A stretch of DNA of 64,000 bases, from IMG/VR virus record IMGVR_UViG_3300032304_000757; one strand, 5' to 3'. Positions 1-64,000 of the stretch are shown here, in pieces. Position 1 is the first letter of the stretch. Each line of letters starts with the position of its first letter. The position numbers and the translations under genes are program-made. The notes beneath the pieces are model-generated. The model was not told the DNA's origin. It did not search any database and saw only the letters and a list, made by a program, of their open reading frames with translations. This DNA is from an uncultured virus (IMG/VR IMGVR_UViG_3300032304_000757) (lineage: Duplodnaviria; Heunggongvirae; Uroviricota; Caudoviricetes).

Positions 1-50
1 AAAATCTGCCGCCGAAAGGCATACGGGTTCGAGTCCCGTCTCTCGCACCA
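1..50 (+). tRNA. tRNA-Leu, 3' part (anticodon probably YAA; cut by window edge)
   Basis: Long variable arm GCC-GAAA-GGC, T-arm ACGGG-TTCGAGT-CCCGT, ends ACCA. Confidence 0.8.
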
Positions 51-51
51 T

Positions 52-126
52 ACCGCTTTAGTATAATGGATAATACAAAGAGCTTCTACCTCTTGAATAT
101 GGGTTCGATTCCTGTAGGCGGTGCCA
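52..126 (+). tRNA. tRNA-Arg(TCT)
   Basis: Acceptor ACCGCTT/AGGCGGT, anticodon arm AAGAG-CTTCTAC-CTCTT, TTCGA loop, CCA. Confidence 0.92.
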
Positions 127-135
127 GATATTAGG

Positions 136-163
136 TTGACAATAAAAAAATAGAGTATATAAT
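136..163 (+). promoter_or_regulatory. sigma70-type promoter
   Basis: TTGACA-16 nt-TATAAT just upstream of tRNA-Leu. Confidence 0.8.
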
Positions 164-171
164 ACATATAT

Positions 172-255
172 GCCCCGGTGGTGGAATGGTAGACACGTCG
201 GTCTTAGAAGCCGATGTCGCAAGGCGTGAGAGTTCGAGTCTCTCCTGGGGCACCA
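172..255 (+). tRNA. tRNA-Leu(TAG)
   Basis: Cloverleaf, anticodon arm TCGGT-CTTAGAA-GCCGA, long variable arm, ACCA end. Confidence 0.95.
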
Positions 256-262
256 AATAAAA

Positions 263-352
263 GGAATGGTCCCATAATGGTATTGGAGCGGATTGCTAAT
301 CCGTCGAGTGGTGAAAGCCGCTTTCTGGGTTCAAGTCCCAGTCATTCCGCCA
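263..352 (+). tRNA. tRNA-Ser(GCT)
   Basis: Cloverleaf, GCGGA-TTGCTAA-TCCGT, long variable arm, GCCA end. Confidence 0.95.
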
Positions 353-374
353 AGATTATTAAAAAAGGAAATAT

Positions 375-548
375 ATGAAACCAGGTCCAAATTATAGAAT
401 GTCGTCGTCAACTAAAGCAAGTCTAGCAATGAATCCTCTTAAAGATCCACATCAACAAGCTGCTTGGAAACGAGCAATGATTGATGCAGAATTGTGTGGT
501 TCTATTCAACCAAAGCGTGAAAAGCGTCCGCAAGGAAATACTCAGTAA
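375..548 (+). CDS. small hypothetical protein (57 aa, not in ORF track)
   Basis: AAGGA RBS, MKPGPNYRMS...GNTQ*, TAATG overlap with the next ORF. Confidence 0.75.
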   Translation: MKPGPNYRMSSSTKASLAMNPLKDPHQQAAWKRAMIDAELCGSIQPKREKRPQGNTQ

Positions 549-733
549 TGGCAGGCAAAGGTTCTAGACCACGTCCATTTACTGTGAGCCAAGAAGAATT
601 TGGCAATAGGTATGACACTATCTTTGGTAAAAAGAAAAAGACTGATGCTGAAAAGTTTGACGAAGCTATCATGAAAGACGAATATTACGATTTAGATAAG
701 GAAGATAAAAATGCAGATCAAAGCGGTAACTGA
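548..733 (+). CDS. hypothetical phage protein
   Basis: MAGKGSRPRP start, coupled to both neighbours. Confidence 0.75.
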   Translation: MAGKGSRPRPFTVSQEEFGNRYDTIFGKKKKTDAEKFDEAIMKDEYYDLDKEDKNADQSGN

Positions 734-887
734 AAACAAAGAATTTGGTAAGTGTGGTTGCGGTCGTTCACCTACTGGAAAGTGTATTGGTTGGCATGGT
801 CTTACTGAAGAAGACTTTCGAGAGCAACTAGCAATCTATGAAGCCAAACAAATTGACGATCTCAACAAAGGCAAATTGTCCGAGTAA
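711..887 (+). CDS. small CDGSH-like Cys/His metal- or Fe-S-binding protein (58 aa, not in ORF track)
   Basis: MQIKAVTENKEFGKCGCGRSPTGKCIGWHGL: C-x-C-x2-S-x4-C-x-G-x-H. Confidence 0.65.
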   Translation: MQIKAVTENKEFGKCGCGRSPTGKCIGWHGLTEEDFREQLAIYEAKQIDDLNKGKLSE

Positions 888-902
888 TATCTTCAAAAGA
901 TG

Positions 903-931
903 TTGACATTCTTGTTAAAGAGTGTTATACT
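903..931 (+). promoter_or_regulatory. sigma70-type promoter with extended -10
   Basis: TTGACA-17 nt-TATACT preceded by TGn. Confidence 0.85.
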
Positions 932-937
932 AGTTTT

Positions 938-1190
938 GTTGTGTAGCAATACACAACCGGTGATGTAAGAGGTAGATGAGGATAGACGCTGTTATCGCTT
1001 CATGCGATGACAAACTTAACTCCGGCAAACGTCTGAACAACGTTTCGTGCTTGAGTGCCCCGATTCTTAAAATCTGTCAATTGCTGATCGGAAATATTTA
1101 GGCCTTTGTAGCCTGTATATTGTACATTGTCAAAGGAATACTATTCCGTTGTCATTTGTCCGGTCTATTACTTGACCTTTTACTGATCCG
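938..1190 (+). ncRNA. putative structured ncRNA 1 (family unknown)
   Basis: No ORF; GCAA-capped hairpin 938-957; closing stems 965-973/1175-1183 and 981-987/1163-1169; internal hairpins. Confidence 0.65.
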
Positions 1191-1200
1191 TCATTATAAT
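1172..1200 (+). promoter_or_regulatory. possible sigma70-type promoter for rpoZ
   Basis: TTGACC-17 nt-TATAAT, overlapping the 3' strand of ncRNA 1. Confidence 0.55.
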
Positions 1201-1213
1201 TAAAGGACAAACC

Positions 1214-1444
1214 GTGGCTCGATATACATCAGAAAAAGCAGCAGAAATGGCAGGGGGCAGGTTTGACCTAGTACTCATGGCCAGTCAAAGAGCAAGAGAA
1301 CTAAAGAATGGTCATATTCAACGAGTAGAAGGCGAAGATGCCACTACTGTTGTTACAGCATTGAGAGAAATTGAAGCAGGCAAGTATACTAAAGAAGAAT
1401 GGATCAAATCTATTCCACACACAGAAAAAAGGAAATACAAATGA
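1214..1444 (+). CDS. rpoZ: RNA polymerase omega subunit homolog
   Basis: MARYTSE...RFDLVLMASQRAREL...ALREIEAG matches the omega pattern; GTG start with AAGGA RBS. Confidence 0.88.
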   Translation: MARYTSEKAAEMAGGRFDLVLMASQRARELKNGHIQRVEGEDATTVVTALREIEAGKYTKEEWIKSIPHTEKRKYK

Positions 1445-2013
1445 ATATCACGCTACGTAAGGCTAATGCCCTACAAAACAGTATCCTCGAAACAATTCGC
1501 GGAATCAAAATTGAAACTCAGATCGAAATCAGCGAGTTTCAAGATGCTGAGACAGTGTTGGTCGCAGCAAATCAAACATTGTTTGCCAATGACACTCGCC
1601 GTCAACAACTGTTGTTAGCACACTACAACATCAGAGGGTTGGTGGGTGCTGCCAACGCACAAAGCGGAATTGATCTTGCTTTGACCAAAGCTGCTTTCGT
1701 TGACAAGCGTATTGCTCAGTTGACAGAACTAGCCGATGGCAAGACTAGGATTGAAGCTGCGATTATCGCCGGTAAGCTGGACAAGATTCGCAACCGTAAG
1801 GAAGAAAGCCGTGCTAGTTTGTACGGTCGTGATGACACTGTGACTACTCCTGTTATGGTTGTAGAGCAGCTAGCTGGTGTTTTGGACGAGATTAAGAATC
1901 TCAAGAAGAACAAACAAAAGCTCAATGATGAAGTTCTTGAGTTGAATATCAAAACTGAGATTCCACTCAGTGATGAAACTGTTAAGTTACTTCAAGCAGA
2001 AGGCCTGATCTAA
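1441..2013 (+). CDS. helical/coiled-coil protein, possibly DIP1984 (DUF6847)-like
   Basis: ATGA overlap with the rpoZ stop; MNITLRKANALQ start and LNDEVLELNIKTEI end recall DIP1984-type termini. Confidence 0.6.
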   Translation: MNITLRKANALQNSILETIRGIKIETQIEISEFQDAETVLVAANQTLFANDTRRQQLLLAHYNIRGLVGAANAQSGIDLALTKAAFVDKRIAQLTELADGKTRIEAAIIAGKLDKIRNRKEESRASLYGRDDTVTTPVMVVEQLAGVLDEIKNLKKNKQKLNDEVLELNIKTEIPLSDETVKLLQAEGLI

Positions 2014-2017
2014 CAAA

Positions 2018-2219
2018 CCCCGTCTTACTCTTTTCTACGTTAATGAAAGAGCGTCCCTGAAACGAGAGAACAGGGGGTACACTAGGACCTGACCTTACAG
2101 TCCCTGTCTAGGGATCCTGAAAACAGCCTAGGGTGAGGACTAACACCTTTCCAGAAGAACAAATGTTATGGACGGAGTAACTGCCCAGTCTAGGGCTCAT
2201 GTGGTGTGAGTAGCTAGAC
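2018..2219 (+). ncRNA. putative structured ncRNA 2 (family unknown)
   Basis: ORF-free, GC-richer stretch with serial hairpins (2054-2076, 2108-2131, 2132-2147, 2188-2219) and long-range pair 2020-2025/2170-2175. Confidence 0.55.
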
Positions 2220-2333
2220 AACTTTAAAGAACAGATTGATTAGTGTATATACCGGCCGGCAAGCTGGAAGTACACAATTTGTGTTGCCGCACAAGAGACA
2301 CCATATCCGTCTTTCAGTCTGTTTCTTAAAGTT
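2220..2333 (+). ncRNA. putative structured ncRNA 3: four-way junction with kissing loops
   Basis: 20-bp closing stem (one mismatch), three hairpins, complementary loops CGGCAA and TTGCCG. Confidence 0.7.
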
Positions 2334-2344
2334 AAATAGTCTAT

Positions 2345-2420
2345 CGCGGGATGGAGAAGGTGGTATCTCGGAAGTCTCATAAGCTTCAGATCGTCGGTTC
2401 GACTCCGACTCCCGCAACCA
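2345..2420 (+). tRNA. tRNA-Met(CAT), initiator-like
   Basis: C1xA72 mismatch, A11-U24 pair, anticodon CAT, ACCA end. Confidence 0.9.
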
Positions 2421-2434
2421 ATATAAGAGAGAAT

Positions 2435-2617
2435 ATGAGTAAAGCAGAAGAGCAAGCAGCAGCAGATGCGGCAGTAGCAGAGTTTTTGTCCAATGGTGGG
2501 AAAATCACGCAATGTGAATACGGTAAGAGTGGAAGAGTAGAAGGCGAAACATATTCCATGTGGTCTAAGAAAAAACCGTCGACTAGCCCGCTAGCCAATC
2601 CACCGGAAGAAGAATAA
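2435..2617 (+). CDS. small hypothetical phage protein
   Basis: ATG downstream of the tRNA; AEFLSNGGKITQC motif. Confidence 0.75.
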   Translation: MSKAEEQAAADAAVAEFLSNGGKITQCEYGKSGRVEGETYSMWSKKKPSTSPLANPPEEE

Positions 2618-2627
2618 ATGATTTCAT

Positions 2628-2703
2628 GCGGGTGAAGTGTTTTTGGTTACACGTCTGCCTTCCAAGCAGAAATAGACGAGTTCGACTCTCGCCTCCCGCT
2701 CCA
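2628..2703 (+). tRNA. tRNA-Gly(TCC)
   Basis: TCTGC-CTTCCAA-GCAGA, T-arm, TCCA end. Confidence 0.93.
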
Positions 2704-2713
2704 TGTAACACGG

Positions 2714-2752
2714 CTCCTGCCTCTGAGTTATAAACTTATCGCAGGAGTTTTT
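2714..2752 (+). terminator. possible intrinsic terminator
   Basis: CTCCTGC...GCAGGAG followed by a T-run. Confidence 0.5.
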
Positions 2753-2754
2753 CT

Positions 2755-3333
2755 ATGATACCAGTAATTGATCAAAACGATACATTTAAAAAATTTGATT
2801 TTAGTTCTGTAATATCCCGTCAGGATAACGACATCGCCATAGGCATTATTAGAAATATTATTGCTGACGGGGATTACTTTACCAATAGCCCTAAGTATCA
2901 AACTAAAGAAAACATCTTTGCTAGACCGGAAGATATATGGTTAAAATACCGTATGAGCTTTCTGTTCTCTGTGTTTATGTATTTAGGTCGCGAGGCCAAG
3001 GTTGCTAACATGATGGCTTGGAGTTTTATGACCAATCTTGAGAGTGCCGAAGATCGTGAAAAACTTTGGCATCATCATTGGCATCCTACTCATGAAGGTG
3101 CTAAAATGCTCAGCGGAGTTTTTTATCTTCATATACCCGATGATGTTAAAGATAGAGATTACTGCGGCACAGAAATGGCACCAGCGGGGCCATCTAACGA
3201 AGATAAGTTCTTTGTAAGACCTACAGATTTTAGTTGGTTAATATATCCTAGTAATCAATGGCACCGTCCTGGTATTGTTCAAAGCAACAACTATCGGTTT
3301 GTCTTGGCTGCGGATATTGAATATACCCTTTGA
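2755..3333 (+). CDS. putative Fe(II)/2OG oxygenase-fold protein
   Basis: WHHH...SGVFYL...YPS..WH...R pattern. Confidence 0.7.
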   Translation: MIPVIDQNDTFKKFDFSSVISRQDNDIAIGIIRNIIADGDYFTNSPKYQTKENIFARPEDIWLKYRMSFLFSVFMYLGREAKVANMMAWSFMTNLESAEDREKLWHHHWHPTHEGAKMLSGVFYLHIPDDVKDRDYCGTEMAPAGPSNEDKFFVRPTDFSWLIYPSNQWHRPGIVQSNNYRFVLAADIEYTL

Positions 3334-3358
3334 CAGTACACCTTTTTAGTTATATAAT
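3330..3358 (+). promoter_or_regulatory. sigma70-type promoter
   Basis: TTGACA-17 nt-TATAAT. Confidence 0.9.
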
Positions 3359-3385
3359 AGTAGTATAAAAGAAGAAACCCGCAAT

Positions 3386-3604
3386 ATGGCAAAAGATGAT
3401 TTAATTGAACTTACCGGAGTTGTTGATGAAGTTTTGCCGGGCAGTATGTATAGAGTAAAACTCGACAATGTGCCAAACATAATTACCTGTTATACAGGCG
3501 GAAAATTAAAACAACATAAGATTAAGATTATCTTAGGTGATCGTGTAAAGTTGGAAGTCAGTGCCTACGATCTTACCAAGGGTCGTATAACATATCGCTT
3601 GTAG
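3386..3604 (+). CDS. infA: translation initiation factor IF-1
   Basis: 72 aa, [33 protein letters not shown]. Confidence 0.97.
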
Positions 3605-3613
3605 GAGATAAAG

Positions 3614-4186
3614 ATGAACCCATGGATACAAAATGTAGCACTTAGCGACATCCGTAAAGGCTTTCACATCGATGCGGGTCCAAATTCTATGCTGATCCAA
3701 ATCTGTGATCCGCCTGGCGATTTTCCAACTCCACTACACCAGTTTAAAGAAGTTCATCAATTCCAGTTTTTGGATGTTGAAGAAAAAGACGAAGTGTTGG
3801 AAGAAGCAATGAAGTGTAGTCAAGAGCAAGCCAATGAGCTTGTTCGCCTGTTACAACATGCTTTTGAAAATCGCATGAACGTTGTCGTTCACTGTCACGC
3901 AGGTGTTTGCCGTAGCGGTGCTGTCTGTGAGATTGGTGTTATGATGGGATTTCGCGATACTGAAGTGTTCCGTAGTCCTAACCTACTGGTCAAGCATCGT
4001 ATGATGCGAGCATTGGGATGGCTCTACGACGAGCAGGAACAGCATTCCATCAACGGAGTTACTCTGCCTTCCGGCATAGTTATTCCAACCAAGACTATAG
4101 ATTGGACCAACGACAACGAAAAAGTCTTTACACTAGCTCGAGCTCGTCGTGAGCGAAGAGAACAAGAAAGGAATGTAGAAAAATGA
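3614..4186 (+). CDS. protein-tyrosine/dual-specificity phosphatase-like protein
   Basis: VHCHAGVCRS (CX5R) motif. Confidence 0.85.
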   Translation: MNPWIQNVALSDIRKGFHIDAGPNSMLIQICDPPGDFPTPLHQFKEVHQFQFLDVEEKDEVLEEAMKCSQEQANELVRLLQHAFENRMNVVVHCHAGVCRSGAVCEIGVMMGFRDTEVFRSPNLLVKHRMMRALGWLYDEQEQHSINGVTLPSGIVIPTKTIDWTNDNEKVFTLARARRERREQERNVEK

Positions 4187-4344
4187 AAATTAAATTTAGC
4201 AAAGAAACAATGCCCGACGAACTGTATAATTCGCTACTACAGCATTTTGTAAATGAAGCAGTTGGGCTAGGAGTAGATGTAACCAAGCACACACGATTTG
4301 AAAATTGGGTCGTAGAGTGCGATGTAAAGGTTCCGTTACAATAA
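4183..4344 (+). CDS. small hypothetical protein (53 aa, not in ORF track)
   Basis: ATGA overlap; MKIKFSKETMPDELYN...VPLQ*. Confidence 0.7.
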   Translation: MKIKFSKETMPDELYNSLLQHFVNEAVGLGVDVTKHTRFENWVVECDVKVPLQ

Positions 4345-4353
4345 AGTTAACGG

Positions 4354-4382
4354 TTGACAAATTGAGCAGTTCCTAGTATAAT
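4354..4382 (+). promoter_or_regulatory. sigma70-type promoter
   Basis: TTGACA-17 nt-TATAAT. Confidence 0.9.
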
Positions 4383-4410
4383 AGACTATTAACTTAGAAA
4401 GGAGGGCAAG

Positions 4411-5016
4411 ATGCCTAGTGTATTTTTAGTCAGCGACACGCATTTCGGACATACCGGCGTCTGCCGCTTCACACGTAACGATGGTGTTACAAAGTTACGT
4501 CCCTGGGATGATGCCGACGAGATGGATGAAGCTATGATCAAGGCTTGGAACGAAAGAGTCAAGCCCACTGACAAAGTCTACCACTTAGGTGATGTGGTTA
4601 TTAACCGCAAGGCGTTAGGAACATTACGTAGGTTAAACGGGGATAAAGTTTTAATCCGTGGTAACCACGATATTTTCCGTGATGATGAGTACCGTGAATA
4701 CTTCCGTGAATTACGTGCCTACCACGTAATGAACGGTATGATCTTAAGTCATATTCCGATTCACGAAGCTAGCTTAGGTCGTTTCGGTGTTAACATACAC
4801 GGTCACACTCACGCCAATCGTGTAATGAAGGCTCGTGGTGTTGATGCTAGAACAGGAGAAATCTTATACGGTGATGAGATCGATACTCGATACCATTGCG
4901 TGTGTGTAGAACAAACTCCAGACTTTGCTCCTATCTTATTTGAAGATGTGTTAAAGCGTATTTCGGAAGAAGGTGGGTGCGTGGGCTTCAAGGACGGAAA
5001 CGGTCCTACTATGTAA
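4411..5016 (+). CDS. calcineurin-like metallophosphoesterase
   Basis: DTHFGH, LGD, GNHD and HGHTH motifs. Confidence 0.93.
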   Translation: MPSVFLVSDTHFGHTGVCRFTRNDGVTKLRPWDDADEMDEAMIKAWNERVKPTDKVYHLGDVVINRKALGTLRRLNGDKVLIRGNHDIFRDDEYREYFRELRAYHVMNGMILSHIPIHEASLGRFGVNIHGHTHANRVMKARGVDARTGEILYGDEIDTRYHCVCVEQTPDFAPILFEDVLKRISEEGGCVGFKDGNGPTM

Positions 5017-5020
5017 CACA

Positions 5021-5048
5021 ATAGGGCACTTCGGTGCCCTATTTTTTT
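5021..5048 (+). terminator. intrinsic terminator
   Basis: ATAGGGCAC-TTCG-GTGCCCTAT plus T-run. Confidence 0.9.
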
Positions 5049-5103
5049 GAGCCCAATAATCACTATCGATTAAAAGTAAAATAAAAGCTGTTAAATAATG
5101 ACT

Positions 5104-5733
5104 ATGAGCACAGACATTATTTTTTATCACAAATATTTAAATCTTCCATTTGATTTTCCTAGACCGAGCAGCTTCAATAAGCCCCCGGACGGTTATACCA
5201 TGCTGGTTAACAAAGATCAAATCTATCCTCCTTTCGAAGAATGGATTAATAGTCTTGGATTAAAAATTTCAAATGTATTAGAAGCGTTTTACACAAAACC
5301 CAACGGCGGCAGGGTGCCGTTACATTCTGATACTAGTTATATTCCAGGAACACACGATATATGTAAATTAAACTTTACTTGGGGACCATTAGACAGCACC
5401 ACACAATGGTATCGGATTAAAGATGAATCTAAATTAAAAAAATACCATTTCGGTGAAGGCGGCGCTAATAAAAAATTTTACGATGCGGGCATAGTACCCG
5501 ATATCGATATCGAGTACGTGCTATTTGCAGATTGGGAAGATGCCGAGTTAGTCTACGAAGCTGTCATAGATCGTCCTAGTCTACTTAATATTAGTCAACT
5601 ACATTCTACTTGGAATCCATCACCAACCGAGGACCGATGGACTTTATGTTTTACTCTATTAGAAAACGGCGAATTATTAACAGTCCAACGAGCCGCAGAA
5701 ATATTCAAAGATTATATATTGGAATCTAAATGA
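5104..5733 (+). CDS. putative Fe(II)/2OG oxygenase (cupin fold)
   Basis: LHSD...LHS..N...RW; TAAATA at 5092-5097 (alternative ATG at 5098). Confidence 0.65.
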   Translation: MSTDIIFYHKYLNLPFDFPRPSSFNKPPDGYTMLVNKDQIYPPFEEWINSLGLKISNVLEAFYTKPNGGRVPLHSDTSYIPGTHDICKLNFTWGPLDSTTQWYRIKDESKLKKYHFGEGGANKKFYDAGIVPDIDIEYVLFADWEDAELVYEAVIDRPSLLNISQLHSTWNPSPTEDRWTLCFTLLENGELLTVQRAAEIFKDYILESK

Positions 5734-6833
5734 AATATCAAGGATTGATGCCAAACATACAACAAGAAATTTCTACCCCGTTGCCGCGTTGGCAATACGG
5801 AGAAATATACAACGGGAAAAAGATAGTAGATCCGTTTATACATTTTGGTACATTTGTATTAGGTTATAAAAATGATGAAATTGTAGATTTTGTATCGGAC
5901 GTTGTTAAAAATAATAACCCGGAGTTAGGCGAGCCTATGGTGCCACCTGATTATACTCCTAAATTAAATCATATTAGTTTTGAGTTTTCAAACAGAATCT
6001 ATAATATGACCGGGATGAAATCTTTCTTTTCACTCAGCGGATCTGACGCAAATGAAGGAGCAATCAAACTGGCCAGCGCCTATCACTATCAAAAGGGTAA
6101 CTATCACAAAAAACATATTGTGGGATTTGAAAAAAGTTATCACGGCAGTACTTGGTTGACGATGAGTGTTGGGCATGATGCGTTTATGGACAAGCCGTTC
6201 TATACCATGGACCCTTATCAAAGTGTGATCCGTATACCTAGAGATTTTACAGACGATTCTGTCGACTGGAATTCAGTATCTGCTATAATGATAGAAACCT
6301 GTAGTTATTGTGATGCTCTAGTACCGCCATCATCAGAGTTTTGGGAAAGACTTGATAGAATAAGAACTGAGTACGATGTATTAATAATCGTTGACGACAT
6401 TTTTATGGGCGGTGGCAAGACTGGCGATTACGTAGGATGGAAAAAACTTTCTATTAGACCAGATATTTCTACAATGGGTAAAGCTATAACTGCCGGATTC
6501 TTTCCATTAAGTATGGTGTTGTATAATAAAAAAGTTGAAGATTCTCTTCCACCAAACTTTAAATGGGAACACGGATTCACTTATAACTTTAGCCTAGCAG
6601 GTATTGCTAGTGCTATGAAATATCTAGATATTATAGAACGAGAAAAATTATTTGAAAATCATGATCAACTAGTAAACACTGCTTCGTCTGTATTTACAGA
6701 ATGTGGATTTGATATTAAAAGCCGATTTGGTTTAAATTTTAAAATCGCCAACGATCAAACAAAACATTTTTACATAATTCCAGTAAATGCCACTGGGGAA
6801 TATTTTGATGTACTGAGAGAAAATTTAAAATGA
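5730..6833 (+). CDS. class III PLP-dependent aminotransferase
   Basis: SGSDANEGAIKLA, SYHGST, DDIFMGGGKTG, MGKAITAG. Confidence 0.9.
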   Translation: MKYQGLMPNIQQEISTPLPRWQYGEIYNGKKIVDPFIHFGTFVLGYKNDEIVDFVSDVVKNNNPELGEPMVPPDYTPKLNHISFEFSNRIYNMTGMKSFFSLSGSDANEGAIKLASAYHYQKGNYHKKHIVGFEKSYHGSTWLTMSVGHDAFMDKPFYTMDPYQSVIRIPRDFTDDSVDWNSVSAIMIETCSYCDALVPPSSEFWERLDRIRTEYDVLIIVDDIFMGGGKTGDYVGWKKLSIRPDISTMGKAITAGFFPLSMVLYNKKVEDSLPPNFKWEHGFTYNFSLAGIASAMKYLDIIEREKLFENHDQLVNTASSVFTECGFDIKSRFGLNFKIANDQTKHFYIIPVNATGEYFDVLRENLK

Positions 6834-7897
6834 TCTATACTGAATACGATCCGTTAGAAGAAGTTATTGTTGCCGATTCTTATGCTCCTGGAGATCTAGA
6901 TCATTTATTTCCAAATCAATCGCTTGACTCTTTCAATCGCATACTAGAAGAAACCAAAAAAGATTTTGACAATCTAGCAGACTTCCTTGCCAAGGGCGGT
7001 GTTAAAGTTTCCAGGCCAGAAGTTTTAAAATATCCCAGTCATATTTCTATGAGCGGATTTGATGTACGTTTCCCTATGGGACCTACTGTGCCTAGAGATC
7101 AATATAAGGTTCAAGGAAATACTATATTACAGACATACACAAGTTTAACTGATAGGTATTTTGACGGATTAAGTTTCTATAAAATATTTTCAGATTTATT
7201 TGCTCAAGGATATAATTGGGTAAGTCAGCCTGCGCCTGTGCTAGTTGATGTAACACCAGAAGACCTTTGGTATGTCAATGGTGGTCCATATCGATCAAAA
7301 TTAAAAGATAGATTACTATTCCATACAGCTACAATGTTTCCCTTAGGCGATAAAATTATCATTAATTCTAAAGGGCCGGGCAATGATTTAGGTTTTGAAT
7401 GGCTGAAAAGAAATCTTTCCGAGTTTACGTTTATTGAAAATCACGGAACTCGAGCTGATAACTTTGGTCATATAGATCACGGGTTTCTTATGATAGATGA
7501 CGAAACAGTTATACACGGCGGAATAGATTGGGTTCCTCTAGCCCTACGACATCTTAAATTGATCGATGTTGAACAGTATGTTCCTAAACCTAACACAGCA
7601 CAGTATAAAGAAGATTATTGTGCCGCCGGTGGTAGATATAATTTAGCCTGGGTTGATCAATATCTAAACAACTGGCGGGGATATAATCAGGATGTGTGTT
7701 TTGATCTAAATGTTTTAGTTATAGATCGTAATAACTTAATCTTTGCTAGGGCGTTACCAGAGTTGTTTAACTATCTAAAAACTTTTGGTATAGAATGCCA
7801 CGTCTGCGAACAGCGTCATATGTTATATTGGGAAGGCGGAATACATTGTTCTACGCTTGACATCAAACGCAAAGGCAATCTTAGATCTATAATCTAA
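6830..7897 (+). CDS. amidinotransferase (glycine/inosamine amidinotransferase family)
   Basis: YDPLEEVIV, PRD, GHID and GGIHCSTLD with the catalytic Cys. Confidence 0.88.
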   Translation: MIYTEYDPLEEVIVADSYAPGDLDHLFPNQSLDSFNRILEETKKDFDNLADFLAKGGVKVSRPEVLKYPSHISMSGFDVRFPMGPTVPRDQYKVQGNTILQTYTSLTDRYFDGLSFYKIFSDLFAQGYNWVSQPAPVLVDVTPEDLWYVNGGPYRSKLKDRLLFHTATMFPLGDKIIINSKGPGNDLGFEWLKRNLSEFTFIENHGTRADNFGHIDHGFLMIDDETVIHGGIDWVPLALRHLKLIDVEQYVPKPNTAQYKEDYCAAGGRYNLAWVDQYLNNWRGYNQDVCFDLNVLVIDRNNLIFARALPELFNYLKTFGIECHVCEQRHMLYWEGGIHCSTLDIKRKGNLRSII

Positions 7898-8691
7898 TCA
7901 AAACTTTTTATTTCATCTAGATAATCTTTGTCCCAGTACTGATAATAATCAGTTTTTTCTAAGGCAATTCTAGATGTGTTTAGTTCTTGTTTAGTTTGAA
8001 CAATGATACACGGAAATACTCCGTTTCCAGTTTCATGACCTTTGATATAATTTGGCTTATGCGGATGATCAGGTAAAAACACAAAGTTAGGATTAAGGCT
8101 TTTAAGTGTTCTACATAACTCTTCTAGTTCGTCGTAGCTGCTACGAACTCCGTTTTCTATATAAACAGTGATTTGATTATCAATTCCTAAAAATTCTTCC
8201 AGGCATAATTTTTCTACAGATATTACTCTAGGCATCTTGGCAAACGGACAAATTCTGTTACCGCCAAGGTCTGAATGTTTTTTAGTTATTCTCGATACCC
8301 AGCGTTCTACTACCCGAGTGGGCGAATCTTCAATATCTACAAATCCCTGTTCTCTGTCTAAAAATTTGTAGTCTACTGTTATAGGTTGAAAAATAGACAG
8401 TGATTTAAACACTATGTCTATCTCTAATTCTGAACAGGTATAAACATCTAGTTGAAGTGTTGCTGGTTCGGTTTCATCCCAAGTATGTAAGACAATATGA
8501 CTAGTTTCAATAATAGCAAATGCTGTGATCCCCTGATTGCCTTCTTTGTCACAGTACACAGATACTGGCCCGTGTAGTATTTTCATCTTAATCACTTCTA
8601 CTAAATTTAAAATCCATTTTGATATTTGCTCAGTATCTGATATAGGATTGGAAATTGTTGCTCTTACTAAAAGGTGTTTATGAGGAATCAT
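7894..8691 (-). CDS. pyruvoyl S-adenosylmethionine decarboxylase-family domain fused to a C-terminal domain
   Basis: IIETSHIVLHTW...LQLDVYTC; extra domain of about 140 aa with WV...ICPFA. Confidence 0.85.
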   Translation of the reverse strand: MIPHKHLLVRATISNPISDTEQISKWILNLVEVIKMKILHGPVSVYCDKEGNQGITAFAIIETSHIVLHTWDETEPATLQLDVYTCSELEIDIVFKSLSIFQPITVDYKFLDREQGFVDIEDSPTRVVERWVSRITKKHSDLGGNRICPFAKMPRVISVEKLCLEEFLGIDNQITVYIENGVRSSYDELEELCRTLKSLNPNFVFLPDHPHKPNYIKGHETGNGVFPCIIVQTKQELNTSRIALEKTDYYQYWDKDYLDEIKSFD

Positions 8692-8733
8692 ACAGTACTT
8701 ATCGCTGGTTTAAAGCACACGATAAATATTAAC

Positions 8734-9345
8734 ATGAGAGTAATAGCATTTGGTTGTAGTTATACTTATGGTCATGGGTTGCCAGACTGTCTTTCCGACG
8801 ATATGGTCACTCAAGGTCCTATACCTAGTAAATTAGCATACCCTTCAATTTTAGCGAACCAATTAAACTGCGACTATATAAATCTAGGAAAATCTGGAAA
8901 CAGTAACAAAGAAATTTGGTATGATGTTATGAACTTTGATTTCCAACCAGGTGACATTGCTGTTATTGCTTGGACCTATTTTAGTCGATTCTGTATTATT
9001 AAACCCGAATCTATAAGAAGAATTAACCCTTGGAAGAAAGAAGAAAAACTATATTACATGAATTACAGTAACAGGCACGATATGATATTAGATTTTTATG
9101 TTCGATTAAATCATGTAAATTTATATCTTGACAGCAACAATATAAAAAATTACAATTATGTAATAGACGAACTAGGAACGGTGGTGCCAAAATGGAACAA
9201 ATCTACTATACTAGGTCAGTTTGAAATGGTAGACAAAGCCAATGATAACTGTCATCCCGGAATGTTTTCTCATAATACATTTGCCAACAAAATTTATAAT
9301 GAAGTTATAAAATCATTTCCTGAGAAACATTTAAAACAATCTTGA
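8734..9345 (+). CDS. SGNH/GDSL-like protein
   Basis: FGCSYTYG, NLG.SG.SN, DNCHPG. Confidence 0.75.
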   Translation: MRVIAFGCSYTYGHGLPDCLSDDMVTQGPIPSKLAYPSILANQLNCDYINLGKSGNSNKEIWYDVMNFDFQPGDIAVIAWTYFSRFCIIKPESIRRINPWKKEEKLYYMNYSNRHDMILDFYVRLNHVNLYLDSNNIKNYNYVIDELGTVVPKWNKSTILGQFEMVDKANDNCHPGMFSHNTFANKIYNEVIKSFPEKHLKQS

Positions 9346-9551
9346 AACTCATCGTCTCGGATAATCCAATAACGAATTGCTTCTTGCTCGCTCTTATCTA
9401 AATTTAAAAAATTATTTCTAAAGCATATAGATTGCTGATGAATAGCTTCTTGCTCGTTTGAACGATTCCAAAAATCTTTTGTCTGTTGATTAGATAGCTC
9501 GTTAAGAGAATCTAATATATACCATACTTGCTCTAGAGAAATGTTATTCAT
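9294..9551 (-). CDS. hypothetical protein
   Basis: Coupled to the upstream radical SAM gene. Confidence 0.6.
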   Translation of the reverse strand: MNNISLEQVWYILDSLNELSNQQTKDFWNRSNEQEAIHQQSICFRNNFLNLDKSEQEAIRYWIIRDDEFQDCFKCFSGNDFITSL

Positions 9552-10555
9552 TATAGTATAGGAACAATTTTAATTTTTTTATCAGTGCCTACAAAATTAT
9601 GTCTGGTATAATTAACTGGACAAAACTTACATTGAGATATTGGTTGATCAAGATTACTGATAAAATTTGAAATTACAAATTCAGTATCTGACCCGCTCAT
9701 CGGAACATAGGGTGTTTTGTCATCAATGTTTAAATTAAATTGATTTACAAATTCAGGAAGGACACTGACTAACGGACACTTATATAACTTTCCTTTGTTT
9801 AGCTGGTGACAGGTTTTATAATTACAATTTTTGTGTGCTAGTTCCGGATCGCTATTGTATTTCATTGTTAGTTGCTGCTCATGTAATTTTACAGCACTCG
9901 AAGTAAAAGTTTGAGACCAGTCTAATTTAACTTCAACACCGTTCTTATCTATAATCATTCTAGGAACAGTTCTTAAGTGTAGTTGTTTATTTTGTCTGTG
10001 TGTTTCATTGAACTGTTTTTTAATAGCATTGGGCAAATTATTAAACTGTTCAATTGTATCACACTCCGGCCACGAACTGTCTTTTACAGTATCATAGGTC
10101 ACTTTCCAATTATCAGTTGCGTCTTTATCTGGTTGGAAATCAGCTACAATATCGTCTAGAAAATTCTTAGAAAACTCTAATAAAGAATTATAAATTTTTA
10201 TATCATGACAGGTCAACCATAGGGTGCCTTTGTTTTTAGATAAAACCTGATAAATGGTATCATTCAACTTGCCAAGTTGCGAGCCGTTGCTGGAAATTTG
10301 TAACTTGGCATTTGGCCATAACTCTGATATCCCAACTACCCATTTTTCAAAATCTGGATTTAACGTTGGTTCTCCTCCTATAATTTGAACAGTCCCTATA
10401 TCGATTTTTTGACTTAGGGCAGAGTAATCTTCTTTATACTCGTCCCATAATTGATGGCCTTTAAACGTAAAATTATTCAAACTTTGGCAATGAGTGCAAC
10501 TATAGTTACAAACGTTAGTGATATAGATTTCTACATAATCTAATTTAGGCTTCAT
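9551..10555 (-). CDS. radical SAM protein with C-terminal Cys motif
   Basis: CNYSCTHC, GGEP, C..KTC...KCP...CKFC. Confidence 0.9.
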   Translation of the reverse strand: MKPKLDYVEIYITNVCNYSCTHCQSLNNFTFKGHQLWDEYKEDYSALSQKIDIGTVQIIGGEPTLNPDFEKWVVGISELWPNAKLQISSNGSQLGKLNDTIYQVLSKNKGTLWLTCHDIKIYNSLLEFSKNFLDDIVADFQPDKDATDNWKVTYDTVKDSSWPECDTIEQFNNLPNAIKKQFNETHRQNKQLHLRTVPRMIIDKNGVEVKLDWSQTFTSSAVKLHEQQLTMKYNSDPELAHKNCNYKTCHQLNKGKLYKCPLVSVLPEFVNQFNLNIDDKTPYVPMSGSDTEFVISNFISNLDQPISQCKFCPVNYTRHNFVGTDKKIKIVPIL

Positions 10556-11164
10556 TTAATACACTGTATATTTAAAGAAGTCCACGTCTCTTTCGTGAAC
10601 TTTTGCTATGGCGCGGATGCTAGCATCATTAAAATATTTTTTAAATTCCCAATGGTCGTATCCGGAAAGATCAGGCAACGGCTCAGCACACTCTAAGAAT
10701 TCTTGTACGGGTTTAAATCCTGTCTCGAGTTCTTCTGCTTTAATAATAAAATCTACCCAATTGCCGTCGTAGTTAAGAAAATCTATTTGATTTGTAGATT
10801 TATTAAACCATCTAGGAAATTCAAAAGGTATATCCGGATTACAGTAATCCGCCACCCATTGATTAATGGGTTTTACATCTAATAACGTTTTGCCGTTCCA
10901 ATCTAGCCAATAGCCTTCTGTGCTTACCTTTCGATACAAACTATAAACACGTTGCCACGGATTACGGACAACACTCATAGTTTTGCCTGTAGATATTCTC
11001 TCACGCACCATTTGTAAGCTAGGATGATCTATCATCCATTCTTCATTGTCGACTAGATCAAAATTAGTCTTTAACCAAGAACTAATAATTTTCTTCATAG
11101 CCATGCCTGTGCGAGGTATGTGTATATAACTAAGTTCTGGGTTAGGAATATAAAAAGTCCCCAT
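10556..11164 (-). CDS. sulfotransferase family protein
   Basis: YIHIPRTG and VRNPWQRVYSLY (PAPS-binding-like). Confidence 0.8.
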   Translation of the reverse strand: MGTFYIPNPELSYIHIPRTGMAMKKIISSWLKTNFDLVDNEEWMIDHPSLQMVRERISTGKTMSVVRNPWQRVYSLYRKVSTEGYWLDWNGKTLLDVKPINQWVADYCNPDIPFEFPRWFNKSTNQIDFLNYDGNWVDFIIKAEELETGFKPVQEFLECAEPLPDLSGYDHWEFKKYFNDASIRAIAKVHERDVDFFKYTVY

Positions 11165-11934
11165 TAGTTTATTTTAATTAATTTAATAATCCATCCCATT
11201 GGGTCTAATTCCCACCACTTTTCTCCAGAATACCATCTGCCAGGATTCGCATGATGATTGTTGTGCCAGCCTTCGCCAAGTGCTAAAATTGCTGCTATCC
11301 AACTGTTGGTGCTGCGATCAGTAGTTTCAAAATTTCTATATCCGTGTTTATGTCCTAACACATTAACTAGACCAATAACCTGTACTGTAAGAGTCGCAGG
11401 CAATGCGTAAAGGAACAACCACAATAACGGATTGATTGCTAACAGAATTAAACTAGTTACAAATATAATTTTAAAATAATGATTAAAGATAAACTTGTGT
11501 AACGGGCTGCGAATCAAATCTTTTACATATTTTAATGAAATAGCTTCAACTTGCCAGTCATAGCCTATCCATACTTTGAACGCTGCCCAGTAATTAAATT
11601 TGCCATCAACATATGGGGAGTGCGGATCTCCCGGTTTATCAGAGGTTACATGATGCATTCTGTGTAGACCTACCCAGGCAATCGTAGGACCAATTGTAGA
11701 ATACACTGTAAGCCATACTAATATATTTTCTAGCCACGGCCACGTTTTAAAACTTCGATGTGTCAGCATACGATGTAAGGTTATGATAGAACTAATATGT
11801 CCGATGACTAACCAAGATCCCAAAGCAATCCATAACCAATAAAATTCTCCCGTGTGAAAAACGTAGCCTACGGCGAAGATGCTGGCAATAAAGTTTAGTA
11901 ATTGTAGTAGTCTTACCTTAAGATTATAAGTCAT
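11164..11934 (-). CDS. membrane fatty-acid desaturase (delta-9 type)
   Basis: His boxes HRMLTH, HRMHH and GEGWHNNHH; hydrophobic segments. Confidence 0.93.
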   Translation of the reverse strand: MTYNLKVRLLQLLNFIASIFAVGYVFHTGEFYWLWIALGSWLVIGHISSIITLHRMLTHRSFKTWPWLENILVWLTVYSTIGPTIAWVGLHRMHHVTSDKPGDPHSPYVDGKFNYWAAFKVWIGYDWQVEAISLKYVKDLIRSPLHKFIFNHYFKIIFVTSLILLAINPLLWLFLYALPATLTVQVIGLVNVLGHKHGYRNFETTDRSTNSWIAAILALGEGWHNNHHANPGRWYSGEKWWELDPMGWIIKLIKIN

Positions 11935-11977
11935 TTAATATTTTCCGTTGAAGCAATGTATTTACGTAAATAAAAAC

Positions 11978-12643
11978 ATGTCAAAAACAAATACGACCAT
12001 AGGATTTTTTGGAGATAGTTTCTGTAGTGACATTTCAAACGACCATAGCATTAATAATAATTACAGTACCTACTTAACTAAGGTATCAAATCACTTTAAC
12101 GCAACCATTACCAATACCGGAGTGGGGGGTAGTAGCGTATGGGATTTAATTCTAATTCAATTTAAACAACAACTTGAAAAAGGATTGCCCGATATCTGCG
12201 TATTTGTTTGGACTGATATGCAGAGACTGTTTGATCGAAAATATCGTAATATAAATTTTAGAACTAGCGAGTATACATCTACTCCCGAACATGACGCTGC
12301 TAAACAATATTTTTATCATTTATACGACGATGAAAAACACAGATTAGAATACATGTCATTACTCTATTACTTCGATACTGTTATTCTACCAAATCACCCA
12401 AATTCTAAATTTATTCATTTATGGAGTTTCGGTGAAGAATTAGATCTTCAAACAAACAAAAGAGGATATTTATATAGTTGGAAATCTGGAATAGAAATCA
12501 AACCAGCATTAGAATTATTTTCGATAGACGACGGAGAAGAACTACCTAGTCTTGACTCTCGTGCTAATCATATAGCAGGCGAGGAAAAAAATCAACAAGT
12601 GGCCAACAAAATAATTAGTGCTGTTAAGTGGCAGACAAATTAA
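11978..12643 (+). CDS. SGNH-like protein
   Basis: FFGDSF, G.GGSS, C-terminal NH. Confidence 0.65.
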   Translation: MSKTNTTIGFFGDSFCSDISNDHSINNNYSTYLTKVSNHFNATITNTGVGGSSVWDLILIQFKQQLEKGLPDICVFVWTDMQRLFDRKYRNINFRTSEYTSTPEHDAAKQYFYHLYDDEKHRLEYMSLLYYFDTVILPNHPNSKFIHLWSFGEELDLQTNKRGYLYSWKSGIEIKPALELFSIDDGEELPSLDSRANHIAGEEKNQQVANKIISAVKWQTN

Positions 12644-13251
12644 TTACCTTCAGGCAACGCAGTCCATTCAGTATTATCAATAATCGCAGGATTCCATTCT
12701 GTAAATGCCCCTACTTTAGTTTCGCAATACACAAAGTTCTGCCAACACTTTTGTACAGACGCATTACAGGTTTGAACATATCCTGTGCCTAATGTCCATT
12801 TATTGTTGCTGGCGATTTCCATATGCTTTACCCAAGTGTCCCACCAACGCTTACCGCCTCTGGGCCTGTTCTGCATAGTGATCAAATATACATCGTAATT
12901 GTTTACTGCCTCTAAAGCATCAATTAAGCTACAAGTAACTCTAAAACCATCTGTCATATCAGTGTGCTTCATTCGGAACTCTGGAAATGTGTATAAGCGA
13001 TTAATCTGTTTAGCTACATTAGTTGGGTATCTTCCATCATTGAACACTCCGCCCATCACCATCGGCTTGCCTGTAGACTTCTGATAGACTACTCCATAAC
13101 CTGTATGCTGTTCTACTATAAGATTTTCTTTGGTGTAGTTTTTACGCAACCAATTATCCTCTTGTAAGCAAATTTCTCGTACACGTTCAAACTCCAAATT
13201 AGATTGGTAGTATATTTCAATTTCAGTATCGGTTAAGTCGTATCTATTCAT
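12640..13251 (-). CDS. hypothetical protein, possible GNAT-fold acyltransferase
   Basis: INRLYTFPEFR resembles GNAT motif A. Confidence 0.5.
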   Translation of the reverse strand: MNRYDLTDTEIEIYYQSNLEFERVREICLQEDNWLRKNYTKENLIVEQHTGYGVVYQKSTGKPMVMGGVFNDGRYPTNVAKQINRLYTFPEFRMKHTDMTDGFRVTCSLIDALEAVNNYDVYLITMQNRPRGGKRWWDTWVKHMEIASNNKWTLGTGYVQTCNASVQKCWQNFVYCETKVGAFTEWNPAIIDNTEWTALPEGN

Positions 13252-13296
13252 AGCTGAAATTTATTTAATTAAATATAGGGCGGGGAATACGGATTT

Positions 13297-14877
13297 ATGA
13301 ATCTTAGAAAAATTGTAATTATTGGTGGCGGAACAGCAGGTTGGATGACTGCGGCATACCTAGCCAAATATAGAGGTGGTGTAAATATCACAGTAATTGA
13401 ATCAGACAAAATTCAAAAAATTGGTGTAGGCGAAAGCGTTACACCGCACGTGGCTAGTTTCTTTGATGAGCTTGGAATTCCTGTACATGACTGGATGTTA
13501 AAAACCGGAGCCGTATACAAATATGCTAATAAGTTTGTAAACTGGAAAACAGGCAACGGCGAATCAGAATATTTTAGTTTTAACTATACAATACCAGAAA
13601 GTAATTTTTATAAAGACATAAGTGTAAACAGAACACAAACTGATTTCAGTAATAATGTTGTAGACGCACGAAGCATAGACTACCTATGTCATCTATGCCA
13701 AACTGAGGGGTATGAAAGATTTGACAAGTACTTCAATCCTCAATTTCATTACATGGAAAAAAATGTTGCTCCGTTCAAGGATGGAGAACATTTACTCAAT
13801 CAGCCATTCAGCTTTAGTCAACATATCAACGCAGAATTAGCATCTGAATACCTATGTAACGAGGTTGCCAAGCCACAAGGTGTCACACAGATTATTGCTA
13901 AAGTCTGTCAGATTAACTCAGAAAATGATTATATTAACAGTATTGTTTTAGACAACGGCGATGTTATTACAGCAGATTTGTTTATTGACTGTTCTGGATT
14001 TCACAAAGCATTAATAAAACATTTAGAGTGGCCTGAAAAAATCTACCAACATCATCCAATAGATAGAGCATGGGTTTGTCAAACATTATACAACAATCAA
14101 GAAGACGAGATGGTTAACTATACACAAAGTATTGCTGAGCCGTACGGATGGAGATTTAAAATTGGACTATATCATCGCATGGGTAATGGCTACTGTTTCA
14201 ATTCTAAATATGTAAGCGATGAAGATGCTAGAGAATATTTTATTAGTCAAATTGATAACCGTAAAGCAGAACCAAGACTGATCAAATGGAAGCCTACACG
14301 CCTAACAAAGTTTGGTTCAGGGAACGTTGCTGCCGTTGGACTAACTTGTGGGTTCGTTGAACCATTAGAAGCAAATGCTCTTTACACTATTGTTACAAGC
14401 ATTAGAAGATTAAACAAGGTGTTAGATAACGATGTGTTAGATTTTACAAGCTACAACGAAAAGATGGGTCACACTATTGATGACATTGCTGATTTTATTT
14501 TAGTACACTACACATTATCTTCAAGGAATGACACTGACTTTTGGAAAGATATGCAACAGTTAGGTAAAGATTTAAATCACAGAGACCTAGTACTAAACAA
14601 AATCTATCAACCTGAGAATACAATGAAATCTGCGATAGAAGGATACACAATGTTTCCTGATTATATGTGGGCACAACTAGCAGTGTCTTGGGGTATTAAA
14701 GTTGATCAAAAATCATTAAACTCAACATCCTTAGCTTTGGCAAAATTACACTTTAACACTAGTGAACAAAAACACAATTTAATTTCAGACCATGTACAAA
14801 CAAACTATCAATGGCATAAAGAAACTGTGTTCAACGGATTAAACTCCGGTGATTGGACACAACAGTTTCTTAAGTAA
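13297..14877 (+). CDS. flavin-dependent tryptophan-halogenase-family protein
   Basis: GGGTAGW, IGVGES, YK, FIDCSGF, FVEPLEA. Confidence 0.9.
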   Translation: MNLRKIVIIGGGTAGWMTAAYLAKYRGGVNITVIESDKIQKIGVGESVTPHVASFFDELGIPVHDWMLKTGAVYKYANKFVNWKTGNGESEYFSFNYTIPESNFYKDISVNRTQTDFSNNVVDARSIDYLCHLCQTEGYERFDKYFNPQFHYMEKNVAPFKDGEHLLNQPFSFSQHINAELASEYLCNEVAKPQGVTQIIAKVCQINSENDYINSIVLDNGDVITADLFIDCSGFHKALIKHLEWPEKIYQHHPIDRAWVCQTLYNNQEDEMVNYTQSIAEPYGWRFKIGLYHRMGNGYCFNSKYVSDEDAREYFISQIDNRKAEPRLIKWKPTRLTKFGSGNVAAVGLTCGFVEPLEANALYTIVTSIRRLNKVLDNDVLDFTSYNEKMGHTIDDIADFILVHYTLSSRNDTDFWKDMQQLGKDLNHRDLVLNKIYQPENTMKSAIEGYTMFPDYMWAQLAVSWGIKVDQKSLNSTSLALAKLHFNTSEQKHNLISDHVQTNYQWHKETVFNGLNSGDWTQQFLK

Positions 14878-14883
14878 TTAAGT

Positions 14884-15498
14884 ATGAATCTTTTCACTAA
14901 ACTAGCGTTTACCGTTGACATTCAAGAATTACAAAAGTATTATACTCTTTTAAAAACAGAATACGCCCACTTAAATTGGAGTTGGGATCGCTGTGGTGAT
15001 ACTGTTGTAAAACAGTGGCACGATGCTGCCTATTCGGATCCTGCTAATTTGTTAACCAACGGTTGGGCAATTCAAAGCAATTTGAAAGATATTAGTCTGC
15101 CGTGTCCGCCGTGGAATATTAGCACACTAGAAACTGTAGAATATAGAAATACAGAACTAGCATTTGGTATTATAGAAAGACTTCAAACAGCAATACCATA
15201 CGGGTATCGATGGTCTGTGAGTGTTCAACCGCCCGGAGGTAAAGTTAGCCTTCACAGCGATCAAGAAGATGAGTACACTGTATGGATTCCTATACAAACA
15301 GACGGAGTCGCTATTACATTTGTCACCGATGAAAAGAATACAGGGTACTGCTTAGAAAGTGACGGAAGTTCGTACTTGCTAGATACCACTGTTCCGCACT
15401 ATACTTACAATAGTTCTAGACAAGATCGTGTTACAATTATCTTTAGATTAAATCAAAAACATGTTAACGATCTGTTATCAACACACGGAGTTATATGA
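14884..15498 (+). CDS. Asp/Asn beta-hydroxylase-like Fe(II)/2OG oxygenase
   Basis: LHSD...DTTVPH..N...R. Confidence 0.75.
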   Translation: MNLFTKLAFTVDIQELQKYYTLLKTEYAHLNWSWDRCGDTVVKQWHDAAYSDPANLLTNGWAIQSNLKDISLPCPPWNISTLETVEYRNTELAFGIIERLQTAIPYGYRWSVSVQPPGGKVSLHSDQEDEYTVWIPIQTDGVAITFVTDEKNTGYCLESDGSSYLLDTTVPHYTYNSSRQDRVTIIFRLNQKHVNDLLSTHGVI

Positions 15499-16142
15499 AT
15501 CTAGCATACCTACCGATTGATATACCAATGCCTATTTTAGATGAACAGAAAATATTAGATTGGTTTAAAAATCATAAATTGCTAGATACCGACTATTGGG
15601 AATATCAACAAGGTCGGCACATTTGGGCTATGACATCAACTTGTAAAGAGCCTAAAGACTGGCGCAGGTATGATTCTAGTATGTGGGAAAATCGAAGAGC
15701 CTACGGTGAAAATCAAGGAGTATTATTTCATCCCGGATTTGAAGAAACGTTTCCAGAACTTGCTAATTGTATTCGACAACTACCTTTTAAACAACTTACG
15801 GTCAGCGGCATGTTATATCAAATGAACGAAATTCCTGCTCACCAAGATACTGCTGATACACACTGCCCTACTGAACCAAGACGATACACAATCTATCTAA
15901 CTAATCCAACACACAACACCTTTTATGTTTCTAAAACTAGCACTAGCGAAAAGGTTCTAATTAATATTGATCCTAATTATTCTTGTTTTGTTTTTAATAA
16001 TTCTGATGTATGGCATGGCGCATTAAAAAATGACAGACCAAAAATAATTTTAACCACAGCTGGAATCATTGATCATGAAAAGCATGAAGCATTAATAGCA
16101 AGAAGCCTGGCAAAATTTAAAAACCAAGCAGTGTACTTGTAA
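15495..16142 (+). CDS. putative Fe(II)/2OG oxygenase
   Basis: AHQD...FNN..WHGA. Confidence 0.7.
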   Translation: MNLAYLPIDIPMPILDEQKILDWFKNHKLLDTDYWEYQQGRHIWAMTSTCKEPKDWRRYDSSMWENRRAYGENQGVLFHPGFEETFPELANCIRQLPFKQLTVSGMLYQMNEIPAHQDTADTHCPTEPRRYTIYLTNPTHNTFYVSKTSTSEKVLINIDPNYSCFVFNNSDVWHGALKNDRPKIILTTAGIIDHEKHEALIARSLAKFKNQAVYL

Positions 16143-16166
16143 TTACGGGGTTCTATAAATACCGTT

Positions 16167-16664
16167 ATGAGATACATAGGTAATTACAAAAGCTGGATTC
16201 AACCAAATTGGATTGATCAATTATTGTCTGACACAGGCACTGCTAGACCCTGCCAAGGTAAAACTCCAGATAGTCCAGAAGAACAGTTAGAATATGCCAA
16301 GGCTCGACAAGCCGGATACAAAGATTCAGATACTTACTTTTGGATGTTTGATAAAAACACATTCGAGTTACCAACCCCTCCATTTATTAGCGGCAATTAT
16401 CACTGGTGGATAACCAAAATGCTACCAGGAAATTTTATGCCTATGCATGTTGATCCCCATGCTCTATACGAAAAAAACAGTAATAGATATTGGATGCCGT
16501 TACAAGACTGGCAACCTGGTCATATCTTCATGTATGAAGATCAAGTAATTACAAATTATGTTGCCGGTGATGTTTATTCCTACAGCAACTCGGCAGCATT
16601 ACACGGTGCTGCGAATATAGGACACACTCCTCGATTAGTTTTACAGGTAAGCACTTATGACTAA
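16167..16664 (+). CDS. putative Fe(II)/2OG oxygenase
   Basis: MHVD...LHGAANIG..PR. Confidence 0.75.
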   Translation: MRYIGNYKSWIQPNWIDQLLSDTGTARPCQGKTPDSPEEQLEYAKARQAGYKDSDTYFWMFDKNTFELPTPPFISGNYHWWITKMLPGNFMPMHVDPHALYEKNSNRYWMPLQDWQPGHIFMYEDQVITNYVAGDVYSYSNSAALHGAANIGHTPRLVLQVSTYD

Positions 16665-17853
16665 TATCACTTTTAGCGGAATTAGTCAATTTACAGAAGC
16701 CGCTATCAATTTATTACACAACGAAATAGACTCCGTGAATGGTAACATACTATTGCCTACTGTAAGCCTATGCCATCATTGTCATAGTCATGTACCTGCG
16801 TGGCGATATCATACGGACGGAAAAGTGTATATAGTCAAGCACTGTAAATTACACGGTGCTAGTCATCATATGATTGAAAGTGACTACGAGTTTTATTCTA
16901 ACATATATTACACCCAAGATAATACCCAGTACAATTTTAACGGCGGAGTATTAATTGAAGTAACTGACCGATGTAACTTAACCTGTCCTCACTGCTATCA
17001 CGAACCCGATAATAGTCTAACAGATCAACCTATCGAAACAATATTAGAACAGATTAAAAACTGGCCATTGGGACAAGATAAAATTCATAGAGTTATATTA
17101 AGTGGTGCTGAACCTACGTTAAGAAAAGATTTTAACGAGTTAGTAAGCGAAATTAAAAAATTAGATCCCAATATCACAGTGTCAGTAATGACCAACGGTA
17201 TTTGTTTTTCTAATTTAGACTATGTAAGACAAGCAAAAGCCAGCGGGTTAAGCAGTGTTAATATCGGATTGAATCATCCTAGTTATAACGATCACGCAGC
17301 TATTAGAAAAAAACAATTAGCCGCAATTAATAATATTCATTTAGAAGGGCTAGGTATTAGTTATATAAGTTACACGATGATGTCGTTGGATGAAGTTGAT
17401 TTTATAATGAAGGAAATTTGTAGCAACGAATGGTTGAGTAAGAATTTTAGAATACGCTATGGCAGTGATATTGGTCGTAATCCGGGACAAGAAAGAAAAT
17501 TTGTTAGCGAGATATACAAGTCTATCGAACAATGGTGTGAGGATAATAACAAATCTTTTGATAGGATAGTCGAAGCAGACAATAATATCTATCATGTTAT
17601 GGCGAAGGTTGAGGACAAAGACATACGTATTATTCAGTGGTGTGACGAAACAGATATAGATATGGAAGAGCTACGATCTGGTCCTTGGTGTGATTTTGTG
17701 CCTGATGGTATAACAAATTTTTTACATCAGATCATCAGACGAGATGCTTGGAAAAATCAGGGAGCTATGTTGCCAGATAGACCTCCCATGCGATATCAAT
17801 TTAATAGAAATCCAGATAACGGTCCTCTAGATCTTTTGAATCTCTATGAATAA
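16657..17853 (+). CDS. radical SAM protein with N-terminal Cys/His metal-binding domain
   Basis: SLCHHC...KHCKLHG, then CNLTCPHC and SGAEPT. Confidence 0.9.
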   Translation: MTNITFSGISQFTEAAINLLHNEIDSVNGNILLPTVSLCHHCHSHVPAWRYHTDGKVYIVKHCKLHGASHHMIESDYEFYSNIYYTQDNTQYNFNGGVLIEVTDRCNLTCPHCYHEPDNSLTDQPIETILEQIKNWPLGQDKIHRVILSGAEPTLRKDFNELVSEIKKLDPNITVSVMTNGICFSNLDYVRQAKASGLSSVNIGLNHPSYNDHAAIRKKQLAAINNIHLEGLGISYISYTMMSLDEVDFIMKEICSNEWLSKNFRIRYGSDIGRNPGQERKFVSEIYKSIEQWCEDNNKSFDRIVEADNNIYHVMAKVEDKDIRIIQWCDETDIDMEELRSGPWCDFVPDGITNFLHQIIRRDAWKNQGAMLPDRPPMRYQFNRNPDNGPLDLLNLYE

Positions 17854-17869
17854 TTATAAAATTTATAGA

Positions 17870-18526
17870 TTATATTTTTTTAAATAATATAGTACTTACG
17901 ATTGTAGGTTTTGAACTATTATTCCAATATCCTTTACAACTGTTGATTTTTTCAAATCTGTAATTGGTTGTTTGTATACAGTCTATCAGAGTTTGGGTTG
18001 GCATGATCATATGTTTAAGTATTGGAAAAGTTATATTTGTATCTGTATGAGCATTTCCTAGTAGATAAAATTTTTCATCATTTACACCTATATCACAATT
18101 ATCAATAGTTTCTATAAGAATATATTTTGGTTTTGAAATATTAATTATTTTTTCTAAAAGATGTATTGGGCTATGGAGGTGATATAACAAACCGCAACAT
18201 ACAACCATATCTACCGACTCATTATTACAAGCATAATAGTCATTGGCTGTGCAATTATGTAGTGCTACAGTGTCGCTGTTTGTTTGGAAAACTTCTTCTC
18301 GAAGGCATTCTTTATTAGGCTCAACACAAATAATTTTTTTCGCACCGAGTTTTAACATTATTGATGTGTGCCAACCAAGAAATGGACCCAATTCAAGAAT
18401 AGTGTTGTTTCTTACTAATGATAAACATTTATGCATAAAATTTATGTAATTTTTGTCATCAAGTTCTGAATATCGACGCCACCCAGACCATTCGCACTCA
18501 TCGGATTTGAGAATATCATTTTTCAT
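17870..18526 (-). CDS. class I SAM-dependent methyltransferase
   Basis: ILELGPFLG, CVEP, GLLYHL. Confidence 0.85.
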   Translation of the reverse strand: MKNDILKSDECEWSGWRRYSELDDKNYINFMHKCLSLVRNNTILELGPFLGWHTSIMLKLGAKKIICVEPNKECLREEVFQTNSDTVALHNCTANDYYACNNESVDMVVCCGLLYHLHSPIHLLEKIINISKPKYILIETIDNCDIGVNDEKFYLLGNAHTDTNITFPILKHMIMPTQTLIDCIQTTNYRFEKINSCKGYWNNSSKPTIVSTILFKKI

Positions 18527-18681
18527 AGTTTAAGGTAGATTCAATTAATATTGTGTAATTTCTTCGAATATTTAGTTGGACTTATACTAGTTACCAACGC
18601 CTAATCTATTTCTTATGACAAGTATTCAAGTTAAATAAACACGAAGTATTATTAACAATTTAAAGACCGAGCAGTATACCT

Positions 18682-19374
18682 ATGAAATATAATTATTATT
18701 ATAACGTTACAGAACAAGGTCCTCAAAGAAATAATTTAATCTATACAAGTCTAATGTCAGAGGATCAAAAAACATTTGTACAATGGTATTACAATGACAC
18801 TGAATATCACCAAGGTCAAAACGAAGTAGTGGATCCTAGCAAGATGGAAGAGAAATGGTTACGTGAAGTAAACTACCTTACACAAATGCGTAACGAATAT
18901 CCAAATCTAGTTCCTAAAATTACAAAAATAGATCTAGACGCTAAGAAAATATTTTTAGAAGTAGATGGTCCCGACTTTTGGAATCGGGCAAAGTGTGATG
19001 TTGCTAATTACGATAGTGTGTTGCCCGACTGGCAGGAGCAGATGCTTGACATTATCAAAGCTCACAAGTCATTGGGGCTATACAAATACAGCATGCATCC
19101 TAGCAGTTATTTTGTAGTAGATGGTAAATTAAAAAGTATCAACTATTTCTTTACATACAGGGAACACGAGGGCCCTATCAGCATTGCAGATCATGCTAGT
19201 CATATATACAGCTCACGGCAAGTAGTAATGCGAGACCAGATAGAAAAAATGAATTTGAGTTGGGATCGGCCTGAATCTCTAAAAACTTTACAAATGTTAT
19301 GTTTTGAAAGTTTTAGAACAAACTACCCTAAAGAATTTATTGAAAAAGCAAAAACAATTTATGAACAAGATTAA
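18682..19374 (+). CDS. kinase-fold-like protein with degenerate catalytic motifs
   Basis: REV.YL..VPKI..IFLE; SMHPSSYF..DGKLKSINYF. Confidence 0.55.
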   Translation: MKYNYYYNVTEQGPQRNNLIYTSLMSEDQKTFVQWYYNDTEYHQGQNEVVDPSKMEEKWLREVNYLTQMRNEYPNLVPKITKIDLDAKKIFLEVDGPDFWNRAKCDVANYDSVLPDWQEQMLDIIKAHKSLGLYKYSMHPSSYFVVDGKLKSINYFFTYREHEGPISIADHASHIYSSRQVVMRDQIEKMNLSWDRPESLKTLQMLCFESFRTNYPKEFIEKAKTIYEQD

Positions 19375-20623
19375 GTTATTAGAATCAAATCACTTTTGCA
19401 TACTTCCTTTTATGAGTTCTCGCACGTGGCATACTGATGTCGTGCCCTGTTGTGTTAATCACGAAACTGTATTTGGAAATAGTAAAACTGATTCATATAG
19501 CCACATTTATTCAAACAATAATAGTGTACTAAAAGACTTTCGTAAACAATTAATTAATGGTCCTGAATTACCAACAAGTTGTAATAAATGCGCCTTTGCT
19601 GAACAGTCTGGAGCTCCTAGCTATAGGACGCAATCTAATAAGGACTGGGGGCATGTCATCGATGATATTGATTTTGATCAGGAAGGTAATTTAACAGAAT
19701 TTAAAATAAGATTATGGGACGGTATTGGATTTAATAATTTATGTAATCTTAAATGCCGTATGTGCCCTAGCTATCTAAGTACAACTAATAGAGAAGAAGA
19801 AGTAAAATATAATCTACCAACAAAACAACTTTCACTGGCACACGAAATACTATCTGAAAAATTTGATGATGTATTAGATCTCAAAACTATTTTAATTCAG
19901 TCATTTGATGACGTTACTAAATTTTATGATTTCTTTAACCAGCATATTAAAACTACAGAAAAGATAAAGTTTGAGGGCGGTGAGCCAATGATGATGGAAG
20001 AGAATTATAAATTGTTAGAGTTACTTATTAAAAATAATAAAACAGATGTAGAATTACATTATGTTACCAACATGACTCGATTAACACTTAAGGACTATGA
20101 TCTCATTAAATTATGGAAGAATTTTAAAAATGTACGTGTAAATTTAAGTTTAGACGCATACGGTGACCAAAATTACTATATTAGAAATCCTGCTAATTGG
20201 GATACGATTGTTGATAATATAAATCAAGTTCGAGGAAAGTGTCGACATGTAAAATTAACTGTAGTGACAACAATCCAAATTCTAAATAGCTTTGCGAGTA
20301 CTACATTACATAAATGGTGTTTAGATAATAACTTAGAACAAAATTTTATATTTCTACAACACCCGTCAAACATGGGACTAAATGCGTTAACGATTGATTA
20401 CAAAAATCGAGTTAAGGAGCATTGGGATCAATACAAGTTAACAATCAGCTATACAAAAGAAATTGATCAGTTTTTACAAATGATGTACTCTGATGATACT
20501 TCTGAACATTTAGGAAAATTTTTTAAAACTATGGAAGAAAGAGATAGTATACGTAATGAAAATATGTTTGAAACATTTCCAGAATTAATTGATTTAAAGG
20601 AACAACATGATAAAAGGTATTAA
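19361..20623 (+). CDS. radical SAM protein with N-terminal SPASM/twitch-like domain
   Basis: FCILPF..PCC..C.KC, then CNLKCRMC and GGEP. Confidence 0.92.
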   Translation: MNKIKLLESNHFCILPFMSSRTWHTDVVPCCVNHETVFGNSKTDSYSHIYSNNNSVLKDFRKQLINGPELPTSCNKCAFAEQSGAPSYRTQSNKDWGHVIDDIDFDQEGNLTEFKIRLWDGIGFNNLCNLKCRMCPSYLSTTNREEEVKYNLPTKQLSLAHEILSEKFDDVLDLKTILIQSFDDVTKFYDFFNQHIKTTEKIKFEGGEPMMMEENYKLLELLIKNNKTDVELHYVTNMTRLTLKDYDLIKLWKNFKNVRVNLSLDAYGDQNYYIRNPANWDTIVDNINQVRGKCRHVKLTVVTTIQILNSFASTTLHKWCLDNNLEQNFIFLQHPSNMGLNALTIDYKNRVKEHWDQYKLTISYTKEIDQFLQMMYSDDTSEHLGKFFKTMEERDSIRNENMFETFPELIDLKEQHDKRY

Positions 20624-21401
20624 TGGTGTTCCGTATATAGATATGACTCCGTATATCGATATGGATACGTTTGATCAATTACAACCTGAAATACTTCGAG
20701 GCTTTGCGGATGCTCGAGAATTTGCCAAAGAAGGCACATGGATGAAACCTGCTTTTAAAATAGAAGATATGAGTTATATTCCAAATTGGAAACCTATCTA
20801 TAAAGCCATAGAAGAATTTTTAGCCTTGCCCGATGACAATCCTATTAAACAAGGCGGCATTGATCTATATAGAGACTTCCAAGATTTTACAGTACGCAAT
20901 AGATTTACCCGATATATTAAAATGGCCATGGGAGCATACGATCCGTACATTTATTACTTTCTATGGGAACAAGGCAGTTGGGATGATCGAAGTGCTACTA
21001 GAAAACTCACACCCGAAGCTGCTTATTTCCCTCAGACTGTGATGTGGGTTGAAAATTTAATCACTAAAGGTATCTTTGAAAACATTGGACGAGTGATATT
21101 TTTCCATTGCGAAGCGGGCGGCATACCGTTTGAACATAGAGATATAGATGGTGAAAAAGGATTACAAGAAGGTTATACTGATACAGTAAATGAATTCATA
21201 CATATCCGACCCAATACAAAGAAACCTTTTTATTTGTGGGATCCAGAAACTAGGAATCATACCTACATCAATAGTCGTGCTGCGTGGTGGAATGATCAAG
21301 ATTGGCACGGCGGCAATGCTACCATGGAACAGAGCTATAGCTTACGTATCGACGGAAAGTTTACAGAAGAATTTAGATCACTTATAACCAGTAAAGGTTA
21401 A
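20607..21401 (+). CDS. putative Fe(II)/2OG oxygenase
   Basis: FEHRD...DWHGG...SLR. Confidence 0.6.
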   Translation: MIKGINGVPYIDMTPYIDMDTFDQLQPEILRGFADAREFAKEGTWMKPAFKIEDMSYIPNWKPIYKAIEEFLALPDDNPIKQGGIDLYRDFQDFTVRNRFTRYIKMAMGAYDPYIYYFLWEQGSWDDRSATRKLTPEAAYFPQTVMWVENLITKGIFENIGRVIFFHCEAGGIPFEHRDIDGEKGLQEGYTDTVNEFIHIRPNTKKPFYLWDPETRNHTYINSRAAWWNDQDWHGGNATMEQSYSLRIDGKFTEEFRSLITSKG

Positions 21402-21923
21402 CAAGTATTTAGGGACTAGTCCTACATTAGAACCTGCATGCCAGGAATGGTTATCTTCGTATTGGTATATACTTCCTTGCGGTTCATTATAATAAGCATC
21501 CTGTTCGGTAACAAATATATGCCCGGGAGCAGGCTTACTTAAGAAACAAAAATATCGAACTATTTTACCTAATTTTTTATGTTCATCTTCCCAAGGATTG
21601 ATATCCCAGTGCCAAGGAGTGCATTTACCCGGACGTATTTCGCTCACCCAACACATAATAGGAGTACAGGCTGTAAGTTCAGCCAACATATTTTGATATT
21701 TAAAATCAAAATGTACTCCTGATTGATAATGTCTATACTCGACACTATGCTGATCATATCCAGCAAGTTTCAACGCAGTTGTTTGATTTACACTATCTTG
21801 ATAAAAAGGATTACTAGGATCCAGCTCCATGTGCCCGTGACTAGGATCAACTTTACATATTGTTAATTCTGATATTAATTCTTCACAGGCTTCTTTGCTA
21901 AGGGCTGACACGTATTGTTTCAT
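21378..21923 (-). CDS. putative Fe(II)/2OG oxygenase
   Basis: PWHWD...WHAGSN.G..PK. Confidence 0.7.
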   Translation of the reverse strand: MKQYVSALSKEACEELISELTICKVDPSHGHMELDPSNPFYQDSVNQTTALKLAGYDQHSVEYRHYQSGVHFDFKYQNMLAELTACTPIMCWVSEIRPGKCTPWHWDINPWEDEHKKLGKIVRYFCFLSKPAPGHIFVTEQDAYYNEPQGSIYQYEDNHSWHAGSNVGLVPKYLLTFTGYK

Positions 21924-22585
21924 AATATTTTAAATTCTTTAGGTAGTATATTTTTTAAAGAATCGAATTTATCTTTTTCTATATCGAATTTTATGCCCGT
22001 GATCACATGAGAAAAGTTGTTTATGAAGCCTGCCTTGTTGGCTTTGTTGAGCCACGGACTTAATGTGTTGTCAAATATAAATCTAGATTCGTCTGCGTTA
22101 TCAATTGTAGTAGACAGCGTTACTGCTACTGGGTCTAATAGTTTATTCTTTGTTAATAAATGTCTAACTACTAGTTGTATTCTAGGACGTCTACCAAAAT
22201 TAGTAGCAGTATGTTGGCACCCAGCATCCATGTTATACCAAATACCATCTTGTTCGAGAGGATACATACGAGTATGTATTAAATCTATAAGATAACAATG
22301 CTCACCGGTTATGTTAAGATGATATCTGTCGTCTATATCTGCATGGGTTTGATAACATTGATTGGATTTTAAAATAATAATCCTTGCTTCGCCTTTACTT
22401 ACAGGCAACGAGTTATAAAGTGTTTCCCAATCTGTGCCTTTATACTCGTCTTTTATAACCCAAGGATCGTAAAAGAAATGTCCTGTAGGTTGATTAATTG
22501 TTGTTTTCATTTCTTCGTTGGCTGATTGAAAACCTGCCTTTTGAAATAAAGATATATCAACAGTATATTTTGTTTTGGCTAGCAT
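21920..22585 (-). CDS. Asp/Asn hydroxylase-like oxygenase
   Basis: HADID...HTATN...R. Confidence 0.72.
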   Translation of the reverse strand: MLAKTKYTVDISLFQKAGFQSANEEMKTTINQPTGHFFYDPWVIKDEYKGTDWETLYNSLPVSKGEARIIILKSNQCYQTHADIDDRYHLNITGEHCYLIDLIHTRMYPLEQDGIWYNMDAGCQHTATNFGRRPRIQLVVRHLLTKNKLLDPVAVTLSTTIDNADESRFIFDNTLSPWLNKANKAGFINNFSHVITGIKFDIEKDKFDSLKNILPKEFKIL

Positions 22586-22623
22586 GAAATATTTATATGA
22601 CGTTTTAATAGGGTAAATATTTC

Positions 22624-23289
22624 ATGGATATAATTGCTCAAGCTACCGAGATACTGCGTAAACCGCTCGGCTGGATTGCCCTAGACCTTGAGTTCGATTT
22701 GGACAGGTGGAAAGCAGAAGCACGTCTTGCCAAAGACCACCTAGTAACTCACCGAGAAGGTGACGGCCATGACGGGTGGAAAAGCTGTTGTATCCACGGC
22801 ATCGATATTCACAAAACAGGACACTGGCAAAACTATGTTGGTGCTGAAGAAGATGCTAATTATCATTGGACTGAATTATCTAAACTAACTCCCACTATTA
22901 CAAATTTTTGGAAATCGTTCCCAACAGAGAGATTCGCAAGATTGAGATTTATGGAACTAGAAGCAGGAGGCCGTATTGCTCCGCATAACGATTCGCCAAA
23001 CGGTATTAAGAATACAGAGTTTGATATGATGGACCACTTAATTCCAATTAACATTGCGATAGTACATCCTGCAGATTGCTACATGGAATTAGAAGGACAC
23101 GGGCGTGTGCCATTCCAGGAAGGCACAGCATTTATTGTTAACATAACCAATACACACACAGTAGTGAATAATAGTCCGTTCAATAGAACACACATGATTG
23201 CTCATTGTATCATCGGTAATAAAAAGAAAGAGTTTGCAGAATTAATCGTTCGAAGCTATAATAAACAGTATGAATATCAAAACGTTTAA
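22624..23289 (+). CDS. Asp/Asn beta-hydroxylase-like oxygenase
   Basis: RLRFM.L..GG.I.PHND...HTVVN.S...R.H. Confidence 0.8.
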   Translation: MDIIAQATEILRKPLGWIALDLEFDLDRWKAEARLAKDHLVTHREGDGHDGWKSCCIHGIDIHKTGHWQNYVGAEEDANYHWTELSKLTPTITNFWKSFPTERFARLRFMELEAGGRIAPHNDSPNGIKNTEFDMMDHLIPINIAIVHPADCYMELEGHGRVPFQEGTAFIVNITNTHTVVNNSPFNRTHMIAHCIIGNKKKEFAELIVRSYNKQYEYQNV

Positions 23290-24478
23290 AAGTAGATCTA
23301 AATCAATTGTATTTTGTTTTGTAGACAATACACATGTCTACTCATCTGCGTGGACAAAAGAACTGATTAAGAATCAATCAGATTATTCTATTACAAACAT
23401 AATATCCAAAGGGTATAGCATTGTCCAAGGACAGGACGAAAATGTTTTACTAAGATACGTTGCTGAAGAATATGAATATGCTGTTGTGTTTACAACCGGC
23501 ACAGAGTTTGTTAACGGCTCTAGTTTTTTTGATGAATTGAATGAGCTTGTTAAAACAGATTTTTTTATAGCAGGACATATATTAGATAGAGGTGATGCGT
23601 ACTATGAATTACATCATCAATGTTATGTGATAAATTTAAAAAACTATAAAGAATATAATTTTCCACAAATAGGTCAACAGGTATTAGGAGAATGTCATGT
23701 TGAAACTATCCCTGTTAGAAGTAAAGAAAACATACACGACGATTATACTCCAGTATGGATTACGTCCGGCACACATATTAATGAAGAATACCAACATAAA
23801 TGTCACGGCTGGAATATTATAAGTGAAGCATTTAAAAGACAGCGTCCTGTGCTAGTGTTCGGCGATGCTATTCGTAATAGTAAAAAACATTTTTATCCAG
23901 AAAATCAAACTGAATTTTTAAAACACTCTGAATGGTTGTATGCTAGACATAATTATTGTTCAACTGAATTTGTACATACATCAAACACCGAATGGAGTAA
24001 CAGTCAGCTGTCTAATATAAGACAAGTGTTTACACCTGCGAGTGGAACGTGGTGGGTTGACCATATTGACAAGATCAATCCGGTAAATGTGATTATGTAC
24101 GATTACAATCAAAAAGCAATAGACTATTGGAAAGAACACGCACCTCAGATACCTAATGTTTGTTATACATTTACAAAACTCGATCTAATGACGGATCCCA
24201 TTGACCTTAGTTCTTTCGATTCTAACTTAGACACATTGATTAACTTGTCTAACATTTTTGTCTACGAAGCAACAACGCCTTTTTATAGTTTAGAATACAG
24301 ATTACACAAAGAAAATGCCGCCATTGTTGCTGTCAAAGAAACACTGCCTAATGCTGTTATTAATTTTTCAGCAAGAGCATGTACAGGATTCGTAGATGCT
24401 CCGTTGTTTGGCAATGTCCAACCTGTTAAATTATCAGAATTAAACAAACCAAGTTGGCATATCGGTGATTGGTTATGA
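23270..24478 (+). CDS. hypothetical protein (402 aa)
   Basis: Long ORF overlapping both neighbours in the operon. Confidence 0.8.
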   Translation: MNIKTFKSRSKSIVFCFVDNTHVYSSAWTKELIKNQSDYSITNIISKGYSIVQGQDENVLLRYVAEEYEYAVVFTTGTEFVNGSSFFDELNELVKTDFFIAGHILDRGDAYYELHHQCYVINLKNYKEYNFPQIGQQVLGECHVETIPVRSKENIHDDYTPVWITSGTHINEEYQHKCHGWNIISEAFKRQRPVLVFGDAIRNSKKHFYPENQTEFLKHSEWLYARHNYCSTEFVHTSNTEWSNSQLSNIRQVFTPASGTWWVDHIDKINPVNVIMYDYNQKAIDYWKEHAPQIPNVCYTFTKLDLMTDPIDLSSFDSNLDTLINLSNIFVYEATTPFYSLEYRLHKENAAIVAVKETLPNAVINFSARACTGFVDAPLFGNVQPVKLSELNKPSWHIGDWL

Positions 24479-25182
24479 TTATACCTTACAACAAAGATTG
24501 GAATAACGTTGCTATAAGTGTAAGCGGCGGCACAGATAGTGCTCTACTAGCTTATCTTGTATGTGACCTTGCTAGGGAAAACAATGTCACAGTACATATA
24601 ATTAATCACATACGTATGTGGAAGACACGACCATGGCAGCAGCACGATGCTGACAGAGTCTATAATTGGTTATTTCAACGATTCTATCATACTAGATTTG
24701 AGCGACACGTTAATTTTATTGCTCCGGATATAGAATATGGAAATATTGGTGCTGGATTAACGGACGAGTATGGCAAGAAGGTCAGTGGCGACAATATACA
24801 ACAAAGAGCATACGGTGAATTTATCTGCAACAAGCACAATATAGACGCATACTACAATGCGGTTACTCGTAATCCAAGAGCAGTATCCTTTAATGGTATG
24901 CCAGAACGCGACATTGACCCTAGTGAAGATAATCAGCACTTAGAAAAAATGACACACATGGGTGTGGAAGTTTTTCATCCTTTTAGATTTATTGACAAAT
25001 CTGAAATTGTTAAAAAATATAAAGAATTAAATTTAATGGATCTATTTGAAATAACTCGTAGTTGTGAAGGCGAATTTGAAGGGATCAATTATCAATCATA
25101 TACTCCTGGACAGTATGTTCCTACGTGTGGCAAGTGTTTCTGGTGTAAAGAAAGAGAGTGGGCAATTGATCAATCAAAGTAA
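24475..25182 (+). CDS. QueC-like PP-loop ATPase
   Basis: SVSGGTDS, TRSC, CGKCFWCKER. Confidence 0.8.
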   Translation: MIIPYNKDWNNVAISVSGGTDSALLAYLVCDLARENNVTVHIINHIRMWKTRPWQQHDADRVYNWLFQRFYHTRFERHVNFIAPDIEYGNIGAGLTDEYGKKVSGDNIQQRAYGEFICNKHNIDAYYNAVTRNPRAVSFNGMPERDIDPSEDNQHLEKMTHMGVEVFHPFRFIDKSEIVKKYKELNLMDLFEITRSCEGEFEGINYQSYTPGQYVPTCGKCFWCKEREWAIDQSK

Positions 25183-26428
25183 AACATTTTGTATGCATCC
25201 CTTTACCGGGCTAGCAACTAGAGAGGACGGTGCTGTTAAAGTCTGCTGCCGAAGCCATCCTATTGGATTTATTCAAGAGCAATCTCTAGAAGAAATATGG
25301 AATAATGATAATATGTTACGTATACGCAGACAAGTATTATCAGGCGAGCGACCTCCAGAGTGTGCTCCGTGTTTTAACTTAGAGGATCAGGGAGTTGAAA
25401 GTCTACGACAACGGCATATCAAAGGCGAAATACCAGAAGCACGTATTAATCTGTATCCTAGAGCATTGGAAAATTTACATTCAGAAATGACAATGCCTTT
25501 TGAAATACCTACAATAGAGATTAAACTTAATAACCTTTGTAATTTAAAATGTCGAATGTGTAATCCTATGGACAGCACAAGCTGGAATGATTGGCAAGAA
25601 GTTGAGGAACACTATAAAAAAGAAGATAACTTTTTAGTTCAGAAGATTGTTGATTTAAATCTTAAAAACAAACCTTTCCTAGATAGTTTTGTAGATACTG
25701 ATAATTGGTGGGAAAGTTTTGAAAAGTTATTACCTTACTTTAGACGTGTAGAATTTGCTGGCGGTGAACCGCTGATGGATCCTACTCATTATAAAATTTT
25801 AGATATGCTTGCGTCTTACGGCTCAAACATTGAAATTAAGTATGCTACTAATTTAACCATGCTAGGTAAGAGCAATCGAACTGTCTGGCAATATTGGCCT
25901 AAGTTTAAAAGTGTAGCAGTCAATGTAAGTATTGACGGAATAGGTAATAGCTATGAATATGTGCGAGGCAATGCCAGTTGGGCAGAATTAATTAACAACA
26001 TTAAACAAATACAAACAATACCAAACGTAAGTCGTATTGTAGGTGCCGTGGCTGTTCAAGTAAGTAACATCTTAATTTTAGATAAAATGATCAAATATTT
26101 CTTAGACGATTTAGGAATTGTGTTTTATACTAACATGGTTAATTATCCAACAGTGCTTTCAGTACAGGTGTTGCCTAATGAATTAAAAGAGCTTGCTATC
26201 TCTAAACTAAAGGCTGTTCGAGAACAAGTACCTGAATTTAAATATGTAAAAGAAAATCCTATTTTGCTAGGTATTACACTTGGACAAATTGACGGTGTAA
26301 TAAATTTTATTCAATCAAAGGACCAAAGTCACTTATGGTTAGATTGTGTAGACTTTAATCGTAGACTAGATATTACAAGAGATCAAAGTTTTACAGAAGT
26401 AACTCCAGAGTTTAAACCGTATGTCTAA
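25166..26428 (+). CDS. radical SAM protein with N-terminal SPASM/twitch-like domain
   Basis: FCMHPF..VCC..C..C, CNLKCRMC, AGGEP; TTG start inferred. Confidence 0.9.
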   Translation: MINQSKTFCMHPFTGLATREDGAVKVCCRSHPIGFIQEQSLEEIWNNDNMLRIRRQVLSGERPPECAPCFNLEDQGVESLRQRHIKGEIPEARINLYPRALENLHSEMTMPFEIPTIEIKLNNLCNLKCRMCNPMDSTSWNDWQEVEEHYKKEDNFLVQKIVDLNLKNKPFLDSFVDTDNWWESFEKLLPYFRRVEFAGGEPLMDPTHYKILDMLASYGSNIEIKYATNLTMLGKSNRTVWQYWPKFKSVAVNVSIDGIGNSYEYVRGNASWAELINNIKQIQTIPNVSRIVGAVAVQVSNILILDKMIKYFLDDLGIVFYTNMVNYPTVLSVQVLPNELKELAISKLKAVREQVPEFKYVKENPILLGITLGQIDGVINFIQSKDQSHLWLDCVDFNRRLDITRDQSFTEVTPEFKPYV

Positions 26429-27326
26429 AGTTACCAGTGCTTGGCCTCATCAGGATCAGATTAAGATAGAGTGGAATCTTGGCAAGCGTTGTAATTACGA
26501 TTGTACATATTGTCCGTCTAGCATCCATGATAACTCTAGTCCTCACACCGATATTAATATTTTAGAAGCAACTGTGGACAAATTATGTGAATTAGGCAAA
26601 CCCTTACGTATTAGCCTAACTGGAGGTGAGCCCTGTGTACATCCTAATATCGAAGATCTACTAGAATATTTTAAACGTAAAAGTATATTTTGGGTTAATC
26701 TAACAACCAACGGCACTAGACAACCTAAGTGGTATTTAGAAAACGAAATCTTTTTCAATCACTTGGTGTTCAGTTTACATTTTGAGTATGATCACGATCG
26801 TATACTAGAAACAATTATTGCCTATGATAACTCAACTACTAAAGATTTTTTTGTCAACGTTATGGCACATCATGCTCACATGCCTGCTGTTCGTCGAGCA
26901 GTTGATTATTTTGACGGAGCAGGTATCAAATATGCTGTTCGTAGAATACGTTGGACCGAAGGCGATCATAACGTCTTTGACGATATGCGATACGACGGCA
27001 AAGACTTAGAGTGGATTTTATCTAGAGAAGCTACAGTCAAACCAAATACTGTAATCACTGAGAACAATGAACAAAAAATCTATCTTCATGCCAACGACAT
27101 CATTAAACTTCACAAGAACAACTTTAAAGGTTGGTCATGTAACGCAGGGTTAGAAAGTTTAATGATTAATTGGGACGGTGAAGTACATCGTGCTACCTGT
27201 CGTGTAGGCGGTAGCTTGGGAAATATCTTTAACGGTAGTTTTGTTGTTCCTAGTAATCCTGTTACCTGCGACCGAGATTTTTGTACCTGTGCTGCCGATA
27301 TCCCGTTAACAAAAATTAGCCCGTGA
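26421..27326 (+). CDS. radical SAM protein with C-terminal Cys cluster
   Basis: CNYDCTYC, TGGEP, C.AG...C...C..C.CAAD. Confidence 0.92.
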   Translation: MSKVTSAWPHQDQIKIEWNLGKRCNYDCTYCPSSIHDNSSPHTDINILEATVDKLCELGKPLRISLTGGEPCVHPNIEDLLEYFKRKSIFWVNLTTNGTRQPKWYLENEIFFNHLVFSLHFEYDHDRILETIIAYDNSTTKDFFVNVMAHHAHMPAVRRAVDYFDGAGIKYAVRRIRWTEGDHNVFDDMRYDGKDLEWILSREATVKPNTVITENNEQKIYLHANDIIKLHKNNFKGWSCNAGLESLMINWDGEVHRATCRVGGSLGNIFNGSFVVPSNPVTCDRDFCTCAADIPLTKISP

Positions 27327-27908
27327 TATAATATAGTCAGCACACATTTTAGTGGCTATCGGTCCGGGGTGTATACCATCCCTAGCATAATCAGTATCGT
27401 TTGCGTGACCTACTAACTGATCACAATTTAAGATAGTCTGTGTAGGCCTAAAAAATGTTGCTTCATAATACGGAATTTCCTTCCACAGCTCTTTACTTGA
27501 TTGGTGTATCATTAAAGCATGGGCAACAGCATTGCTGTCATCTCTGGCCCATAGATCTCCAAAGCTGTTTTGCTCTGTGTCCCACGGCCCGTAATTTACT
27601 ACTTGGTCAGTTTTAAAATAAGGAACTCTAGTATACTGTGTCCAGATATTAATAACTGCTTTAGGCTGAGCTATATTTTTTAACACCATTTGATTATACA
27701 GAGAGAAATACATAGAAGATCCAACGACTCCCATATTAACTACTGGAACATCCAATTGTTTGTTTATATGATATGGTATAGTATCTTCTAAATCTAAGCC
27801 GGCGCCGTATACCATAGAGCATCCAAAAACAACAATAGATTCTTCCCAATTTATATCTTTGAGATCAGTCCTATAATCGTAAGGTAGAAAGTTCTTTAGA
27901 TTATACAT
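27306..27908 (-). CDS. SGNH/GDSL-like protein
   Basis: FGCSMVYG, NMG..GSS, ARDGIHPG. Confidence 0.75.
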   Translation of the reverse strand: MYNLKNFLPYDYRTDLKDINWEESIVVFGCSMVYGAGLDLEDTIPYHINKQLDVPVVNMGVVGSSMYFSLYNQMVLKNIAQPKAVINIWTQYTRVPYFKTDQVVNYGPWDTEQNSFGDLWARDDSNAVAHALMIHQSSKELWKEIPYYEATFFRPTQTILNCDQLVGHANDTDYARDGIHPGPIATKMCADYIISRANFC

Positions 27909-28831
27909 TTTGTAATGTGTGTGTCGGGCTGACAAGTACAATCAGTTTTAGGACAAATAACGGGCTCTATCCCATTAAGTTTAACTCCGCACGAACTATT
28001 AACTAATCCGTCGTGCGTTATTACAATCGATTCTAGGCCAATCATACATTGCCAACCCTGAAATTGATTCCAATTATTTAAAATAACAGTATGCGGTCTT
28101 GCGACTTCGGCAGTATTGTCGTTAAACAATACAACACTTTGGTGAATCTTGATATCATTTAGTTGTTTTAATAATCTATCGCCTGCGGGAATTCTCTTAA
28201 TACTGTCGTCTATATATTTTTTCTGTTGTTCAGAATAGACATCCATTCCGTGACCAGGAGCGTCGACAATTTCTTTAGTTTGTATATACCAAGGATATTT
28301 ACTGGCGAGCATTGTATCTATCGAATGTACACATTTATCCCAATTTTTAAAATCCATTAGTACCAGCGTAGTCACTTTTAATTCTTTTTCATAAAGAAAG
28401 TCAGCAACATCACAATGGTGTTGTATGTTAGCATACTCGTGGTGAAAACTTAAAGTAACATCGTCAAAATAATGATAGTTGTTTTTCCACCATTCTAAAG
28501 TTCTCGATCCGTTAGAAACAAGAGTAATGAAAACATTATGACTTTCTTTTAGTCCTTTACAAAAATCTTCTAACTTCGGCCATAATGTAGGTTCGCCGCC
28601 TCCGGAGATAGTTAGATGAAATTTCGTTTTTCCTATTTGCTTATATTGATCAAAAACATTTCTAAAATTAATTAATGTTGATTCTAAATCTTTAGGATAC
28701 CTAAACTTTCCATCGTGTGAGCCTGGGAAGCAATAAGAGCAATTGAAATTACAAATATCGGTAGGGAAGAACCTAACCTGTAACAAGTCTTGATCCTGTG
28801 TAGAAACGATCTTGATAGGAAACTTTTTCAA
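27896..28831 (-). CDS. radical SAM protein with C-terminal Cys cluster
   Basis: CNFNCSYC, GGGEPT, C...C...CP..C.C. Confidence 0.92.
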   Translation of the reverse strand: MKKFPIKIVSTQDQDLLQVRFFPTDICNFNCSYCFPGSHDGKFRYPKDLESTLINFRNVFDQYKQIGKTKFHLTISGGGEPTLWPKLEDFCKGLKESHNVFITLVSNGSRTLEWWKNNYHYFDDVTLSFHHEYANIQHHCDVADFLYEKELKVTTLVLMDFKNWDKCVHSIDTMLASKYPWYIQTKEIVDAPGHGMDVYSEQQKKYIDDSIKRIPAGDRLLKQLNDIKIHQSVVLFNDNTAEVARPHTVILNNWNQFQGWQCMIGLESIVITHDGLVNSSCGVKLNGIEPVICPKTDCTCQPDTHITKCII

Positions 28832-30132
28832 AATAAATCCGTTAATTCTGGGAACACATCGATAAAACTTGTTCCACGTTGTTGATCGGTTACAGTTAGG
28901 TAGTCCTGTAATACAGGTAATTTGCTAGACCAATCTTCGGCCATCATATATTTTACTAGTCCTTGCCATCTGTGTATCCCGTATGGATTATTCATAAACT
29001 CTTGATTAGATGATCTACGAGAACAAAAATCTTCTATATGATTTGCTACGATGTTTTTAAAATGTGTAGGCAATACACGAACATTTAAATAGCTGGGTAG
29101 GTAAACTAAATGGGTTCCAACTAACCCTGCTCCGTAGGGCGGAAGATTAATCTTTTTAAAATTCATACTTTCTTTCCAGTATGCTAACTCCGAGATGTTG
29201 AGTACATTTAATAACGATACAGCACACGCAATATTAACTGTTATGTTATCGGGAGTGTCGTCTAATCGTACTAGGTTAGCAACTACATCTTTCCATTTGC
29301 TAGGATACCTTATATAATCGTTTCTAACACCTACAGCATCTACACTAAAATTAAATTTAACTTGTTTAAAATTTTTCCACAGTTCAAATAACTTTTCAGG
29401 TAGCTCAAGACCGTTGCTGTTGTATCTCAAGATACAATCTTTAGATGCCTTTGACTCAACCATAAACTCTAATATTTTATAGTGTTCGGGTATTAGTAAA
29501 GGTTCGCCGCCTGCGAAGTATAGTTCTTTAATGTTGTGTGCCTGTGAACGCATACTTTCTAAAAATACACCTTTCTGATACCACGTATAATCGAAGTCAA
29601 TATCCCATTGCTGATCTTGTTGAAGTTCTATAGTTTTATATTTTGGATATTGAACTTTCCATTCTTTAATCCACGCACTCGAATCATGGGGACTACACAT
29701 GATACATTTAAGTTGACACATATTTCCCAGACGTAAATCAAAGTAAGGAATGTCTACAGGCAAATGACCGTCAACACTGGTCTTTGCTACAATACTATCG
29801 ATGTCAATTCGATCTTTCCAAACAACAGTTTCCCATTGTCTTTTACTAGTAATGCCGTTTATTTCTTCTTGGTAACATTTAGTACAACTATGAGGCTGTT
29901 CATTGTTTAACATCTGAACACGAGTGGCTTTCATTTGTTCAGAGTTCCATACTTCCTCTATTGTATGATTTTTTAAATTCATTACTTGGCCGTTGTGCTT
30001 AATCAATCCAGCATCTTTGGTATCAATAATGTTGGCTCCGCTGGCATTGGCCGTACAACATAGTCGCACATCGCCGTTAGGTCTTGTAGCTAGGTGTATC
30101 CACGGTAATGGACAAAACGACTTACTTAACAA
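28828..30132 (-). CDS. radical SAM protein with N-terminal SPASM/twitch-like domain
   Basis: FCPLPW..LCC..CTKC, CQLKCIMC, AGGEP; start uncertain. Confidence 0.9.
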   Translation of the reverse strand: MLSKSFCPLPWIHLATRPNGDVRLCCTANASGANIIDTKDAGLIKHNGQVMNLKNHTIEEVWNSEQMKATRVQMLNNEQPHSCTKCYQEEINGITSKRQWETVVWKDRIDIDSIVAKTSVDGHLPVDIPYFDLRLGNMCQLKCIMCSPHDSSAWIKEWKVQYPKYKTIELQQDQQWDIDFDYTWYQKGVFLESMRSQAHNIKELYFAGGEPLLIPEHYKILEFMVESKASKDCILRYNSNGLELPEKLFELWKNFKQVKFNFSVDAVGVRNDYIRYPSKWKDVVANLVRLDDTPDNITVNIACAVSLLNVLNISELAYWKESMNFKKINLPPYGAGLVGTHLVYLPSYLNVRVLPTHFKNIVANHIEDFCSRRSSNQEFMNNPYGIHRWQGLVKYMMAEDWSSKLPVLQDYLTVTDQQRGTSFIDVFPELTDLF

Positions 30133-31177
30133 TTTGATCTCTCGGTTTAGCAAAGTCTGTGTTAACTCCGCATGTTCTGGCACAGGTAATCAACTTGTTC
30201 GTGGTCCAATATGTGTCCCATGCTGATTGATATTCATTGCTTTCTATGATATCTTTTACAGACCTAGTAAGTGCGTTGATATTACCTAGACTGTTTACTA
30301 GTTCGTGATGTTGTCGAAGCATCTCTGTTCTAACTTCTAGTGCGTCGTCTGGATTTATATAACTGTAAGGAACACTAGCCAACCAACAGCAAGGCAACAC
30401 TTCACAGTATGCGTCAATATAAATTTCTTTTTCGTGTTTTGATTTACAACTTATAATAGACGTTGAAACTATCTCTTTGTAAGCAGATATAACCGCTTTA
30501 TCAATAAACTTTAAAGGAACATCAGTGGCAGGTTCAATATAGTGTGTTGTATTTCCTTTTCGATCTACAACTTTAACTTGAGGTTCTAAAATAAATCTGC
30601 TGGAATTTTTTAACACAAAGTTATCAAACCCTAAGTCCCCTGCCATTTTTTTAGCTGCTTCTACTTGATGTTCATTATGTTTAAATTTGATGAACACCCA
30701 TTCGGCTATCCCGCCAGCACTGATAAATGCTTTAGCGTTTCCAATGATGTCATCAAACTTTGTTCCTACTCGATATAGGTGATGTGTATCTGCCAACCCA
30801 TCTAAAGCAAACACTACCCGATGTTGCTTAGGCAACGCATGAGCAAGATGGGCCCACCATTCGGTGTTTCTTGCGCCGCCGTTGGTATGGATTGCTACCA
30901 TAGTATTAGGAGCAACCTCTGTACTGTACTGACACATTTCAATTAGGTCGTTGTTTAACATCGGGTCACCAAAGTTTCCACAAAAGTAATAACTATCTAA
31001 CTGATTTAATACCTCGGGAGTCATTATTTGTTTAAATTCATCCAATGACCAATTACGTATTTTAATCAACGGATTGTCTAGACCGCCGTTTATATTCCGA
31101 TTACACATAGGACAACTTGCCTGACAGTTGTTTGATATTTCTAGATGAATGGATTTAAGTTCCGTAAATTTAAACAT
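30122..31177 (-). CDS. radical SAM/SPASM protein
   Basis: CQASCPMC, GNFGDP, C...PCC...CARTC. Confidence 0.92.
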   Translation of the reverse strand: MFKFTELKSIHLEISNNCQASCPMCNRNINGGLDNPLIKIRNWSLDEFKQIMTPEVLNQLDSYYFCGNFGDPMLNNDLIEMCQYSTEVAPNTMVAIHTNGGARNTEWWAHLAHALPKQHRVVFALDGLADTHHLYRVGTKFDDIIGNAKAFISAGGIAEWVFIKFKHNEHQVEAAKKMAGDLGFDNFVLKNSSRFILEPQVKVVDRKGNTTHYIEPATDVPLKFIDKAVISAYKEIVSTSIISCKSKHEKEIYIDAYCEVLPCCWLASVPYSYINPDDALEVRTEMLRQHHELVNSLGNINALTRSVKDIIESNEYQSAWDTYWTTNKLITCARTCGVNTDFAKPRDQIVK

Positions 31178-32162
31178 TGCGTATCTGTTGTTTTGGTATC
31201 TTGCTATCTGCCGAACTAACACAGCTAGGTGTTATACATTGCTTCGGTTCATTGAATAAATTAAACCCGCCGACTATTGTTCCTAATGATTGATCGTGAC
31301 AGCTATAACTTCTTTTTACTTCATCACCTCGTATTATAATACTTTGATATCCCGAATTACAATTCCATCCTTGAAATTTATTAAATCCGTAGGCATTGAA
31401 TCTTTCAGCTTGGTCAAACAGATATTCAGTGTTATCTTGATCGTACAAGGCTATTTGATAGACCGCATCACCTCGAGACTGTTGTGGAAAGCCTGTCTGC
31501 ATCAGATGTATCATTTCTTCAGTGTATCCGTCTACTACATAACTAGCTGTTGGATCACTTTGTGGCTTGAGTGTTACATTGATACCACGCTTGTAAAAAC
31601 GTTCCATGCGTTCATACAGTTCGTAAAACTTTTCTGGCACCATTACTTGATTGATTGTAACGTGTACTAGCTCATATTGTAACTGTAGACACTTGTCTCC
31701 AAATTCCTGCTCCTTAGCAAACTCATCATGGAATGATGCTGTAATACTTCTACGTTGTAACAATGCTGTGTTAGCACACCAAGTGTTCCACCACTTGCTA
31801 CCTGGCGACAAATTTGTAGTCATGTGTATGCTTTGGTATGTGCTTTCTGTTTCGTCTAGGTGTTTTACCAAATCAGTTAACTGTTTGTAAGCAGTTGGTT
31901 CACCGCCACTGAAGCTCCAATGAAATTCGTTGAATCCATTTTGTCGAGCCTGCCGTTTGATTTCATCTATGGTATTGGTATATACTGTTAAAGGCTGATG
32001 ATCTATCTTGTCCGATCTAGCATATGGCCAACAATAGCTACAGTTATAATTACAGAAGCGGCCTAAAATCCAACTTGTTGAAAACAACGGACGATCTAAC
32101 ATAGTTCGTTGTCCGAATTTAATTATTTTTTGAAAAGGGATGTTTTGAAAATTAGTATTCAT
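31170..32162 (-). CDS. radical SAM protein with C-terminal Cys cluster
   Basis: CNYNCSYC, SGGEPT, CNSG...SC...C...CVSSAD. Confidence 0.92.
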   Translation of the reverse strand: MNTNFQNIPFQKIIKFGQRTMLDRPLFSTSWILGRFCNYNCSYCWPYARSDKIDHQPLTVYTNTIDEIKRQARQNGFNEFHWSFSGGEPTAYKQLTDLVKHLDETESTYQSIHMTTNLSPGSKWWNTWCANTALLQRRSITASFHDEFAKEQEFGDKCLQLQYELVHVTINQVMVPEKFYELYERMERFYKRGINVTLKPQSDPTASYVVDGYTEEMIHLMQTGFPQQSRGDAVYQIALYDQDNTEYLFDQAERFNAYGFNKFQGWNCNSGYQSIIIRGDEVKRSYSCHDQSLGTIVGGFNLFNEPKQCITPSCVSSADSKIPKQQIRNV

Positions 32163-32190
32163 AAATTTCTAATATTTAATCATTTAACCA

Positions 32191-32219
32191 TTGCTATCTG
32201 CTAAACTAGAGTATATACT
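32191..32219 (+). promoter_or_regulatory. sigma70-type promoter for the tRNA-like RNA
   Basis: TTGCTA-17 nt-TATACT; the RNA starts 7 nt after the -10. Confidence 0.65.
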
Positions 32220-32225
32220 AATAAC

Positions 32226-32335
32226 GTGGTCGTGAGCAAATTGGCAAAGCTCCCGCCGGACTCACAGTACGGAATGGGGACGGGGCGTAGACGTAGTCGT
32301 AGCCTTTGCAGGTTCGGATCCTGCCGACCACACCA
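32226..32335 (+). tRNA. aberrant 110-nt tRNA-like RNA
   Basis: Acceptor GTGGTCG/CGACCAC plus ACCA, D-arm, T-arm GCAGG-TTCGGAT-CCTGC; expanded anticodon and variable regions. Confidence 0.8.
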
Positions 32336-32377
32336 GATACTATAATAAGTATTCACACATAACAAAAGGAAAACATT

Positions 32378-32575
32378 ATGTCAAACACAGTAGAACAAAT
32401 CAAAGAGCATTTCGATGCGTTTCTAGCAGAAGATGCTAAGTTTACAGGCGGTAACTCAGCAGCAGGCACTCGTGCTCGCAAGGCATTGGCCGAACTTGCT
32501 AAAGCAATCAAAGTTCGCCGAAACGAAATTACAGCAGAGAAAAACGCTCGCAAAGAAGCCAAAGCCAAAGCATAA
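32378..32575 (+). CDS. histone H1-like Hc1-family protein
   Basis: KF..GNSAAGTRARKAL.EL.K..K..R. Confidence 0.85.
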   Translation: MSNTVEQIKEHFDAFLAEDAKFTGGNSAAGTRARKALAELAKAIKVRRNEITAEKNARKEAKAKA

Positions 32576-33078
32576 TGAGCAATCAAGACCCTGAACAACT
32601 AGACCTTGAGTTTGATCCAGATTCGAACATAACAGTGTCGTCTGGTACTGACTGTTATACGATTAGCGTTGATCCGTCAGTGTATTCTACCTATGGTTCA
32701 TCAATTACATCCCCGTGTGTGATATCGTGGAATTCTGGGACTAGTTGTTGGCCGACTGGAGGAGGTAGTATCGGTGGTTTCACCAATTACGCCATCAACC
32801 CTAGTTATACTATCAATAGTACAGTTACTCCAAGTAGTACAATTAAGATCGATAATAACGGTATCCAGATGGAAAAGGGTACTGATATTAAAATTGGAGA
32901 CAGCAGTCTATCTGAAGTGTTGGCGAAACTTGAAGAAAGATTGAATATTCTACATCATAATCAAGAGCTTGAGGATAAATGGGAATCCCTTCGAGTGCTC
33001 GGCGAGCAATACCGAGAATTAGAAAAAGAGTTGATTGAAAAAGAAAAGATGTGGAAAATACTCAAGGATAACTCGTGA
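32575..33078 (+). CDS. hypothetical protein
   Basis: Ser/Thr-rich N-half, coiled-coil C-terminus, coupled starts. Confidence 0.75.
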   Translation: MSNQDPEQLDLEFDPDSNITVSSGTDCYTISVDPSVYSTYGSSITSPCVISWNSGTSCWPTGGGSIGGFTNYAINPSYTINSTVTPSSTIKIDNNGIQMEKGTDIKIGDSSLSEVLAKLEERLNILHHNQELEDKWESLRVLGEQYRELEKELIEKEKMWKILKDNS

Positions 33079-33620
33079 TTAAAGTTTGGGACGATTTAAT
33101 TCCTAAGTATCTTCAAGATTACTTTGAGTTAATTACTCTAGGAGTTAACGGTGAGGAGTTTGTTCATCCCACGGTTGACTTTAGATGTAAGTATGAATCA
33201 ACGGCAGCGGAAGAAGAGTTAACCCACCCTCCGTTGTCGTTTGTTCACATACTAAAATCTAACACACAAGTTTCTAACCATCTAGACAACTTTAGCATGG
33301 TTGCCCAAGCAGCCTGTGCGGATAGTGGTCTAGTGCTTAAAGATGTTGTGATTGCTAGGATATACATCACAGTGCCGTATGAGACAACGCTCACACACTA
33401 CGCACCGCATGTTGATTATCCTGGCAAGCACACAGTGGTCATTTACTACGTTAATGATGCCGATGGCCCAACAGTGTTTTTTGATAAGAACAATAATATT
33501 GTAAAATCTGTAGAACCTAAAAAAGGCAGAGTAGTAATGTTTGATGGTGAAATGCTACACGGGGGAGGAATTCCAAAGAAAGGCCCTCGCTGTATAGTTA
33601 ATTTTGATCTTTGGACTTAA
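33075..33620 (+). CDS. Fe(II)/2OG oxygenase
   Basis: PHVD..IYYVNDADG.T..PKKGR..FDG..HGG..R. Confidence 0.85.
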   Translation: MIKVWDDLIPKYLQDYFELITLGVNGEEFVHPTVDFRCKYESTAAEEELTHPPLSFVHILKSNTQVSNHLDNFSMVAQAACADSGLVLKDVVIARIYITVPYETTLTHYAPHVDYPGKHTVVIYYVNDADGPTVFFDKNNNIVKSVEPKKGRVVMFDGEMLHGGGIPKKGPRCIVNFDLWT

Positions 33621-33631
33621 AGGAGAATAAT

Positions 33632-34327
33632 ATGTTTGGTGTAAATTATACAGGTGGCGGAGTAATGAGTTACCGCAGTGCTAGTGAAATTAATTCAGCA
33701 ATGGGCCGTGTTTACGGACATATGAGCCTTGCTGTCGTTGTGTCAATGTTGGTCAGCTACTTTGTGGGCTCTAGTTCAGAGTTGTTGGCATTCTTTTTTA
33801 CAGGTGTATTAAAGTGGATTGTAATTTTTGCTCCGTTAGCGGCTATCTTTGGCATCGGCTACGTGCTAGGCAATAATCCTAGCAAGGGTGTAGCACAGTT
33901 ATGCCTACATGGGTTTGCGGCATTGATGGGACTAAGTTTTTCCATGATCTTTGCTGTGTTCACTATGGGCAGTATTGTGTCAGCATTTATGGGTGCGGCA
34001 ATCTTGTTTGGTACTATGAGCTTTTACGGTTACTTTACCAAACGTAGTTTGGAGAGCATGGGACAGTTCATGTTTATTGGATTAATTGCTATTGTGATTG
34101 CCAGCATCGTTAACATCTTTATTGGTAGTACTGTTATGGCAACAGTTATTAGTGCGTTAGCGATCATTATCTTCTTGGGTCTTACTGCTTATGATACACA
34201 GCGTATTCGTGAAGCAGTCAGTGTTGACACTGATCCGGCTGTGGAAGTAACTAGTGCTTTGACACTATATATGGACTTTATCAACTTGTTCTTAAACTTG
34301 TTACAGTTGTTCGGCGATCGCAAGTGA
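33632..34327 (+). CDS. Bax inhibitor-1/YccA family membrane protein
   Basis: Multiple TM segments, TAYDTQRI, ALTLYMDFINLF; AGGAG RBS. Confidence 0.93.
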   Translation: MFGVNYTGGGVMSYRSASEINSAMGRVYGHMSLAVVVSMLVSYFVGSSSELLAFFFTGVLKWIVIFAPLAAIFGIGYVLGNNPSKGVAQLCLHGFAALMGLSFSMIFAVFTMGSIVSAFMGAAILFGTMSFYGYFTKRSLESMGQFMFIGLIAIVIASIVNIFIGSTVMATVISALAIIIFLGLTAYDTQRIREAVSVDTDPAVEVTSALTLYMDFINLFLNLLQLFGDRK

Positions 34328-34707
34328 CTAAAGATCTAAATAAGTTTTGTGAAAACTATGAGGTTCGTGTCCTAAACGATTCCAAGCGTAGGGCACGATA
34401 CCACCCTCCCAAGTTCTTTACAGACCCAGAACGTGCCGATCTTATTCGTAATGATATCACAGAGTATGAAACCGAAAAGGTCTACACCGTAGAAATACCC
34501 GAAGGCAGACTACGAACTTTAGTTGAAATGGAACGTAAGTTTTTTAACTATGTAGCACATCACGATAAACCAATCGACATGTTCCAAACACTCATGGATA
34601 AAGAGCGAGAAGAAGCATACCATAGACAAACTAATGCGGCTGTTAAAAAAGCCTATGAGCAGTATTCAATCATGCTTAATCTAGCAGGGTATCAGAGAAA
34701 AATTTAA
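34324..34707 (+). CDS. hypothetical protein
   Basis: GTGA overlap, operonic. Confidence 0.75.
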   Translation: MTKDLNKFCENYEVRVLNDSKRRARYHPPKFFTDPERADLIRNDITEYETEKVYTVEIPEGRLRTLVEMERKFFNYVAHHDKPIDMFQTLMDKEREEAYHRQTNAAVKKAYEQYSIMLNLAGYQRKI

Positions 34708-35060
34708 TGACTACGGATCAGATTGTCTACGCTACAATAGCTTGGGCTGTGCTTACAGGAATCGTTTATTATCATAGTACTTGGACAGCTATTAAAAATT
34801 GCTACGGTATGTGGTTTACTCGAAAATATTGGACAGATTATAATATCGTAGAGGCAGCTAGTTGGTTAACTAAAGCATTGATCATTGTTCCAGGTCTTAT
34901 TTTTGGAATACAAGTTTGGTGGCTTTTCTTTCTAACCCTAGCCACTAGCCTAACATTGATTTGGGCGAGTAACAAAAAACTATTACCTACACTAGTAGGC
35001 TTCAATACACTTTAGGTTTGGATCAGTTGTATGGTCTTAGCTCAAAATCTTATCAAATAA
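34707..35060 (+). pseudogene. small membrane protein with an apparent premature TAG at 35013-35015
   Basis: Hydrophobic frame continues after the TAG as VWISCMVLAQNLIK-TAA. Confidence 0.55.
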
Positions 35061-35067
35061 CAGACTA

Positions 35068-35096
35068 TTGACATGTTTTTTAATTTATTGTATAAT
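35068..35096 (+). promoter_or_regulatory. sigma70-type promoter
   Basis: TTGACA-17 nt-TATAAT. Confidence 0.9.
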
Positions 35097-35123
35097 TAAG
35101 TTGTTCGACACTAAAAGATTAAT

Positions 35124-35939
35124 ATGAGAAATTACTGGACTTGTTCAAAATTTGCTGATTGGATCCGTGGTACCACTAAGATAAAGTGCGGCACTGGAAA
35201 AGAATGGGCAGAATGGGAAAAGGCTGCTAAAGCCCGATATCCAATCCGTTGGTGGATTGCCGAAGAGGGCCTTGACCATATTCAAGATGTATGGTGTTAC
35301 ATTCCCGAAAGGATTAACAATGTTCGATATTACATTAACAACCGCTGGATTACTCGTACTCATGCTCTTACCGCTCATGCCCGTGACATACCGCGTGGCC
35401 AGTGGCAAGACGTGGGGAACCGCTTTTTGCCTTGCCTATTCAATGAGCTGGTTGATTTTGTTGAAATAGAACAAGCATGGCATCACTGTGTTTGGGACAA
35501 TGATGCTCGTAAAAAGCATTCTTACCCATGGTGGCGTAATTGGTATCGCAATTGGCGTTGTCCGGAAGCAGGTATTGCTTACCTCGAATGGGCAAAAACA
35601 CTAACCAACGAAGAGTTTCTTGATGAGGACAAAAAGCATCTTGCTGAGCCTACATATCAGGCCAAAGCTGCTAAGGAAATTCTTGAGCTGTATCATTGGT
35701 GGAAGAATGTTTATCCAAATCGCCCAGACCCCTATGATGTCAGCGGGTGGACTGCTTACTGCGAACTTCGTAGAGCTAACGGATATCACTTGTTAGACAT
35801 GGAAGATAAGTCTCCCGAAGAAGCTAAAATGAGCAAAGACTCGCTTGACGCTCTACACAGTTTGGAAGCACAATACACACAAGAAGACGAGGACATGATG
35901 ATTAGATTGATTAAGATTCGAGAGTCACTATGGACCTAA
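35124..35939 (+). CDS. Trp-rich hypothetical phage protein
   Basis: 271-aa ORF behind a promoter. Confidence 0.8.
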   Translation: MRNYWTCSKFADWIRGTTKIKCGTGKEWAEWEKAAKARYPIRWWIAEEGLDHIQDVWCYIPERINNVRYYINNRWITRTHALTAHARDIPRGQWQDVGNRFLPCLFNELVDFVEIEQAWHHCVWDNDARKKHSYPWWRNWYRNWRCPEAGIAYLEWAKTLTNEEFLDEDKKHLAEPTYQAKAAKEILELYHWWKNVYPNRPDPYDVSGWTAYCELRRANGYHLLDMEDKSPEEAKMSKDSLDALHSLEAQYTQEDEDMMIRLIKIRESLWT

Positions 35940-36115
35940 AAAATCCGTCACCGTTTAGACTTTGGGTTCAGCGACTCTGGTATCAGAACTGCGAAGAACA
36001 TTTGATATTCGGTGAGAAACCTTACAACAGTATTGCTGAATACTGGCAACAATACAAGTGGTGGATTCGCAGAGAATTTAGACATCAACAATCAAAGGAA
36101 CACATTAACAAATGA
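35930..36115 (+). CDS. hypothetical protein
   Basis: Overlaps both neighbours. Confidence 0.7.
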   Translation: MDLKNPSPFRLWVQRLWYQNCEEHLIFGEKPYNSIAEYWQQYKWWIRREFRHQQSKEHINK

Positions 36116-36495
36116 AAGCACAAACACCAGCAGAAGGCATTCTATTACGAAAAGACTATGGTGATTCTAAAGTCTATGAAGTCGTGTGCGAGTGTGGTGA
36201 TTGTGACCACTCACATAATGTTTGGGTTGAAGCAGAAGACTATGGTATCACCGTAACAATATATACCCAGCAAAAAACAAAATGGTGGGAACAGAATAGA
36301 TGGCAAACCATTTGGCGATTGCTTACCAAAGGTTATGTCGAACGAGAATCTACTCTTATAATGAGTGAGCAACAGGCATTAAACTATGCTGAAACTTTAA
36401 AATCTGCGATAAAGGATGTTAAAGAATTTAAAGCAAAGACAGATCCAAAAAATAAAGAAACAACAAAACTAGCAAGAGAAGGAGATTGTGTATGA
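36112..36495 (+). CDS. hypothetical protein with CxC..C.H motif
   Basis: AAGGA RBS, ATGA overlap. Confidence 0.75.
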   Translation: MKAQTPAEGILLRKDYGDSKVYEVVCECGDCDHSHNVWVEAEDYGITVTIYTQQKTKWWEQNRWQTIWRLLTKGYVERESTLIMSEQQALNYAETLKSAIKDVKEFKAKTDPKNKETTKLAREGDCV

Positions 36496-37442
36496 CAACT
36501 AACCCTAAAGGCACATGGCCATTCGCACCAAGCGATGCCCCGGAACCAACTGCCGAAGAATTAGCAGCACAACATCTAGCAGAACAACAAAAACTCATCG
36601 AAGTTTTAAAGTTTACTCCTCGTACCTATACCATACAAATATGGGGTTACGGTGGCGAATACGTTATGGGCACTGTTGATCGTCAAATCTACGATTACTT
36701 TAAACAGCGTAGACTTAGCGTAAGTGACTATGCGTGGGACAGTGACTACGCTGAGGAAAACAACATACCAGAAGATATGGAACCATTTCCGCCAGGTAGC
36801 TGGTACGAATGTGATGACATGGGACACGTGAATGGTGTTGATAGAAATGCTGGAACCCTTCAAGTCTGCGATGAGAATGGCAACACTGTCTACGAGCGTA
36901 GTTTAGAAGATATGGACGGTTGTAGCGATGATAGTCCAGAGATTAGCTGCGGTGACGAAGTATGGATCGATAGTAAAGATCCGGGAACTATAGTATTCGT
37001 TGGAGTCAGTAGTGAAAAAGGTACATTCTTTGAAGGCGAGTTTGAACTTAAACAACCGTTCGATAGTTCAAAGTTATGTATCAGCTACGATGAAATTGAC
37101 GGCAACGAAATTGTCAGTATGGTTTCATATGATGGTGACGATATTGATAATAATGGCGGTAGCACCAATGGTAAAAGTTCTGACTTTGGATTTTATGTTG
37201 CTGGATCACAAAAGGACGGCAAGTGGGAACGTTACAAAGACATGGACGACATCGTCTACGAATTAACTGAATGGTTTCCATCAACAGTTAATCCAGTTCG
37301 TGACGGCAAGTACGAAGCAGAGATTGAAACCGGACACACATATCAAGTACTGTGGACTGGGGACAATTGGGTTAATGAATGGAATAATGAACAAGTGGTA
37401 GTTAAACAATGGCGAGGAATCGCAGAAAATCCTGATGTATGA
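36492..37442 (+). CDS. acidic hypothetical protein
   Basis: GGAG RBS, long ORF. Confidence 0.8.
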   Translation: MTTNPKGTWPFAPSDAPEPTAEELAAQHLAEQQKLIEVLKFTPRTYTIQIWGYGGEYVMGTVDRQIYDYFKQRRLSVSDYAWDSDYAEENNIPEDMEPFPPGSWYECDDMGHVNGVDRNAGTLQVCDENGNTVYERSLEDMDGCSDDSPEISCGDEVWIDSKDPGTIVFVGVSSEKGTFFEGEFELKQPFDSSKLCISYDEIDGNEIVSMVSYDGDDIDNNGGSTNGKSSDFGFYVAGSQKDGKWERYKDMDDIVYELTEWFPSTVNPVRDGKYEAEIETGHTYQVLWTGDNWVNEWNNEQVVVKQWRGIAENPDV

Positions 37443-38026
37443 TCAAAGTATCAAAAAGTCCTAATCGACACAGCTTCCAAAAAGGAGGCTATATCAAACG
37501 TCAAGAAGAAAAGGGCGAACCGGTCAACGAGGATTACCTAGATATGTTTGATAATATCCTCAACGAACACAAGCATAAGTTTGACGATCCCGAAACTCAT
37601 AAAAACAATATGGAGTACAATCTGCTAACTACAGATTGGATCTTAGAAAAAGCTAGAGCAAGCGAATCATATGCTCAAAATCTCTATTCGGCTATGTGTA
37701 ACAACGACTTTATAAAAATGGAAGTTGTTCCAATCCTTAGACAAGATCCGGACAAAGACTATTGGTCAGCTTCCTGGCGCAGTGCCGGCGGTATTGTGGC
37801 AGACATGCGACAAGCAGGTGATTACATTGATTGGTACTGTAGCGGCATTGGCGGTGGCGACGAACCAGATGTCTATGCAGAAGGACACGATTTAAAACGA
37901 AAAGGATATGTGCCCGAAGGGCAGATTACCGACGAGATCCGGAATGATCTCCAACGTCTTGGCTGGGCAATAGTGCCTGGTGGAGATTGGGAAAAATTTG
38001 ATAACTACGGAGGAAAAGTAAAATAA
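37439..38026 (+). CDS. hypothetical protein
   Basis: ATGA overlap, 195 aa. Confidence 0.8.
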   Translation: MIKVSKSPNRHSFQKGGYIKRQEEKGEPVNEDYLDMFDNILNEHKHKFDDPETHKNNMEYNLLTTDWILEKARASESYAQNLYSAMCNNDFIKMEVVPILRQDPDKDYWSASWRSAGGIVADMRQAGDYIDWYCSGIGGGDEPDVYAEGHDLKRKGYVPEGQITDEIRNDLQRLGWAIVPGGDWEKFDNYGGKVK

Positions 38027-38027
38027 A

Positions 38028-38216
38028 ATGACCTGGGAACTCTACGAGGTCTGGACCGAGGACGACATCGGCCATCAAGAATTAATCGAAACAACCAAAA
38101 GCCTTAAAGAAGCTAGGGATATTGCTCAATCTAGTCTAATTGATTATCCAGTTGCTGTGATATATAGAGAAACAGAAGACGGTGATATAGAGGAAATCGA
38201 AAGGTTGACATTATAA
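38028..38216 (+). CDS. small acidic hypothetical protein
   Basis: Directly follows the previous gene. Confidence 0.7.
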   Translation: MTWELYEVWTEDDIGHQELIETTKSLKEARDIAQSSLIDYPVAVIYRETEDGDIEEIERLTL

Positions 38217-38233
38217 CCAATCGGTGCTATAAT
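38205..38233 (+). promoter_or_regulatory. sigma70-type promoter with extended -10
   Basis: TTGACA-17 nt-TATAAT with TGn. Confidence 0.9.
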
Positions 38234-38265
38234 TATTAGATACAGTTAATTCATAGGAGCAGACA

Positions 38266-39450
38266 ATGGTAACTAAAACTCGTGTAACTAAAAAGCAGGT
38301 AATCGAACATCGCACTCGTGCCGCTAAGGATCTAAGTCCAAAATGGGACGGCCACGAAACTATGTCTGCTGACGAGTTTAATCGTCACTTCCGTATGTCT
38401 ATGGATTACTATCGTTTAGAGCACAGCGGTAAAGATCTTAAACCCAAAGTTATCAATTGGATGAGTGCTAACGGTTATACCAAAGAGCAGATTAAGACAT
38501 TCAAAGATACCAAAGACAATCGTTGTGGTACTACAATGGGTGCTATTGCTGCCAACCTACTCAAAGGTATGCCGCCTGTTCGTGCAGACTTCAATGAAGG
38601 TCGTAACACTGCTCAATGGTTAGGTACAGCAATTTCTAAAGTGGTTGAAGAAGGCAAGTTTGACGAACAAGAACCAGAAGAAGGTTCTGTAGAAGTTAAA
38701 CCAGCAGTTGTTCAGCCAAGTATTCAAGAACGACTGCGTGATGCGGCTGCTCGAATGACTGAAGAAATTGAGGACGCTCTCGAGGCATTTTCAGCGGATC
38801 CGGAATCTTTTGATCCAAAAGCATTTAAACTGTTAAACCTTTTACGAGGCAAACAGGCCAAAGCTGCTCATGCTCGTGTAATCAAAGACTTTTATATTCG
38901 TCAGCACGACGAACTTGTAGAAGCAGGTCAAGGTAAATGCGAACAGCTCAAAGAAGCATACGGCCATTTGAGCAAAGCAAACATGAAGAAGATTACTTTG
39001 TTTTACAGCGAGATTCTTTCAGCTTGTGATATGTTGGCACAAGAAGCCAAAGTCAATCGTGCTCCACGTAAATCCAAAGCCAAGCCTGTGGAAAAGATCA
39101 TTGCCAAATTGAAGTTCATGAAACAAGACGACAAACTCAAAGTTGTTTCAATTAATCCCGCTGACATTGTAGGAGCAAAGGAACTGTGGATCTTTAATGC
39201 CAAGACTCGTAAGTTAGGCAAGTATGTGGCCAAAGAGTTTTCTGAGTTGACTGTTAAAGGTACTAGTATCGTTAACTTTGATGAAGTTAAGAGTGTACAA
39301 AAAACTCTGCGTAAACCTGAAGAGCAGCTCAAAGAATTTAAGAGTGCCGGTAAGGTACAGTTGCGTAAGTTCTTAGAGGATATCAAAGCTGTAGATATTA
39401 AACTCAACGGACGTATCAACGAAGATACTATCCTACTCAAAGTAGCTTGA
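38266..39450 (+). CDS. hypothetical phage protein with Lys-rich C-terminal half
   Basis: AGGAG RBS, own promoter, 394 aa. Confidence 0.85.
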   Translation: MVTKTRVTKKQVIEHRTRAAKDLSPKWDGHETMSADEFNRHFRMSMDYYRLEHSGKDLKPKVINWMSANGYTKEQIKTFKDTKDNRCGTTMGAIAANLLKGMPPVRADFNEGRNTAQWLGTAISKVVEEGKFDEQEPEEGSVEVKPAVVQPSIQERLRDAAARMTEEIEDALEAFSADPESFDPKAFKLLNLLRGKQAKAAHARVIKDFYIRQHDELVEAGQGKCEQLKEAYGHLSKANMKKITLFYSEILSACDMLAQEAKVNRAPRKSKAKPVEKIIAKLKFMKQDDKLKVVSINPADIVGAKELWIFNAKTRKLGKYVAKEFSELTVKGTSIVNFDEVKSVQKTLRKPEEQLKEFKSAGKVQLRKFLEDIKAVDIKLNGRINEDTILLKVA

Positions 39451-39474
39451 TTAATCTTCGTAGCTAGTTTCTTA

Positions 39475-42027
39475 TTATCTTACGGCTATGCTAGAATTTC
39501 GATTGCCTGGGAATCTAACTAGAGGTGTTGCAGGATCAGCCAATTTAGCACCAAATCCGCTTGTTGACCACGCATACGTTGCGACCCATGGTGAAATATT
39601 TTGTAGGCCGATAATCAATGTTGGGTTTACAAGATCTTTTGTGAAAGTAATACCACCAGGATTAGTGTTTCCTAAAGGTGTTACGGGGTTAGCATACTTA
39701 GCACCAAATCCCGAAGCGTTGGTCCACGGCCAAGCATGTATACGGGGAACAGTACTGCCGTCACCAAATCCACCTGTTCCTAGTACGATTTCTGTACCAG
39801 CAGGACTCCACGCAACACTATAGCCTGTGGCGCCATGCTGGTTCCCAGGTACACCTGTGGGCGGTGTATATCTTGTGCCAAATCCTGTACCTGAGGCCCA
39901 GGACCAGACTTGTACAAACTCTGAATCTACGCTGGTTCCACCGAAGTGACTAAAAGCTATGGCATTGCCGCTGGGGTGCCATACAACATTATAAGCAGAG
40001 CTAACTTTAAACGGAGGATGAGCAGGATCGGCATACTTGGTACCAAAACCTGAAGCGGCACTCCAAGGATAAACTGATATAAAAGGTGCTCCTAGATGTG
40101 AGATAGCTATATCATTACCCGAAGGGCTCCATTGTACTCCGGTTACTGTATTATTTGATCCTGTGAATAATGATTGACTCGGATACGCATACTTAGTACC
40201 AAATCCAGTAACCGGGTCCCATGCCCAAACATCTATGCCTCCGAATCGAACCATTGCGATAGCATTATTATTTGGGTGAAACGCAATCGCTGCTGCAGAT
40301 GGGGTAATTCCTGTGCCGTCAGCAGGCGCTACAGCAGGATCAGAATATTTAGAACCAATAGTTAGACTACTTGGATCTGTTGAATAAATCTGTATGTATG
40401 GTGATGCTGTGCTGCCTATGGCCAACTTACTTCCAACAGGGCTGAATGCGACAGTTGTCGCCTCACCACCAATTGTTGGAGTTCCGGAATATTTGGTATC
40501 AATTGTTGAAGTCAATCGATACACTGCTACACCGTCAACTCCTTGTTGAAATGCTACCGCTCCAGAACTGGTACTAGTATCATTGATAGTTAAATTACCC
40601 GTAGTTAATATAACAGTGCCCGCTAGTTTTTCTACTTGTACTCTAAATGTTTCTGAACCTTCTGTCGACTCATCTGCGGTAGGTGTAACAGAAAACGTAC
40701 CGCTATTGGCAGTGATTGTAAACACATCTGTATTAACAACAAAATCATCTGGTCGATCTAGTATACGCCAACGCAAGACGGTGCCGGTATTAACGTTAGT
40801 GGTATTGATTGTTATAGTCAAAGCACTGCCTTCGTTTGTGTTGTTGCCTCCTGCTCCTTGAGAATAAGTAGGAACTGGCGAAGTTTGAAATTGTATTTGA
40901 CCCGAAGAAGTCAATCTTGTGATGCGATTCTGTGTAGTTCCATTGTATGAGGTAAAGGAGCCACCCAATGATATCGTTCCATCTGGTTGGACTGCTATGG
41001 CGTAGACTACGCTATTGAAACCTGTGCCAATGACAAAACCGGTATCACGTGTGCCATCTGCGTTCAATCTTGTGATGTAATTCTGTGTAGTCCCATTGTA
41101 TGAGGTGAAATTGCCACCTACCAATATCTTTCCATCTGGTTGGACTGCTATAGCGTAGACTCTGCTATTGAAACCTGTGCCAATGACAAAACCGGTATCA
41201 CGTGTGCCATCTGCGTTCAATCTTGTGATGTAATTCTGTGTAGTCCCATTGTATGAGGTAAACCAGCCACCTACTAATATCTTTCCATCTGTTTGTAGTA
41301 CCATAGTTTCGACATCGTTAGATAGACCTGTACCAATAACAAAACCGGTATCACGTGTGCCATCTGAGTTTACTCTTGTGATGCGATTCTGTGTAGTTCC
41401 ATTGTATGAGGTAAACCTACCAGCTAGTAATATCTTTCCGTCTGTTTGAACTACTATAGCATCGACATTGTCATTAACACTTGAGCCAGTGCCTACCGTG
41501 AAGCCTGTATCACGTGTGCCATTTGCGTTCAATCTAGCGAAGTTGGACTGTACATTTCCATCGTATAAGGTGAAGATACCACCTACTAATATCTTTCCAT
41601 CTGTTTGTAGTGCTATAGTAGTGACCGAGCCATTGAAACCCGAGCCCGTAGTAAAACCGGTATCACGGGTGCCATCTGCGTTCAATCTCGTGATACGAGT
41701 CTGGGCAACACCATTATATAAACTGAAATCACCGACTAGTAATATCTTTCCATCTGTTTGTAGTGCTATGGCTAGGACTGAGTTGTTAAAACCCGTGCCT
41801 GTAGTAAAACCAGCGTCACGTATGCCATCTGCGTTAAATCTCACAATACGATTCTGTGAGGTGCTACTGTGGGTAGTAAAAGTGCCACCTACTAATATCT
41901 TTCCATCTGATTGAACTGCTATGATTTCGACTGAGCTGTCGAAACTTAGGCCTGTGTTTATTACTTGAGGCAGACTCAGAGATGCGGCAGTAAGCTGTCG
42001 CTGTTTAATAGAAGTGACTCTTGGCAT
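39475..42027 (-). CDS. delta-60-repeat beta-propeller / Ig-like / second propeller protein (putative receptor-binding or adhesin)
   Basis: About seven QxDGKILVGGxF...RLNADGTRDTGF repeats, a TEGSETF Calx-beta-like segment, GFGTKYADP repeats. Confidence 0.85.
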   Translation of the reverse strand: MPRVTSIKQRQLTAASLSLPQVINTGLSFDSSVEIIAVQSDGKILVGGTFTTHSSTSQNRIVRFNADGIRDAGFTTGTGFNNSVLAIALQTDGKILLVGDFSLYNGVAQTRITRLNADGTRDTGFTTGSGFNGSVTTIALQTDGKILVGGIFTLYDGNVQSNFARLNANGTRDTGFTVGTGSSVNDNVDAIVVQTDGKILLAGRFTSYNGTTQNRITRVNSDGTRDTGFVIGTGLSNDVETMVLQTDGKILVGGWFTSYNGTTQNYITRLNADGTRDTGFVIGTGFNSRVYAIAVQPDGKILVGGNFTSYNGTTQNYITRLNADGTRDTGFVIGTGFNSVVYAIAVQPDGTISLGGSFTSYNGTTQNRITRLTSSGQIQFQTSPVPTYSQGAGGNNTNEGSALTITINTTNVNTGTVLRWRILDRPDDFVVNTDVFTITANSGTFSVTPTADESTEGSETFRVQVEKLAGTVILTTGNLTINDTSTSSGAVAFQQGVDGVAVYRLTSTIDTKYSGTPTIGGEATTVAFSPVGSKLAIGSTASPYIQIYSTDPSSLTIGSKYSDPAVAPADGTGITPSAAAIAFHPNNNAIAMVRFGGIDVWAWDPVTGFGTKYAYPSQSLFTGSNNTVTGVQWSPSGNDIAISHLGAPFISVYPWSAASGFGTKYADPAHPPFKVSSAYNVVWHPSGNAIAFSHFGGTSVDSEFVQVWSWASGTGFGTRYTPPTGVPGNQHGATGYSVAWSPAGTEIVLGTGGFGDGSTVPRIHAWPWTNASGFGAKYANPVTPLGNTNPGGITFTKDLVNPTLIIGLQNISPWVATYAWSTSGFGAKLADPATPLVRFPGNRNSSIAVR
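41011..41259. repeat. 153-nt-period coding repeat with an identical 96-bp block
   Basis: 41011-41106 equals 41164-41259. Confidence 0.85.
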
Positions 42028-45000
42028 TAGTTATAGGTGCTCAAACTGCCCAATACCGTCCATGCACTTGATGATCTTATCAGCATGAAATTTACGATAT
42101 CAGTATAATTATTCGTTCCTACCGGAATAGATCCGCCGCCCCATTGAATAGTCTGGGCGACTCCATCAATTTGTACTGCGGTTGGTAAACGAGCCGTAGC
42201 TCCTTGGTCCAGTATCAGTGCCACTGTGACAGATCTATTATTGGTAGTAGGGACATTGGTAAAGTTAGCAGTGAAATTGGCCGACATACTAGAGTGATAC
42301 CAGATACCCCCAGTCGAGTAATCATGTACTACTGTACCAGTGGCTCCGGTTTTAGTGTTTAAAACTTCAGTGGTTTGTTGTAGTGTTGTTAATGCCGATG
42401 CTGTTAAATTAGTAAACGTGCCAGCGGCTGCTGTGCTATTTCCAATACTAGTATTATTAATAGTACCAGCTGTTGCTGGATTAATAGTTACTGTACCTGT
42501 TCCCGTCGGACTAATAGTCACAACAGCATTTGCTGGACTTAACCCAACAGTTGAATTAGCATCTAATGTTGTAAAGTTGCCAGCGGCTCGTGTAGTAGCA
42601 CCTATGCTCATATTGTTGATAGAACCAGTGCCCGTCGACGTTAATGTTAACGTAGGAGTATTGGTAGCTGTTAATGTTATCAAGTTTGTATAAGCTGTTC
42701 CATCAACATCATAGGCCGCCAATGATAGTGTATTGCCATTAGCCTTACTAGATTTAAATTGTGTTCCAGAAACAAAGAATGCGTTGGCCGTAATGCTATC
42801 GGTGTCGTCACTACCAAATGTTAGATTACCGTCAACTTGTAGGTCGCCCGTAAAACTAGCTGATGTACCTTTTAATAGCTTGTTAAGATTCCAACTATTG
42901 TCCGAGCTGGCATAAGTGAATGTCGCTGACGCTCCTTCAACAGTTAATCCGGCACCGTTGGCTGCTGAAGCAGTAGGAGCTCCCTTAGCCACAGTGATAT
43001 TCAAATCTTCAACATCTAAGGTAGCTGTGTTTAATGTTGTAGTTGTTCCGTTAACAGTTAAGTCGCCTGTAACTGTTAGATTATTATTGACTGTGGTTGT
43101 ACCTGTACTAGGACCAATATTAATCGAAGTAGCATTAGTAGTTAAAAGATTAAATGTTGATTGATTAGTAGTTAGGTCGCCGCCCCTAATTTGAACGTCA
43201 GCATTGAATACCGCATTACTGTTAACAGTTAATGTAGAACTTCCTACGATATCTCCACCAACAGATAATGTTCCTGTTATTGAAGCATTTCTAGATACAA
43301 AGAGGTCTTGGCCTATTCGAGTGTTACCGGTTACAAATAAATCTTGAAATACTCGTATGTCGTTTTCTACAGTAAGATCACTATTCAGTGTTACTATAGG
43401 AACAAATGTAATTCCTGACGAATCACTGGTGTCAATAGTATCGCCCGTTACTACCAAGCTACCAAAGTTAATTGTAGTAGCAGCACCAAAAGCGTTGACA
43501 GTAGTTGCTGTGGTGTTTAATAGATTAAACGTTGTTTGGTTTGTAGTTAAGTCGCCACCTTTGATTTCTAGATCTAGATCAACTACTAGGTTATTATTAA
43601 CATTAGTTGTACCTGTAGCAGCACCTATGTCTATTGTAGTAGCTGCTCTAAAGGCATTGACTGTGGTAGCTACGGTATCATAGACATTCTGCGTTGTCTG
43701 AGTTCCTACAAGTGTAGGATTATTGATCGTGACAGTACCAGTGGTAGCACCGATATCAATTGTGGTAGCAGCACCAAAAGCATTGACTGTGGTAGCTACT
43801 GTATCATAGACATTCTGTGTAGTTTCTGTTCCTACTAGTGTAGGATTACGAAGCGTAACAGTGCCAGTATTCTTGCCGATGTTCAAAGTATCTGCGGCAC
43901 CAAAGGCATTTACCGTTGACGCATTGGTATTATATAAATCTTGAATAGCCACTGTACCAACTACAATAGGATTTTCAATTGTTATTGTTCCGGTGTTAGC
44001 ACCAATGTTGATTGCTGTTGCTGATCCAAATGCGTTGACAGTGGTCGCGGTATTGTCTAAAAGATCAAATGTTGTTTGATCAGTGTTAAGTGTTCGAGTT
44101 CTTAATTCAACACCACCGGTTCCTGACGGATCAATAACTACATCGCCGTTGGAATTAGTACCCTGTATGACATTTTGATAGATGAATAAGCCGTCTGTGT
44201 TAATTCTATCACGAATATTAATGTCGCCTCGAAGATATACTTCTCCGTCAATACGGCCAAGATGGAGTTCACCAGCAGCAGTGTCAGTACGAATCATTTC
44301 GTTAACATAGATGGGACTGATTTCAAACTGAAGATTGATTGGAAAATCTATATAACCTGTAGACAGTCCTGTCCAGCTAGTGATGATTCTAAAATTTGTA
44401 GGCCCAGTATTTGGTTCAGCATAGACATTTTGAATCGTATAGGCAAAACGTGATGTAGTACCCGATGCTGAATCTATTGTAACCCAAGTACCAGGACTTC
44501 CTGGAGTTTCTCTTTGTAGTACTACTGATCCAAGGGTTAGGGCTGATTCTGCTTTATAAGACGCAGAGTAGGTTAACGTTCCGGATACTGGTGTTGTAAA
44601 ATTAACATAGACCGCTTTCGCTGCTTCTGTCGTTGACGGTAGATCAATCTCCCCTGGACTATCTAGTGTTCCATCACCTGTGAGGTTAATAGGAATACCC
44701 GTAGTTCCAGTTGAGTTAAAATTAGTAATACCGTCCTCTCCGGGTATGCTTTGAATTATACCAACTTCTAAATTGTTAAGATATATGGTGTTAGAAGTAA
44801 TTGCTCCACGTTCTGTTACAGAATGAAGAGTGTCAGTTTCAGTAACTCCAAGTCCTTCAAATCTTAACTCAGTGTCACTGATACGAGTAATATTAATACC
44901 GCGGTCAACTGTAAATCTAATACTTTGATCGTCTGTGATGGTCGGACCAACTCGTCCGTATAGTCGTAGTTCTGTTGTTCCTACTGGCACATCAAAGTCG

Positions 45001-45479
45001 TATTCAGATCCAGAAATTGTAAAAGTATCTTGTTCTTCGCTGATATTTTCAAATACAATATTATTACCTGCTACAATGGTCATATTGTCGCGAACAGAAT
45101 CTGCTTCGAGATCGTTGCCGCCCGGGTCAGTGCCGTTGCCTAATAATCTAACTTTTCTAAAAAAGTCGTAATAGGCAGCACTATTTGGGTAAATGTTAGA
45201 TGTTTCAAACGAATGCAAGGAGCCCGAGCCTACTGATAACAGATCAATAGCTATACTGTCGCCGGCGTTTTCTTCAGTAAGAGCCAGTTTAAAAGTATTG
45301 ATAGAAACAAAAATTATGTAGTATTTGTAACCTTCTACAAGTGCTCCTATTGCGGTCCCGCCGCCAGTGTGATATATTACACCCTGACGATCTATAAAAC
45401 CGTGTCCATTTATTGTTATAATATCCGTACCTGTGTTGACAGCAACAGACGGATTAAAAGTATTAATCAGTGGCATCAT
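42027..45479 (-). CDS. tail-fibre-like structural protein
   Basis: Thr/Gly/Asn-rich; 42-aa ATTVNAFGAATTIDIG repeats; GDLTVNGTTTT motif. Confidence 0.8.
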   Translation of the reverse strand: MMPLINTFNPSVAVNTGTDIITINGHGFIDRQGVIYHTGGGTAIGALVEGYKYYIIFVSINTFKLALTEENAGDSIAIDLLSVGSGSLHSFETSNIYPNSAAYYDFFRKVRLLGNGTDPGGNDLEADSVRDNMTIVAGNNIVFENISEEQDTFTISGSEYDFDVPVGTTELRLYGRVGPTITDDQSIRFTVDRGINITRISDTELRFEGLGVTETDTLHSVTERGAITSNTIYLNNLEVGIIQSIPGEDGITNFNSTGTTGIPINLTGDGTLDSPGEIDLPSTTEAAKAVYVNFTTPVSGTLTYSASYKAESALTLGSVVLQRETPGSPGTWVTIDSASGTTSRFAYTIQNVYAEPNTGPTNFRIITSWTGLSTGYIDFPINLQFEISPIYVNEMIRTDTAAGELHLGRIDGEVYLRGDINIRDRINTDGLFIYQNVIQGTNSNGDVVIDPSGTGGVELRTRTLNTDQTTFDLLDNTATTVNAFGSATAINIGANTGTITIENPIVVGTVAIQDLYNTNASTVNAFGAADTLNIGKNTGTVTLRNPTLVGTETTQNVYDTVATTVNAFGAATTIDIGATTGTVTINNPTLVGTQTTQNVYDTVATTVNAFRAATTIDIGAATGTTNVNNNLVVDLDLEIKGGDLTTNQTTFNLLNTTATTVNAFGAATTINFGSLVVTGDTIDTSDSSGITFVPIVTLNSDLTVENDIRVFQDLFVTGNTRIGQDLFVSRNASITGTLSVGGDIVGSSTLTVNSNAVFNADVQIRGGDLTTNQSTFNLLTTNATSINIGPSTGTTTVNNNLTVTGDLTVNGTTTTLNTATLDVEDLNITVAKGAPTASAANGAGLTVEGASATFTYASSDNSWNLNKLLKGTSASFTGDLQVDGNLTFGSDDTDSITANAFFVSGTQFKSSKANGNTLSLAAYDVDGTAYTNLITLTATNTPTLTLTSTGTGSINNMSIGATTRAAGNFTTLDANSTVGLSPANAVVTISPTGTGTVTINPATAGTINNTSIGNSTAAAGTFTNLTASALTTLQQTTEVLNTKTGATGTVVHDYSTGGIWYHSSMSANFTANFTNVPTTNNRSVTVALILDQGATARLPTAVQIDGVAQTIQWGGGSIPVGTNNYTDIVNFMLIRSSSAWTVLGSLSTYN

Positions 45480-45531
45480 TTATCCTTTACTCAGTATTTA
45501 TTGTTCCTAGGATAGTATAAATATTGATACC

Positions 45532-46971
45532 ATGAAACAAAACCACATCGATCAAGCCATAGAATCCTTTGGACAAATGCTTAAAAACATTGAAGCAACC
45601 AAAGCTGCCACGCCATTTGACTTTAAAGAAGTAACCGACAAAATAGGGGAAATTGTCAAAGCAATACCCTACAATAGTATATCGGGCGATCAAATAGCAG
45701 GCGGAAAGATTAAGAGTTTTTCCAGTACAGGAATCGAAGACTCTGCTACAAATCCTACATTGTCCGTTAAAAACGGAACTATAGAAGCACCGAGTGCTAC
45801 TATTCCAGCATTAAAAGGTCGGGTTTTTATTGAAGACAGTCTAGTAGCCAATGAGCTTACTGTACTAAAAGATCTCACAGTGTCTGGTGTGCTACGAGCA
45901 AACGTAGAAGTTAACTACGCAGATTTCTTAAAACGTATTCCAAAGCAGGCAATATCGCAAGACCTAATAGGTCAAGGCACAATAAGAAATTTTGCCAGCA
46001 CAGGTATTCGCGATCAAAGCACAGGGTCAATTAAGATCACAATCAAAGACGATGCTGTTTATGTGGACAGTATTTCTGTTGGTACGATTCTAAACGATCT
46101 TAAAGTAGAAAAAACTATCAGAGCTGAGAGTGCCGAATTTACCGGCACAATCAAAGCCAAACGTATCGAAGTATCTGAAATTAAATCAGATCTTAGATTA
46201 GAAAGAACATCAAGTTTAGAATTCAAACACGCACCCGATAATCCGATCTACGGTAAAGGACTTGCTTGGACTGGATTGGGCCCAACTAAACAGTTTGTTC
46301 TTAAAGGTGAGGACAGTATTTTCTCTACGGAAAACATTGATCTTCAAACAGGAAAAAATTATCTAATTAACAATTCTGTGGTAATCAGTGAGAAGGAACT
46401 AGGACCAGGTGTTGTTAAGAGTCGCTTGAGAGAAGTAGGAATCTTAAAAGATCTCACAGTAATGGGCGATAGTAATCTTTCAAACTTTGTGTTCTTTAAT
46501 TCATCAGCCGAAAGAGTAAACATAGGTATCGGTGAAGCTAATGGCAAGTTTTCTGTCTTTGGTAATAACATCGAACTCAAGCACGACTTTGTTGATGGCA
46601 AGGCTGTATTTGGTACACATGGATATCAAGACTTATTATTTGTCACCGACAACACTTCTAGAGTTCAACTACATAACAACGGTCATATTACTCTTGGAAA
46701 TAAAAATACGCCACCCACACAGGTATTTGTACATGGTAAAATTGCTGTAGGTGTCAACAGTCCAGATCCTGCTGCGGATCTTCATGTTAATGGTTCGATT
46801 AAGTTTAACAATCATTTACACACTTACGGATCACAGGCACCCGAAACAGGTAATTACAATTCCGGCGACATTGTTTGGAATACCGATCCTAAACCTAATC
46901 ATCCAGTCGGTTGGGTATGTACTAGAGCTGGCAGTCCTGGCACATGGAGACCGTTCGGAATTATCAGTTAA
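45532..46971 (+). CDS. putative virion structural protein
   Basis: TATAAATA upstream; duplicated FSSTGIED/FASTGIRD; C-terminal GDIVWN...GWVC..G.PGTW. Confidence 0.7.
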   Translation: MKQNHIDQAIESFGQMLKNIEATKAATPFDFKEVTDKIGEIVKAIPYNSISGDQIAGGKIKSFSSTGIEDSATNPTLSVKNGTIEAPSATIPALKGRVFIEDSLVANELTVLKDLTVSGVLRANVEVNYADFLKRIPKQAISQDLIGQGTIRNFASTGIRDQSTGSIKITIKDDAVYVDSISVGTILNDLKVEKTIRAESAEFTGTIKAKRIEVSEIKSDLRLERTSSLEFKHAPDNPIYGKGLAWTGLGPTKQFVLKGEDSIFSTENIDLQTGKNYLINNSVVISEKELGPGVVKSRLREVGILKDLTVMGDSNLSNFVFFNSSAERVNIGIGEANGKFSVFGNNIELKHDFVDGKAVFGTHGYQDLLFVTDNTSRVQLHNNGHITLGNKNTPPTQVFVHGKIAVGVNSPDPAADLHVNGSIKFNNHLHTYGSQAPETGNYNSGDIVWNTDPKPNHPVGWVCTRAGSPGTWRPFGIIS

Positions 46972-47558
46972 TGGCAGCATTGGCAGTAGGCAACGGTGAA
47001 AGTCGATCGAAAATTAATTTAGATAAATTTTCAAATCATATTATTGTAGGTTGTAATGCTATTGTTAGAGACCGATGTGTTGATCATTTAATTTGTGTTG
47101 ATCGGCGTATGGTTAGAGAAGCACTACAACATGCTAACTGCCCCGATAACGTTTATACTAGACAAGATTGGATTAACGAATTCAAACATTTGTCTAAAGT
47201 ATTGCCAGTTCCAAAACTTCCATACCAAGGTTCAACTAGAGCAGACGAGCCCTTCCATTGGGGCAGTGGTCCATACGCTGTATTGAAGGCTGCGTTGTTA
47301 TCTGACTGTGTTGAACTACTTGGTTTTGATCTTTACAGCAATGATAGTCGCATAAACAATCTATACAAAGGAACGCCAAACTACAATGTTATCGATCATC
47401 ATGCTATCGATCCTAGGTATTGGATACATCAAGTTTCAATGGTGTTCACACATTTCCCTGATAAGTACTTTACAATTTACAACTTAGCTGAATGGCAATT
47501 ACCAGACAGTTGGTGTTTGGCAAATGTTTCTTTTAAATCACTTGACAAGCTAGAATAA
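46971..47558 (+). CDS. putative nonulosonate/sialyl-transferase-like (Maf/GT29-like) protein
   Basis: VGNGESR, VGCNA, LICVD, SG..A, LLGFD. Confidence 0.6.
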   Translation: MAALAVGNGESRSKINLDKFSNHIIVGCNAIVRDRCVDHLICVDRRMVREALQHANCPDNVYTRQDWINEFKHLSKVLPVPKLPYQGSTRADEPFHWGSGPYAVLKAALLSDCVELLGFDLYSNDSRINNLYKGTPNYNVIDHHAIDPRYWIHQVSMVFTHFPDKYFTIYNLAEWQLPDSWCLANVSFKSLDKLE

Positions 47559-47570
47559 AATCTGTAAACT
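47542..47570 (+). promoter_or_regulatory. sigma70-type promoter for queD
   Basis: TTGACA-17 nt-TAAACT. Confidence 0.75.
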
Positions 47571-47578
47571 GTATCAAC

Positions 47579-47630
47579 AGTGGCCTTTCATGACGTTCAT
47601 CCCACTTTAAATACTCTGCTCGTCATCAAA
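47579..47630 (+). promoter_or_regulatory. H-type pseudoknot in the queD leader (candidate riboswitch)
   Basis: AGTGG/CCACT stem crossed by ATGACG/CGTCAT. Confidence 0.55.
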
Positions 47631-47658
47631 CTTGCTACCTTAATAAAGGAGACTAGAG

Positions 47659-48183
47659 ATGGCAAAATATCTTTCAACAAAAACGTACGGCAACGACCGC
47701 GGACTTTCATGCTGTTTTAGACAGTGGAGAAGTACTCATTCACATTGCTCATTACTACACGGATACTCAATCGGTATCAAATTAATTTTCGAATCAGAAA
47801 CACTAGACGACCGTAATTGGGTTATGGACTTTGGCGGTCTTAAAGCGTTTAAAGAGTGGTCAGAATGGCAATTCGATCATACACTCTGCGTAGGAGCAGA
47901 TGATCCTCATTTAGAACTTTTTAAACAAATGGCTAAATTAGGAAAACAAGCCGAAGGTGGTATATGTGATCTTCGTATTGTAAAAGCAGTCGGCTGCGAA
48001 AAGTTTGCCGAATTAGCTTATAATACAATGAGTGAAATCTTAGCAGCGTATCAAACAGGCGATAGTTGGACACACCCAGACGGCCGTGTGTTTGAAGCAC
48101 GGTATCCTGTAGGTCATGGTGTTAAACTTCGTTCAGTTGAAGTATTCGAACATGCTGGTAATTCGGCAACATACGAAGGCTAA
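47659..48183 (+). CDS. queD: QueD / 6-pyruvoyl-tetrahydropterin synthase family
   Basis: HCSLLHGY, WVMDFG.LK, FDH, GCEKFA, VEVFE. Confidence 0.88.
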   Translation: MAKYLSTKTYGNDRGLSCCFRQWRSTHSHCSLLHGYSIGIKLIFESETLDDRNWVMDFGGLKAFKEWSEWQFDHTLCVGADDPHLELFKQMAKLGKQAEGGICDLRIVKAVGCEKFAELAYNTMSEILAAYQTGDSWTHPDGRVFEARYPVGHGVKLRSVEVFEHAGNSATYEG

Positions 48184-48341
48184 TGCGTAAAGCGTGGAGA
48201 GTGTGGGCTAAGGCTCTAGGCGAAAAAGCAGGTGCTACTAAGCAGGAAGCTGATACTGTAGCACTTGTTCGTACTGTCATTGTTCTTTGCTACATTATTA
48301 CTAACATGTTTATTATCGCAGGTGTTATAAGGCATTGGTAA
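48183..48341 (+). CDS. small membrane protein (52 aa, not in ORF track)
   Basis: MRKAWRVWAKALGEKAG...IIAGVIRHW*, TAATG overlaps at both ends. Confidence 0.8.
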   Translation: MRKAWRVWAKALGEKAGATKQEADTVALVRTVIVLCYIITNMFIIAGVIRHW

Positions 48342-49036
48342 TGTTAAATGTTATTTGTCTAAAACACGGTACCAAGTACGGACCGGAATACGTAAACAAA
48401 CTATATAACATGGTTCGTCGGCATCTCCACGTGCCTTATCGATTCGTCTGCTTTACAGACGACACTACCAATATTAATCCGGATATTGAAATACGTATGC
48501 TTCCAACAGCAGCCATAGCAGGATGGTGGTGGAAGCCGTATGTGTTTAAAGCAGACCATTTTCCAATAGGTGATACTAATTTATTTTTAGATTTAGACAC
48601 TGTTATTGTAAGAAACTTTACACAACTCACCGAATATCTTCCTGGCAAATTTCTTGGTCTTCGAGATGTTGGACGAGTATTTCGACAATCGTATCAAAAA
48701 TTAGGCAGTGCCGTAATGCGATGGCCCGCCGGACAGTATTCCAATATATGGACTGACATGGAAAAAAATCACAGCATCATGAGAAAGTTTCACGGTGATC
48801 AAGATTGGATTTGGCATCTACATAAAAACAATATAACATTTTATCCAGACCCGTGGATTAGAAGCTACAAATGGGAAATACGATCTAAAGAAGAAATTTC
48901 AGGAGTTGGTCCTAGAGCAAGATTTATTTCTGTTAGAAACCCCGTAATTCCTGTAGACTGTTGTATATTAGCATTTCACGGACACCCAAGAGTAGACCAA
49001 GTATTCGATCAAGTTATTGTAGATAACTGGCAATAA
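48341..49036 (+). CDS. GT-A fold glycosyltransferase-like protein
   Basis: FVCFTD, WWKP, FLDLD, GDQDWI, FHG.P. Confidence 0.8.
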   Translation: MLNVICLKHGTKYGPEYVNKLYNMVRRHLHVPYRFVCFTDDTTNINPDIEIRMLPTAAIAGWWWKPYVFKADHFPIGDTNLFLDLDTVIVRNFTQLTEYLPGKFLGLRDVGRVFRQSYQKLGSAVMRWPAGQYSNIWTDMEKNHSIMRKFHGDQDWIWHLHKNNITFYPDPWIRSYKWEIRSKEEISGVGPRARFISVRNPVIPVDCCILAFHGHPRVDQVFDQVIVDNWQ

Positions 49037-49826
49037 GTTTTTGCGGTATTCCCTGTTCCATTTCTTCCTGGGTCCATTCGGTCCAACACAAGTCATTCAG
49101 CCATTGCTGTCTATCTGGTCTACTAGGATTTTCAATTAACTTTAAATCTAAGTTTGCTACAGGTGCTGCTAGACTAGCCGATCCTACAAACGCTGGTACA
49201 CCATTTATTACTGCCTGTATTCCTGGATTAGAATTCCACCCGACCACTGCCCACGATTGTTGTATTGCTCGATCAAATGTATCGTTGTTAACTGTTACTG
49301 ATCCCCGTAGTCGTACAGGATATCGAGGATGGGGTCTAAAAACAATCGGGCGATCAGTGTATTGTTTTAATGTACTGATAGTTTGTTCTACCCATAGGTT
49401 CATCGGAGGCTGATTATTCCACTGTTGACTGTTTTCATGTTGGCCACATATTAAAATGTGTTGTCCTGTGTTTGTCCAATCTTTTAAACGTATTCCTAAT
49501 TGATCAGCACGACTACTATCGTTACCAGTCGGATTAAAATACGAACCTAGATTTATTCCGTTTATTCCAATCTTCCATGTCTTGTTTCGAATTAAATTTC
49601 CAATTTCTAAAACAATAACGGGCTTGCCTAGATTTCTATACCTATCCCATATGCCCTTATTCTGTCGCATTCTTCCGTTCCAGAGTACACTCCAAATAAC
49701 TGCGACATCACCAGATCCGCCCAACGGACTAATTTCTTGTTTGGCTTTTAACAACCCCATTTTAAAACTTTCAAAAATTGGAGGACTATTTAACGCACCA
49801 AATTGAGGATAGAGATCATACTTCAT
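49014..49826 (-). CDS. capsule-biosynthesis (KpsS/KpsC-like) glycosyltransferase-like protein
   Basis: ILICGQ, FRPHP, NSNPGIQAVINGVP. Confidence 0.65.
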   Translation of the reverse strand: MKYDLYPQFGALNSPPIFESFKMGLLKAKQEISPLGGSGDVAVIWSVLWNGRMRQNKGIWDRYRNLGKPVIVLEIGNLIRNKTWKIGINGINLGSYFNPTGNDSSRADQLGIRLKDWTNTGQHILICGQHENSQQWNNQPPMNLWVEQTISTLKQYTDRPIVFRPHPRYPVRLRGSVTVNNDTFDRAIQQSWAVVGWNSNPGIQAVINGVPAFVGSASLAAPVANLDLKLIENPSRPDRQQWLNDLCWTEWTQEEMEQGIPQKLIASYLQ

Positions 49827-49836
49827 AATGTATATA

Positions 49837-49865
49837 TTGACTTTTCTCGTCAGTGGTAGTATAAT
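49837..49865 (+). promoter_or_regulatory. sigma70-type promoter giving a probably leaderless mRNA
   Basis: TTGACT-17 nt-TATAAT; ATG begins 7 nt after the -10; no RBS. Confidence 0.8.
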
Positions 49866-49871
49866 AAGACT

Positions 49872-50147
49872 ATGAATACAATTACACGTGAACAATTATC
49901 CGATCTACTACACACCGGTGAGTGCGTTGTAGAATTTACCAAAGTTAACGGCGAAGTGCGTACAATGCCTTGTACACTCGATCCACAGATCGTTCCACCT
50001 GCTCCTGAACCAAAAGTTCTAGCAGAAGGAGAAGTTCTAAAAATTAAGAAACATAATCCAGACGTAATGAGCGTTTGGTGTTTAGACAAAAAGGAATGGC
50101 GTTCCTTCCGTATCGCCAATGTTATTTCTGCGAAAGTTAAAGAATGA
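49872..50147 (+). CDS. WYL_2/SH3-fold phage protein
   Basis: VEFTKVNGEVRTMPCTL...WRSFR. Confidence 0.8.
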   Translation: MNTITREQLSDLLHTGECVVEFTKVNGEVRTMPCTLDPQIVPPAPEPKVLAEGEVLKIKKHNPDVMSVWCLDKKEWRSFRIANVISAKVKE

Positions 50148-51166
50148 TCAAACGCATAGGCTTTGCCTGTAAGTGGATTGACGGTCCTAGCCAAATTGAT
50201 GGCATAAAACAAAAGGATAACTGTAAACAATATAACACAGGTAGTACCACTGTAGCATGGTTAAATAGACAGACTAGAGATGTTGCGGAACAAAAACTAT
50301 GGGATCTGATGGCAGGTAACATAGAAGCGGTACGTAAACTTGTTACTCTGGTAGGAGAACAAGATGAAAGTCTTAGAATGGTACGACTCAGTAGCGATAT
50401 CCTTCCTGTCTACACTGAGCCAACTTGGGGCGGGTATTGGCGGAATCCCGACGTCAGAGCCTATTGCGAAAGAGAATTTAAACGAGTCGGAGATATTGCT
50501 CGTGAGAAAGACGTTCGGTTATCTTTTCATCCTGGCCAGTTTACTGTGTTGGCTAGCGATAATCCAGATATTGTAAACAGATCAATAGAGGAGTTTGAAT
50601 ATCATGTGGACATGGCTCGTTGGATGGGGTATGGCAAAGAGTTTCAGGACTTTAAGATTAATGTACATATCGCAGGTAGACAAGGTCCAGCCGGTATCCG
50701 TAGTGCTTTGGCACGGATGACCCCCGAAGCAAGAAATACCCTTACAATCGAAAACGACGAAATGACATGGGGCATTGAAGACAGCATTGAGCTAGTCAAC
50801 GACTGTGCCTTAGTCTTAGACATACATCACCATTGGATTAAAACTGGAGAATACATTGAACCTACTGACGATCGTGTTAAAATGGTTATTGATAGTTGGC
50901 GTGGTCAGCGTCCTGTTATACACTATAGTCTATCACGGGAAGACTGTCTTATTGGCCATCCCCAACACATCCGCCCCGATCTTTGGCCGCTATTAGAAAG
51001 CGGACATAAAAAAGCAAAACTCAGAGCACATTCAAATTTTTACTGGAATACAGCATCAAATGAATGGGCACTGAGTTTTAGAGATCAATTCGATATCATG
51101 TGCGAAAGCAAGGCTAAAAATCTAGCATCGTTCGCACTTTACGAACAAGCCAATCAGATCACTTAG
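50144..51166 (+). CDS. uvsE: UV-damage endonuclease
   Basis: RIGFAC, RLSSD, SFHPGQF, IENDE, LDIHHH, HS, ESKAK. Confidence 0.93.
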   Translation: MIKRIGFACKWIDGPSQIDGIKQKDNCKQYNTGSTTVAWLNRQTRDVAEQKLWDLMAGNIEAVRKLVTLVGEQDESLRMVRLSSDILPVYTEPTWGGYWRNPDVRAYCEREFKRVGDIAREKDVRLSFHPGQFTVLASDNPDIVNRSIEEFEYHVDMARWMGYGKEFQDFKINVHIAGRQGPAGIRSALARMTPEARNTLTIENDEMTWGIEDSIELVNDCALVLDIHHHWIKTGEYIEPTDDRVKMVIDSWRGQRPVIHYSLSREDCLIGHPQHIRPDLWPLLESGHKKAKLRAHSNFYWNTASNEWALSFRDQFDIMCESKAKNLASFALYEQANQIT

Positions 51167-51401
51167 CTTTCGGTTTACGACTTGATTTCTTTCCAGCTGC
51201 TGCTTTTTTAGGAGCAGCTTTTTTTGCTGGTGCTCGTTTGGCTTTGGCCACTGCCGCTGCCTTGTTTTCAGCAGTGACTTCTGCTGCTGTCGTCTCGACT
51301 GCAGGCTGAACAACTTCAACTGGTGGAGTTTCTACCTTGTAGGGAACTTCAACAGATTCCGCCGGCTTGCTGCCAAAAAGTTTTTTGATTAATCCTAGCA
51401 T
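51159..51401 (-). CDS. small protein with Ala/Lys-rich (H1-like) tail
   Basis: AGGAG RBS, TATAAATA upstream, PAKKAAPKKAAA. Confidence 0.8.
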   Translation of the reverse strand: MLGLIKKLFGSKPAESVEVPYKVETPPVEVVQPAVETTAAEVTAENKAAAVAKAKRAPAKKAAPKKAAAGKKSSRKPKAK

Positions 51402-51457
51402 ATTAAAATCTCCTTGTGGGTTATTTATATGGTAAATATCATGAAGGATATGTAAAA

Positions 51458-51847
51458 ATGGCTTATTCAGACAAAGTTATTGATCACTATGAAAATCCAC
51501 GCAACGTAGGTAGCTTTGCTAAAGACGAGGACGGAGTAGGTACCGGCATGGTTGGTGCTCCTGCTTGTGGCGATGTAATGAAACTACAAATAAAGGTAGA
51601 CGAAAATGGCATCATCCAGGATGCGAAGTTTAAAACGTACGGCTGTGGCTCAGCGATCGCGAGCTCGAGTTTGGTTACTGAATGGCTCAAAGGAAAAACT
51701 CTTGACGAAGCCGGAACAATTAAAAACAAAGAAATAGCCGAAGAACTAGCCTTACCTCCAGTAAAGATACATTGCTCAATCTTAGCTGAAGATGCTATTA
51801 AAGCCGCAGTAGCTGACTATAAATCCAAACATGATATCAATAACTGA
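51458..51847 (+). CDS. iscU: Fe-S cluster scaffold IscU
   Basis: MAYSDKVIDHYENPRNVG, APACGD, YGCGSA, LPPVKIHC. Confidence 0.97.
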   Translation: MAYSDKVIDHYENPRNVGSFAKDEDGVGTGMVGAPACGDVMKLQIKVDENGIIQDAKFKTYGCGSAIASSSLVTEWLKGKTLDEAGTIKNKEIAEELALPPVKIHCSILAEDAIKAAVADYKSKHDINN

Positions 51848-52154
51848 AATTGCTGCCTGTAAAGTAAAAGAATCCCTTGTTCGTCGAGGCAAAGGATTTG
51901 GAATCAAAGTAGGTGTAAAAACCACTGGGTGTTCAGGACTAGCGTACACTATAGAGTATGTAGACAATCCTAACGAACACTGTATGGAACATCACGATGT
52001 AAACGGAGTAAGAATTTACATAGACCCAAAACATAGACCGTATTTGTACGGCACAACTATGGATTGGACTAAAAAAGGTTTAAACGAAGGATTCGATTTT
52101 ATTAACCCCAACGAAAAAGATCGTTGTGGGTGTGGTGAATCTTTTCGAGTATAG
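51831..52154 (+). CDS. iscA: A-type Fe-S carrier IscA
   Basis: TGCSGLAY, CGCGESF. Confidence 0.95.
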   Translation: MISITEIAACKVKESLVRRGKGFGIKVGVKTTGCSGLAYTIEYVDNPNEHCMEHHDVNGVRIYIDPKHRPYLYGTTMDWTKKGLNEGFDFINPNEKDRCGCGESFRV

Positions 52155-52155
52155 A

Positions 52156-52252
52156 ACACCTACCTTAGGACCGGTACTAGTTACCGAAGGTGTGCCCGGC
52201 TGCTGGGCTGTAGTTAGTAGGAGTCGTGCCCAAACGCTACTGAAGTGAGCAC
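52156..52252 (+). ncRNA. putative small structured RNA downstream of iscA
   Basis: GC-rich intergenic stretch with three stems and a possible pseudoknot; strand assumed. Confidence 0.45.
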
Positions 52253-52539
52253 TAATTTTTCCCCACAGGCAGTGTAGAACTAGCAGGCATATCCCATATA
52301 GCTTTACGTTCCACTGCTTTTCTTTTGGCAAATCGTTTAGCATCACAATTAGAGCAAACATGAAAATAGTTGTTGCTTAGTCTACGGTAATCTATTTGCT
52401 TTAGATCTCTTTCAAATGTATCGTTACAATTATCACAGCGAAACAAAGCCACAGTTTTAGATCGTGAATACGAATGTTTCACACCAAGTTTGCTGGTGCG
52501 TATATATTCCAGTGTACGGATTTCTTTCTTTAAGAACAT
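52252..52539 (-). CDS. small zinc-ribbon-like protein
   Basis: CDNC...CSNC; TAAATA 5 nt upstream of the ATG. Confidence 0.75.
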   Translation of the reverse strand: MFLKKEIRTLEYIRTSKLGVKHSYSRSKTVALFRCDNCNDTFERDLKQIDYRRLSNNYFHVCSNCDAKRFAKRKAVERKAIWDMPASSTLPVGKN

Positions 52540-52611
52540 AAAGTTATTTACATTCGGCTTACAAAATTTTGGGCTAAATATCAATTATAAGGTATTCAAC
52601 GGAGTTCTCTA

Positions 52612-55600
52612 ATGTCAAGAAAAGAAATTAATATTGGTATCGAAGGTAATGACGGTACAGGCGACAGTATTCGCGACTCGTTCCAAAAAGTCAATCAAAA
52701 CTTCACAGAGCTATATGCTATCCTAGGTCAAGGCGGAAAACTGTCATTTATTGGTCTAGATGATGTTGAAAAAGACAGAGCTCTTAAAGAGTACAGAACT
52801 GCTGACAATAATAGAATTTTAGTTGTTGATGCTGAAGGCGAACAAATTGTTTTTAAAGAACTAGTAGGTTCTGAAACTATTATTGTTAATCAAAGTTTTC
52901 CAGGACAAATTCGACTAAGTTCTCTAGCATCAGCATTGATCAACGACCCTGATCCAACATTACAAACTAACTTAAATGCTAACTTTAAACGACTAACAAA
53001 CGTAAGTGAAGCTACAGAAGACTCTGATGCTTCTACAAAAGGATATGTAGACACCAAACTTAGTTTAGATGGCACTGATTCTGAAGATGTCAGCGGCAAT
53101 GCTAGGCCCGATTGGGGAGTAATGCGTGGCCCATTGGTCCTATCTAGAAATCCTATCGAATCAGACGACCTAGAATATAACGGTCTTGTTGCTGCTACCA
53201 AAGCCTACGTTGATAGTAAGACATTTATCAGCCAATATAACATCTATGTAAGTCCGTTAGGTCAAGACGAACGCACAGATATTCCTCAAAATCAGATAGG
53301 AAGATCAGAAGCCACAGCATTTGCCAGTGTTCAAAGGGCCTGCGAAGTAGCTGAAGAACTAGTAAACAATGCTCCGTTGGAGCTAGGACCGTATCAAAAG
53401 ATATTAACCTATGCTAACGGAACAAAGATATGCCAAGTTGTATCTGTTGAAGAATCAGAACTTTCAGGACTTGGTTGTACCGCCGAAGCTAGAATGGGTA
53501 TTGACGATGTTGGCTCACCATTCCAGATTCTTATTGCCGGTACCGGATATCAGAAAGATGACATCCTTGCCCCAACAGGCGGAACTTTCTTAGGACAAGA
53601 AGCACAGTTTAGAGTTATTGCTGTTGACTTTGCTGGATCTATTTTACAATTAGCAATCAATGAAGATGCCGACGGAGTAAAACAAAACGGTATCTACAGT
53701 ATTTTACCTGCTAGCCACATAGACAACGATTATTTACTGCTGTCTGGTGGATCTGGATCAGGTACTGCTCGTGTACGTGCACGCTGGAAAGTAACTCAAA
53801 TTGATGTTACCGATACTGGCGAAGGTTATACTTCTGCTTCAGTAATTTTTACAGGTGGCGGCGGTACTGGCACTGAGGCATTTATTACAGAAATCGGCGG
53901 AGAGATTAAAGAAATCACTGTATCCAAACCAGGTATAGGATATACCAGTGTTCCATCAGTTGATGTATTTTTACCAAGATTGTTAATTACCACCGAAAGA
54001 CTTAATACAGATTTCTTAGATGATATTCGAGAAGGTCAGGCCCTACGAGGTGAAACCTCAGGTGCGTTGGCAAGAATTGTTCAACACGACGGAGCACTCG
54101 ATGAAGATGGTAATGAAATTTTTGAAATTGAGATTTTAAATGGTGTTTTTCAAATCGGTGAAAGTGTAAAATATTCTGACCTAACTAGAAATATTCAAAT
54201 TACCATTCATGCTGAAACAGGTATCTACTACGAAAACTATCCATTAAGACTAGCAGAAAACGTTACTCTACGTGGTGACGATCTTCGTAGAACAATCATT
54301 AGACCAAAACCAGGCATTAGCCAATCACCGTGGGCTAGAGTTTTCTTTAGAAGAGATACAGTAATTGACGGTCTGCGAGTAACTGGTTTTGAATACGGAT
54401 ATCAATATCTTACTGATCCATTAGACTACTCTAGTCAACCAAAAAACAACGATCAAATGGATGTGTTGTTGTGTAACGATGCCACACGTGCATCAGAGTT
54501 ATCATTCCAGGGCCACGGTGGTTTCGTAATGGTTCTAGACCCTAGCGGTCAAATTCTTTCTAAATCACCGTACTTTCAAACCGGTACTAGTTTTGCTAAA
54601 AGCACAAACGAAAAACAATTTGCTGGTGGACAATACATTGACGGGTTCTCTGGAAACCTAGAAGGTATTCTATTAGGAAACGTAGCTGTTGATCCTAGCG
54701 ATCCAGCATACATTCCATCCGAACCTTCAACCCATCAAGAATATGAAAAAGTAATCATTGGTGGGTTGCTTCGTGAACCTAGCCTACCAACTTCGTTTGA
54801 TGTTAACGATCAATTGTATCGAATCACGTTGACAAATAGAGTTGAAACAGATTTATTTGATGCTAAAATTTTATTAGAAAGAAACAGAAGATTTATTCAA
54901 ACAGAAACAGTTTCTTTTGTTAACGGAGAGTTTCCAACTTTAGATTTTGATGCTGATAAGTGTTTTCGAGATGTTGGATTACTTGTTGATGCGGTTGTTG
55001 AAGATGTTATATATGGAGGTTTTCTAAATAGCACCGAAGCAGCTCGACTTTACTTTGTAGGCGGTAATACCGTTGTGTCAGGTCAGGTTACTGAAACAGT
55101 AGCAGCCGTTGTCAAGGCTAAAGAAGTTGCTGTTGCTGTTATTACTCAAGATCCCGATTATGCTCGAGTTGGTACAGTAGATCAAACATTTTTGCCGGCA
55201 TACCCAAACGGTGGTGATGCTCAAGCAGTGGTAGAACAAGCATTTGATCTTATTGCTAATATTATCGAATATGGTGAATCAATCTACAAGGCTAAGAATC
55301 TATTACAGACTAATAAAGAAATTATTCAAGCCGAAACTATTGCTTACCTAGATGCTCTTTACCCAACATTAAATTACGATAGAGACACCTGTTATAGAGA
55401 CGTTGGATATATTATCGATGCATGGTCTATTGATATATTCGGCGATTATAATAATTCAGTACGTGCCGGATATGCCTATTACAAACAAGGCACTAGAATT
55501 ATTCCAGATTCTGGACCTCAGAGTCAGTTAGCAGAAACAATTGACGGTATCGAATACGCTGCGTTATTGGCCAAACGAATTGTTAAAAATATAGCATTAG

Positions 55601-58600
55601 GAGGATTGGTTAGAACCGCAAAAACATTTAACCCAACTGCTAACATTGATTTAACTGCTAACACTATAACAATTTTAGATCACGGCTTTAAGAGCGGATC
55701 CAGAGTCAAGTATAGCAGCGGCGGCGGGAACTCTATTGTTGTTGACAATTTAGATGACGAGAATGGCGATCCTATTGACGATCTAAACGATTTAGTTTTC
55801 TATGTGTTTGTTGTCGACGGAGACAATATTCAACTAGTAGAAAATCTTCCATTATTAATTGCCAAAGAAAAAGGTGTTAGTACATCTATCGAATTAAACA
55901 TAGTTGGCACCGGTAGCGGAACTACTCATACATTAGAATACTTTCAAGTTACTGACCCGGAATTAGTAGTATCTGATATTACAGATTCTGGTGTTGAAGC
56001 TGCTATCGACAATGCTACAACTTATATAACAACGTTAATATCAGGTGATAGCGGCGGCGTTCCTGGAATATATCCGCAGTACGAATGCGTGTTAGATAGT
56101 GATTATATTGGCAGTGGGAACGGTGTTGTTGGAAAAGTTACACTAAGCACAGCTGGTAATAAATCTATGCTAGGTAACGACTTTACACAAGTTAACGACA
56201 TGGGCTACGGTATTTTCTGTAATAACAACGGCCTAAGTGAACAGGTGTCTGTGTTTACCTACTACTGCTACACTGCGTTTTATTCATTGAACGGTGCTCA
56301 GATTCGATCACTAAACGGTTCATCAGCACACGGAGTATTTGGTCTTAAAGCTGAAGGTAATGATCCTAACGAAATTCCAGACACAGTATTCTTAAAATTT
56401 CCAATGATTCAGATTGCTGAAGCCTACGAGGATCTTCCGTTAGAAATTGAAAATGCTCGCAACGGCGAATCAATTTGGGTAACCAACTACAGTTATTTGC
56501 CTAGAGCAGGTTGTATTGTTGATATCGATCACACTGGTGATCGTACTGACACTATCAATCCAGTAGCATCTGTTGTTGCTGGTATTAGATACGAAATTGC
56601 CACATTAGGCTCAACAGACTGGAACGCTATTGCTGACACCAGCGGAATTGTTTATGCTGTCGGTGATCAGTTTACCACCGTAGGAGCTGGCAACGGTGAC
56701 GGTACTGTTTATACATTAACTACCGCTGGTCAGCGATCATATGTTGTCGAAACCGTTAGTATTTCTGGATTGCCCGATGGAGTTGCTAAACTACAATTGA
56801 GCACTGTGGCAGCTAATGCTGGTCTTGTTGTGTATGTTAAACCAGGAAAGCCAGTTGTTATTAGAAGCAACGAAGAATTTGTTCTAGGTGATAAAGAGGA
56901 AGTTGTAGCAGTACGTCCTTCCACTGCATTGATCTTTGATGAAAACAGAGGTACAGCAATCCGACTATTGAGCTTTAACCAATACGACGAACCAGATGCT
57001 GGGCCAGACGATCAAATTATTACAACTCGAGATGGTTATCAATATGTTAAACTAACCATTCTAAAAGATACCGAAGCGTTTGATTTGCCAACCGGGTTTG
57101 GCGAAGTTGGTGATGATAGAGTTATCGTACAAGCGTTGAACTTTAGAGATTCTAAACGTGTGGTTTTCCCAACTACCGGCGCTACTATCTATGACGGATC
57201 AACCACAGGCACTGGCGGAATGATATTTGGTTATCAAGATTCCATGTACGAAATAACTGATTACCAAGTTAACAATTTAGATCCTAATAATATATTTGGT
57301 GTTATTAGTTTTAAAAACATTACTAACCCGTTAGCTGAAGCTAGAACTTATACAATATCAGTTACAGGATCATTACCTGCTCAAGTTGCTACTACTACAG
57401 ATCATAATTTATCTGATAGTAGACGAGTAAAAATTAACGGTTCTAACTTTTATGTTAAAAACGTAATTAGTAATGTAACACACGGACCACTTAGCGGTAC
57501 AAACATATTCCCAGCAACAGGAGGCGGTGCTAGTGCTACTTTTACCATCACTAGAACCAACGATATCAGCTACGCTGGAATAGCAATCAACACCGCTGGT
57601 ACTGGTTACGATATTGGCGATACAATTAAAATTTTAGGTACCAGCCTAGGCGGAACAAGTCCTGAAAACGATGTTCTCATAACTGTTAACGACATAGGCG
57701 GAAGCGGAGATATTACCGAAGCAATTATATCTAGAGGCATTGCTAAACAAGTCAGAATGGAGTTACAACTGTACTCAGACGAGGAGTTAACGATTCCTGT
57801 CAACTCAAGTGCGTTAGGAGTTGACACTTCTATGGATGTACTAGGCGGATTAACATATTCACCACTAGAAGCAAACGGCACCAATGTATCATTTGATGCT
57901 GGTATTAGAGCAGGAGCAACAGGCACTGTTACTGTTAACATTTCTACAATGCGAGCAACAGGACATGACTTCTTAGACATTGGTACTGGTTCATATGCCG
58001 ATACTAACTACCCGAGTAACATTTTTGGAGAGCCGGCTAACGAACCCGATGTTGAAGCACAAGTAGTTGAAGTAACAACAGGTCGTGTGTTCTATGTAAG
58101 TACTGATCAAAACGGTAACTTCAAAGTTGGTGACTTCTTTGCTGTTGACCAAGGCACTGGTAAACTTACACTCGATGCTAAGATTGACTTGAAAGGTATT
58201 GACTCTCTCAAGTTACGTTCTGGTAATGAGATTTTTGAATTTACCAACGACATCACTATGGGCGGTGAAGGTGCTGCTGACCCTCAAGCTGTTCCAACAG
58301 AATATGCTATTAGAAGTTATATTGACAAACGACTAGGTCTTAACCACTTTGGTGTGAGAGTGACTGACGGTCTAAGAGGTCCAGGTTTCCTAGCACTCGA
58401 CGGCTCGTTGGCTGTTAAAGGTACCATAGAAATGGACAATAATACTTTACGTAATCTGCCTGCTCCAAGAAAAGGTGCCGTCGGGGATACTGAAGCGGTA
58501 CCTAAGTTCTATATGAGACTAGGTAACCTAGAAGATAGTCCAGAATACTGGAGACCAGCAGAAGGGTTGCCAACCTATGCAATTCAAAGAGCTGATATTT

Positions 58601-60234
58601 TAGCATTTACCGGCGACGGTACAACATTTAGTCATGCCACGATGACAGGTGCGTTGACATTTACTTTAAACAATACAACACCTAACGATCCGTTTATTGT
58701 ATCAACAATCAACGATAACGTTATTGTCAATGACGATGTTAACTACGATGCTGCTATTTTACAACACAAACTGAGATTAAATTATATCCGCGATACTGCT
58801 GCTGATGGATTTGTTATCACAGCGTATACCACTGTTGGAGCGCCATCTGGCCATACTAGATTTACTGCCAACGGTCACGGCATTGCTGAGAATGACAGCA
58901 TCGAAATTGCTGGCGAAACTACAGGAACACTCACTGGTATTAACAAACGTTGGAAAGCTGTTAATATTACTACAAATACCTTCGATGTGCCTATCACAGG
59001 TCTTACAGGTGTTCTAAGTGGCAATGCCAAAGTAAGAGAACCTGGAATACTTAGCGGTGCTAAGACTTCTGAATTCCAAGTATCAGCTAACGGTTTCCTA
59101 CAATTAAGAGCATCAAGTAGTGTATCGACTGGTGTTACATTTGATAAACTTGCGTATATTGATCCTGCGGTATATGATGCTACAGACGAAACATCGTATG
59201 CTGGCGGTGGTACTAAACTACTAGGTAGACGTGCTTTACCAACATCAGGTAGTGTAATAGGACAACCGGTGCCTATTGATGCTAGAACTATTATAAGAGA
59301 CGGTTTTGGTATATCTAAGTTTGATGTGCCATTAGAAGGAGTGTTGGCAAGAATTGATTTAAGTAATGATCCAACTGACGTTAGTTTTACATCAATTGGT
59401 TACGGTTCTGCTAACAGTGGAAACGATCTAGTTCGTAGAGATGCCAGCGGCGATTTTAGTGCGAATGCAGTAACTGTTAATAGTTTACTGTCCAACGGTA
59501 ATATTACTATTGTTACTGCTCCGGCAGATGTAGCTAGTCCTAAAGGCATTAGGATGACTATCAATAGCACTACCGCTACTGTTTTGCAGAGAGCGGTAGA
59601 AGCTTCATCTGACAATGCTTACAAGACTGTGCTAAGAAACGGCAATGGTGGAAACGGTATTGTTATTGTTGACGGTAACAGTAGTACAAACAAACATACC
59701 GACTATTATGCCGACGAGCATCGATTCTATGACGCAACCGGTGGGTCTGGTACTATTGCTCTCGGAAGTGGTATTTTAAAATCAAATAGCGGATCTGGGG
59801 CTGTTGTTCAAGGTAGATGGACATTAGATGCTGGTGCTTACTTCCAAGCTACATGGGCCGACTTGGCAGAATGGTATTCGTCAGATAAAGAGTACCAGCC
59901 AGGCACTGTGTTAGAGTTTGGTGGTGATGCCGAAGTTCGTGCTTCAAGCAAACAAGGTACTACGAGAGTAGCTGGTGTTGTAACAACTAATCCAGCATTC
60001 GTAATGAACCAAGGCTTAGAAGGCACAAGAACATGCGTGGCACTTCAAGGTCGCGTTCCATGTAAAGTAGTAGGCAAAGTACAAAAAGGTGATTTAATGA
60101 TCACAAGTTCAATCCCGGGAGTTGCTGTTTCATCAGGCGAGGTCGCACAACCTGGCACCATTATCGGTAAAGCATTACAAAATTATGACAGCGATCATAT
60201 TGGTTCGATAGAAGTTGCTGTAGGGAGATTATAA
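52612..60234 (+). CDS. giant virion fibre/baseplate-associated protein (2540 aa)
   Basis: N-terminal NIG..GNDGTGDSIRDSFQKVN.NF.ELY (T4 gp9/gp10-like); G.GY repeats; C-terminal ADLAE...GRVPCKV domain. Confidence 0.85.
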   Translation: MSRKEINIGIEGNDGTGDSIRDSFQKVNQNFTELYAILGQGGKLSFIGLDDVEKDRALKEYRTADNNRILVVDAEGEQIVFKELVGSETIIVNQSFPGQIRLSSLASALINDPDPTLQTNLNANFKRLTNVSEATEDSDASTKGYVDTKLSLDGTDSEDVSGNARPDWGVMRGPLVLSRNPIESDDLEYNGLVAATKAYVDSKTFISQYNIYVSPLGQDERTDIPQNQIGRSEATAFASVQRACEVAEELVNNAPLELGPYQKILTYANGTKICQVVSVEESELSGLGCTAEARMGIDDVGSPFQILIAGTGYQKDDILAPTGGTFLGQEAQFRVIAVDFAGSILQLAINEDADGVKQNGIYSILPASHIDNDYLLLSGGSGSGTARVRARWKVTQIDVTDTGEGYTSASVIFTGGGGTGTEAFITEIGGEIKEITVSKPGIGYTSVPSVDVFLPRLLITTERLNTDFLDDIREGQALRGETSGALARIVQHDGALDEDGNEIFEIEILNGVFQIGESVKYSDLTRNIQITIHAETGIYYENYPLRLAENVTLRGDDLRRTIIRPKPGISQSPWARVFFRRDTVIDGLRVTGFEYGYQYLTDPLDYSSQPKNNDQMDVLLCNDATRASELSFQGHGGFVMVLDPSGQILSKSPYFQTGTSFAKSTNEKQFAGGQYIDGFSGNLEGILLGNVAVDPSDPAYIPSEPSTHQEYEKVIIGGLLREPSLPTSFDVNDQLYRITLTNRVETDLFDAKILLERNRRFIQTETVSFVNGEFPTLDFDADKCFRDVGLLVDAVVEDVIYGGFLNSTEAARLYFVGGNTVVSGQVTETVAAVVKAKEVAVAVITQDPDYARVGTVDQTFLPAYPNGGDAQAVVEQAFDLIANIIEYGESIYKAKNLLQTNKEIIQAETIAYLDALYPTLNYDRDTCYRDVGYIIDAWSIDIFGDYNNSVRAGYAYYKQGTRIIPDSGPQSQLAETIDGIEYAALLAKRIVKNIALGGLVRTAKTFNPTANIDLTANTITILDHGFKSGSRVKYSSGGGNSIVVDNLDDENGDPIDDLNDLVFYVFVVDGDNIQLVENLPLLIAKEKGVSTSIELNIVGTGSGTTHTLEYFQVTDPELVVSDITDSGVEAAIDNATTYITTLISGDSGGVPGIYPQYECVLDSDYIGSGNGVVGKVTLSTAGNKSMLGNDFTQVNDMGYGIFCNNNGLSEQVSVFTYYCYTAFYSLNGAQIRSLNGSSAHGVFGLKAEGNDPNEIPDTVFLKFPMIQIAEAYEDLPLEIENARNGESIWVTNYSYLPRAGCIVDIDHTGDRTDTINPVASVVAGIRYEIATLGSTDWNAIADTSGIVYAVGDQFTTVGAGNGDGTVYTLTTAGQRSYVVETVSISGLPDGVAKLQLSTVAANAGLVVYVKPGKPVVIRSNEEFVLGDKEEVVAVRPSTALIFDENRGTAIRLLSFNQYDEPDAGPDDQIITTRDGYQYVKLTILKDTEAFDLPTGFGEVGDDRVIVQALNFRDSKRVVFPTTGATIYDGSTTGTGGMIFGYQDSMYEITDYQVNNLDPNNIFGVISFKNITNPLAEARTYTISVTGSLPAQVATTTDHNLSDSRRVKINGSNFYVKNVISNVTHGPLSGTNIFPATGGGASATFTITRTNDISYAGIAINTAGTGYDIGDTIKILGTSLGGTSPENDVLITVNDIGGSGDITEAIISRGIAKQVRMELQLYSDEELTIPVNSSALGVDTSMDVLGGLTYSPLEANGTNVSFDAGIRAGATGTVTVNISTMRATGHDFLDIGTGSYADTNYPSNIFGEPANEPDVEAQVVEVTTGRVFYVSTDQNGNFKVGDFFAVDQGTGKLTLDAKIDLKGIDSLKLRSGNEIFEFTNDITMGGEGAADPQAVPTEYAIRSYIDKRLGLNHFGVRVTDGLRGPGFLALDGSLAVKGTIEMDNNTLRNLPAPRKGAVGDTEAVPKFYMRLGNLEDSPEYWRPAEGLPTYAIQRADILAFTGDGTTFSHATMTGALTFTLNNTTPNDPFIVSTINDNVIVNDDVNYDAAILQHKLRLNYIRDTAADGFVITAYTTVGAPSGHTRFTANGHGIAENDSIEIAGETTGTLTGINKRWKAVNITTNTFDVPITGLTGVLSGNAKVREPGILSGAKTSEFQVSANGFLQLRASSSVSTGVTFDKLAYIDPAVYDATDETSYAGGGTKLLGRRALPTSGSVIGQPVPIDARTIIRDGFGISKFDVPLEGVLARIDLSNDPTDVSFTSIGYGSANSGNDLVRRDASGDFSANAVTVNSLLSNGNITIVTAPADVASPKGIRMTINSTTATVLQRAVEASSDNAYKTVLRNGNGGNGIVIVDGNSSTNKHTDYYADEHRFYDATGGSGTIALGSGILKSNSGSGAVVQGRWTLDAGAYFQATWADLAEWYSSDKEYQPGTVLEFGGDAEVRASSKQGTTRVAGVVTTNPAFVMNQGLEGTRTCVALQGRVPCKVVGKVQKGDLMITSSIPGVAVSSGEVAQPGTIIGKALQNYDSDHIGSIEVAVGRL

Positions 60235-60236
60235 GA

Positions 60237-61142
60237 ATGGCACAGAGAACATTATCAATAACACCCCCAGTAACTTGGGAAAAATTTGGCGGAGAGACCG
60301 AATCAATCTTTGCCAAGATCAATGACAACTTTACTGAACTATATCTCAGTATTGGAGGTTCGGGGGTTGACTTAACATCACTCGGATCTAGTTTAATCCC
60401 AAACTTTGATGAAGATCACGACCTAGGATCTAGTAGTAAAAAATGGGATAACATTTATGTAAGTTCAACAGGGTTACACATTGGAACTGCTGTAATTACT
60501 TCTACGGGCAGTATTGTAGATCTACCATTAGGTTCGACTATCGGTGGTGTTCCTCCTGACGTACCTGACGATCTATCAGTCACATCAATAGAACTAGATT
60601 CAGGAGTATCAGTTAACAACATCAGCTCAGATACTACCTTTGGTGTAGATGTTGATAATTCTACGTTATCTACCAAGTTAGCAATAAAAACCTATGTTGA
60701 CAACGAAATACCAACAGACATTAATCAGTTATCTGATGTTGATAGTCTCCTTGGAGCAGCTTTAGAAAGCAGAACAACTGCTGTCGGAACTACTAGTGGG
60801 TTAGCAAACAATGCTTCAGAAAATTTAACTGTAGTAGGTTTTAAGAGTTATGCGTTGTTAAAAATATCAACCAATAGAGCCTCATGGATAAGAGTGTATA
60901 CTTCGCAGGCTGCTAGAACTGCTGACACTTCAAGATTGATTACTGATGACCCATTACCTGGATCTGGAGTTATTGCTGAAGCTATTACAGACGGGTTTAC
61001 TCCAGTATTAATATCTCCAAGTATCATCGGTTTCAATGACGAAACTATACCTACATCTGACATTTATATTAGAGTAACCAACACATCAGGTACTACCGGG
61101 TCTGTCACCGTGACATTATTTTTGATAAAATTAGAGGCTTAA
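60237..61142 (+). CDS. structural fibre-associated protein
   Basis: FAKINDNFTELY; DLGSSSKKWDNIY fibre motif. Confidence 0.75.
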   Translation: MAQRTLSITPPVTWEKFGGETESIFAKINDNFTELYLSIGGSGVDLTSLGSSLIPNFDEDHDLGSSSKKWDNIYVSSTGLHIGTAVITSTGSIVDLPLGSTIGGVPPDVPDDLSVTSIELDSGVSVNNISSDTTFGVDVDNSTLSTKLAIKTYVDNEIPTDINQLSDVDSLLGAALESRTTAVGTTSGLANNASENLTVVGFKSYALLKISTNRASWIRVYTSQAARTADTSRLITDDPLPGSGVIAEAITDGFTPVLISPSIIGFNDETIPTSDIYIRVTNTSGTTGSVTVTLFLIKLEA

Positions 61143-61143
61143 C

Positions 61144-62799
61144 ATGTCCGAAATAGATCGTTATGAATTTATAGTGACTCTTAAAAATAGAGAGGATCTA
61201 CCTAATTTCTATGACGACATGGAAACTCCTGGCGGCGATTTATACATTCCCGATCGTGCTGTAGCTGTGGCCAGCAGAAGACATATCAGCAGAAATACTC
61301 ATTATTATCTCACAGAACAAGAAGCAGATTTATTAAAAAATGATACTCGAGTATTGGCAGTATCTAGATTGCCTAGAGATCTTGGCATGGTACCTATTTC
61401 ACACTGGCAGCAGACTGGAAAATTTGAAAAAAGTACTGCTGTTCAATCCACTGATAAGAATTGGGGATTGGCTAGAATTGTTAATGGAGTTCAAACTGAC
61501 AATTGGGGCAACAATGGACTTTTTAACGAATTACAAACTTCCATAATTACTGATTCAGCAGGCGAGCACGTGGATGTTGTAATCGTAGATGCCCATATAA
61601 ATCCCAATCATCCCGAATTTGCTGTCAACGAGGACGGCACCGGCGGAACCAGGGTTATTCAATACGACTGGTTTCAGCATCAGACAGAGGTCGGATTGAG
61701 CGGATTAGGAACATACAGTTACACTAGTTTTAGTAGTAATCATGGCACACACGTAGCAGGAACCGTGGCAGGCAATACTCAGGGGTGGGCTAGAAAATCT
61801 AATATTTATTATATGGAATTTAATTACAACCCATTTTCTCAACCAGATGGGTGGGCAGTATATCTATTTGATTTTATTAGAGCATGGCACAACAGCAAAC
61901 CAATTAACCCAATCACTGGACGCAGAAATCCCACTGTGACCAATAACAGCTGGGGATATAGTTATGGTTCTATTTCCCTAAGTGGTATTACTAGTGTGAC
62001 CTATCGCGGAGCAACCACTAACTTAACTGGTTTGACTACCGCAGCTAAAAAAATTCAGTTAGAAAACAATGGTGTTCCTGTGCCAGCTTCAACGTTTCTG
62101 TTTAGGACGCCAGCAAGACTCTATGCGTTAGATGCTGATGTAACTGATGCGGTTGAAGACGGAATTATCGTAGTGGCATCAGCTGGCAACAGTTATTGGA
62201 ATATGACCGACGACCCTAATCATCCAGATTACAATAACAACGTGTTTGACGGCGGAGTGCTTTATCATTCCAACGGTTCTAGTCCGGGTGCGGCAGAAGG
62301 TGCTATCTGCGTAGGTGCGTTAAGTACTTTTACCCAAGAATATAAAGCAAATTTCAGCAATTATGGCGATAGAATAGATATCTGGGCACCTGGACAAAAT
62401 ATAATATCAGCTGTTTTTAATTCCACGGCAGCTCAAGAGTTTGGTATTTCACTGGCTGATGACCCGAGAAATTCTGCTTTTAAAATAGGATCAATATCAG
62501 GTACCAGTATGTCTGGACCACAGGTAGCAGGAGTAATTGCTTGCATGATGAGCAGATATCCTAACTATACTCCAGAAGAATTGTACAATTATTTAATTGC
62601 CAATGCTAAAACAGGCCAGATAGGAACCACCAACGGAAATCATGGAGATTATACAAATATCAGAGATAGTGTAAACAACTATCTGTATTTTCCAGTAGAA
62701 AGAGCACAACAAGGCACAGCTTTTCCAGACGTTAGCTACGATCTACGTCCAACCACAGGCAACATATATCCTCGACTACGTATTAGAAGACGCGGATAA
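61144..62799 (+). CDS. subtilisin-like serine protease (S8)
   Basis: VIVD, HGTHVAG, SAGN, SGTSMS. Confidence 0.93.
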   Translation: MSEIDRYEFIVTLKNREDLPNFYDDMETPGGDLYIPDRAVAVASRRHISRNTHYYLTEQEADLLKNDTRVLAVSRLPRDLGMVPISHWQQTGKFEKSTAVQSTDKNWGLARIVNGVQTDNWGNNGLFNELQTSIITDSAGEHVDVVIVDAHINPNHPEFAVNEDGTGGTRVIQYDWFQHQTEVGLSGLGTYSYTSFSSNHGTHVAGTVAGNTQGWARKSNIYYMEFNYNPFSQPDGWAVYLFDFIRAWHNSKPINPITGRRNPTVTNNSWGYSYGSISLSGITSVTYRGATTNLTGLTTAAKKIQLENNGVPVPASTFLFRTPARLYALDADVTDAVEDGIIVVASAGNSYWNMTDDPNHPDYNNNVFDGGVLYHSNGSSPGAAEGAICVGALSTFTQEYKANFSNYGDRIDIWAPGQNIISAVFNSTAAQEFGISLADDPRNSAFKIGSISGTSMSGPQVAGVIACMMSRYPNYTPEELYNYLIANAKTGQIGTTNGNHGDYTNIRDSVNNYLYFPVERAQQGTAFPDVSYDLRPTTGNIYPRLRIRRRG

Positions 62800-62821
62800 A
62801 TATTAGAGAGAAACAAAGACT

Positions 62822-63541
62822 ATGGCTATAGAAACAGTAAACCTAGGAAATTTAGTTAACGACGGGCTCGGTGACGATCTACGCACGGCGTTTCAAAAGG
62901 TTAATAACAGCTTATTATCCTTAAACAGCGAACTGGTGTTATCAGGTCGAAGCCTAGGTGACGGCGCTGCTGTTTATAAAAGAAAATCAAATGCTAGTGG
63001 GGACACAACAATAACTCCCGAAGTAAATGCTGATAGATTAGAATTTAGATCAATTAAAGGATCAGCTAACGTAGTTGTAACAGAAAACTTAAATGATGTT
63101 ACTATTTCTAGTCCGTTACAAAATGTGTTTACTAAAGTTTCAGTTCCCGAAGCTAGTATTATTATCGGAGCAGATACCTCCGATACTACGCTAACTCTAA
63201 TAGGTGGTATTAACACTTCGTTGGCAGTCAATGGTAAAACTATTACAATTAACACAGATCCTGTAGGAAATATTCTTTTACAAGACTTAGATTTAAACAC
63301 AAACGATATTATCGGTACCGGTAATATAACAATTAACGGAAACATAACTGCTAATAACTTTAGCGGAGACCTTTGGGGCTATAATGGTTTTGAATCAGTG
63401 AGTGCGTTGTATTCATTTGATTTTGGAACTTATACAAATGTGTTCAACAATGCTCTACAATTTATTGTTTCCAATACTGACTTTGATATGGGGACTATCT
63501 TAACCCCAACTGATCTAGAAATAGATCTCGGCACGTTTTAA
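62822..63541 (+). CDS. baseplate/fibre structural protein
   Basis: NLG..VNDGLGDDLRTAFQKVN N-terminus; DFG/DMG/DLG C-terminal motifs. Confidence 0.75.
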   Translation: MAIETVNLGNLVNDGLGDDLRTAFQKVNNSLLSLNSELVLSGRSLGDGAAVYKRKSNASGDTTITPEVNADRLEFRSIKGSANVVVTENLNDVTISSPLQNVFTKVSVPEASIIIGADTSDTTLTLIGGINTSLAVNGKTITINTDPVGNILLQDLDLNTNDIIGTGNITINGNITANNFSGDLWGYNGFESVSALYSFDFGTYTNVFNNALQFIVSNTDFDMGTILTPTDLEIDLGTF

Positions 63542-63554
63542 CGGAGAATTATAA

Positions 63555-64000
63555 ATGGCTCTAAGATTAAAAAGAGGAACAACAGCTGAAAGATTAACTT
63601 ACACTCCACTCAATGGAGAACTAGTTTATGATTCGGATCAAAAAGCGATCTATATAGGAGACGGAGCCATAGTAGGCGGAAAACTATTAGCTAGCGGTGG
63701 AACAATTATCGATGACATTATTCTTAATGGAAATGACATCACAGGCTCGGGTAACATTGACATAACTGGCGATATAGACGTTGCGGGTAATATTCATGCT
63801 ACTGGAAATATTACATCTGACGGCACTATTACATTAGGTAACAACAATGCCGACGCAGTCGAATTCAAAGCAGAAATAATTTCTAATATTATTCCAGATG
63901 TTGACGAAACCTATGATCTAGGAACAAGTTTAAAGAAATGGAATACCATTTATGCTAATGTAATCGAAGCCACTGATGTAAATGGCAACACTAACGGATT
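63555..64000 (+). CDS. tail fibre protein, 5' part (runs off window)
   Basis: GGAG RBS; MALRLKRGT..ER..YTP.NGELVYD.D.K.IYIGDG (Mtd N-terminal-like). Confidence 0.8.
   Translation, partial: MALRLKRGTTAERLTYTPLNGELVYDSDQKAIYIGDGAIVGGKLLASGGTIIDDIILNGNDITGSGNIDITGDIDVAGNIHATGNITSDGTITLGNNNADAVEFKAEIISNIIPDVDETYDLGTSLKKWNTIYANVIEATDVNGNTNG

What the first reader, a model, noticed from the sequence alone, without database searches (positions are those of the whole stretch)
2220..2333. Compact four-way-junction RNA with perfectly complementary kissing loops
Seen: closing stem 2220-2239/2314-2333 (20 bp, one A.C mismatch). P2 is GTGTA/TACAC plus CCGGC/GCTGG with loop CGGCAA (2257-2262). P3 is TTGTG/CACAA with loop TTGCCG (2284-2289), the exact reverse complement of the P2 loop. 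P4 is GAGAC/GTCTT. It lies immediately 5' of tRNA-Met, not of a CDS. Inference: a tertiary-folded RNA released by tRNA processing (aptamer, ribozyme or protein decoy). I cannot match it to a named family.
Basis: partly seen in the sequence, partly recalled or inferred. Interest (0 to 1): 0.75.

Follow-up and report, generated by a model that had tools for sequence, protein, structure and literature searches.

The report
Kissing-loop RNA cassette of lake phages
Just before a tRNA gene, this large uncultured lake phage carries a small four-armed RNA whose two complementary loops stay unchanged while its stems mutate in matched pairs; it is one of many interchangeable folded RNAs that related phages carry at this spot, and its job is unknown.

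Summary
The fold is real. 2220-2333 is a four-way junction (z -6.3) with no Rfam match. I found 9 further distinct homologs, all directly 5' of a tRNA. On 9 aligned sequences, 17 of 44 pairs change on both sides (0/500 shuffles). The loops CGGCAA and UUGCCG are invariant (12 of 12 columns, against 16 of 53 elsewhere in the core), although the window is only 40-43% identical in that core to the three distant members compared. The kiss is therefore conserved but shows no covariation. Best reading: a stable RNA cut from the tRNA operon that acts by shape on a host factor (decoy or aptamer; inferred, about 0.4). Expression, ends and function were not tested. This scan reported similar cassettes and a similar four-way kissing RNA before, on other DNA.

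The parts
2220..2333 (+). Whole cassette: 114-nt four-way-junction RNA
   Evidence: single copy in the window
2220..2239 (+). P1 5' strand; the outer part is the stalk shared by unrelated cargos, the inner part is family-specific
2243..2275 (+). P2 arm: P2a, internal loop whose position slides between members, P2b; arm length 13-14 / 12-13 nt in all 10
2257..2262 (+). L2 CGGCAA, invariant in 10 of 10
   Evidence: loops left free in the patterns
2279..2294 (+). P3, 5 bp in all members, 3 of 5 pairs with two-sided change
2284..2289 (+). L3 UUGCCG, invariant in 10 of 10, exact complement of L2
2295..2313 (+). P4 (4-5 bp) with a 9-10-nt loop; AUA at 2303-2305 is invariant (possible tertiary contact, inferred)
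2314..2333 (+). P1 3' strand
2334..2344 (+). Tail and tRNA leader, 11 nt here, 0-24 nt in homologs
2345..2420 (+). tRNA-Met(CAU); the unpaired first position suggests the initiator type (inference)
2188..2219 (+). Conserved hairpin that abuts the slot; kept in minimal form in L003, which lacks the upstream RNA
2017..2219 (+). Separate conserved upstream ncRNA of about 200 nt, present whichever cargo follows
903..931 (+). Sigma70-like promoter match (11 of 12); no + strand terminator match between 1200 and 3500
   Evidence: consensus match only
1172..1200 (+). Second sigma70-like promoter match (11 of 12)
   Evidence: consensus match only

Best explanation
A small non-coding RNA gene of a large freshwater phage. 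SHOWN from sequence: a conserved four-way junction with two invariant, complementary hexaloops, mounted on a stalk of about 20 bp that about 27 unrelated folds also use, at a slot between a conserved hairpin and a tRNA, where related phages exchange or stack cassettes. INFERRED: (1) it is co-transcribed with the tRNA operon from promoters near 903 and 1172; (2) RNase P cutting at the tRNA +1 site plus trimming frees its 3' end, and an endonuclease (RNase E in the A/U linkers, or RNase III in the stalk) frees its 5' end; (3) the stalk hides both ends and makes it stable; (4) P2 bends at its internal loop so that L2 pairs with L3 of the same molecule, and the invariant junction bases and L4 AUA pack against this; (5) the compact shape binds in trans to one host factor, most likely as a decoy or inhibitor of an RNA-binding defence or RNA-metabolism protein, which would explain a rapidly swapped repertoire. 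My odds: real structured RNA 0.93; L2-L3 pair 0.8; mainly intramolecular 0.55; trans-acting decoy or aptamer 0.4.
For: Family: 10 distinct sequences, all 5' of tRNA-Met (9) or tRNA-Gly (1). On 9 of them, 95.7% of cells pair, 17 of 44 pairs change on both sides, 0/500 shuffles reach that, and slid controls pair 37-49%. RNAalifold independently gives the same four helices. A further variant in contigs of runs X3 and X7 (two studies) shows 8 listed differences: 7 at paired sites, all pair-keeping, including one compensatory pair, and 1 in L4. Loops are invariant in 12 of 12 columns against 16 of 53 other core columns, and the P2 tip next to L2 has 0 of 6 invariant columns. Arm lengths are fixed within 1 nt. 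No stop-free frame is shared: 5 of 10 have none on either strand. Stalks have G-U 49 versus A-C 10 on the tRNA strand in 24 family representatives. Median stalk length is 20 in 27 representatives. The 105 distinct first cassettes fall in 31 clusters, of which I judged 27 real. Tandem cassettes occur, and other cargos follow position 2220 in X3 and X7. Precedent for a phage RNA decoy: pseudo-ToxI (PMC3475682, abstract).
Against: No compensatory change in the kiss. The 10 sequences are only about 4 lineages, and the P1 columns were partly fixed by my search pattern. Single-sequence MFE gives the four-way fold for only 3 of 10 members; in 3 of 10 (L416, L423, L432) it pairs L2 with L3 as an ordinary nested helix, 1.5-2.5 kcal/mol better than with the loops held open. 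P2a is loose (79.6% paired). The core alone folds only weakly better than shuffles. Stalks are related by descent, so the G-U bias is not 59 independent trials. There is no RNA evidence for expression or ends, and no evidence for any binding partner. The family is rare, and 5 of 5 plus 3 of 3 records at least 90% complete lack it, so it is not essential to the group.
Confidence: 0.45

Rival explanations
1. The loops pair between molecules, L2 of one with L3 of the next, giving dimers or rings (pRNA-, ROOL- or GOLLD-like multimers). Compatible with a trans-acting role.
For: The commonest sister cargo has a palindromic hexamer in its central loop region in 51 of 52 distinct sequences, in six different palindromes, which is the kind of covariation used to support intermolecular bridges in OLE and GOLLD (PMC12286853, passages). 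A full 6-bp kiss from a 5-bp P3 and a longer P2 is a tight closure (geometric reasoning, not modelled). Invariance would preserve cross-pairing.
Against: This family's loops are non-palindromic and adjacent, P2 has a built-in bend, and arm lengths are fixed. Intramolecular loop-loop helices of 5 bp are known (B. subtilis Alu).
Confidence: 0.2
2. Only the stalk matters, as a processing or stability signal for the tRNA operon; the cargo is a passenger with no trans function.
For: The stalk is conserved in sequence and length across 27 cargos; cargos are exchangeable; one weak contig in X3 skips the cassette (depth 2.35, side 29).
Against: A passenger would not keep 12 loop bases, the junction bases and L4 AUA invariant at 40-43% core identity with compensated inner stems.
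Confidence: 0.12
3. The loops are invariant because one reads a fixed outside RNA and the other masks it. L2 (GGC in its middle) could pair 5 bp with the tRNA-Gly(GCC) anticodon loop, and L3 resembles that loop.
For: Invariance rather than covariation fits an outside constraint; 4 of 5 tRNA-Gly(GCC) genes in my loci have the loop UUGCCAA, sharing UUGCC with L3.
Against: L3 has 6 nt and G where that tRNA has A37; a Y-U-N-N-N-R start arises by chance about 1 time in 16 per loop; the tRNA-Gly genes next to these cassettes are TCC.
Confidence: 0.07
4. A self-cleaving ribozyme of an undescribed class that helps release the tRNA.
For: A four-way junction with a loop-loop contact and invariant unpaired bases; theta ribozymes sit next to phage tRNAs (PMC10879173, abstract).
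Against: No Rfam ribozyme hit; hammerhead core words in 0 of 10; GUC occurs in all 10 but not in an internal loop and not at one position; both ends are locked in P1, so a cut inside the core would not free the tRNA; the gap to the tRNA varies from 0 to 24 nt.
Confidence: 0.07
5. L2 and L3 pair as an ordinary nested helix in an alternative fold (a switch), not as a kiss.
For: It is the MFE in 3 of 10 members.
Against: It costs 9.3 kcal/mol in the window, ensemble probability 0.0. It excludes P2b and P3, which are 100% paired with 3 of 3 and 3 of 5 two-sided changes. No CDS follows that could be regulated.
Confidence: 0.06
6. A DNA-level mobile element with terminal inverted repeats (MITE-like).
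For: Shared inverted ends, variable interior, tandem copies.
Against: G-U 49 versus A-C 10 on one strand; always the tRNA strand; one copy in the window; the interior covaries as RNA.
Confidence: 0.03

Closest known systems
Phage T4 RNAC and RNAD
   Same: Small non-tRNA RNAs from a phage tRNA region, function unknown (PMC3014915 and PMC9697503, passages).
   Different: No sequence match in 50,697 phage records for the window region or for L432. A shared stalk with swappable cargos is not mentioned in the passages I saw.
ROOL and GOLLD RNAs
   Same: Phage RNAs near tRNA islands, function unknown, held together by kissing loops, some intermolecular (PMC12286853, passages).
   Different: Those are several hundred nt; this is 114 nt; no Rfam hit; multimer formation untested here.
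Bacillus subtilis SRP Alu domain
   Same: An end-closing helix, two adjacent hairpins with a Watson-Crick loop-loop helix, then a further helix (PMC4231752, passages).
   Different: Alu has two 3-way junctions and a UGU linker and is part of SRP RNA; here there is one four-way junction, the linker is AAK, and no S domain.
Theta (HDV-like) ribozymes
   Same: Structured RNAs adjacent to phage tRNAs (PMC10879173, abstract).
   Different: They are described as processing tRNA 3' ends, with an HDV fold; this RNA lies 5' of the tRNA, is end-closed and has no HDV hit.
PhiTE pseudo-ToxI
   Same: A phage non-coding RNA that neutralises a host defence by mimicry (PMC3475682, abstract); functional model only.
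   Different: A repeat array mimicking a known antitoxin; no repeats, no known model RNA and no partner here.

Membership tests
Any Rfam 15 family | Match to a covariance model | tested here: not met
   No hit over the element at E<=5 in the window or at E<=2 in 7 homolog loci
SRP Alu domain | Two adjacent hairpins with a loop-loop Watson-Crick helix | tested here: inconclusive
   Complementary and invariant, no covariation
SRP Alu domain | UGU linker between the kissing hairpins; two 3-way junctions with helix 2 | tested here: not met
   Linker is AAU or AAG in 10 of 10, single four-way junction
SRP Alu domain | Joined to an S domain | tested here: not met
   P4 is 4-5 bp with a 9-10-nt loop; no SRP hit
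Hairpin ribozyme | Four-way junction | tested here: met
   feature from PMC12118343 passages
Hairpin ribozyme | Conserved internal loops A (N*GUC) and B on two arms | tested here: not met
   Only P2 has an internal loop and it varies; GUC is at or in helices at different places; AGAA (motif recalled) 0 of 10
Hammerhead ribozyme | Three-way junction with CUGANGA and GAAA core (motifs recalled) | tested here: not met
   0 of 10 for both words inside the core
Theta / HDV-like ribozyme | HDV-like fold with cleavage site at a tRNA 3' end | tested here: not met
   Lies 5' of the tRNA in 10 of 10, end-closed, no HDV hit
Any self-cleaving ribozyme | Self-scission in vitro | not testable with these tools
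   Needs a bench assay
tRNA mimic / Y RNA-like | T-loop motif or 3' CCA (motifs recalled) | tested here: not met
   0 of 10 for UUCRA and for terminal CCA
T4 RNAC/RNAD-type stable RNAs | Encoded within a phage tRNA region | tested here: met
T4 RNAC/RNAD-type stable RNAs | Accumulates as a discrete RNA during infection | not tested
   Reads were laid on DNA runs; listed RNA runs held only 5-7% of the words and were contigs
T4 RNAC/RNAD-type stable RNAs | Sequence homology to RNAC or RNAD | tested here: not met
   No blastn match in the phage collection; two unrelated 28-nt hits in a coding gene for L432
ROOL / GOLLD | Homo-multimer through kissing loops | not testable with these tools
   Needs SEC-MALS or cryo-EM

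The most novel reading that the evidence does not exclude
These large lake phages keep a library of RNA effectors: one standard stalk of about 20 bp for excision and protection, onto which dozens of independently evolved folds are mounted and swapped like anti-defence genes, each binding a different host defence or RNA-metabolism protein. This kissing-loop four-way RNA would be one effector, possibly acting as a self-assembled multimer.
Probability: 0.3. Interest if true: 0.85.

Novelty: new variant of a known kind. Interest (0 to 1): 0.58.

Why it matters
The role of small stable RNAs in phage tRNA regions has been open since T4 RNAC and RNAD. This finding gives a 114-nt family with a covariation-backed fold, defined invariant bases and natural variants, so probing, multimer and self-cleavage tests are cheap. 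It also gives about 27 alternative cargos in one frame, which separates stalk function from cargo function. If the cargos are decoys, phage counter-defence includes a diversified RNA repertoire that protein-centred screens miss. Limits: the host is uncultured and no function is shown.

Tried and rejected
No whole genome is held for the window. Patterns built from the window's own stems failed because the stems diverge: one search gave 120 loci with no homolog (best nhmmer E 0.81; its printed list was partly cut); one search gave 0; one search gave 8, all chance; one search gave 10, of which 1 is true (L270); one search gave 4 in GTDB genomes, all chance. One search gave 25 hits, 7 members and 18 without any model hit (the members were in the model). 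Model R1 on 92 phage records found no new family apart from completing L385 as L446, plus one stalk-only hit at E 0.016; 10 of the 102 records I had picked were not searched. A mismatch hot spot at stalk positions 9-11 as a nuclease register was not found: 1, 0 and 1 mismatches in 27. A 10-nt match between the L4 region and the RNAC probe printed in PMC9697503 is rejected as chance, since only AUA is conserved there. The overlapping ORFs 2214-2417 and 2240-2512 on the - strand are rejected. A two-copy cofold was 7.9 kcal/mol below two monomers, but I did not inspect the structure and the program cannot model kisses, so it is not used. Run X5 does not cover 2248-2334 and RNA runs had small shares; neither is evidence. 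Literature searches listed no paper whose title or abstract start describes this family or the stalk system. The library lacks most subscription papers. For PMC10690425 only 3 of 6 listed supplement files were searched (no hit); its alignment archives and large PDFs could not be read and may contain this family or a sister cargo.

Full report
Observation. 2220-2333 folds into P1 (19 pairs and one A.C), P2 (6 + 5 bp around a 3x2 loop), P3 (5 bp) and P4 (5 bp) around one junction, at -40.2 kcal/mol, z -6.3. L2 CGGCAA and L3 UUGCCG are exact complements; the after-the-fact chance is 0.0026, or 0.026 with G-U. The core without P1 is only modestly stable (z -2.0, 19 of 500 shuffles), so one sequence alone could not settle the matter. 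Rfam has no match.

Setting. The first 2.7 kb hold 5 tRNA genes, an RNA polymerase omega-family gene (1214-1444), a SutA RNAP-binding-domain gene after tRNA-Met and, further on, IF-1. Relatives are IMG/VR contigs of up to 383 kb, and the only cultured matches to the 190-aa neighbour are 4 Caulobacter phage records at 27% identity. I infer a large uncultured phage of Proteobacteria. Runs X3 (lake water) and X7 (freshwater) hold contigs across the cassette. Promoter-like sites at 903 and 1172 and no + strand terminator match before 3500 suggest one transcript.

The slot. Of 17 loci found with the 190-aa protein, 7 share the upstream RNA of about 200 nt and none matched the element itself. The 105 distinct first cassettes form 31 clusters; I dropped 4 by eye as chance and kept 27. 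They share a nearly continuous stalk of median length 20 with a conserved sequence (positions 3-6 fixed by the pattern). G-U outnumbers A-C 49 to 10 on the tRNA strand in 24 representatives, which points to RNA pairing, although the stalks are related. Cassettes also occur in tandem and away from the upstream RNA (L003, L016). In X3 and X7, other contigs continue at 2220 into different cargos, and one weak contig skips the cassette.

The family. L270 differs at one base. Two distant members and one cut-off member appeared. A pattern on P1 alone, leaving both loops free, gave 25 hits with 7 members, 5 of them new. With L446 there are 10 distinct sequences in about 4 lineages, all 0-24 nt before tRNA-Met (9) or tRNA-Gly (1). 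On the 9 aligned, 95.7% of cells pair and 17 of 44 pairs change on both sides, with 0/500 shuffles reaching either value and slid controls at 37-49%; P2b and P3 are 100% paired, P4 88.9% and P2a 79.6%. RNAalifold gives the same four helices. The X3/X7 variant has 10 differences on each contig, of which the tool listed 8 inside the element: 7 at paired sites all keep a pair, one pair is compensatory, and none is in L2 or L3; 2 were not shown.

The kiss. All 12 loop columns are invariant, against 16 of 53 other core columns; the window is 40-43% identical in that core to L416, L424 and L440; the stem bases flanking L2 have no invariant column. Two separately constrained loops that happen to be exact complements are unlikely, so I put pairing at 0.8. 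But 6 of 6 pairs never vary, so covariation proof is lacking. Against the model, single-sequence MFE gives the four-way fold in 3 of 10 members and a nested L2-L3 helix in 3 of 10; that fold costs 9.3 kcal/mol in the window and contradicts the compensated P2b and P3. Fixed arm lengths and a bend in P2 favour an intramolecular contact. A sister cargo with six alternative palindromes in 51 of 52 sequences shows that cargos in this frame can be built to pair between molecules.

Mechanism. Release by RNase P at the tRNA and an upstream cut, protection by the stalk, and trans action by shape are inferences from anatomy and general knowledge of tRNA processing; none was tested. A conserved frame with a diverse, exchangeable, non-essential cargo is the pattern of accessory host-conflict loci, so I favour a decoy or aptamer (0.4). 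Multimer, passenger, tRNA-Gly reader, ribozyme, switch and DNA element are listed as rivals.

Known systems. It works most like T4 RNAC and RNAD in setting (PMC3014915 and PMC9697503, passages) and like ROOL and GOLLD in using kissing loops near tRNA islands (PMC12286853, passages). It resembles the B. subtilis Alu domain in helix order but fails the UGU and two-junction tests (PMC4231752, passages). It fails hairpin, hammerhead, theta and T-loop tests (PMC12118343 passages, PMC10879173 abstract and outline). PMC3475682 (abstract and outline) is the decoy precedent. PMC10690425 (passages) may hold the family in supplements I could not read. Searches listed no description of it.

Earlier notes of this scan (unchecked AI notes, not counted as support). 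e1-5883328 describes a four-way RNA with invariant complementary hexaloops between tRNA-Pro and tRNA-Leu; I could not compare sequences, and look-ups by sequence and by loop words found no link. e1-6014961, e1-7961014 and e1-6060531 describe shared stalks or swapped cassettes, and e1-6174448 matches the upstream RNA.

Verdict. A real, uncatalogued phage RNA family with a covariation-backed four-way fold and a conserved but not covarying kiss, within a swappable-cassette system. New variant of a known kind; function unknown in fact, decoy or aptamer most likely; interest 0.58.

Noticed in passing
window 2017-2219: A separate conserved ncRNA of about 200 nt ending in a hairpin; 14 of 24 consensus pairs have two-sided changes in 11 sequences; no Rfam hit.
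   Followed up: partly
window 890-1213: A conserved non-coding stretch of about 300 nt before the omega gene, matched in 15 of 17 related loci, and moved next to tRNA-Cys in L014/L015; probably another uncatalogued ncRNA.
   Followed up: no
L022 513-642 and relatives (130-140-nt cargo): The commonest cargo has a T-loop-like arm and a central palindromic hexamer that switches among six palindromes (51 of 52 distinct sequences), suggesting a homodimer of a tRNA-elbow mimic.
   Followed up: partly
L099 (reverse strand, 313-433 as oriented) and relatives: A 121-nt four-way cargo with an invariant CCCGGG palindrome in a loop in 6 of 6 sequences.
   Followed up: no
window 1214-1444, 2436-2617, 3386-3604: Phage copies of host transcription and translation factors inside or beside the tRNA region: RNA polymerase omega family (PF01192), SutA RNAP-binding domain (PF20661) and IF-1 (PF01176).
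   Followed up: partly
L005, L006, L007, L008, L010: Related phages carry permuted tmRNA genes near the same 190-aa gene.
   Followed up: no
L440 1688-1744: A weak match to Dictyostelium Class I RNA (28 bits, gathering score 41.5, E 0.14) between tRNA-Gly and tRNA-Pro; may be another stem-closed spacer.
   Followed up: no
L016 4309-4420, 5669-5787, 5985-6189: Three different stalk-closed cassettes spread through one tRNA region.
   Followed up: no

What the first reader, a model, noticed from the sequence alone, without database searches (positions are those of the whole stretch)
32226..32335. tRNA-like RNA with intact acceptor, D and T arms but rebuilt anticodon and variable regions, next to the enzyme cluster
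Seen: 110 nt with a perfect 7-bp acceptor, A discriminator and encoded CCA, a D-loop GG and a canonical T-arm. The anticodon hairpin (CCGGA-CTCACAG-TACGG, one G.A mismatch, nominal CAC) sits on an extra CCC/GGG helix with bulges. The variable arm is GGGC-GTA-GAC-GTA-GTC-GTA-GCCT. It has its own promoter, lies far from the tRNA cluster and is divergent from the last radical-SAM operon. Known: A73 plus a long variable arm is the tRNA-Leu pattern, and bacterial LeuRS largely ignores the anticodon. Inference: it could be charged but would fit the ribosome poorly. It may be an aminoacyl donor for biosynthesis, a decoy for anticodon nucleases or tRNA sensors, or a substrate of the neighbouring enzymes.
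Basis: partly seen in the sequence, partly recalled or inferred. Interest (0 to 1): 0.78.

Follow-up and report, generated by a model that had tools for sequence, protein, structure and literature searches.

The report
Anticodon-less leucine-tRNA mimic, jumbo phages
This giant lake-water phage, like many uncultured relatives, keeps one gene for an RNA built like a leucine transfer RNA but with no working codon-reading arm; it is probably loaded with leucine and kept out of protein synthesis, for a purpose nobody has tested.

Summary
The RNA at 32226-32335 (+) is real and is not a decaying tRNA. I found 237 distinct family members in uncultured, mostly aquatic T4-like jumbo phages, one per record in 20 of 21 records searched. 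Rfam has no family for it. Helices covary (23 of 31 pairs; 0 of 500 shuffles reach the observed score). A73 (237/237), U48 (237/237) and A20a (237/237) never vary; these are E. coli LeuRS identity elements. The anticodon arm varies from 9 to 34 nt, is often a plain tetraloop hairpin, and is canonical in 0 of 155. A sigma70-type promoter puts the start on nucleotide 1 (140/153, against 5/341 ordinary tRNAs), so the RNA is probably leaderless. The weak EF-Tu pair A51-U63 is fixed (235/237). Best reading: a host-charged, non-decoding Leu-tRNA mimic that acts in trans; what consumes it is unknown. The radical-SAM neighbours are incidental (5 of 44 loci). Closest precedent: phage T5 RNA1, a tRNA-like stable RNA of unknown function, which is not a family member. 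Expression and charging are not shown. This scan reported what looks like the same family earlier on another genome (e1-6119966).

The parts
32226..32335 (+). tRNA-Leu-like RNA gene without a functional anticodon arm (110 nt)
   Evidence: family model R1 scores it 114 bits against 30 for the next window hit (the window is a training row, so this score is by construction)
32191..32219 (+). sigma70-type promoter (-35, 17-nt spacer, -10) ending 6 nt before G1; predicted start site is G1
   Evidence: same geometry in 140 of 153 members against 5 of 341 ordinary tRNAs and in 77 of 81 new metagenome members
32226..32232 (+). acceptor stem 5' strand (pairs with 32325-32331)
   Evidence: 6 of 7 pairs with double changes, 100% of cells paired (acceptor pairing was also a selection criterion)
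32233..32251 (+). U8, and Leu-type D arm with A14, A15, G18G19, A20a
32252..32278 (+). rebuilt anticodon arm: C26-G44 3-bp helix, internal loop, 5-bp hairpin with 7-nt loop (32256-32272)
   Evidence: arm length 9-34 nt across the family
32279..32307 (+). G45 linker, variable arm (5 bp, 3x3 loop, 3 bp, C-NUA-G triloop), U48
   Evidence: length 28.5 +/- 2.0 nt; C-N-UAG in 114 of 155
32308..32324 (+). T arm with A51-U63 (32310/32322) and non-canonical G58 (32317)
32325..32335 (+). acceptor 3' strand, A73 (32332), encoded CCA (32333-32335)
32378..32575 (+). Hc1 histone-like protein gene downstream; no terminator-like site between (subclade synteny, not part of the family definition)
31170..32162 (-). 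divergent radical-SAM gene (incidental neighbour)

Best explanation
The phage makes, from a host-type promoter and so probably early, a tRNA-Leu-derived RNA that starts at nucleotide 1 and needs no RNase P step. It is trimmed at the encoded CCA and folds a tRNA core and elbow. Host LeuRS charges it with leucine. It cannot decode, and a weak T-stem lowers its capture by EF-Tu, so it forms a pool of activated leucine outside the ribosome, like the non-proteinogenic tRNA-Gly of staphylococci. The conserved variable arm is probably the handle for a partner protein. Shown: the gene, its fold, selection on it, promoter geometry, loss of the anticodon. Inferred: expression, 5' end, 3' trimming, leucylation (about 0.7), weaker EF-Tu binding. 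Last step, my guess (about 0.25): it gives leucine to a non-ribosomal transferase, such as a host N-degron transferase feeding the phage ClpS, or an unrecognised phage enzyme.
For: A73 and U48 in 110 of 110 members found by 5'/D-arm patterns alone; A20a in 63 of 63 found by the V/T-arm pattern. A73 and U48 in 82 of 82 new metagenome members. These match the E. coli LeuRS set (A73, A15-U48, G18G19, A20a; anticodon and variable arms dispensable) in passages of PMC9976931. Canonical anticodon arm in 0 of 155; arm 9-34 nt, terminal loops mostly 3-5 nt. A51-U63 in 153 of 155 (108 of 110 in the unbiased subset) against 0 of 29 ordinary Leu tRNAs and 59 of 313 tRNAs of the same loci. Predicted EF-Tu binding is -9.4 kcal/mol against -9.9 to -10.4 for Leu classes (PMC3239215 section 9). 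The same pair marks S. aureus non-proteinogenic tRNA-Gly (passages). Promoter geometry; a purine at position 1 in 236 of 237. One copy per record. ClpS in 17 of 23 RNA-bearing, mostly partial records.
Against: No expression, end or charging data. The EF-Tu effect is only 0.5-1 kcal/mol, and -9.4 is normal for Arg, Ile, Trp and Val tRNAs. This copy has G58, whereas U54:A58 matters for E. coli leucylation. The host is unknown, so E. coli rules may not hold. Of the E. coli L/F-transferase determinants (abstract of PMC4105747), G3:C70 is in 158 of 237 and C72 in 157, but A4:U69 in 38 and C68 in 3. ClpS is also in 5 of 5 cultured relatives that lack the family. No phage transferase was found: Leu_Phe_trans 0 of 21; ATE_C, Acetyltransf_6 and CDPS each 0 of 5. 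Several invariant bases (U8, A14, G18, G19) are general tRNA-fold bases, and D-arm patterns were used in the scans and in the membership filter.
Confidence: 0.55

Rival explanations
1. Decoy or sponge. The RNA soaks up host defence enzymes or sensors that read the acceptor end or elbow of class II tRNAs (CCA-modifying toxins, aminoacyl-tRNA acetyltransferases, non-anticodon tRNases). Its rebuilt anticodon arm makes it immune to anticodon nucleases. Charging is part of the disguise.
For: Immediate maturity from a host-type promoter; conserved top half with a freely varying anticodon arm; no phage consumer enzyme found. In one subclass of 40 RNAs a C-Y-Y-A-Y-A-G loop is kept across 20 different stems, as a CAU-specific bait would be. 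toxSAS and MenT toxins act on CCA ends (search listing only).
Against: The acceptor stems are diverse (41 distinct), and there is no link to defence or counter-defence genes among 127 neighbour ORFs. Ordinary phage tRNA-Leu genes in the same loci could already serve.
Confidence: 0.22
2. Cis element. The tRNA-like fold is the 5' leader of an early transcript and stabilises it or directs processing of the downstream mRNA.
For: It begins at the predicted start site, no terminator-like site follows in the window, and a same-strand ORF often starts within about 75 nt. RNA contigs in two metatranscriptomes covered Hc1 only, which does not decide the point.
Against: The downstream genes are unrelated across loci, and 14 of 84 loci carry 9 or more tRNAs around it. 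A73 never varies and CCA is encoded in 144 of 155, which matters only for a free 3' end.
Confidence: 0.1
3. It is a working translational adaptor of an unusual kind: it decodes CAU/CAC-type anticodons, or enters stalled ribosomes with a helper protein as tmRNA does with SmpB.
For: In 15 of 155 members the distal hairpin would form a canonical CAU arm if shifted by a short deletion. It has a 7/5 acceptor branch and CCA.
Against: The arm ranges from 9 to 34 nt. ARAGORN calls only 21 distinct members, with scattered anticodons. This copy gives no canonical arm under any single deletion.
Confidence: 0.07
4. A decaying tRNA pseudogene, a spliced precursor, or a substrate of the neighbouring radical-SAM cluster.
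For: Single-sequence z-score -0.87; G58 and the CAC variant in this copy; it lies next to a radical-SAM gene here.
Against: Covariation; single copy with a conserved promoter; 22 of 155 become canonical after some deletion against 5-11 in shuffles, with no shared cut site; RtcB in 0 of 5 records; radical-SAM neighbour in 5 of 44 loci.
Confidence: 0.04

Closest known systems
Phage T5 RNA1 (GenBank AY543070: 'tRNA-like stable RNA with unknown functions'); also T5 RNA2 and RNA3, and T4 species 1 and 2 RNAs
   Same: T5 RNA1 has a Leu-type D loop, an expanded arm in the anticodon position, a long variable arm and an A51-U63 T stem. So phage tRNA-like RNAs without a normal anticodon are a known kind.
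   Different: RNA1 is 144 nt, lies inside a tRNA cluster and has no encoded CCA in the annotated span. It scores 22 bits with R1 and RNA2 17; T4 rnaC scores 15 and rnaD about 1. Family members score 72-118.
Class II tRNA-Leu (Rfam RF00005), e.g. T4 tRNA-Leu(UAA)
   Same: A73, A15-U48, G18G19, A20a, long variable arm, 7/5 branch; best ordinary-tRNA scores to R1 are 30-53 bits, with Leu tRNAs on top where alignments or annotation were seen.
   Different: No 5-bp/7-nt anticodon arm; Watson-Crick C26-G44 plus a G45 linker; variable arm with an internal loop; A51-U63; leaderless promoter; A10-U25, and a bulged D stem in 194 of 237.
Staphylococcus aureus non-proteinogenic tRNA-Gly (FmhB/FemAB donors)
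   Same: A51-U63 and lower predicted EF-Tu affinity; a donor role outside the ribosome is the model for the best explanation (passages).
   Different: Those keep a normal cloverleaf and lose G18G19. Their acceptor enzymes are known; none is identified here.
Allo-tRNAs and irregular tRNA polycistrons (Mukai et al., PMC5389517)
   Same: Irregular tRNAs from metagenomes, some charged but not used in translation (passages).
   Different: They have 8/4 or 9/3 branches and anticodons; this family is 7/5 and has no anticodon.
Bacterial and phage Y RNAs (YrlA) with Ro60/Rsr
   Same: Non-decoding tRNA mimicry (search listing).
   Different: No Rfam Y RNA match and TROVE in 0 of 21 records. The permuted tRNA-like domain of YrlA is recalled, not from a call.

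Membership tests
canonical tRNA-Leu (RF00005) | 7-bp acceptor, 5-bp T stem, NCCA end | tested here: met
canonical tRNA-Leu (RF00005) | E. coli LeuRS identity set A73, A15-U48, G18G19, A20a | tested here: met
   G58 in this copy departs from U54:A58
canonical tRNA-Leu (RF00005) | 5-bp anticodon stem at 27-43 with a 7-nt loop and a Leu anticodon | tested here: not met
   0 of 155; no Rfam or ARAGORN call for this copy
canonical tRNA-Leu (RF00005) | leucylation and decoding | not testable with these tools
   needs biochemistry
T5/T4 tRNA-like stable RNAs (T5 RNA1, RNA2; T4 species 1, 2) | sequence and structure homology to the named RNAs | tested here: not met
   R1 scores 22, 17, 15 and about 1 bits against 72-118 for members
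T5/T4 tRNA-like stable RNAs (T5 RNA1, RNA2; T4 species 1, 2) | tRNA-like shell with the anticodon arm replaced (works-like criterion) | tested here: met
   T5 RNA1 anatomy against the family
T5/T4 tRNA-like stable RNAs (T5 RNA1, RNA2; T4 species 1, 2) | accumulates as a stable RNA in infection | tested here: inconclusive
   only assembled contigs were available
allo-tRNA / selC* tRNA | 8/4 or 9/3 acceptor branch | tested here: not met
   7/5 in the alignment (the parsers looked for 7/5); definition
Y RNA (YrlA) | Rfam Y RNA match and co-encoded Ro60/TROVE | tested here: not met
tmRNA | G3.U70 Ala identity and an internal tag ORF (criteria recalled) | tested here: not met
   no tmRNA call; G3.U70 in 11 of 237; length 90-119 nt
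intron-containing tRNA | a common excision yields a canonical tRNA | tested here: not met
preferred substrate of E. coli L/F-transferase | G3:C70 plus C72, A4:U69, C68 | tested here: inconclusive
   this copy has G3:C70 and C72 but not A4:U69 or C68; family counts 158, 157, 38 and 3 of 237; host enzyme unknown

The most novel reading that the evidence does not exclude
These jumbo phages turned tRNA-Leu into a dedicated, leaderless, anticodon-nuclease-proof carrier of activated leucine that host LeuRS charges and EF-Tu largely passes by. It feeds ribosome-independent leucylation, for example N-degron tagging of host proteins for the phage's ClpS, or an unrecognised transferase that reads the conserved variable arm. 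It would be a viral non-proteinogenic aminoacyl-RNA, and T5 RNA1 and the look-alikes in Serratia phage BF and Xanthomonas phage XbC2 would be independent versions of the same design.
Probability: 0.25. Interest if true: 0.88.

Novelty: new variant of a known kind. Interest (0 to 1): 0.66.

Why it matters
T4 and T5 carry annotated tRNA-like stable RNAs of unknown function. This family gives a large comparative set (237 distinct sequences) that shows what selection keeps: LeuRS identity, the elbow, a weak EF-Tu pair, the variable-arm shape and an exact start at nucleotide 1. It also shows what selection drops: the anticodon. That makes the question of what phage tRNA-like RNAs do testable with purified enzymes and with look-alikes in cultured phages. 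It bears on how phages survive tRNA-targeting immunity and on non-ribosomal uses of aminoacyl-RNA. It also matters for annotation: ARAGORN labelled 21 distinct members as Pro, Arg, His, Gln, Ser or unknown tRNAs and did not call this copy.

Tried and rejected
No whole genome is held for the window, so gene-content tests used other RNA-bearing IMG/VR records. blastn of this RNA and of one homolog against cultured phages found no member. R1 over 12 records from that collection gave 53 bits at best. The one genome-contig scan (type-A D arm only) gave 4 matches, none with a tRNA shell; type-B was not scanned there, so absence from bacteria is not shown. RNAalifold's register U25-A46 pairs equally well on the raw alignment. 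I prefer C26-G44 because of CUC/GAG, CUA/UAG, CUG/CAG and perfect short hairpins (27-43 paired in 155 of 155 when C26 is forced to pair), but the other register is not excluded as an alternative conformer. Reads: all four runs laid were contigs. The two recorded RNA runs covered only Hc1, and the run that covered the RNA is a guessed RNA library whose contigs include promoter DNA, so nothing follows about expression either way. Partner searches were blank: tRNA-synt_1 0 of 5 (78), CCA-adding 0 of 5 (101), RtcB 0 of 5 (102), TROVE 0 of 21 (76). Lant_dehydr_N 0 of 5 is uninformative because the control did not ring (99). The MCD-like upstream gene is in 6 of 44 loci and 5 of 10 records (40, 93), so it is not a universal partner. 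ClpS does not separate carriers from non-carriers (103). Mutual-information analysis of 237 sequences showed only known helices and clade signal, no clear tertiary pair (126). The idea that the 3' arm is a displaced Leu(UAG) anticodon arm was considered: C-N-UAG is in 114 of 155, but the loop is a closed triloop with a variable first base (80). Ten paper searches found no description of this family. The library lacks most subscription journals, and I did not look at supplements, such as large ncRNA motif tables, where it could be listed.

Full report
Observation. The 110-nt element at 32226-32335 (+) is as described. One error: its T loop has G at position 58. ARAGORN finds 5 other tRNAs in the window but not this one, and Rfam gives nothing at the gathering score or by E-value. 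Its single-sequence fold is not unusual (z = -0.87). A promoter-like site ends 6 nt before G1, and no terminator-like site follows. An Hc1 histone-like gene lies 42 nt downstream and a radical-SAM gene is divergent upstream. The window also holds a T4 gp9/10-like domain.

Family. These collapsed to 163 distinct sequences. I dropped 8 as not family-like (ordinary Leu/Gln/Trp-type tRNAs and one other long element), leaving 155 distinct RNAs in 279 loci, some fetched more than once. A metagenome scan gave 120 matches and 82 further distinct members, 237 in all. A sixth viral scan gave 35 hits of 83-117 bits among 71 loci; these were not added to the counts. A model built from 86 of the sequences finds exactly one hit of 72-118 bits in 20 of 21 records; the blank record came from a D-arm pattern match with no tRNA shell. 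Three of five large records searched carry a T4-type capsid gene. The nearest cultured capsid homologs of one of them, at 63-67% identity, are in Phosso, Vibrio 2.275.O, PA5oct-like and BF/GAP32-like phages. No member was found in 12 records of the INPHARED collection or by blastn. The runs that hold this stretch are labelled freshwater, lake or unspecified metagenome; only 2 of 21 hold half or more of the words.

Structure under selection. On the unfitted alignment of 86 sequences, 92% of cells pair and 23 of 31 pairs show changes on both sides; none of 500 shuffles reaches this, and slid registers pair 29-48%. Relatedness inflates such tests, but the changes occur in every helix except the two-pair D stem as counted. 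The anatomy is: 7-bp acceptor; a D stem in two forms (43 with C12-G23; 194 with a bulge and G12-C23); a Watson-Crick C26-G44 helix; a free arm; a G45 linker; a variable arm of 5 bp, a 3x3 loop, 3 bp and a C-NUA-G triloop; U48; T arm. The arm in the anticodon position is 9-34 nt (sd 5.7) while G45-U48 is 28.5 nt (sd 2.0). Many members have only a 4-6 bp hairpin with a UUCG or CUUG loop there. None of 155 has canonical anticodon geometry. Single deletions make 22 canonical against 5-11 in shuffles, with no common cut site; 15 of the 22 are one subclass whose distal hairpin carries CAU. In that subclass of 40, to which this copy belongs, the 7-nt loop stays C-Y-Y-A-Y-A-G across 20 different stems. 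That loop may have a role of its own, which I cannot explain.

Leucine identity. Passages of PMC9976931 give the E. coli LeuRS set as A73, A15-U48, G18G19, A20a and the D/T-loop contacts, with the anticodon and variable arms dispensable. To limit pattern bias I counted features outside each search pattern: A73 and U48 in 110 of 110 members from 5'/D-arm scans, A20a in 63 of 63 from the V/T-arm scan, and A73 and U48 in 82 of 82 new metagenome members. Among ordinary tRNAs, Leu species score best against the model in the window, T4, T5 and RsoM2USA. No phage class I synthetase domain was found in 5 near-complete records, so the host enzyme would do the charging. Charging is inferred, not shown, and this copy's G58 may reduce it.

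First, a -10 box lies 5-7 nt before G1 in 143 of 153 members, with a -35 box in 140, against 40 and 5 of 341 ordinary tRNAs in the same loci; the metagenome set gives 77 of 81. Position 1 is a purine in 236 of 237. The RNA therefore probably starts at its own first base and needs no RNase P step. The relative PA5oct uses the host polymerase (passages), which fits such promoters. Second, A51-U63 is in 235 of 237, against 0 of 29 ordinary Leu tRNAs of these loci. With the values of PMC3239215 (passages and section 9) the family averages -9.4 kcal/mol for EF-Tu against -9.9 to -10.4 for Leu classes. The same pair marks S. aureus non-proteinogenic tRNA-Gly (passages). The shift is modest and lies within the range of other tRNA classes.

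Context. I scanned 127 ORFs next to 45 of 84 loci. A radical-SAM gene is upstream in 5 of 44, an MCD-like gene in 6 of 44, and Hc1 is downstream in at least 7 of 45 (my ORF picker missed some). The rest are varied enzymes, and 14 of 84 loci lie among 9 or more tRNAs. So the enzyme cluster is incidental. None of the 10 neighbours tested against NCBIfam passed a cut-off for a tRNA-modifying family; two are N_Twi_rSAM proteins. Searches for a consumer or partner were blank (99 uninformative). ClpS is in 17 of 23 RNA-bearing records (one further record in 104 is not shown to carry the RNA and is left out), but also in 5 of 5 cultured relatives without the family. The family matches the E. coli L/F-transferase determinants only in part (abstract of PMC4105747).

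Mechanism. Most likely (0.55): an early, leaderless RNA, trimmed to CCA, leucylated by host LeuRS, excluded from decoding and acting in trans as activated leucine outside the ribosome, with the variable arm as a handle for a partner. The final use as a leucine donor is a guess (about 0.25). Rivals: decoy for acceptor-end or elbow-reading defence enzymes (0.22), cis-acting mRNA leader (0.10), unusual ribosomal adaptor (0.07), decay, splicing or radical-SAM substrate (0.04). No expression data bear on this.

Comparison and novelty. T5 RNA1, annotated as a tRNA-like stable RNA of unknown function, has the same general design but scores 22 bits, is longer and lacks an encoded CCA. T4 species 1 and 2 RNAs score 15 and about 1. 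Allo-tRNAs differ in branch geometry (passages; review passages). Y RNA and tmRNA tests fail. Rfam found no specific family for 11 homolog loci and 9 look-alike loci; one member came close to the tRNA cut-off at 28.4 bits, and another passed it at 30 bits. Ten paper searches found no description; passages of PMC4810235 and PMC5852040 did not describe it. The library is incomplete and supplements were not read. Verdict: a real, apparently undescribed family, a new variant of phage tRNA-like RNAs. Interest 0.66.

Noticed in passing
L368 (NC_041917 289744-289855) and L369 (OP292654 292152-292264): Cultured jumbo phages Serratia BF and Xanthomonas XbC2 carry a different 112-113 nt tRNA-like RNA with a Leu-type D arm, A73, an anticodon arm rebuilt around a 7x7 internal loop and a structured variable arm; it is unannotated in BF. 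A tractable look-alike.
   Followed up: partly
L370 (MG592671 210989-211123 and 211223-211358); L371 (NC_041917 294918-295036): Further tRNA-shelled RNAs of 119-136 nt with large inserts in Vibrio phage 2.275.O and in BF.
   Followed up: no
L696 306-432 (Pectobacterium phage My1): Unannotated T5 RNA1-like element whose variable-arm end and T arm closely match this family's.
   Followed up: partly
L509, L527, L529, L534, L535, L566, L517, L544, L524, L545, L546: Several other phage tRNA-like classes with Leu-type D arms and odd anticodon or acceptor arms, some with G73 or a bulged acceptor; R1 scores at most 53 bits.
   Followed up: no
L252 276-382 and 508-632; L258 4221-4320 and 4418-4524; L270 8333-8451; L166 478-600; L219 1425-1543: Long tRNA-shelled elements (100-125 nt) in phage tRNA regions, some repeated with the same acceptor stem.
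   Followed up: no
L128, L209, L101, L180, and Leu tRNAs listed: Phage tRNA-Leu genes with short variable regions, and tRNA-Gln genes with a Leu-type D arm.
   Followed up: no
window 7894-32162: Enzyme island: nine radical-SAM genes, a QueC-like ORF, a tryptophan halogenase-like ORF, a desaturase, AdoMet decarboxylase, hydroxylases and a methyltransferase.
   Followed up: no
window 33611-34327; 50144-52154: Bax inhibitor-1 family membrane protein; UvdE endonuclease; NifU/IscU and IscA-type Fe-S assembly genes.
   Followed up: no
L571 944-3197; L013 105-1174: Phage ClpS sits beside ORFs that look like Hsp20, a DnaK C-terminal part and a heme oxygenase (labels recalled from the sequences). L013 has PTH2 and an RF-1-domain gene just downstream of the RNA.
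   Followed up: no
window 2345-2420: The window's tRNA with CAU anticodon has a C1/A72 mismatch, as initiator tRNAs do (criterion recalled).
   Followed up: no
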